DNA from: Mollicutes bacterium SLUWU-24
Lineage (GTDB): Bacteria; Bacillota_I; Bacilli_A; UBA3375
Reading direction: 5' to 3'
Assembly (NCBI GenBank): GCA_049070185.1
Contig: JBLYTW010000002.1
Coordinates: 136,515-160,514, forward strand
Length of the DNA stretch: 24,000 nt
Below are positions 1-24,000 of this stretch, piece by piece. The notes beneath the pieces are model-generated. The model saw only the letters and a list, made by a program, of their open reading frames with translations, was not told where the DNA came from and ran no database searches. Every line of letters begins with the position of its first letter. Position 1 is the first letter of the stretch. A program made the translations under genes and the position numbers.

Positions 1-468
1 CTCTTTTTGGTAATTCTGTAATAACTTTACTTCAGGATTTAACAACTCTACATAATCTTCAGTTGTTAATTTTCGGTGTTCATTTTGCATTGTAAATTCA
101 GCTAAATCTTCCATTAATTCAGTAAGTCGATTAAGCGAAACAATTTCCCCATTAACAGTAATTCGATTTTGTGAATGATGATTAAATTTACGTTTAACAT
201 AAAGCTTATCCATAATCTCAATTTCTTGCTCCGCCAACTTTTCAATAATTATTTTGTTGTTACTAAAAACAGCACTAATTTCATAGGCATTTGCTTCTTG
301 TTTAATATATTTTTTCTGTCCTCTTCCACCAAAAAGTTGACTAATTGCACGAAAAACAAGTGATTTTCCGCCACCTGTTTCTCCTATTAATATATTTAAA
401 TTTTGATTAAAATTTAACGTTGCATCTTCAATTAATACAAAGTTTTTTATTGTAATTTGCTCTAGCAT
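1..468 (-). CDS. recN: DNA repair protein RecN, N-terminal 156 codons (the gene continues past the window start)
   Basis: My translation of the minus strand from ATG at 466-468 gives MLEQITIKNFVLIEDATLNFNQNLNILIGETGGGKSLVFRAISQLFGGRGQKKYIK... This is a RecN/SMC-type N-terminus with Walker A GETGGGKS. The start lies 2 nt after the tlyA stop. The dxs-tlyA-recN order resembles the Bacillus dxs-yqxC-(ahrC)-recN locus. Confidence 0.85.
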   Translation of the reverse strand, partial: MLEQITIKNFVLIEDATLNFNQNLNILIGETGGGKSLVFRAISQLFGGRGQKKYIKQEANAYEISAVFSNNKIIIEKLAEQEIEIMDKLYVKRKFNHHSQNRITVNGEIVSLNRLTELMEDLAEFTMQNEHRKLTTEDYVELLNPEVKLLQNYQKE

Positions 469-470
469 TT

Positions 471-1265
471 TTATCCTTGATAAACCACTTGTTTTATTGT
501 TTTTTCACTAACTACATTCTTGTTGTCTTTTGAAAGTAATCCTAAAAATTCACGATTACCACTTCCACCTTTAATTGGTGAAGTCGTCAATTTATTTAAA
601 TATAATCCATGTTCTTGAGCATTAATAATAAAATTATCGATTACTTTTTTATGGATATGTCGATCAGTTATTACACCTTTAGCATTTCGTTTTTCATCTT
701 TTCCAGCTTCAAACTGAGGTTTGATTAAACAAATAAATTTTCCTTCTGTCTTCAAGTTTTTTGCAACATTTTCCATTAATAAACTTGTCGAAATAAAAGA
801 AACATCCATTGTAATATAATCAAATTCTTGTTTAAAAAAGTCATCACTAATTGTTCGAAAATTAGTTTTTTCAAATACACTAACTCGCTCATCAACTCGT
901 AATTTATATACCAATTGATTAGTTCCTACATCTAAGGCACATACATGTTCTGCTCCATGTTGTAGCGCACAATCGGTAAATCCCCCTGTACTTGATCCAA
1001 CATCAAGCATTTGTTTACCTTTAAATTCTAAATTCCAACGCTTAATTGCTTTAGCCAATTTCAAACCACCACGAGAGACATAAGGACAAGCATCCCCTTT
1101 AATTCGTACTTCCTTTATGTCTTCCTCTTTGAAATTTTCTCCTGCTTTATGGACCGGAGTGTTATTTACTAATACTAATCCTGCCATTATATTACGCTTG
1201 GCTTTTTCTCTAGTTTCAAAATAACCATTTTCAACTAAGTATACATCTATTCTTACTTTTGCCAT
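471..1265 (-). CDS. tlyA: TlyA-family rRNA (cytidine-2'-O)-methyltransferase (S4 domain plus FtsJ-like methyltransferase; 'hemolysin A')
   Basis: 264-aa ORF. The N-terminal S4-like segment is RIDVYLVENGYFETREKAKRNIMAGLVLVN, followed by YVSRGGLKL and the SAM-binding motif LDVGSSTGGFTDCALQHGA typical of TlyA/YqxC. Confidence 0.85.
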   Translation of the reverse strand: MAKVRIDVYLVENGYFETREKAKRNIMAGLVLVNNTPVHKAGENFKEEDIKEVRIKGDACPYVSRGGLKLAKAIKRWNLEFKGKQMLDVGSSTGGFTDCALQHGAEHVCALDVGTNQLVYKLRVDERVSVFEKTNFRTISDDFFKQEFDYITMDVSFISTSLLMENVAKNLKTEGKFICLIKPQFEAGKDEKRNAKGVITDRHIHKKVIDNFIINAQEHGLYLNKLTTSPIKGGSGNREFLGLLSKDNKNVVSEKTIKQVVYQG

Positions 1266-1267
1266 AT

Positions 1268-3097
1268 TTATCCTTTTACTGTTTTAATTACACTATCAAC
1301 ATCAATTGCTAATTCTTGTTTTAAGATATCAACATTCCCTTGTTCAACAAACATATCATCAATTGCTATTACATGTAAAGTTACTTGTTTATTCGTTTTT
1401 ACATAGTAATCACTTATTAAGCTATTTAATCCTCCTAAGCGTTGATGTTCTTCAACAATATATAATTGATGCTTACTAATCTCATCCAAACGATTTTCAT
1501 CAATTGGTTTAATAAAACGCGCATTAATTACCCCAATTTTCGGATCATCTGTAAAAATCGTTGCATATTTTTGGACATCTGGACCATAACTAATGATATA
1601 TTTTTCACTTCCTGGAGTTAGAATTGGCCAATTCATATCTGTAATTGGAATAACTGGTTCAAGGGTTTTTGCCAGTTCAAAACAACCTCCACGAGAATAA
1701 CGGGTTGCATATACACCATCATACGCAAAACCAAATGCTAATAAACTACGGATTTCACTCGCCGTTGATCCCATTGAAATAACAATATTTGGCATATGAC
1801 TTAAAAAACTAATATCGTAAATTCCTTGATGGGTTTCACCATCATCACCAACAAGTCCAGCACGATCAATTCCAATAACAACGTTTGTATTTTGTCGAAC
1901 CAAATCATGAAACACTTGGTCATAACTACGTTGTAAGAACGTTGAATAAATTGACACAAATGGTTTTTTACCACCAAGTGCTAATGCACCTGCAAACGTA
2001 ATTGCATGTTCCTCGGCAATTCCAACATCGGTAACTCGATTTGGATATTTTTGTTTTAAGATTTGTAATTCACTTCCATCAAGCATTGCCGGAGTAATTA
2101 CCGCAATCTCTGGGTCTTTATCCATCATTTGGTGAATTGTTTTTGCCACTAAACCTGAATAAGATACTCCCGTTTTCGGTTTTAACACTTCTCCTGTTTC
2201 TACATTAAATGGAGAAATTCCATGCCACTGATTCTGTTCGGCTGGTAAATAACCTTTTCCTTTTTCCGTTTTCACATGAACAATTACCGGACCATTAATA
2301 TTTTTAGCATTTTCAAGTGTTTTAATTAAATCTATATAATCATGTCCATTTACCGGACCATAATATTTATAACCCATTGTATTAAAGAAACTTTTTGCCC
2401 CATTGATTTCACTTTTAAGTTTTCGTTTAAACTTACTAATGAAACGAGCAAGAGCATCACCACCCGGTGATTTATCTAAAGTTTTATGAACAATTTGTTT
2501 TGTTTCATCATAATGACTTGAATATTCTAAATCCTTTAAAATCTTAGCAATATATCCAACATTAGACGATATTGACATTTCATTATCATTAATAACAATA
2601 ATTACTTTTTGATTTAATTCAGCAATGTGATTCAATGCTTCTAGTGCCATTCCATTAGTTAAAGAACCATCACCAATTACGGCAACAACATGATTATTAT
2701 CATTATTCATATCACGAGCATACGCAAAACCACATGCTGCTGAAATACTTGTTGATGAGTGTCCTGCTTCCCATACATCATGCTTTGATTCTTTTAATTT
2801 TAAAAAACCTGATAGTCCTTGATATTGTCGTAACGTTGCAAACTCATCTTTACGTCCTGTTAATAACTTATGAACATATCCTTGATGTCCAACATCAAAT
2901 ATCAACTTATCGGTCGGTGAATCAAAAACATAATGTAATGCTGTTGTTAATTCAACTATTCCTAAATTTGATCCTAAATGTCCACCAGTTTTACTTACAC
3001 TTTCAATTAAAAATGTTCGAATTTCTGCTGATAATGTTATTAATTCTTCAGTTGATAATTCTTTTAATTGTTCCGGTCCCTTTATCCTATCTAACAT
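1268..3097 (-). CDS. dxs: 1-deoxy-D-xylulose-5-phosphate synthase (MEP pathway entry enzyme)
   Basis: About 609 aa. Motifs are GGHLGSNLGIVELTTALHYVF, GHQGYVHKLLTGR and the TPP-binding GDGSLTNGMALEALN. The ORF track starts at GTG 3100. I prefer ATG 3097, which lies 6 nt after a GAGGA RBS. Confidence 0.95.
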   Translation of the reverse strand: MLDRIKGPEQLKELSTEELITLSAEIRTFLIESVSKTGGHLGSNLGIVELTTALHYVFDSPTDKLIFDVGHQGYVHKLLTGRKDEFATLRQYQGLSGFLKLKESKHDVWEAGHSSTSISAACGFAYARDMNNDNNHVVAVIGDGSLTNGMALEALNHIAELNQKVIIVINDNEMSISSNVGYIAKILKDLEYSSHYDETKQIVHKTLDKSPGGDALARFISKFKRKLKSEINGAKSFFNTMGYKYYGPVNGHDYIDLIKTLENAKNINGPVIVHVKTEKGKGYLPAEQNQWHGISPFNVETGEVLKPKTGVSYSGLVAKTIHQMMDKDPEIAVITPAMLDGSELQILKQKYPNRVTDVGIAEEHAITFAGALALGGKKPFVSIYSTFLQRSYDQVFHDLVRQNTNVVIGIDRAGLVGDDGETHQGIYDISFLSHMPNIVISMGSTASEIRSLLAFGFAYDGVYATRYSRGGCFELAKTLEPVIPITDMNWPILTPGSEKYIISYGPDVQKYATIFTDDPKIGVINARFIKPIDENRLDEISKHQLYIVEEHQRLGGLNSLISDYYVKTNKQVTLHVIAIDDMFVEQGNVDILKQELAIDVDSVIKTVKG

Positions 3098-3109
3098 CAC
3101 ATGTCCTCG

Positions 3110-3997
3110 CTATTCTATTTCGTAACCAATTTCTGACATTTTATCAAGTTTTTGTCCCCATTTACTTAACACTTTAACGTGTAAGTCTAGATAAATTGCT
3201 TGATCAAATTCCTTTTTCAATTCCAAACGAGCCGCTTTCCCGATTTCTTTTAGCATTTTCCCGGCACGACCAATAATAATTCCTTTTTGCGAATCACGCT
3301 CAACATAAATGTCAGCTTCGATAACTAAAATCTTTTCTTCTTCTTCCATTCGCTTCACTTTTACACCAACACTATGTGGTACTTCTTCTTTTGTTAAATA
3401 TAATACTTTTTCTCTAATTATTTCTTCAACAAAAAACTCGTCAGTGTAGTCAGTAAATTCTTCACCTTCGTAAAATTTAACTGTTTCTGTTAGTTTTTCT
3501 TTTAATACATTAACAATTCCATCGACATTAAATTTTTCTTTAGCTGACATTGCTAGTACATCACTAAACATTTTATATTCATGTAATTGTTCAACAATCT
3601 TCATTGCTTTTTCTTGACTAATTTTATCGATTTTATTAACAACTGCAATTTTTGGAATATTTGCATATTGTTCTAATTTTGCAATATTTTCTAATTCTTT
3701 TGAACCAATTCCATATTTTGCATCAACTAAATATAAAATTGCATCAACAGCCATCATTGCTTCATCAATTTGATGATTCATATAAACATTTAATTTATTT
3801 TTAGGTTTATGAAAACCTGGAGTATCAATAAAAATGATTTGACTCTCATCATCATTATAGATTCCTCTAATCATATCTCTAGTTGTTTGTACTTTATCTG
3901 ATACAATTGATACTTTACGGCCAATTACCGCATTAATAAAAGTTGATTTCCCGGCATTTGGACTACCTACAACTGCAATAAATCCTGATTTAAACAT
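3110..3997 (-). CDS. era: GTPase Era
   Basis: G1 GSPNAGKST, G3 DTPG, G4 NKID, and a C-terminal KH domain (IIGRAGKMLKEIG). The track start ATG 4003 directly abuts the AGGAG RBS. ATG 3997 has 6-nt spacing and gives MFKSGFIAVVG. The gene overlaps the cdd stop by 8 nt. Confidence 0.93.
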   Translation of the reverse strand: MFKSGFIAVVGSPNAGKSTFINAVIGRKVSIVSDKVQTTRDMIRGIYNDDESQIIFIDTPGFHKPKNKLNVYMNHQIDEAMMAVDAILYLVDAKYGIGSKELENIAKLEQYANIPKIAVVNKIDKISQEKAMKIVEQLHEYKMFSDVLAMSAKEKFNVDGIVNVLKEKLTETVKFYEGEEFTDYTDEFFVEEIIREKVLYLTKEEVPHSVGVKVKRMEEEEKILVIEADIYVERDSQKGIIIGRAGKMLKEIGKAARLELKKEFDQAIYLDLHVKVLSKWGQKLDKMSEIGYEIE

Positions 3998-4403
3998 TAA
4001 CATCTCCTAAGTCGTCTTCACCAAATGCATATGGTACTAGTGCATCTAATGTAACTGTTTTTATTTCTCCACTATAACTTGTCATATGAATTAGCGCTTG
4101 GGGTGGGAAAAACTCCACTAGTACTTGTCGACATAAAGCACACGGTGGAGTTACGTTATTCATGTGTGATATAACAGCAATTTCCTTGAAATCTCCTGGT
4201 TGGTATCCCGCCGAAACGGCACTCACAATAGCACTACGTTCAGCACAGATTGTTGCACCAAATGAAGCATTCTCGACATTTGTTCCAACAAATATTGTAC
4301 CGTCATTAACCATTAGTGCTGCACCAACTGGAAATTTTGAGTATGGAGAATATGTTTTCTCCATTACACTACGAGCATGTTCTACTAGTATATTTTTATT
4401 CAT
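3990..4403 (-). CDS. cdd: cytidine deaminase
   Basis: 137 aa with the zinc-binding motifs CAERSAI and PCALCRQ characteristic of homotetrameric Cdd. The start lies 1 nt after the tyrS stop. Confidence 0.9.
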   Translation of the reverse strand: MNKNILVEHARSVMEKTYSPYSKFPVGAALMVNDGTIFVGTNVENASFGATICAERSAIVSAVSAGYQPGDFKEIAVISHMNNVTPPCALCRQVLVEFFPPQALIHMTSYSGEIKTVTLDALVPYAFGEDDLGDVNV

Positions 4404-4404
4404 A

Positions 4405-5646
4405 TTATACTAATTTAACAAAGGCAAATTTCTTTTTCCCTCGTTTTACCATTAAATATTTTTCCCCAATTGCCATATCTTTTGTTACTACTAATTCTAA
4501 GTCTTGTGTTTTTGTTCCATTAATCGCAATACTATTACCATTAATAAATTCACGTGCTTCACGTCTTGAAGACGCTAAACTTGCACTAATTAATACATCA
4601 ATAATATTTTGATCAGCTGCAACTTCTACCATATCAATATGTGTAAAGTACGTTTCAATTTCATCAACTGTTAATCCTGAAATATCTCCAGTAAATAAAC
4701 ATTCTGAAATTTTCTCTACTTGTTTTACTGCTTCATCACCGTGAACAAAACTAGTTATTGCACGAGCTAATTCACGATGAGCAACACGCATATGTGGACG
4801 TTCTGCAAGTTCAACTTCTAATTTAGCAATTTCTTCTAAACTAATAAACGTAAATGTCTTTAAATATTTAATTACATCAGCATCATTAGTATTTAAGAAA
4901 AATTGATAGAATTCATAAGGAGTCGTTTTTTCGGGATTTAACCAAATTGCTCCACCAGCTGTCTTACCAAATTTTGTTCCATCTGCTTTTGTTACTAATG
5001 GAACAGTTAATCCATATGCTTTAGCGTCTGCATTTTCTTTACGAATTAATTCTAAACCAGAAGTTATATTACCCCACTGATCACTACCACCAATTTGCAA
5101 TTCGCAATTTTCATTTTGGTATAAGTAATTAAAATCCATTGCTTGTAAGATTGTATACGTAAATTCTGTAAAAGAAATTCCAGTCTCTAAACGTGAAGAA
5201 ATCGTATCTTTTCCTAACATATAGTTAATTCCAAAGTTTTTCCCATAGTCACGTAAAAAATCAACAACTGACATTGATCCAATCCAATCATAGTTATTAA
5301 CGAATTTTGTTTTACTACCATCTAAGTATTTTACTAATTGACTTTTAATTTTTGCACTATAATCACTAACAATTTCTTTAGTATTTAAATTTCTTTCTTC
5401 ACTTTTTCCTGAAGGATCACCAATTAAACCAGTTGCTCCCCCAACTACCGCTAGATTATTATGATTATAATTTTCAAAATGCTTCATAATTACAATCGGC
5501 AATAAATGTCCAACATGTAAACTATCTCCGGTTGGGTCAAAACCACAATATAGTGTAATTGGGTCATTTAGACGTTCGATTAATCCTTCATCAGTTATTT
5601 GGTTAATTAAACCACGTTCTTTTAATTCAAAATATACGTTTTTCAT
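4405..5646 (-). CDS. tyrS: tyrosine--tRNA ligase
   Basis: 413 aa. It has the HIGH-type motif (LHVGHLLP), the KMSKS-type motif (KFGKT) and a C-terminal S4-like domain. An AAGGAG RBS sits in the 13-nt gap upstream. Confidence 0.95.
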   Translation of the reverse strand: MKNVYFELKERGLINQITDEGLIERLNDPITLYCGFDPTGDSLHVGHLLPIVIMKHFENYNHNNLAVVGGATGLIGDPSGKSEERNLNTKEIVSDYSAKIKSQLVKYLDGSKTKFVNNYDWIGSMSVVDFLRDYGKNFGINYMLGKDTISSRLETGISFTEFTYTILQAMDFNYLYQNENCELQIGGSDQWGNITSGLELIRKENADAKAYGLTVPLVTKADGTKFGKTAGGAIWLNPEKTTPYEFYQFFLNTNDADVIKYLKTFTFISLEEIAKLEVELAERPHMRVAHRELARAITSFVHGDEAVKQVEKISECLFTGDISGLTVDEIETYFTHIDMVEVAADQNIIDVLISASLASSRREAREFINGNSIAINGTKTQDLELVVTKDMAIGEKYLMVKRGKKKFAFVKLV

Positions 5647-5659
5647 TTTTCTCCTTATC

Positions 5660-6481
5660 CTACTTTATAAATAATTCAAGTCCTTTGGTTGTATCATCAA
5701 TTTTACCAGTAATTTTTTTAATCGCAATATGCGCAAGTACTACACCAATTGCATAAAAATCAATTGGGAAATTTTTAATATTTGGTACTATTTTTGAAAT
5801 TTCTTCGGTATGATCTAGAACATAAATATCTTTTGTAATCCCTTGATTAATCAATGCAGCAGCCTGTTCAATTGTCTGAGTTACATACATATCTAAATCT
5901 GTACTCATTGTTTTTGTTACATCAATAGCATCTTTAAATAAATCACTTAAAATATAATTAGTCATTATTTTATCGGTTGGAAAATAGATACCAGCTTTTT
6001 TTTCATTATATTTTGGATCAATCTTAATATCTAATAAGTTATTATCCATCCCCACAATAATTTTATTAGCAATATCTTTTTCTGGACCAATTTGTACTAC
6101 TGCTTTTATTTCTGAAGAAGCAAGTAAAATATTATTTTCTTCTTCATATTTTTTTAAATCAAAATCATATTCCTTAATAATTGGATCATATTTATAGATT
6201 TGTGTTCCATTTTTAAAACCTTTAATTAATTCTGAATAACAAGGTACTGATATTGATGGTACTAATAACATAATTCGCTTTGTTGCATTTACAGCTGCTA
6301 AATTTCGTGCCGAGTTATTTGGTACATAATTTAATTTTTTAATTGCATCAAGAACTGCACGACGTTTAACATCGCGAACCTTTCCATTATTAATTACTCG
6401 TGAAACAGTTGCAATTGATACTCCTGCTTCTTTTGCCACATCAGTTATTGTTATATATTGTTCTTCTCTTTTTTTTCGCAT
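5660..6481 (-). CDS. LacI-family HTH transcriptional regulator, unusually short (273 aa)
   Basis: The N-terminal LacI-type HTH is ITITDVAKEAGVSIATVSRVINNGKVRDVKRRAVLDAIKKLNYVPNNSARNLA, followed by IMLLVPSISVPCYSELIKGF, which matches the start of the sugar-binding fold. The rest is divergent and about 60 aa shorter than typical family members. Confidence 0.7.
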   Translation of the reverse strand: MRKKREEQYITITDVAKEAGVSIATVSRVINNGKVRDVKRRAVLDAIKKLNYVPNNSARNLAAVNATKRIMLLVPSISVPCYSELIKGFKNGTQIYKYDPIIKEYDFDLKKYEEENNILLASSEIKAVVQIGPEKDIANKIIVGMDNNLLDIKIDPKYNEKKAGIYFPTDKIMTNYILSDLFKDAIDVTKTMSTDLDMYVTQTIEQAAALINQGITKDIYVLDHTEEISKIVPNIKNFPIDFYAIGVVLAHIAIKKITGKIDDTTKGLELFIK

Positions 6482-6508
6482 ATTACTCCTCTAAATCACT
6501 ATTATTTT

Positions 6509-6535
6509 AAAAAGCAAAGACAAAATTGTCTATGC
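6509..6535 (-). terminator. Rho-independent terminator after the YtxH-like gene
   Basis: Hairpin 6514-6535 (GCAAAGACAA/TTGTCTATGC, 9 of 10 bp) starts immediately after the stop at 6539. On the minus strand it is followed by T5 (A-run 6509-6513). Confidence 0.55.
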
Positions 6536-6538
6536 TCT

Positions 6539-6796
6539 TTAAACTTTTTTACTCTCTATTAATTTTAATTTAAACATTATTTCCATTACAAAATTTTTAA
6601 TTAAGTTGTATAATTTTTCGATAAAATCACGTCCGTAAGCGATTAAATTGTTGATAAACACTTCAAATTTTTCTGAATTTTCATCAATTTTTGCTAAAAC
6701 ATCACTTACTTGTAAACCACGTTTATAAGCATAAATTGTTCCAGCCCCAATTAATACACCTGCGGCAAGTGATCCTGTAGTAACTACTTTACTCAA
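6539..6796 (-). CDS. small YtxH-like membrane-anchored protein
   Basis: The preferred start is TTG 6796, 5 nt after a GGAGG RBS, giving MSKVVTTGSLAAGVLIGAGTIYAY... That is a glycine-zipper TM followed by a helical tail. Pairing with a DUF948 gene is typical of the Firmicutes ytxG-ytxH arrangement. The product call rests on architecture only. Confidence 0.45.
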   Translation of the reverse strand: MSKVVTTGSLAAGVLIGAGTIYAYKRGLQVSDVLAKIDENSEKFEVFINNLIAYGRDFIEKLYNLIKNFVMEIMFKLKLIESKKV

Positions 6797-7178
6797 CTTT
6801 ACCTCCAAATTTGTTCATAATTTCTGATGCACTTTTTAATGCACTATTTAAATTACCAACTCCACCTTCAACTGATGTTGTAGTTGAATCAACAAAATCT
6901 TTTGTAATTGATGTAATATCAGATACGTCTTTTGTAATTTTCCCTGTACCTTCCATAATATTTGTTATATTTGCTTCATTTTGATCAACATTTGCAACAA
7001 TTCCTGTTGTTGATTTGGCAATGTCATCTACAGATTTTAAAATATTTTGAATTGATAATTCATTTTTTCGAACAATTTTAAGTACTCGACTTAAAATTTG
7101 GAATAAACGAATTAAAATTAAAATTATTAGTATAAGTATTAATGCATAAAACATTGTTAAATTTAGTTCTATTGTCAT
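6789..7178 (-). CDS. DUF948/YtxG-like membrane-anchored protein
   Basis: 129 aa. It has an N-terminal TM (FYALILILIILILIRLF) followed by a Ser/Thr/Asp-rich helical region, the same architecture as DUF948 general-stress-type proteins. The RBS is GGAGAGG. Confidence 0.5.
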   Translation of the reverse strand: MTIELNLTMFYALILILIILILIRLFQILSRVLKIVRKNELSIQNILKSVDDIAKSTTGIVANVDQNEANITNIMEGTGKITKDVSDITSITKDFVDSTTTSVEGGVGNLNSALKSASEIMNKFGGKVE

Positions 7179-7207
7179 ACCTCTCCTTTTTCATTATAAC
7201 TAAGTTT

Positions 7208-7237
7208 ATTATAACATTTTTAATGTTTTTTTGTTAA
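7208..7237 (-). promoter_or_regulatory. candidate sigma-A promoter for the DUF948/YtxH-like pair
   Basis: Read on the minus strand: -35 TTAACA (7232-7237), an 18-nt spacer, then extended -10 TGtTATAAT (hexamer 7208-7213). It lies about 30 nt upstream of the ATG at 7178. Confidence 0.4.
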
Positions 7238-7255
7238 TTGTTTTCAATTTGATTT

Positions 7256-8041
7256 TTAAATAACGTCCGCCATTATTGGACGTAATTTAATCCAAAAACG
7301 CATTCCAATCATAAAGATTAAGAATATGATAAACCATATATATAAATCGTATGTTATATCTTCCCAGAAAAATTTCTGATACAATAATGTTTCACGATAA
7401 CCAACAATAAAATAATATAATGGGTTAAATAAACGTTCTAAGAAATCTACCATTCCTGGTCGTGTCCAAAGCACAGGAGTAATCCAAAATAATGGTTGCA
7501 TTAATGATGCAACTAAGTTTTGAACATCACGAATTAAAACCGATACTGATGATAGTAAGAAGTTAAGTGATGTTAAAAATACAACCATTGTAAACCAGTA
7601 ATAAATAAAGTTTATATAATATATTGTTGGTGGTTTTCCATTAATTGCGTACACAATCATTACCAAAAACATTACAGCAATATGAACATACACTTTTGCT
7701 AATACTTCAATTAATGGTAAAGCCATTACGGGAAATTTAATTGTTTTAACTAAAATCCGGTTACTTGTAATAACTTTAGTTCCTCCGGTAATTGTTTCGG
7801 ATAATAAAAACCATGGCATTGACCCTGCAAATAAAAATAAAATAAATTTATGTCCATCAACTGGGGCTCCACTACGAAGTCCAATTGAAAAGAACAACCA
7901 AAACGTTAATACATATGTCATTGGTTTTACAACAGCCCACCCCATTCCAAAAGCTGTTTCTAAATAAGTTGTCTTTACTTTTTGGTAAGATAAAAACTTA
8001 ATTTCGTGTCGGTATTGATACAGCGATTTAAGATACTTCAT
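7256..8041 (-). CDS. ABC-2 type polysaccharide/teichoic-acid exporter permease (TagG/Wzm-like)
   Basis: 261 aa with about 6 hydrophobic segments. The N-terminus is typical of the ABC-2 family (YRHEIKFLSYQKVKTTYLETAFGMGWAVVKP). It overlaps the upstream ATPase gene by 14 nt. Confidence 0.8.
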   Translation of the reverse strand: MKYLKSLYQYRHEIKFLSYQKVKTTYLETAFGMGWAVVKPMTYVLTFWLFFSIGLRSGAPVDGHKFILFLFAGSMPWFLLSETITGGTKVITSNRILVKTIKFPVMALPLIEVLAKVYVHIAVMFLVMIVYAINGKPPTIYYINFIYYWFTMVVFLTSLNFLLSSVSVLIRDVQNLVASLMQPLFWITPVLWTRPGMVDFLERLFNPLYYFIVGYRETLLYQKFFWEDITYDLYIWFIIFLIFMIGMRFWIKLRPIMADVI

Positions 8042-8804
8042 ATTTACCTGCCTTTATTTCTGATATTATTTGTTCAAGACTTTTTTCTTTTCGCATAAAT
8101 TGACGATAAAGTCCGGAAACAATTTTTGCTTCTCCTTGACAAATAAGTTCTCCTTTTTGAATCCAGCATGCACGATCGCAAATTGAATTTACTGCGCCTT
8201 CTGAATGCGACACATACAAAATAGTTACACCACTTGCTTGTAAGTCTCTAATTTTCTGATGACACTTAGCTTGAAAACGAGCATCACCTACAGCTAAGGC
8301 TTCATCAACAATTAAAATATCAGGTTCAACGTGAATGGCAATTGCAAATCCTAGTTTTGCTTTCATCCCTGAAGAATACTTTTTAACTGGTTGGGCAATA
8401 AATTCTCCTAGTTCCGAAAATTCAATTATTGATTCTAAACGTTCATCAACTTGCTTACGTGTTAGACCCATCAGTCCACATTTATAATAAATATTTTCAT
8501 ATCCTGTATATCCTGCAATTATTCCGGCTCCAACATTTAAAAGTGAAACTTTACCACGAGTAATTGCTTTTCCACTTGTTGGCTGAGTAGTACCATTAAT
8601 AATATTTAATACGGTACTCTTTCCACTACCGTTTCCACCTAATACGCCAAATGTTTCACCTTTTTTTACTTTAAACGAAACATTATTTAAAGCTAAATGT
8701 TCTTTATGTCGATTTCCACCAAAAACTACTTCTTTTAATATTTCTTTTTCATTTTTATATAAATTGTATTTTTTGGTTACATTCTTAACTTCTATTACAT
8801 TCAT
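8028..8804 (-). CDS. ABC exporter ATP-binding protein (TagH/Wzt/KpsT-like, short form)
   Basis: Walker A GGNGSGKST, signature YSSGMKAKL, Walker B ILIVDEAL. I prefer start ATG 8804 (MNVIEVKNVTKKY, GGAGA RBS), because the track's 14-codon extension is occupied by a promoter-like element. Confidence 0.85.
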   Translation of the reverse strand: MNVIEVKNVTKKYNLYKNEKEILKEVVFGGNRHKEHLALNNVSFKVKKGETFGVLGGNGSGKSTVLNIINGTTQPTSGKAITRGKVSLLNVGAGIIAGYTGYENIYYKCGLMGLTRKQVDERLESIIEFSELGEFIAQPVKKYSSGMKAKLGFAIAIHVEPDILIVDEALAVGDARFQAKCHQKIRDLQASGVTILYVSHSEGAVNSICDRACWIQKGELICQGEAKIVSGLYRQFMRKEKSLEQIISEIKAGKYEVS

Positions 8805-8831
8805 TGTTCTCCAATTCATATCTACCATATA

Positions 8832-8859
8832 ATTATACCAAATCATTTTTTAAATGCAA
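8832..8859 (-). promoter_or_regulatory. candidate sigma-A promoter of the ABC exporter operon
   Basis: Read on the minus strand: -35 TTGCAT (8854-8859), a 16-nt spacer, then extended -10 TGgTATAAT (hexamer 8832-8837). It lies about 28 nt upstream of ATG 8804. Confidence 0.5.
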
Positions 8860-8922
8860 TTTTATTTATAACTTTAACCCCCAATTTTAATCACTTTACT
8901 TAATAAAAAATCAATTAAATGT

Positions 8923-8947
8923 AAAAAAACAGGCAATTTAATGCCTG
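8923..8947 (-). terminator. Rho-independent terminator after hpt
   Basis: Stem CAGGCA/TGCCTG (8930-8935 / 8942-8947) with a 6-nt loop. On the minus strand it is followed by T7 (A-run 8923-8929). It lies 6 nt past the hpt stop. Confidence 0.6.
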
Positions 8948-8952
8948 CTTAA

Positions 8953-9486
8953 TTAATCTTCTAATTTTAAAACTTTATATACATGTGGTAAATGACGATA
9001 ACGATTTGCATAGTCTAAACCATATCCAACTAAGAAATAATTTGGTAATGTGAAACCAATTAAATCTGCTTTTACATTATTTGTATTTGTTCCTTCTTTT
9101 TCAAAAATCGAAATAGTTTCTACTGATTTAGCTTTTTGGTGTTTAAAATATTCTTTTAAATATGCTAATGTCGTTCCAGTATCAACGATATCTTCTAAAA
9201 CAATAACCGGACGGTTTGTAATATCGATATCTAAATCTTTTAAAATTTTCACTTTTCCACTTGATTTTGAACTTTTTCCGTATGACGATAAACTCATTAC
9301 ATCAACTTCTAAATCAATTTCCATTTTTTGTGTTAAATCACTCATAAAGTATAAAGCACCACGCATAATTCCAACAATTACTGGATTTTGATTTGCGTAT
9401 TTTTCATCTAAATACTTTGCAATTTCACTAACTTTTGTTTGAATTTCTTCATTACTTAACACTATTTCAATGTTTTCTTTATTCAT
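8953..9486 (-). CDS. hpt: hypoxanthine(-guanine) phosphoribosyltransferase
   Basis: 177 aa. It has the PRPP-binding motif VIVLEDIVDTGTTL and a C-terminal GYGLDYANRYRHLP typical of Hpt. It overlaps the purB stop by 8 nt. Confidence 0.9.
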   Translation of the reverse strand: MNKENIEIVLSNEEIQTKVSEIAKYLDEKYANQNPVIVGIMRGALYFMSDLTQKMEIDLEVDVMSLSSYGKSSKSSGKVKILKDLDIDITNRPVIVLEDIVDTGTTLAYLKEYFKHQKAKSVETISIFEKEGTNTNNVKADLIGFTLPNYFLVGYGLDYANRYRHLPHVYKVLKLED

Positions 9487-10777
9487 CTTTCCCCAATCCT
9501 AAGCGTTCGAATACAAAATCAATATTTTGTAAGTGATAATCTTTTGCAAAACATGCTTCAAATCCTTCTTCACCTAAAACATCAATTACTTTTGGTCTAA
9601 TTGCTTCTTTAAAATCTTTTTCGTTATTAAATGAGTCAATTGCAATTGGTTGTACTAAATCGTACGCATCTTCACGAACATATCCTTTAGTTATTAAACT
9701 TAGCATAACTTTTTGTGAGAAGAATACATTATTTGTACAATCAATATTACTTAACATTCTTTTTTCGTTTACATATAAATTTGCTAAAACTCCAGTGAAG
9801 CGTTTTAACATATATTCAATTAATGATGTCGCATCAGGAATAATAATTCTTTCTGCTGATGAATGTGAAATATCACGTTCATGCCATAATCCAACATTTT
9901 CCATAGCAGTTACTGTATACCCACGAATTACACGAGCTAATCCTGACATATTTTCTGATGAAATTGGATTCTTTTTGTGAGGCATTGCACTACTACCTTT
10001 TTGTTTTTTTCCAAATCCTTCTTCTGCTTCACGAACTTCAGTACGTTGTAAATGACGGAATTCAATTGCCATTTTGTCAATTGTATTGGCAATTGAAGCT
10101 ATCGCCATTAAATAAAACGCATGACGATCACGTTGTAACGTTTGAGTTGAAATCTTACTACTTTCAATTCCTAAGTTTTTACACACAAAATCTTGAACAA
10201 ATGGATCGATATTTGCATATGTACCTACTGCACCAGAAATTTTCCCCGCTTCAATTTGTTTACGCGCTAAATGCCAACGTTCCATATTACGTTTCATTTC
10301 TTCATAATATAGTGCTAATTTATATCCAAATGTTGTTAATTCGGCATGTACCCCATGAGTTCTCCCCATTTGAATTGTATATTTATGCTCAATTGCACGA
10401 TCTTTTAATACTGCCATAAATTCATTTAAACGTACTTCAATAATTTCATTTGCTTGACGAATTAAATAGCCATATGCAGTATCAACAACATCAGTTGATG
10501 TAAGTCCATAATGTACCCATTTTTTTTCTTCACCCAAGCTTTCACTTACGCTACGAGTAAATGATACAACATCATGACGCAATTCTTTTTCTAGTTCATC
10601 AATTCGATCAATGTCAAATTTGGCATTTTCTCTCACTAACTTGGCATCTTCACGTGGTACTACTCCTAACTCACAAAATGCTTCAGTTGCTAATATTTCT
10701 ACTTCTAACCATGCATTAAATTTATTTTCTTCACTCCATAAATTTCGCATTTCTTCATTTTGATAACGACTAATCAT
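9479..10777 (-). CDS. purB: adenylosuccinate lyase
   Basis: 432 aa with the fumarate-lyase signature GSSAMPHKKNP. The N-terminus is MISRYQNEEMRNLWSEENKF, typical of PurB. Confidence 0.95.
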   Translation of the reverse strand: MISRYQNEEMRNLWSEENKFNAWLEVEILATEAFCELGVVPREDAKLVRENAKFDIDRIDELEKELRHDVVSFTRSVSESLGEEKKWVHYGLTSTDVVDTAYGYLIRQANEIIEVRLNEFMAVLKDRAIEHKYTIQMGRTHGVHAELTTFGYKLALYYEEMKRNMERWHLARKQIEAGKISGAVGTYANIDPFVQDFVCKNLGIESSKISTQTLQRDRHAFYLMAIASIANTIDKMAIEFRHLQRTEVREAEEGFGKKQKGSSAMPHKKNPISSENMSGLARVIRGYTVTAMENVGLWHERDISHSSAERIIIPDATSLIEYMLKRFTGVLANLYVNEKRMLSNIDCTNNVFFSQKVMLSLITKGYVREDAYDLVQPIAIDSFNNEKDFKEAIRPKVIDVLGEEGFEACFAKDYHLQNIDFVFERLGLGKDE

Positions 10778-10806
10778 CTTTCTCCTTTTTAATCAAATTT
10801 ATAACG

Positions 10807-10835
10807 TATATATTTTATCATATTAAATTTAACAA
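10807..10835 (-). promoter_or_regulatory. candidate promoter of purB-hpt
   Basis: Read on the minus strand: TTGTTA (10830-10835), a 17-nt spacer, then TATATA (10807-10812), followed by a short leader of about 25 nt to an AAAGGAG RBS. AT-rich context, so confidence is low. Confidence 0.3.
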
Positions 10836-10882
10836 GTATATATAAATTTTTCCAATTACGTTATTTTTACATAAATCATTCC

Positions 10883-10919
10883 AAAAAAAAGACTAGTAAA
10901 AAATTTTACTAGTTTTTTT
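10883..10919. terminator. bidirectional-looking Rho-independent terminator after tagD
   Basis: Stem ACTAGTAA(AA)/(TT)TTACTAGT is flanked by A8 (10883-10890) and T7 (10913-10919). It lies immediately downstream of the tagD stop (10922) on the minus strand. Confidence 0.65.
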
Positions 10920-10921
10920 AT

Positions 10922-11308
10922 TTACATTCCTAAATCTTTTTTTATTTTCGTAGTTGAAATTCCTGGTGTACGTTCTAGATAGTGAACATCACAAAATTCT
11001 TCTAAATGATCAAATTCACCTTTCCAATCATCACCCATAACAAATTCATCAACATAATATTTTTTAATATCATCAGCTTTTTGTCCCCAATCATTTTCGG
11101 GAATTACTAAATCTACATAACGAATTGCTTCCAACATCTGTTTTCTTGTTTCATAATCATGGTAAGCTTTTTTTCCTTTAATTGCATTAAACTCATCTGT
11201 TGATACAGCTACAATTAAATAATCGCCACGTCTTTTAGCTCTTCTTAATAAACGAATATGACCATAATGCATTAAATCGTACGTTCCATAAGTCAGAATT
11301 CTTTTCAT
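10922..11308 (-). CDS. tagD: glycerol-3-phosphate cytidylyltransferase (CDP-glycerol synthesis)
   Basis: From ATG 11308 the ORF is 128 aa: MKRILTYGTYDLMHYGHIRLLRRAK..., with the HxGH cytidylyltransferase motif. It is the same size as B. subtilis TagD. The start lies 1 nt after the purA stop. The track's 20-codon extension overlaps purA and is rejected. Confidence 0.85.
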   Translation of the reverse strand: MKRILTYGTYDLMHYGHIRLLRRAKRRGDYLIVAVSTDEFNAIKGKKAYHDYETRKQMLEAIRYVDLVIPENDWGQKADDIKKYYVDEFVMGDDWKGEFDHLEEFCDVHYLERTPGISTTKIKKDLGM

Positions 11309-11309
11309 A

Positions 11310-12602
<1,293 letters not shown>

Positions 12603-13595
12603 TTAAATTTCACTTTTCATTTCACGTTTTGTTAAAACATCTAAAACTTCATCAAAAGTTGCATTACAATACAACATTTGATAAATAACTTCAATTATTG
12701 GTAAATCTAATTGATTTTTTTCCTTTAATGCATGAATTGCTTCAACCGAATATACTCCTTCAACAACCATACCAACTTTATCGGCTGCCTCTTCTTTTGT
12801 ATATCCTTTACCTAATAATTCTCCAAATCCACGATTACGAGAATGGATTGATGTTGCTGTAACAATTAAGTCACCCATTCCTGTTAACCCATAAAACGTA
12901 TCTGGTTGAGCACCTTCAATTTCACCAATGATTTTTAGTTCACGTAATCCACGAGTTAATAATGCTGCTTTTGCATTATCTCCTAATTTTGGATGACCAT
13001 CACAAAAACCAGCAGCAATAGCTAAAACATTTTTGGCTGCACCAATAATTTCAACACCATGAATGTCTGGATTTGTATACACACGTAAATATTCATTGTT
13101 AAATGCTTTTTGTACTGTTTCACGCGCAACTTTTGATTCTGATGTTGAAACAATTGTTGTAAACATACGTAAAGCAACCTCTTCTGCATGTGTTGGTCCA
13201 GAAAGAACTACAATATCATGATTATCGCCAATTTCTTCTTTAACGATTTCATGTCCTGATTTCATTGTTTTTGCTTCTAAACCTTTTGTACAAATAACAA
13301 ATGTTTGTTTTTCTTTTGTTAAAATTGCTTTAATATTTTTTGAAACTTGACGAATTGCAAATGATGGTACGACAAAGACAACTAAATCAGCGTCATTAAC
13401 AACTGATAAATCAGTTGTATAGTTAATTGCTGCATCCATTTTTGCATTTTCAATAAACGGGTTACGTAAATTTTCTTTTAACCACGTAATTTCGCTTTCT
13501 AAATGGCCCCATAAACTTACTTCATGTCCATTATCTTTAGCAATTGTGGCAATTGAACAGCCAAATGATCCGGCTCCTAAAACGGTAATTTTCAT
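12603..13595 (-). CDS. gpsA: NAD(P)H-dependent glycerol-3-phosphate dehydrogenase
   Basis: 330 aa. It has an N-terminal Rossmann motif (KITVLGAGSFG) and the conserved GpsA stretches GAAKNVLAIAAG and SRNRGFG. Confidence 0.93.
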   Translation of the reverse strand: MKITVLGAGSFGCSIATIAKDNGHEVSLWGHLESEITWLKENLRNPFIENAKMDAAINYTTDLSVVNDADLVVFVVPSFAIRQVSKNIKAILTKEKQTFVICTKGLEAKTMKSGHEIVKEEIGDNHDIVVLSGPTHAEEVALRMFTTIVSTSESKVARETVQKAFNNEYLRVYTNPDIHGVEIIGAAKNVLAIAAGFCDGHPKLGDNAKAALLTRGLRELKIIGEIEGAQPDTFYGLTGMGDLIVTATSIHSRNRGFGELLGKGYTKEEAADKVGMVVEGVYSVEAIHALKEKNQLDLPIIEVIYQMLYCNATFDEVLDVLTKREMKSEI

Positions 13596-13604
13596 AACTT
13601 CCTC

Positions 13605-14612
13605 CTATTTCATAAGTTCATAAATTACTTGATCTTTACGATCAATATAATGAGTTGAGTTAATACGACGGATTGTTCGAGTTTTTCCGCGAATTAATAA
13701 TGTTTCTGTTTCAGCTAAATTTCCTTCAACTTTGACACCTTTTAATAATGATCCTTCAGTGATACCAGTAATCGTTACAATAACATTATCATCAGATGCT
13801 AAATCATTTAATTCTAATTTTTTACCTTCTTCAAGTCCTAAATCATTTAAACGATTAAGTTCAATTTTTGATAACTTATCATTTTCGGCATTACTTCCTT
13901 TAGCATTACTACGTGTTAATAATTTTGCTTGCATATCTCCATCCATTGCTCGCATAATTGCTGCTGAAATAACCCCTTCTGGTGCTCCACCAATTCCGTA
14001 GAACATATCAATCCCACTATTTGGCATTGCAACTTGAACACTACCTGCTACATCTCCATCAGGAATTGCAATAACTTTTACTCCTAGTGCTTGTAAGTCT
14101 TTGATTGTTTGTTCATGGCGTGGTTTAAATAACGTCATTACTGTTAATTCACTAATTTCTTTATTTAATTGTTCTGCTAAATTTTTAATGTTTTCAGTAA
14201 TTGATAAATCAATATCAATTGCTCCTTTTCCATCTTTAGCAACCATAATCTTTTCCATATACATATCTGGTGCTTTTAATAAAGTATCACTATCGGCAAG
14301 TACCATCACGGCAACAGCATTTTCTTGTCCTAATGCTACCATTCGCGTTCCATCAATTGGATCAACAGCAATATCAACTTTTTCGCCACCTAATCCAACT
14401 TTTTCTCCAATATATAACATAGGTGCTTCATCAATCTCACCTTCACCAATTACTACTTCACCTGAAAATTCAATTGTATTTAACATATGACGCATTGCAC
14501 TTACTGCTGCATCATCTGCTACTTCTTTTTTTCCTGTACCAATCCATTTGTACGTTGCTAAAGCCGCGGCTTCTGTTACCCGACTAAATTCCATTGCTAA
14601 TTCTCTACGCAT
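13605..14612 (-). CDS. glpX: class II fructose-1,6-bisphosphatase
   Basis: 335 aa. The N-terminus LAMEFSRVTEAAALATYKWIGTGKK, together with DPIDGT and GIGGAPEGV, is typical of GlpX. Confidence 0.9.
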   Translation of the reverse strand: MRRELAMEFSRVTEAAALATYKWIGTGKKEVADDAAVSAMRHMLNTIEFSGEVVIGEGEIDEAPMLYIGEKVGLGGEKVDIAVDPIDGTRMVALGQENAVAVMVLADSDTLLKAPDMYMEKIMVAKDGKGAIDIDLSITENIKNLAEQLNKEISELTVMTLFKPRHEQTIKDLQALGVKVIAIPDGDVAGSVQVAMPNSGIDMFYGIGGAPEGVISAAIMRAMDGDMQAKLLTRSNAKGSNAENDKLSKIELNRLNDLGLEEGKKLELNDLASDDNVIVTITGITEGSLLKGVKVEGNLAETETLLIRGKTRTIRRINSTHYIDRKDQVIYELMK

Positions 14613-14750
14613 TTCAACTCCATTTATTTTACTTGACTTTCAAAAGTCCATACATTTCATATTATAACCTATTTTCTAAATATTTTTTACTTTTATCTGT
14701 TATTTTTTATTTTTCAAATTGAAAATATTTATTCTAGCGTTTTAAAAGCG

Positions 14751-14790
14751 AAAAAACTATCCGTGACTATTAATAGTAACGCGATAGTTT
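14751..14790 (-). terminator. Rho-independent terminator closing the heliorhodopsin-SDR unit
   Basis: A long imperfect hairpin (14754-14790, about 16 bp with one bulge and one mismatch) begins 10 nt after the SDR stop. It runs into a T-run on the minus strand (A-run 14751-14756). Confidence 0.65.
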
Positions 14791-14799
14791 TCTTTAATT

Positions 14800-15483
14800 T
14801 TAAATTATAACTGGTTCTAACCATTTGATTTCAGAAAATTCTTTAAAGCATTTTCCACTCGTATTTTGTTCAATAATATTGATAATCATTTCGTAGATTT
14901 CATCAGCTTCACGATAGGCTCCATTTAACCCTAAACGAGTTTTTACCATTCCAGGATATAAAACATTAAAATTAATATCCGAAATCGTAGCACTATAAAT
15001 TTGCATCATACTATTTAACGTTGACTTTGACAAAGCATATTGTGCCGCTTCTTTTTTTGCCAATCCTGGATAGTGAGCAAATCCAGTTGAAAGACTAATA
15101 ACATTTCCTTGAGGATTAATTAAGTCTAATACACCATTAATTAATTTTTGTACCGCAAATACATTAACTAAAAAAACATCTTCTAAATCATTTGCTTCAT
15201 TTATTGATTTTGTATAATCACCAATTACCCCTGCATTATTAATTAAAATATCAATTTTTACGTTAGCAGTATGTAATTTTTGACATAGATTACTAATTTC
15301 TGTACTGTTTTTTAATTCGCACAATTCGACTTGAAGGTTTTCACTCCCAAACTCTTGTTCCAGACGTTCTTTATCAGTTAATTTACGGACTGTACCAATT
15401 ACTTTATTATTATTTTCTAAAAATAATTTAGTTGTAGCATAACCAATCCCTTGAGCAATCCCAGTTATTAATATTGTTTTCAT
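14800..15483 (-). CDS. classical short-chain dehydrogenase/reductase (SDR), substrate unknown
   Basis: 227 aa. It has the cofactor motif TGIAQGIG (TGxxxGxG), NNAG, and the catalytic YxxxK (YALSK). A strong RBS (GGAGGAG) sits 4 nt before the ATG. Confidence 0.8.
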   Translation of the reverse strand: MKTILITGIAQGIGYATTKLFLENNNKVIGTVRKLTDKERLEQEFGSENLQVELCELKNSTEISNLCQKLHTANVKIDILINNAGVIGDYTKSINEANDLEDVFLVNVFAVQKLINGVLDLINPQGNVISLSTGFAHYPGLAKKEAAQYALSKSTLNSMMQIYSATISDINFNVLYPGMVKTRLGLNGAYREADEIYEMIINIIEQNTSGKCFKEFSEIKWLEPVII

Positions 15484-15525
15484 TGTACTCCTCCATCCTC
15501 ATTTAACTGTATTATACTAAACATT

Positions 15526-16305
15526 TTAAGCAGGTTGCATAATTCTAAAAAAGATTAACCAAATTAAAATTGTTTTTGCCACTAAACTTAAAATAATATA
15601 TACATACTCTCCATATAAATAATCTTGCCATTTACCAATTTTTTTATATTGTAAAATCATATTTAACGGGAACAAATTAAAGAAAAATAAATATGAAATG
15701 AATATTGCATAGACAAAAAATGGAACTTCACTTGGACTAGTATTTCCAAATCCATACATAATTATTATTATCCACGGAACAATTCCGGCAAAACTCCCAA
15801 ATAAAAATGGTGTCCAATCAGTTTTATTTGTGTATTGATTTAATCGTTCCATTAATAAACCAAATAAATTCATTGTTGCATTAAGTCCGAAAATTAAAAT
15901 CAAACTCCCTAAATCATATACACCAAATAACACGGCAATCAATACAATCATAATTGACGAAGAAAGTGCATATTCATACCAACGGTATTTATTAATACCA
16001 TTATCTAATCCTTGTAAATAATCATCTTTTTTAATTACAATTAAAAAATGAAAAAAAGCCGAAATAAATAAAAATAGACTTGCTATCAAAGCAAATGGTA
16101 TCTCCGCCCATTCAACAGTTTGTGGTACAAGTCGCATTACATTTGAATCAAATGTCAGATAACTTGTTGTAATCATTGGTTTAAAATCAATTGCCTTTTG
16201 TAAATTCAGAGCCAGAAATGCCATTAAAATTGCTTGAAGTAAGTGTAATCCACCCATTATTACATTAAATTTTAAAATTTTTTGTGATTCAATTTTATTA
16301 TTCAT
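15526..16305 (-). CDS. heliorhodopsin (retinal-binding 7-TM photoreceptor, inverted-topology rhodopsin family)
   Basis: From ATG 16305 (AAGGAGG RBS 5 nt upstream) the ORF is 259 aa. It matches heliorhodopsin 48C12, as I recall it, motif by motif: GGLHLLQ, SAFFHF, RWYEYALSSSIMIVLIA, FGLNATMNLFG, AGIVPWI, LFFFN, LQYKKIGKWQDYLYGEYVYIILSLVAKT and the C-terminal ...QPA. There are seven hydrophobic segments. The Schiff-base Lys244 codon is at 15574-15576. Confidence 0.85.
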   Translation of the reverse strand: MNNKIESQKILKFNVIMGGLHLLQAILMAFLALNLQKAIDFKPMITTSYLTFDSNVMRLVPQTVEWAEIPFALIASLFLFISAFFHFLIVIKKDDYLQGLDNGINKYRWYEYALSSSIMIVLIAVLFGVYDLGSLILIFGLNATMNLFGLLMERLNQYTNKTDWTPFLFGSFAGIVPWIIIIMYGFGNTSPSEVPFFVYAIFISYLFFFNLFPLNMILQYKKIGKWQDYLYGEYVYIILSLVAKTILIWLIFFRIMQPA

Positions 16306-16397
16306 TTTAACCTCCTTATATAACATTGTTTTATATTTATATAATAACATTTACATGTGTTAATCTTGTGGCAGTATTATTCTTCAAGTAATTATAC

Positions 16398-16432
16398 ATA
16401 CTAAAATATTTAAATACTTATTATTTTAGTAT
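16398..16432. promoter_or_regulatory. 11-bp perfect inverted repeat (candidate operator) in the heliorhodopsin/lipoprotein divergent intergenic region
   Basis: ATACTAAAATA (16398-16408) and TATTTTAGTAT (16422-16432) are exact reverse complements separated by 13 nt. The left arm abuts a minus-strand TATAAT (16391-16396). The right arm overlaps a possible plus-strand -35 TTAGTA (16426-16431), which lies 17 nt before TATAAT (16449-16454). Confidence 0.4.
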
Positions 16433-16473
16433 TATCATTGATTTTTTGTATAATTATAATGAGGGAGAATATT

Positions 16474-17391
16474 ATGTCAAAAAAATTAACTTTAATTATT
16501 ACAACATTTTTATTAATTTTATCTGGATGTGGTTCAGATCCAATAACAAACAATACTAAAACGAATACACAAGAAACTTCAGCACTAAATAATAATACTT
16601 CTACTAATGAGAACACTTCTACTAATGAGAACACTTCTACTAATGAGAACACTTCTACTAATGAGGACACTTCTACTAATGAAGATGCTTCTACTAATGA
16701 GGACACTTCTACTAATGAAGATGCTTCTACTAATGAGGACACTTCTACTAGTGAAGATGTTTCAAATAATGAAGACGTTTCTACTAATGATAAACAAACT
16801 GATCAATTTGGACGTGAAATTTCTGAAGCAGCAGCAAATCAATCAAAATATAATATTACAAACAAATCAGTTGCAACATCACTAGGTGCTAAAATCATTA
16901 ATAATGAAACTGAGGCACGAAACCAATTGGCGAAAGAAGAATTTAATAATAATGATGATATTGCTTACAATTCAATGGGTAAAGGAATTAATCAGGTTAG
17001 TGGAAACACTGTATATAAATTTGAAGTTATTATTAAATCGGCTCAAGCACAGGGTGGTTCAGGTTCTGCTGGTTTTTATGAAGTTCAAGAGGATGGTACT
17101 TATTATTATACTGATAATAATAAAAGTTATCTCGACAAGCAGTCAGCTGATGAGGATACAATAACTGCACATAATCTACTATTGAATAAGCTTTTACAAG
17201 TTTATCCACAATTTGACCAATATAAATATGATTTCAATATCGAAGCGGTCAATGATTCAACATATCAAATAACACTTGCAATTCGCGATAATGTTAATGC
17301 AACGGATGAAGATTTAAATTTTGTTGGCACTTATATTGTAAATATTAATGGAAATATTGAAAGTTATCCTGATACTATAACAATAGACTAA
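16474..17391 (+). CDS. surface lipoprotein with an acidic Ser/Thr/Asn-rich tandem-repeat linker and an unknown C-terminal domain
   Basis: ATG 16474 follows a GAGGGAG RBS. The signal peptide MSKKLTLIITTFLLILSGC carries the lipobox L-S-G-C. Next come 11 TSTNE(N/D)-type hexapeptides and then a roughly 200-aa domain I do not recognise. This is the only plus-strand gene in the window. Confidence 0.8.
   Translation: MSKKLTLIITTFLLILSGCGSDPITNNTKTNTQETSALNNNTSTNENTSTNENTSTNENTSTNEDTSTNEDASTNEDTSTNEDASTNEDTSTSEDVSNNEDVSTNDKQTDQFGREISEAAANQSKYNITNKSVATSLGAKIINNETEARNQLAKEEFNNNDDIAYNSMGKGINQVSGNTVYKFEVIIKSAQAQGGSGSAGFYEVQEDGTYYYTDNNKSYLDKQSADEDTITAHNLLLNKLLQVYPQFDQYKYDFNIEAVNDSTYQITLAIRDNVNATDEDLNFVGTYIVNINGNIESYPDTITID
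16597..16794 (+). repeat. in-frame 18-bp tandem repeat, 11 copies (coding minisatellite)
   Basis: Units start at 16597 and recur every 18 bp. Copies 1-3 are identical (ACTTCTACTAATGAGAAC). Copies 5-6 and 7-8 form an exactly duplicated 36-bp higher-order unit (16669-16704 = 16705-16740). Copies 9-11 degenerate progressively. Confidence 0.95.
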
Positions 17392-17415
17392 AGCTTAAAA
17401 TTACATATATCAAAT

Positions 17416-17446
17416 AAAAGTAGAGTAAAATTACTCTACTTTTTTA
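17416..17446. terminator. bidirectional Rho-independent terminator between the convergent lipoprotein and nfo genes
   Basis: Stem GTAGAGTAA/TTACTCTAC (17420-17439) is flanked by A4 upstream and T-rich sequence downstream (TTTTTTATT on plus; TTTTATTT on minus). Confidence 0.7.
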
Positions 17447-17474
17447 TTGTTTAATATTTCAATTTTAAATTACT

Positions 17475-17507
17475 AACTCCTAGGTTATAATACCCAGGAG
17501 TTTTTTT
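17475..17507 (+). terminator. second plus-strand hairpin with T7, abutting the nfo stop
   Basis: Stem AACTCCTAGG/CCCAGGAGTT (one mismatch) with an 8-nt loop, followed by T7 (17501-17507). On the minus strand no T-run follows it, so it is scored as plus-oriented. Confidence 0.5.
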
Positions 17508-18393
17508 ATTTTATATTTCTTTCTTCATCTAACCAATCTGTAAACTCATTTGCACGTATCATTGCAATTTCTTTTTGATATGGTGCTTCCTTCTTATCAT
17601 TTACATACGGAGTTTCCAAAATTTTTGTAATATCTTTTGTTTTTGGATGATTAATTACTTGCATAATGTTTGCAAATCCAATATGACCATAACCAATATT
17701 ATCATGACGGTCTTTTCCCGCTCCTCGAATATTCTTAGAATCATTTATATGGAGAACTTTTAATTTATCTAGACCAATTGTTGCATCAAATTCATTTAAA
17801 ATTTGATCAAAATTACTTAAATCATAACCGGCATCATGTATATGACAAGTATCTAAACAAACACCTAATTTTTCAGGATATTTTACATTGTTAATAATGT
17901 AAGCCAATTCTTCAAATGTACGACCTAATTCTGTTCCTTTTCCCGCCATTGTTTCTAAACAAACAATCGCATTTTGTTCTTTTGTTAAAACTAAATCAAG
18001 TCCTTTAACAATTTGTTCTAATCCTGCAGAAGTTCCAGCCTTTACATGTGCTCCTGGATGAAGCACGATGTATTTTGCCCCAATCGCTTCTGTACGTTCA
18101 ATTTCCATTTTTAGAAAATCAACCGCAATCGTAAATGTATCGGGTTTAATTGTGTTTCCTAAATTAATAATATATGGTGCATGAATTATTACTCGTTCTA
18201 AATCAATATCATTTTCTTGTAATAAAGTTTTTGCTTCATCAATCCTTAATTCTTCAACCGGCTTACGTTTAGTATTTTGTGGTGCTCCGGTATAAATCAT
18301 CATTGCGTTAGCTCCATTTTTTAGTGAATCTTCAACACTACCTAATAACATTTTCTTTCCACTCATTGATACGTGACTACCAATATATAACAT
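17506..18393 (-). CDS. nfo: endonuclease IV (AP endonuclease)
   Basis: 295 aa with the TIM-barrel Nfo pattern: [58 protein letters not shown]...GAGKDRH. Confidence 0.93.
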
Positions 18394-18416
18394 ATAACTC
18401 CTATCTTTTAAGCAAT

Positions 18417-19289
18417 TTATTTAATTCGTTCTTGCAAATATTTATAAAAATCATCTTTTACATCTTCACGTTCTAAGGCAAAATCAACTGTTGCTTTTAA
18501 AAATCCTAATTTATCTCCAATGTCGTGACGTTGTCCCTCAAAAGTACAAGCATATACATCTTCTTCTATCATCATTCTTTTAACGGCATCAGTAAGTTGA
18601 ATTTCGTTTCCTGCCCCTTCACTTTGGGTTTTTAAGTATTTGAAAATTGTCGGCGTTAAAATATAACGTCCTAATACGGCACGATTACTTGGTGCTTCCT
18701 CTTGATTTGGTTTTTCGACAAAATCAGTCATTTTTTCAATTGACGTTTCATTTTTTTCCAAACTAACAATTCCGTATTTATCAACTTGGCTCATTTCGAC
18801 TTCTTGAACACCCATAATTGATGTCCCTGTTTGTTCATATGCGTCAACTAATTGCTTAATTGCTGGTGTTTCGCCTACTACCACATCATCACCAAGTAAA
18901 ACAGCAAAAGGTTCATTACCGATAAAGCTCTCAGCACAACAAATTGCGTGTCCAAGCCCTTTAGCTTCTTTTTGACGAATGTAGTGAATGTTAGCCATAT
19001 CACTAATGTTATGAATCTCATCTAAAAAATCTAATTTATTTTTTTTACGTAATAAATTTTCTAATGTTGGTGAATAATCAAAATGATCTTCAATTGCTCG
19101 CTTATTTGAGTGTGATGCCGTAACAAAAATTATATCTTCAATTCCACTTTTGACTGCTTCTTCAACAATATACTGAATTGTTGGCTTATCGACAATTGGT
19201 AACATTTCTTTTGGCATTGCTTTAGTAAATGGTAAAAATCTTGTACCAAATCCTGCAACTGGAATAACCGCTTTTTTTACTTGTTTCAT
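18417..19289 (-). CDS. galU: UTP--glucose-1-phosphate uridylyltransferase
   Basis: [40 protein letters not shown] is the canonical GalU/GtaB N-terminus. I prefer ATG 19289 (GGGGAG RBS 4 nt upstream) over the track's GTG 19301. Confidence 0.92.
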
Positions 19290-19353
19290 TATACTCCCCA
19301 CTTAAAATATAGCATATAAATTACTTATCAGTAATTCGTGCACTTAATCTTAA

Positions 19354-20931
19354 TTACTTTTGTTTATTTTTAATTGTTTTTACTAAATTAACAAATAATG
19401 GATTTGGGTCCGTTAATTTTGATGTTAATTCTGGATGATATTGTACTGCAATAAAGAAATCATTTGTTGGTAATTCAATAATCTCAACTAAATCTTGCAT
19501 TGGATTAATCCCACTAAATACTAATCCATGTTTACTTAATGCTTCACGATACTCACCATTAAATTCATAACGATGACGATGACGTTCTAGAACTAAATCT
19601 TGACCATAAATTTCATGAGCAAGTGTATTTGGTTGTAATGCACACTCATATGCTCCTAAACGTTGTGTTCCACCAAGATTACTTAAATCTTGTCCTTCTA
19701 ATAAGTGAATAATTTGATTTTTTGCTTCTGGTTCTATTTCTCCATGAGCAACATCTAATTTACAGACATTTTTGGCAAATTCAACTGCTGTTAATTGCAT
19801 TCCTAAACAAATCCCTAACATTGGAACATTATTTTCACGGGCATAAGTAATTGCTTTTAATTTTCCTTCGATTCCACTTGAACCAAATCCTCCAGGAATA
19901 ATTAAACCATCACATGCTTCTAATTCACTCATTTCATAATCTTGAGCAGCAATTAACTTGATTTTAACTTTAATTTCGTTAGCAATTCCCGCATGTTTTA
20001 AACTTTCAATGATTGACATATATGAATCTTCAAGTGCAGTATATTTTCCGACAATTCCGACAGTTACTTGTCCTTCACTATGGTATAAACGCTCAACAAC
20101 TGTATTTAACTTTGAGTGAGTTGAAGCCTTTAAATTGAATCCAAAATGTTCTGCAATTAATTGATCAACTTTTTGTTCTTTCATTTTAAGTGGTACTTCA
20201 TAAACACTTGGTAAGTCAACAGATTCAATAACATTTTCGTTTGGAACGTTACAGAACATTGAAATCTTTTCACGTTCTTTACTTGTTAAGGCAATTTCAT
20301 TTCGTGTAACAATCATATTAGGACGAATTCCAAGACCTTGTAATTCTTTTACTGAATGTTGAACTGGTTTAGTTTTCAACTCTTTACTTACACGTAAGTA
20401 TGGTAAATACGCTCCGTGAATTAAATACGTATCTTCTTCTAATTGTAATTGACGAATTGCTTCTAAATATGGTAATGATTCAATATCACCAACTGTTCCA
20501 CCTACTTCAACAAATAATACATCGTATCCTTTTGTATTATCTAAAATTTTCGCTTTTATTTCATTAGTAATATGTGGTACAACTTGTACTGTTTTTCCTA
20601 AATAAAATCCTTCACGTTCTTTACGTAGTACTTCTGAGTACACACGTCCTGATGTTAATGAAGATGTTGCATTTAAATTTTGACCAATAAAACGCTCATA
20701 GTGTCCAATATCTAAATCTGTTTCTCCTCCATCATGAGTTACAAATACCTCTCCGTGTTCAATTGGTGACATTGTTCCCGGATCAATATTTAAATAAGGA
20801 TCACATTTCATCATATTAATTTCTAATCCTTGATCTTTAAATAAACGAGCAACACTTGCAGCGATAATTCCTTTTCCTAAAGAAGAAATAACTCCCCCTG
20901 TTACAAATATAATTTTTCCTTGTTTTTGCAT
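19354..20931 (-). CDS. pyrG: CTP synthase
   Basis: 525 aa. The N-terminal synthetase motif is FVTGGVISSLGKGI. The C-terminal glutamine amidotransferase has GICLGMQ and HRHRYE. Confidence 0.96.
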   Translation of the reverse strand: MQKQGKIIFVTGGVISSLGKGIIAASVARLFKDQGLEINMMKCDPYLNIDPGTMSPIEHGEVFVTHDGGETDLDIGHYERFIGQNLNATSSLTSGRVYSEVLRKEREGFYLGKTVQVVPHITNEIKAKILDNTKGYDVLFVEVGGTVGDIESLPYLEAIRQLQLEEDTYLIHGAYLPYLRVSKELKTKPVQHSVKELQGLGIRPNMIVTRNEIALTSKEREKISMFCNVPNENVIESVDLPSVYEVPLKMKEQKVDQLIAEHFGFNLKASTHSKLNTVVERLYHSEGQVTVGIVGKYTALEDSYMSIIESLKHAGIANEIKVKIKLIAAQDYEMSELEACDGLIIPGGFGSSGIEGKLKAITYARENNVPMLGICLGMQLTAVEFAKNVCKLDVAHGEIEPEAKNQIIHLLEGQDLSNLGGTQRLGAYECALQPNTLAHEIYGQDLVLERHRHRYEFNGEYREALSKHGLVFSGINPMQDLVEIIELPTNDFFIAVQYHPELTSKLTDPNPLFVNLVKTIKNKQK

Positions 20932-20940
20932 AAATTCCTC

Positions 20941-21396
20941 CTAATAGCGATTTTTTAATTTTAACGCTTTTTCAATTTCTCTTTTTTGTGTTTTAGTTTT
21001 TAAATCGTTACGCTTATCGTAATTTTTCTTTCCCCGAGCTAAAGCAATTTCTAATTTAACACGATTATTTTTAAAGTACATTCGTACTGGTACAATCGTA
21101 TATCCTTTTTCATTAACTTCACTACTTAAACGATTAATTTCGCGTTTATGTAACAATAAACGACGCATTCTCCGCTCATCAATATTTTGGATTTTATGAG
21201 CATTGTCATATTTTTTTATATACATATTATATATATATATTTCTCTTTTTGGCGTTATTTTAATAAAACTTTCAGTTAAACTAACGTCTTTTTTGCGAAT
21301 TGACTTTATTTCGCTTCCGAGTAGTTCGATTCCCGCCTCGATTTTTTTTTCGACGTGATAATCGTGATTTATCTTTTTGTTTTTGATTATTGTCAT
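20941..21396 (-). CDS. smpB: SsrA-binding protein SmpB
   Basis: From ATG 21396 (AAGGAG RBS 5 nt upstream) the ORF is 151 aa: MTIIKNKKINHDYHVEKKIEAGIELLGSEIKSIR...LLLHKREI...GYTIVPVRMYFKNNRVKLEIALARGKK.YDKR. It is collinear with B. subtilis SmpB. The track's 22-codon extension is rejected. Confidence 0.92.
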   Translation of the reverse strand: MTIIKNKKINHDYHVEKKIEAGIELLGSEIKSIRKKDVSLTESFIKITPKREIYIYNMYIKKYDNAHKIQNIDERRMRRLLLHKREINRLSSEVNEKGYTIVPVRMYFKNNRVKLEIALARGKKNYDKRNDLKTKTQKREIEKALKLKNRY

Positions 21397-23467
21397 TACT
21401 TCTCCTTTTAATGGTCGTAAAATCAACAGGTTCAAATTCAACAAGTCCGCGATGATAATCAATTGCTGTTAATTTAACCTCAATTTTATCACCAATTGTT
21501 AACATTCGATTTTCACTAAATAAAATTTTATAATTTACTGCTTTATTGAATTCTTTAATCGTATTGAAACGAATTAAACCACGTACAGTATTTTCTAATT
21601 CAACAAAGAATCCATAATCAGTAATACTTGCCACAACTCCGACAAACTGTTGATTAACAAATTGTTTCATGTATTCAGCTTTTTTCATGTCTTCAATTAA
21701 ATATTCAGCTTTACTTGCTTTTACTTCTTTTTCCGAGCAATGTAATGCCTGTAATTTCAATTTATTAACATCTTCAGCATTAAAACTTTGCTGATTATCA
21801 AACAAATATTCACGCAGTTTACGATGCACAATCAAATCCGGATAACGACGAATTGGTGATGTAAAATGTGTATAGTATTTAGAAGCTAATCCAAAGTGTT
21901 CATGATTCACTTCTAAATATTTAGCTTTTGATAAAGAACGAACGATTAAATCAGAAACAATTCGTTTATTAATTGGATCCTCAATTTGATCCAGAGCTTG
22001 TTTAAATACTTGAGGATGAAATTCTCCATTCGGTAATTTAACATGTACCCCTAGAACTTGAAACATAAGTAATACATCTTTTAATTTTCGTGGATTTGGC
22101 TTATCATGAATTCGGTAGATAAATGGTAATTCCATCCAGAAAATTGTTTCAGCAACGGTTTCATTTGCTACAATCATAAATTCTTCAATTAAGCGTTCGG
22201 CATCTAAACGGACAAATGGTTTAATATCCGTAATTTTCCCTTCATCATTAACCGTAAATTTTGCATCTTTATCTTCTAAATTAAATGATCCACGTGCTAA
22301 ACGTTTTTTATTTAAAATTTTACGTAATTGATTCATCGTTTTTAAGACACCATAAATTTCAGCATGCTCGGCAATTACTTCTGGATCATTTTCTATTAAC
22401 ATTTGATTAACCGTATTATACGTTAAACGATATTTTGAATTAATAATACTTGGATAAATTTTACTTTCGATTACTTGTCCATGATTATCAATTAACATCT
22501 CACAACTAATTGTTAATCGATCAACATTTGGATGTAATGAACAAATTCCATTTGATAATTTTTTCGGTAACATTGGCACAACACGATCAACAAAATAAAC
22601 ACTTGTTGCTCGACTTTGAGCATCTAAATCAAGTGGCGTATTTTCCACTACATAATGCGAAACATCAGCAATAGAAACTGTTAATCGATATCCATTAGCT
22701 TCTTTTATTAAATGGATTGCATCATCTAAATCTTTTGAATCAGCACCGTCAATAGTCATTACCAATTCATCACGTAAATCAACTCGTCCTGTTATTTCTG
22801 CTACACTTATTTCATTAATTGTTTCAATTTGCTTAATTGTTTCATCACTAAATTCGGTTTCGATTCCGTGATTTGCTAAAACAATTTTCATTTCTTTATC
22901 GGGATCATTTTCATCAGCAACAACTTGAACAAAATCAACAATATATGTATTATCAATTAAATCAACAATTTTGAATTGAACAATTTGTCGTTCATTAAAT
23001 AAATTTTGTTGTTGCTTATCAGCTAATAAAATTCGATAGTTGTGAGGATTTTCTCCTAATAATATAATCTTTTTCCGAGCATTTATTCGCGTTAAAATCA
23101 AACTTGGTTCACGTAATAATACATCAATTATTTTAGCTTCACTAGAACTTCCGCGACGAGATGTATCTTCAATCGCAATTACCATGTCATTATTTAAATA
23201 TCCTTTTGTTGAATAAACATAATAATCTGTTTCTCCTAAAATAAAACCAAACTTCTTATCTTTAGTGCTTAATGGACCAACAATAATTTTACTTTGAACA
23301 TTTTTTTTAATTCGTCCACGATTATTAATTCGAATAATTTTATTTAATTCTAAAATTTTAAAGAAATCTTGGACTAATTCATTATCAACAAATTCAGTTA
23401 AATTACTAAAATCATTTTTATTATATTTATTAACTACTTGCTCTAATTCTGTGATTTTTTCTTGCAT
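21281..23467 (-). CDS. rnr: ribonuclease R (RNB exoribonuclease with S1 domain and a basic C-terminal tail)
   Basis: About 728 aa. It has an RNB-domain segment (DGADSKDLDDAIH), HFGLASKYYTHFTSPIRRYPDL, an S1 domain (GVVASITDYGFFVELENTVRGLI) and an Arg/Lys-rich tail. I prefer ATG 23467 (GAGGAG RBS) over the track's TTG 23479. Confidence 0.93.
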   Translation of the reverse strand: MQEKITELEQVVNKYNKNDFSNLTEFVDNELVQDFFKILELNKIIRINNRGRIKKNVQSKIIVGPLSTKDKKFGFILGETDYYVYSTKGYLNNDMVIAIEDTSRRGSSSEAKIIDVLLREPSLILTRINARKKIILLGENPHNYRILLADKQQQNLFNERQIVQFKIVDLIDNTYIVDFVQVVADENDPDKEMKIVLANHGIETEFSDETIKQIETINEISVAEITGRVDLRDELVMTIDGADSKDLDDAIHLIKEANGYRLTVSIADVSHYVVENTPLDLDAQSRATSVYFVDRVVPMLPKKLSNGICSLHPNVDRLTISCEMLIDNHGQVIESKIYPSIINSKYRLTYNTVNQMLIENDPEVIAEHAEIYGVLKTMNQLRKILNKKRLARGSFNLEDKDAKFTVNDEGKITDIKPFVRLDAERLIEEFMIVANETVAETIFWMELPFIYRIHDKPNPRKLKDVLLMFQVLGVHVKLPNGEFHPQVFKQALDQIEDPINKRIVSDLIVRSLSKAKYLEVNHEHFGLASKYYTHFTSPIRRYPDLIVHRKLREYLFDNQQSFNAEDVNKLKLQALHCSEKEVKASKAEYLIEDMKKAEYMKQFVNQQFVGVVASITDYGFFVELENTVRGLIRFNTIKEFNKAVNYKILFSENRMLTIGDKIEVKLTAIDYHRGLVEFEPVDFTTIKRRSNDNNQKQKDKSRLSRRKKNRGGNRTTRKRNKVNSQKRR

Positions 23468-23477
23468 TTCTCTCCTC

Positions 23478-23511
23478 AAAAAAATTTAAGACAACAATCA
23501 CTTGTTGTCTT
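23478..23511 (-). terminator. probable Rho-independent terminator after secG
   Basis: A perfect 10-bp stem AAGACAACAA/TTGTTGTCTT (23488-23511) with loop TCAC lies 8 nt after the secG stop. On the minus strand it is followed by AAATTTTTTT. The 3-nt offset of the T-run lowers confidence. Confidence 0.5.
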
Positions 23512-23519
23512 TTAGATAC

Positions 23520-23753
23520 TTATTTTAGTCCAGCTTGCACTGCACCATATAAAATTGCTGTACCAATAAATAAAATCATAAGTACAATTGTTGAACGATA
23601 TAGGAATAATTCAAATCCACGCTTTTCACGTTTTTCAATATCAGTTGCATCACCCATTAAACCTGTTTTTTGTGATGGCTGTAATAATACAGCTCCGATA
23701 ATCAAAACGGAAAATAGTCCCATTAATCCTTTAATTAGAAAACTAATTGTCAT
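23520..23753 (-). CDS. secG: preprotein translocase subunit SecG
   Basis: 77 aa with two TM segments flanking a Gly/charged loop (LLQPSQKTGLMGD...). Size and the secG-rnr-smpB synteny match Bacillus. The RBS is GGAGG. Confidence 0.85.
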   Translation of the reverse strand: MTISFLIKGLMGLFSVLIIGAVLLQPSQKTGLMGDATDIEKREKRGFELFLYRSTIVLMILFIGTAILYGAVQAGLK

Positions 23754-23775
23754 GCTTCCTCCAATTTCTGTTTGT

Positions 23776-23784
23776 ATTATAACA
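23776..23784 (-). promoter_or_regulatory. candidate extended -10 promoter element for secG
   Basis: The minus strand reads TGtTATAAT about 22 nt upstream of the secG ATG. There is no convincing -35 at 17 nt. Confidence 0.35.
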
Positions 23785-23856
23785 CAATAATTATAATATA
23801 TTACTTTTTTCTCTTCACATCAATAACCATATTGTATCATAATCTGTCAATAATTG

Positions 23857-24000
23857 TTAATTATTTACGGGACGATTCAATTGATAGAATACATTTTGAT
23901 AATTTCCATAATCAGTAATTATACTATTCATAATTAATAATAGTTCAATTAAATTTTCACTACTTGTAAATAAATAATAAGGTTTTTGTTGAAAATTAAC
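23857..24000 (-). CDS. 3' end of an unidentified protein-coding gene (47 codons plus stop; the rest lies beyond the window end)
   Basis: My minus-strand translation stays open to the window edge: ...VNFQQKPYYLFTSSENLIELLLIMNSIITDYGNYQNVFYQLNRPVNN*, with stop TAA at 23857-23859. It is too short to identify and is absent from the ORF track. Confidence 0.3.
   Translation of the reverse strand, partial: VNFQQKPYYLFTSSENLIELLLIMNSIITDYGNYQNVFYQLNRPVNN

Follow-up and report, generated by a model that had tools for sequence, protein, structure and literature searches.

The locus studied here raises the question of what a heliorhodopsin (HeR) does in a small, tightly packed bacterial genome, and with which partner, if any, it works. 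HeR function is only partly understood, and a HeR with a clean operon partner offers a possible handle on it. We analyzed the whole stretch of 24,000 nucleotides in which the gene lies (referred to below as the window). The reading that we consider highly probable is that of a non-transporting HeR, similar to TaHeR of Thermoplasmatales archaeon SG8-52-1, which would act as a slow-photocycle sensor modulating a partner protein and would be transcribed from its own promoter together with the gene of an SDR oxidoreductase. This operon with a small oxidoreductase gene is the only notable feature of the locus. The HeR of the window brings neither a new family, fold or motif nor a new host group and is a routine member of a large, catalogued family, which the NCBI annotation pipeline would already call 'heliorhodopsin HeR'.

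The HeR coding sequence occupies positions 15526..16305 on the minus strand, from ATG 16305 to the TAA stop at 15526-15528, and encodes 259 amino acids plus the stop, exactly as an earlier note on this DNA had read it. A longer open reading frame begins at ATG 16350, which is an unlikely start. We preferred ATG 16305 because a Shine-Dalgarno sequence, AAGGAGG (16311..16317, minus strand, by direct reading of the sequence), sits 5 nt before it; the alignments of homologues begin there as well. A promoter-like site with the pattern TTGACA-16 nt-TATAAT lies at 16453..16480 on the minus strand, roughly 150 nt ahead of the HeR start, where it overlaps the start of a divergent lipoprotein gene. While this site agrees with the consensus at 12 of 12 positions, it should be read as a consensus match only. 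A search of the 24 kb window against Rfam (gathering thresholds) and a tRNA scan returned no matches; given the lack of any Rfam match, the HeR leader has no associated riboswitch or RNA element.

Comparisons of the predicted product and its model with known proteins confirmed a genuine, complete heliorhodopsin with an intact retinal pocket. The Pfam profile PF18761 (Heliorhodopsin) was matched with 314.5 bits against a cutoff of 26.7 (E=5.5e-94, covering positions 3-241 of the 242 in the profile), and NF038020, the HeR equivalog of NCBIfam, with 306.1 bits against a cutoff of 100 (E=1.7e-91, positions 3-243 of 244). The best sequence match in the PDB was TaHeR (E=1.4e-59), and the six top PDB matches, spanning 1e-59 to 9e-50, were all HeRs. 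The AlphaFold model (pLDDT 90, pTM 0.85) presents seven helices and, in the loop between helices A and B, a beta-hairpin (DSSP strands at model residues 44-53 and 58-68). In a Foldseek comparison, the model fitted the TaHeR structure 6is6 with TM-scores of 0.90/0.93 and an rmsd of 2.1 Å, and the 48C12 structure 6su3 with TM-scores of 0.82-0.83. The top 10 Foldseek matches were HeRs without exception, with E-values of 4e-13 or better; the highest-ranking type-1 rhodopsin reached E=4e-3 and a TM-score of 0.57. The identification as a HeR that the earlier note had made thus passed the profile search, the alignment to 48C12 and TaHeR, in which the functional residues line up, and the superposition on HeR crystal structures, all of which it had proposed as checks. 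As for topology, Lys and Arg together number 10 in the predicted cytoplasmic segments (the N-terminus and the B-C, D-E and F-G loops) and 4 in the predicted outside segments (the A-B, C-D and E-F loops and the C-terminus). By the positive-inside rule, an inverted topology, with the N-terminus in the cytoplasm, is predicted.

The HMMER alignment to 48C12 (6su3) places His21 at H23, His86 at H80, Glu111 at E107 and Lys244 at K241, which are the correspondences given in the earlier note. The codon of the Schiff-base lysine, Lys244, lies at 15574..15576 on the minus strand, the position assigned to it before, and that of Glu111, the single counterion, at 15973..15975 on the minus strand; alignments show both residues to be invariant in 35/35 clade members. 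In the model, Lys244 falls within the helix 229-255 (helix G) and Glu111 within the helix 106-126 (helix C), as had been expected of them, and all of the sequence blocks that the earlier note listed were found (GGLHLLQ, SAFFHF, RWYEYALSSS, LSLVAKT, AGIVPWI, LFFFN, LQYKKIGKW..YLYGE and the C-terminal PA). Ser240, which corresponds to S237 of 48C12 and stands in place of a second carboxylate, is identical to 48C12 and clade-invariant, as are Ser82 (Ser76) and Ser115 (Ser111). The Schiff-base cavity of 48C12, listed in PMC7049168 as His23/His80, N16, Y92, N101, R104, Y108 and E230, is present in full as His21, His86, Asn14, Tyr96, Asn105, Arg108, Tyr112 and Glu233.

Counted by set, agreement with 48C12 amounts to 5/5 for the Schiff-base residues, 8/8 for the cavity, 4/5 for the Glu149 region and 9/10 for the pocket. 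The two mismatches in these sets are Met216 at Gln213 and Asn146 at Ile142, a Met/Asn pair that Kovalev et al. 2020 (PMC7049168) describe as the 'subfamily 3' pattern. The 17 polar or charged residues that the same study calls family-conserved are all present except Q213, here Met216, and Met at this position is a common variant according to that study.

Of the named HeRs, TaHeR (PDB 6is6, 7clj, 7u55) is the closest by sequence and structure, with 45% identity. The Lys, Glu and His-His set, the hydrophobic extracellular half and the Met/Asn pocket pair (...MNL..., ...NM..LQYKKIGKW) are common to both proteins. TaHeR is, however, archaeal whereas the window HeR is bacterial, the A-B loops are unlike in length and sequence, Pro213 of the fenestration is Ala in TaHeR, and Tyr205 stands in place of Ile199. 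The actinobacterial 48C12 (PDB 6su3, 6su4, 6uh3) is 49% identical over 241 aligned residues, although the structural fit to it is somewhat weaker than to TaHeR; its Q213, I142, Q247 and F203 (fenestration) become Met216, Asn146, Leu250 and Leu206.

The host is an uncultured bacterium of the Mollicutes lineage. Its CTP synthase shares 71-73% identity with the enzymes of 'Mollicutes bacterium LVI' isolates and of Mycoplasmatales MAGs; the closest CTP-synthase matches include contigs of very large mixed assemblies, as well as one in a mantis-shrimp genome assembly. Together with the gene content, this bears out the Mollicutes-like context of translation and nucleotide-salvage genes that had been described before. 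Recoding of TGA to Trp, as in Mycoplasmatales, was ruled out, with 43 TGG and 0 TGA codons in 23 intact genes. The earlier note also held that a HeR was not to be expected in such a context and among such neighbors, and here the data disagree: many Izemoplasmatales, Acholeplasmataceae, Mycoplasmatales and 'Mollicutes' genomes, as well as Peloplasma and Mariniplasma, are among the HeR-bearing relatives, and a housekeeping or non-conserved neighborhood is the norm in the clade. Firmicutes, including Tenericutes, are among the known HeR-bearing groups (Chazan et al.). Our search of the literature for heliorhodopsin together with Mollicutes or Tenericutes found incidental mentions only.

HeR homologues number more than 6000, and in species-representative genomes we found 314 relatives. 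The HeRs of Ca. Izimoplasma sp. ZiA1, Peloplasma aerotolerans, Acholeplasmataceae, Mariniplasma and Mycoplasmatales MAGs are 54-70% identical to that of the window. These Mollicutes-like Bacilli belong to the same broad host group and have small AT-rich genomes with variable HeR neighborhoods, but none has the SDR, glpX or nfo neighborhood of the window. The species of the window is absent from the species representatives of GTDB r232, where the best HeR match is 70%, and a cluster look-up showed a protein, P0121, to be identical to the window HeR.

Downstream of the HeR gene, in the same orientation, lies a gene for a classical SDR oxidoreductase of 227 amino acids (14800..15483, minus strand; adh_short, 88 bits). 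The two genes are predicted to form one transcription unit, because the 42 nt spacer between them (15484..15525, minus strand) is unstructured (MFE -1.2 kcal/mol, z +1.3) and contains no terminator, and because a terminator was found only after the SDR gene, in the form of an intrinsic-terminator-like hairpin followed by a U-run (14751..14793, minus strand; -18 kcal/mol, z -5.2, 0/200 shuffles as stable). The spacer holds GGAGGAG, the ribosome-binding site of the SDR gene, and also a hexamer similar to TATAAT, given which the SDR gene could also have a promoter of its own. The protein carries the motifs TGxxxGxG (T7-G14) and NNAG (82-85) and the tetrad Asn107/Ser130 or Ser132/Tyr149/Lys153, and Arg33-Lys34 after strand beta-2 reads as NADP(H)-type. 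None of the named NCBIfam equivalogs was matched by it above cutoff, which leaves 'SDR family oxidoreductase' as the only assignment. The gene, the most informative neighbor of the HeR, had been overlooked in the earlier note.

As its helR and SDR genes are encoded on one strand and predicted to share a transcription unit, the locus falls into the SDR group of Cho et al. 2024, in which SDRs are one of ten recurrent same-operon HeR partner classes (e.g., Thermococcus sp. 2319x1). The HeR-SDR-glpX order is retained in two related loci, L081 and L083. Compared with L083, in which the HeR is 90% and the SDR 85% identical in amino acids, dN/dS is 0.095 for HeR and 0.11 for SDR, and 0 of the 27 substitutions fall at functional residues; both genes are under purifying selection. 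A functional module should nonetheless be conserved beyond close relatives, and the pair was found to be kept only in relatives of 99% and 90% identity. Beside HeR relatives of 73-75% identity the SDR is absent, and at 75% or less other neighbors are found. Among the downstream neighbors in related loci, 1/73 is an SDR (in L006), which is unrelated, with 25% identity. SDR orthologues of 66% and 61% identity sit apart from HeR, in settings that include a ribD-like gene preceded by an FMN-riboswitch-like element, and radical-SAM and nrdDG genes.

A similar picture emerged for the other neighbors. Across 80 related loci, SDR, GlpX, GpsA, PurA, the lipoprotein, Nfo, GalU and PyrG showed no HeR linkage, the exceptions being the unrelated SDR of L006 and an adjacent PyrG in L010, and a Pfam survey of 145 immediate HeR neighbors revealed no dominant partner. 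The gene for endonuclease IV, nfo (17506-18393), lies on the same strand as HeR, 1.2 kb upstream. Its co-transcription with HeR was ruled out, as the divergent lipoprotein gene and a bidirectional terminator (17416-17443) lie in between.

These data should be considered against several other explanations of the protein. As viral HeRs transport protons while TaHeR and 48C12 do not (PMC9448325), the window HeR might resemble V2HeR3, a viral HeR, in using light to drive or gate proton transport. V2HeR3 and related viral HeRs share with it the family, the Schiff-base Lys and the Glu counterion, and the cytoplasmic hydrogen-bond network is present, including Glu233 and Gln219. The hallmark of V2HeR3-type transport is, however, a Glu in TM6 (E191) with a Trp at 195, and the corresponding residues are Tyr205 (I199 in TaHeR) and, at the gate, Phe209 (F203 in TaHeR); a third transport-linked position, V2HeR3 E205, is likewise changed, to Gln219. 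Unlike V2HeR3, moreover, the window HeR belongs to a clade with a hydrophobic extracellular half, and in this half its helices have no charged residue; its nearest structures are the non-transporting TaHeR and 48C12. Transport is thus improbable to the point of being almost negligible. The earlier statement that HeRs show no ion pumping should accordingly be narrowed, being wrong for the family as a whole, in view of the viral HeRs, but standing for this protein, which is without their determinants. We also regard as highly improbable a relic gene, decaying or chromophore-less, in the reduced genome of a host-associated, possibly dark-living bacterium. Such a fate would agree with the match of the CTP synthase in the mantis-shrimp assembly, which hints at animal association, with the absence of any blh or crt retinal-synthesis gene from the 24 kb window, and with a strain-specific change, G254R, that gives the window HeR an Arg where all relatives have Gly. 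Against it stand the low dN/dS with no substitution at functional sites, the intact reading frame with its strong ribosome-binding site and consensus promoter, and the conservation of every pocket residue.

The remaining explanations concern the output of the protein. That HeR is a general sensor of photo-oxidative stress and DNA damage, with repair or redox enzymes as outputs (e.g., nfo, or a photolyase elsewhere in the genome), appears unlikely. An oxidative-stress role has been proposed for HeR by Bulzu et al., TfHeR raises photolyase activity, nfo lies on the same strand, and the neighbors of clade HeRs include DNA photolyase (5), DNA-alkylation repair (3) and TatD, AhpC and MsrB (1 each). 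No single repair family exceeds 7% of these neighbors, however, and nfo is not only transcriptionally separated from HeR but also found near HeR in 0/80 other loci. Quite unlikely, in our estimate, is a dedicated light-regulated pair, in which the cytoplasmic HeR loops bind the SDR and switch NADPH-dependent carbonyl reduction on or off; the substrates could be photo-oxidation-derived aldehydes, or retinal/retinol for supply or recycling of the chromophore. The bicistronic unit with its single terminator, its retention in L083 with dN/dS of about 0.1 for both genes, the intact SDR catalytic tetrad and cofactor motifs, and the recurrence of SDRs in the operons of Cho et al. 2024 all argue for such a pair. 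So do the recurrence of NAD(P)H oxidoreductases beside clade HeRs (Oxidored_FMN, 8/145 immediate neighbors) and the general rarity of blh in HeR genomes (Chazan et al.). Arguing against it, the pairing is confined to one genus-level clade, orthologues of the SDR occur with no HeR nearby, the sole other SDR neighbor is non-orthologous, and no substrate can be assigned. In addition, in a genome with 92% coding sequence, adjacent genes on the same strand are often functionally unrelated. The more specific claim, that HeR and the co-transcribed SDR make up a light switch and its enzyme, or that the SDR, as a retinol/retinal oxidoreductase, provides or recycles the chromophore in a reduced genome that lacks blh, is decidedly unlikely.

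For the preferred reading, that of a non-transporting sensor, we observed membership in the family, the fold, the conserved residues, purifying selection and the anatomy of the operon; beyond this, we infer that the protein binds retinal, undergoes a photocycle and serves in sensing or regulation, and which partner it acts on. The protein would be inserted with its N-terminus in the cytoplasm and would bind all-trans-retinal to Lys244 through a protonated Schiff base, whose sole counterion would be Glu111 and which Ser240, Ser115 and Ser82 would stabilize. The retinal itself probably comes from outside, or may be made by some other route. Upon illumination, retinal would isomerize and the proton would pass to the water-filled cavity of His21, His86, Asn14, Asn105, Tyr96, Tyr112, Arg108 and Glu233, with no net ion transport. 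A long-lived intermediate would then alter the Lys/Arg-rich cytoplasmic loops, by which a partner, soluble or in the membrane, may be bound and modulated, as in the HeRs shown by experiment to regulate glutamine synthetase, photolyase and an ABC transporter (PMC9529153, PMC9769723, PMC11109279). Transcription from its own promoter would yield HeR along with the lineage-restricted NADP(H)-type SDR.

Like these partner-regulating HeRs (AbHeR with glutamine synthetase, TfHeR with CPD-II photolyase, OcHeR with the ABC transporter OmrDE), the window HeR is prokaryotic, is in a predicted operon with a non-rhodopsin gene and has cytoplasmic loops whose positive charges (K92, K93, K106, R108, K221, K222, K225) resemble those that mediate partner binding. 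Unlike them, its operon partner is an SDR, and the proven partner genes are absent from the window. The HeR literature that we surveyed contained no tested case of a HeR-SDR interaction, and the SDR may, as a weak proposal, be taken as the most accessible candidate partner.

With its small, tightly packed genome and a HeR-SDR unit under purifying selection, and with relatives that have complete 2 Mb genomes (the 'Mollicutes bacterium LVI' records), the locus is a reasonable, though not unique, test case for the model of HeR as a 'regulatory helper rhodopsin' and for the question of the chromophore source. If true, the light switch and enzyme pair would provide the first demonstration of a HeR controlling a redox enzyme, while an SDR acting as retinol/retinal oxidoreductase would bear on the origin of retinal in HeR-only organisms.

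A minor observation concerns the fenestration. Kornilov et al. (2025 preprint) describe carotenoid-binding 'two-antenna' HeRs by aromatic residues at 162/206, small residues at 166/210, Gly169 and Asn207 (48C12 numbering), and the window HeR presents this motif as Phe167, Phe209, Ser171, Pro213, Gly174 and Asn210. As 91% of HeRs satisfy this criterion according to the same preprint, it does not discriminate among them. Within this motif, Pro213 matches P258 of Cv06.

The minus-strand open reading frame at 15526–16305, which the earlier note had read as a heliorhodopsin (HeR) starting at ATG 16305, is real and encodes 259 amino acids. The start is also correct, because an AAGGAGG sequence (16317–16311) lies 5 nt before it and all homologues align from the same Met. 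A longer frame could formally begin at ATG 16350, but it was rejected on the Shine-Dalgarno position and the start of the homologue alignment. The sequence blocks quoted in that note are all found in the product, and the Lys244 codon does lie at 15574–15576. Residue 254 (codon 15544–15546, minus strand), where helix G ends on the extracellular side, shows a strain-specific substitution: it is Arg in the window strain and Gly in all close relatives (proteins P0001, P0002 and P0122), and conservation of this position across the clade alignment is at least 90%.

The profile-HMM search, alignment and structural superposition proposed as checks on the HeR call all came out in its favor. The Pfam family Heliorhodopsin (PF18761) matches end to end with 314.5 bits (gathering cutoff 26.7), and the NCBI HeR equivalog model NF038020 gives 306 bits (cutoff 100), so that a standard annotation pipeline would already name the protein. 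A PDB sequence search returned six matches only, all of them heliorhodopsin entries, with TaHeR best (1.4e-59) and 48C12 at about 3e-50. From 35 clade sequences, AlphaFold2 gave a confident model (pLDDT 90, pTM 0.85) with seven helices and the A-B loop beta-hairpin typical of HeRs. When this predicted model was compared with the PDB by Foldseek, TaHeR (6is6) fitted at TM 0.90/0.93 and rmsd 2.1 Å, 48C12 followed (TM about 0.83), and the first type-1 rhodopsin lay ten orders of magnitude behind the HeRs in E-value. The identification is thus correct, and the protein is an unremarkable representative of a large family with solved structures.

Functional residues were taken from Kovalev et al. 2020 (PMC7049168) and mapped by pairwise alignment, in agreement with the HMMER alignment. 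As the earlier note had claimed, the retinal pocket is intact, the Schiff-base and cavity sets being complete. Relative to 48C12, the Schiff-base set maps as K241 to K244, S237 to S240, E107 to E111, S111 to S115 and S76 to S82, and the cavity set as H23 to H21, H80 to H86, N101 to N105, Y108 to Y112, N16 to N14, E230 to E233, R104 to R108 and Y92 to Y96. Also conserved are E153, Q219, Y229 and W109 in the Glu149 region, and N142, S116, S117, W178, M145, F209, F78, M119 and P177 in the pocket. All of these positions are invariant across the 35-sequence clade alignment. In the pocket, only two positions differ from 48C12, with Met216 in place of Q213 and Asn146 in place of I142, the exact combination given for HeR subfamily 3 (Kovalev et al. 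2020, PMC7049168) and one shared with TaHeR. The distribution of Lys and Arg (10 on the predicted cytoplasmic side vs 4 outside) fits the predicted inverted, N-in topology. The fenestration motif (F167, S171, G174, F209, N210, P213), tied to carotenoid binding in a 2025 preprint, is satisfied, as it is in 91% of HeRs by those authors' own count. In contrast to the viral proton-transporting HeRs, where the corresponding positions are E191, W195 and E205, the window HeR has Tyr205, Phe209 and Gln219 and thus lacks their proton-transport determinants.

The view that a HeR is not expected in this setting did not hold. A protein search yielded 6190 homologues at E ≤ 1e-20, and a search of GTDB species, each represented by one genome, gave 314 relatives, the best 80 of which include Ca. 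Izimoplasma ZiA1, Peloplasma aerotolerans, Mariniplasma, several Acholeplasmataceae, 'Mollicutes' and 'Mycoplasmatales' MAGs, many Clostridia and Alkalibacterium, and other Bacilli such as Halolactibacillus. Firmicutes, including Tenericutes, are explicitly treated as a group known to bear HeRs (Chazan et al.). A HeR in a Mollicutes-like host is therefore not surprising; the family is common in this host group and already annotated automatically. An uninformative neighborhood is likewise the norm: among 145 immediate neighbors at 73 related loci, no family occurs more than 8 times (Oxidored_FMN 8, photolyase 5, LigT 4, DNA-alkylation repair 3, DUF2177 2, SDR 1), and one 74%-identical HeR lies directly upstream of rpsB-tsf.

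The reading of the surroundings as a housekeeping array stands, but it missed the gene of a 227-aa classical SDR oxidoreductase (14800–15483, minus strand), which starts on the HeR strand, 42 nt past the HeR stop codon. Compared with the well-known classical-SDR motifs, TGxxxGxG, NNAG and the Asn/Ser/Tyr/Lys tetrad are intact by sequence, while the Arg-Lys pair that follows strand beta-2 suggests use of NADP(H). A perfect sigma-70-type consensus match, TTGACA-16-TATAAT (16453–16480, minus strand), occurs some 150 nt before the HeR start, the HeR-SDR spacer lacks structure (-1.2 kcal/mol, z +1.3), and SDR is followed by a strong hairpin and U-run (-18 kcal/mol, z -5.2), which together give the order promoter, HeR, SDR, terminator. 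The HeR-SDR pattern is documented by Cho et al. 2024, who name SDRs among ten classes of operon partner that recur with HeRs and who tested an ABC-transporter partner only, not an SDR. The window HeR is identical to P0121, a protein on a 450-kb NCBI contig, and the linkage is kept in strains about 99% identical (GCA_040777145.1 and a Logan run) and in a relative whose HeR is 90% identical (GCA_019826165.1), where SDR is 85% identical and glpX is again next. Against this relative, HeR has a dN/dS of 0.095 and SDR one of 0.11, so both genes are under purifying selection. The linkage is absent from HeR relatives at 73–75% identity and from 72 of the 73 GTDB loci. SDR orthologues form a very narrow set (99, 85, 84, 66 and 61% identity, then at most 36%), and those at 66% and 61% are not beside a HeR; one neighbors an FMN-riboswitch-like element that precedes a ribD-like gene, the other radical-SAM and nrdDG genes. 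The operon is therefore recent and genus-level. At L091, the locus of the 66% orthologue, the riboswitch-like sequence GGGCAGAGTGAAATTCTCGACCGGCGGTGATAGTCCGTGAGC lies downstream of SDR (~970–1180), with the ribD-like frame MLKDDQYFMSKALELAKKG 3' of it, both recognized by eye only.

Beyond the family, the fold, the full chromophore and cavity residue sets, the purifying selection and the operon structure, which the present data establish, a mechanism can be sketched by analogy with characterized family members. Retinal would bind Lys244, with Glu111 as counterion; light would isomerize it, a proton would pass to the internal water cavity with no net transport, and a long-lived intermediate would then signal to a bound partner through the basic loops on the cytoplasmic side. 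For HeRs, such binding partners are known from experiment: glutamine synthetase (PMC9529153), photolyase (PMC9769723) and an ABC transporter (PMC11109279). Here SDR is the nearest candidate, and we consider it an unlikely partner; functional coupling of the two is possible, although their pairing is not deeply conserved. Comparably plausible is a diffuse role in photo-oxidative stress or DNA repair, to which nfo, 1.2 kb upstream of HeR, and the occurrence of photolyase and alkylation-repair genes at sister loci would point, although a divergent gene and a bidirectional terminator separate nfo from HeR. The HeR-SDR operon is the sole feature here that might merit experimental work. Neither crt nor blh genes were found in the 24-kb window, and HeR-only genomes in general seldom carry blh (Chazan et al.). 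A full-length DXP synthase gene, dxs (1268–3100, minus strand), is present, and the host therefore has an isoprenoid precursor route (MEP pathway), which bears on its possible ability to produce precursors of carotenoids or retinal.

The window is 92% coding, with about 30% G+C, and carries nearly exclusively minus-strand housekeeping genes, including an FtsJ/S4-domain methyltransferase, dxs, era, cdd, tyrS, a LacI-type regulator, an ABC-2 transporter pair, hpt, purB, purA, gpsA, glpX, nfo, galU, pyrG, smpB and rnr. The guess of a 'Mollicutes-like' host was right, as CTP synthase is 71–72% identical to 'Mollicutes bacterium LVI A0039/A0078' (genomes of about 2 Mb) and 69–73% to 'Mycoplasmatales bacterium' MAGs, vs only about 53–55% to typical Bacilli and Spiroplasma. 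The TGA=Trp code of true Mycoplasmatales was rejected, as the 23 intact genes contain 43 TGG and no TGA codons; their stops are 17 TAA and 6 TAG, and TGA may be very rare or unassigned in this host. A 59%-identical bacterial-type CTP synthase (P0269) is annotated on an 8.4-Mb contig of the mantis shrimp Oratosquilla oratoria assembly, and close relatives of the window are found in very large mixed assemblies (contig indices > 470,000), hinting at a lineage associated with marine invertebrates or a contaminant of such assemblies.

The divergently transcribed, lipoprotein-like frame at 16474–17391 (plus strand) carries a MSKKLTLIITTFLLILSGC lipobox and has no match in Pfam or NCBIfam. It contains 10.8 tandem copies of an 18-nt unit (16597–16790) encoding TSTNE(D/N), and is 72 nt (four units) longer than at L081, a relative's locus that keeps the HeR-SDR-glpX order. 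It is also the least conserved gene between strains (90% vs 99–100% for its neighbors), and the low conservation and differing repeat number point to a variable surface protein. The perfect-consensus, putative HeR-strand promoter overlaps its first codons and a 10/12 promoter-like site for it (16432–16460, plus strand), and the two transcription units may interfere with one another. The LacI/CcpA-family regulator (5660–6481, minus strand) has only 273 aa, and its match covers the HTH and first third of the CcpA model (residues 9–132 on positions 2–124 of 330), so its effector-binding domain is short or divergent. Finally, smpB starts at ATG 21396 (minus strand) with a good AAAGGAGAAG Shine-Dalgarno sequence and overlaps, in a different frame, the final 116 nt of rnr (21281–21396, minus strand), which encode the Lys/Arg-rich C-terminal tail of RNase R; the public gene call at L081 shortens SmpB to 94 aa, avoiding this overlap.
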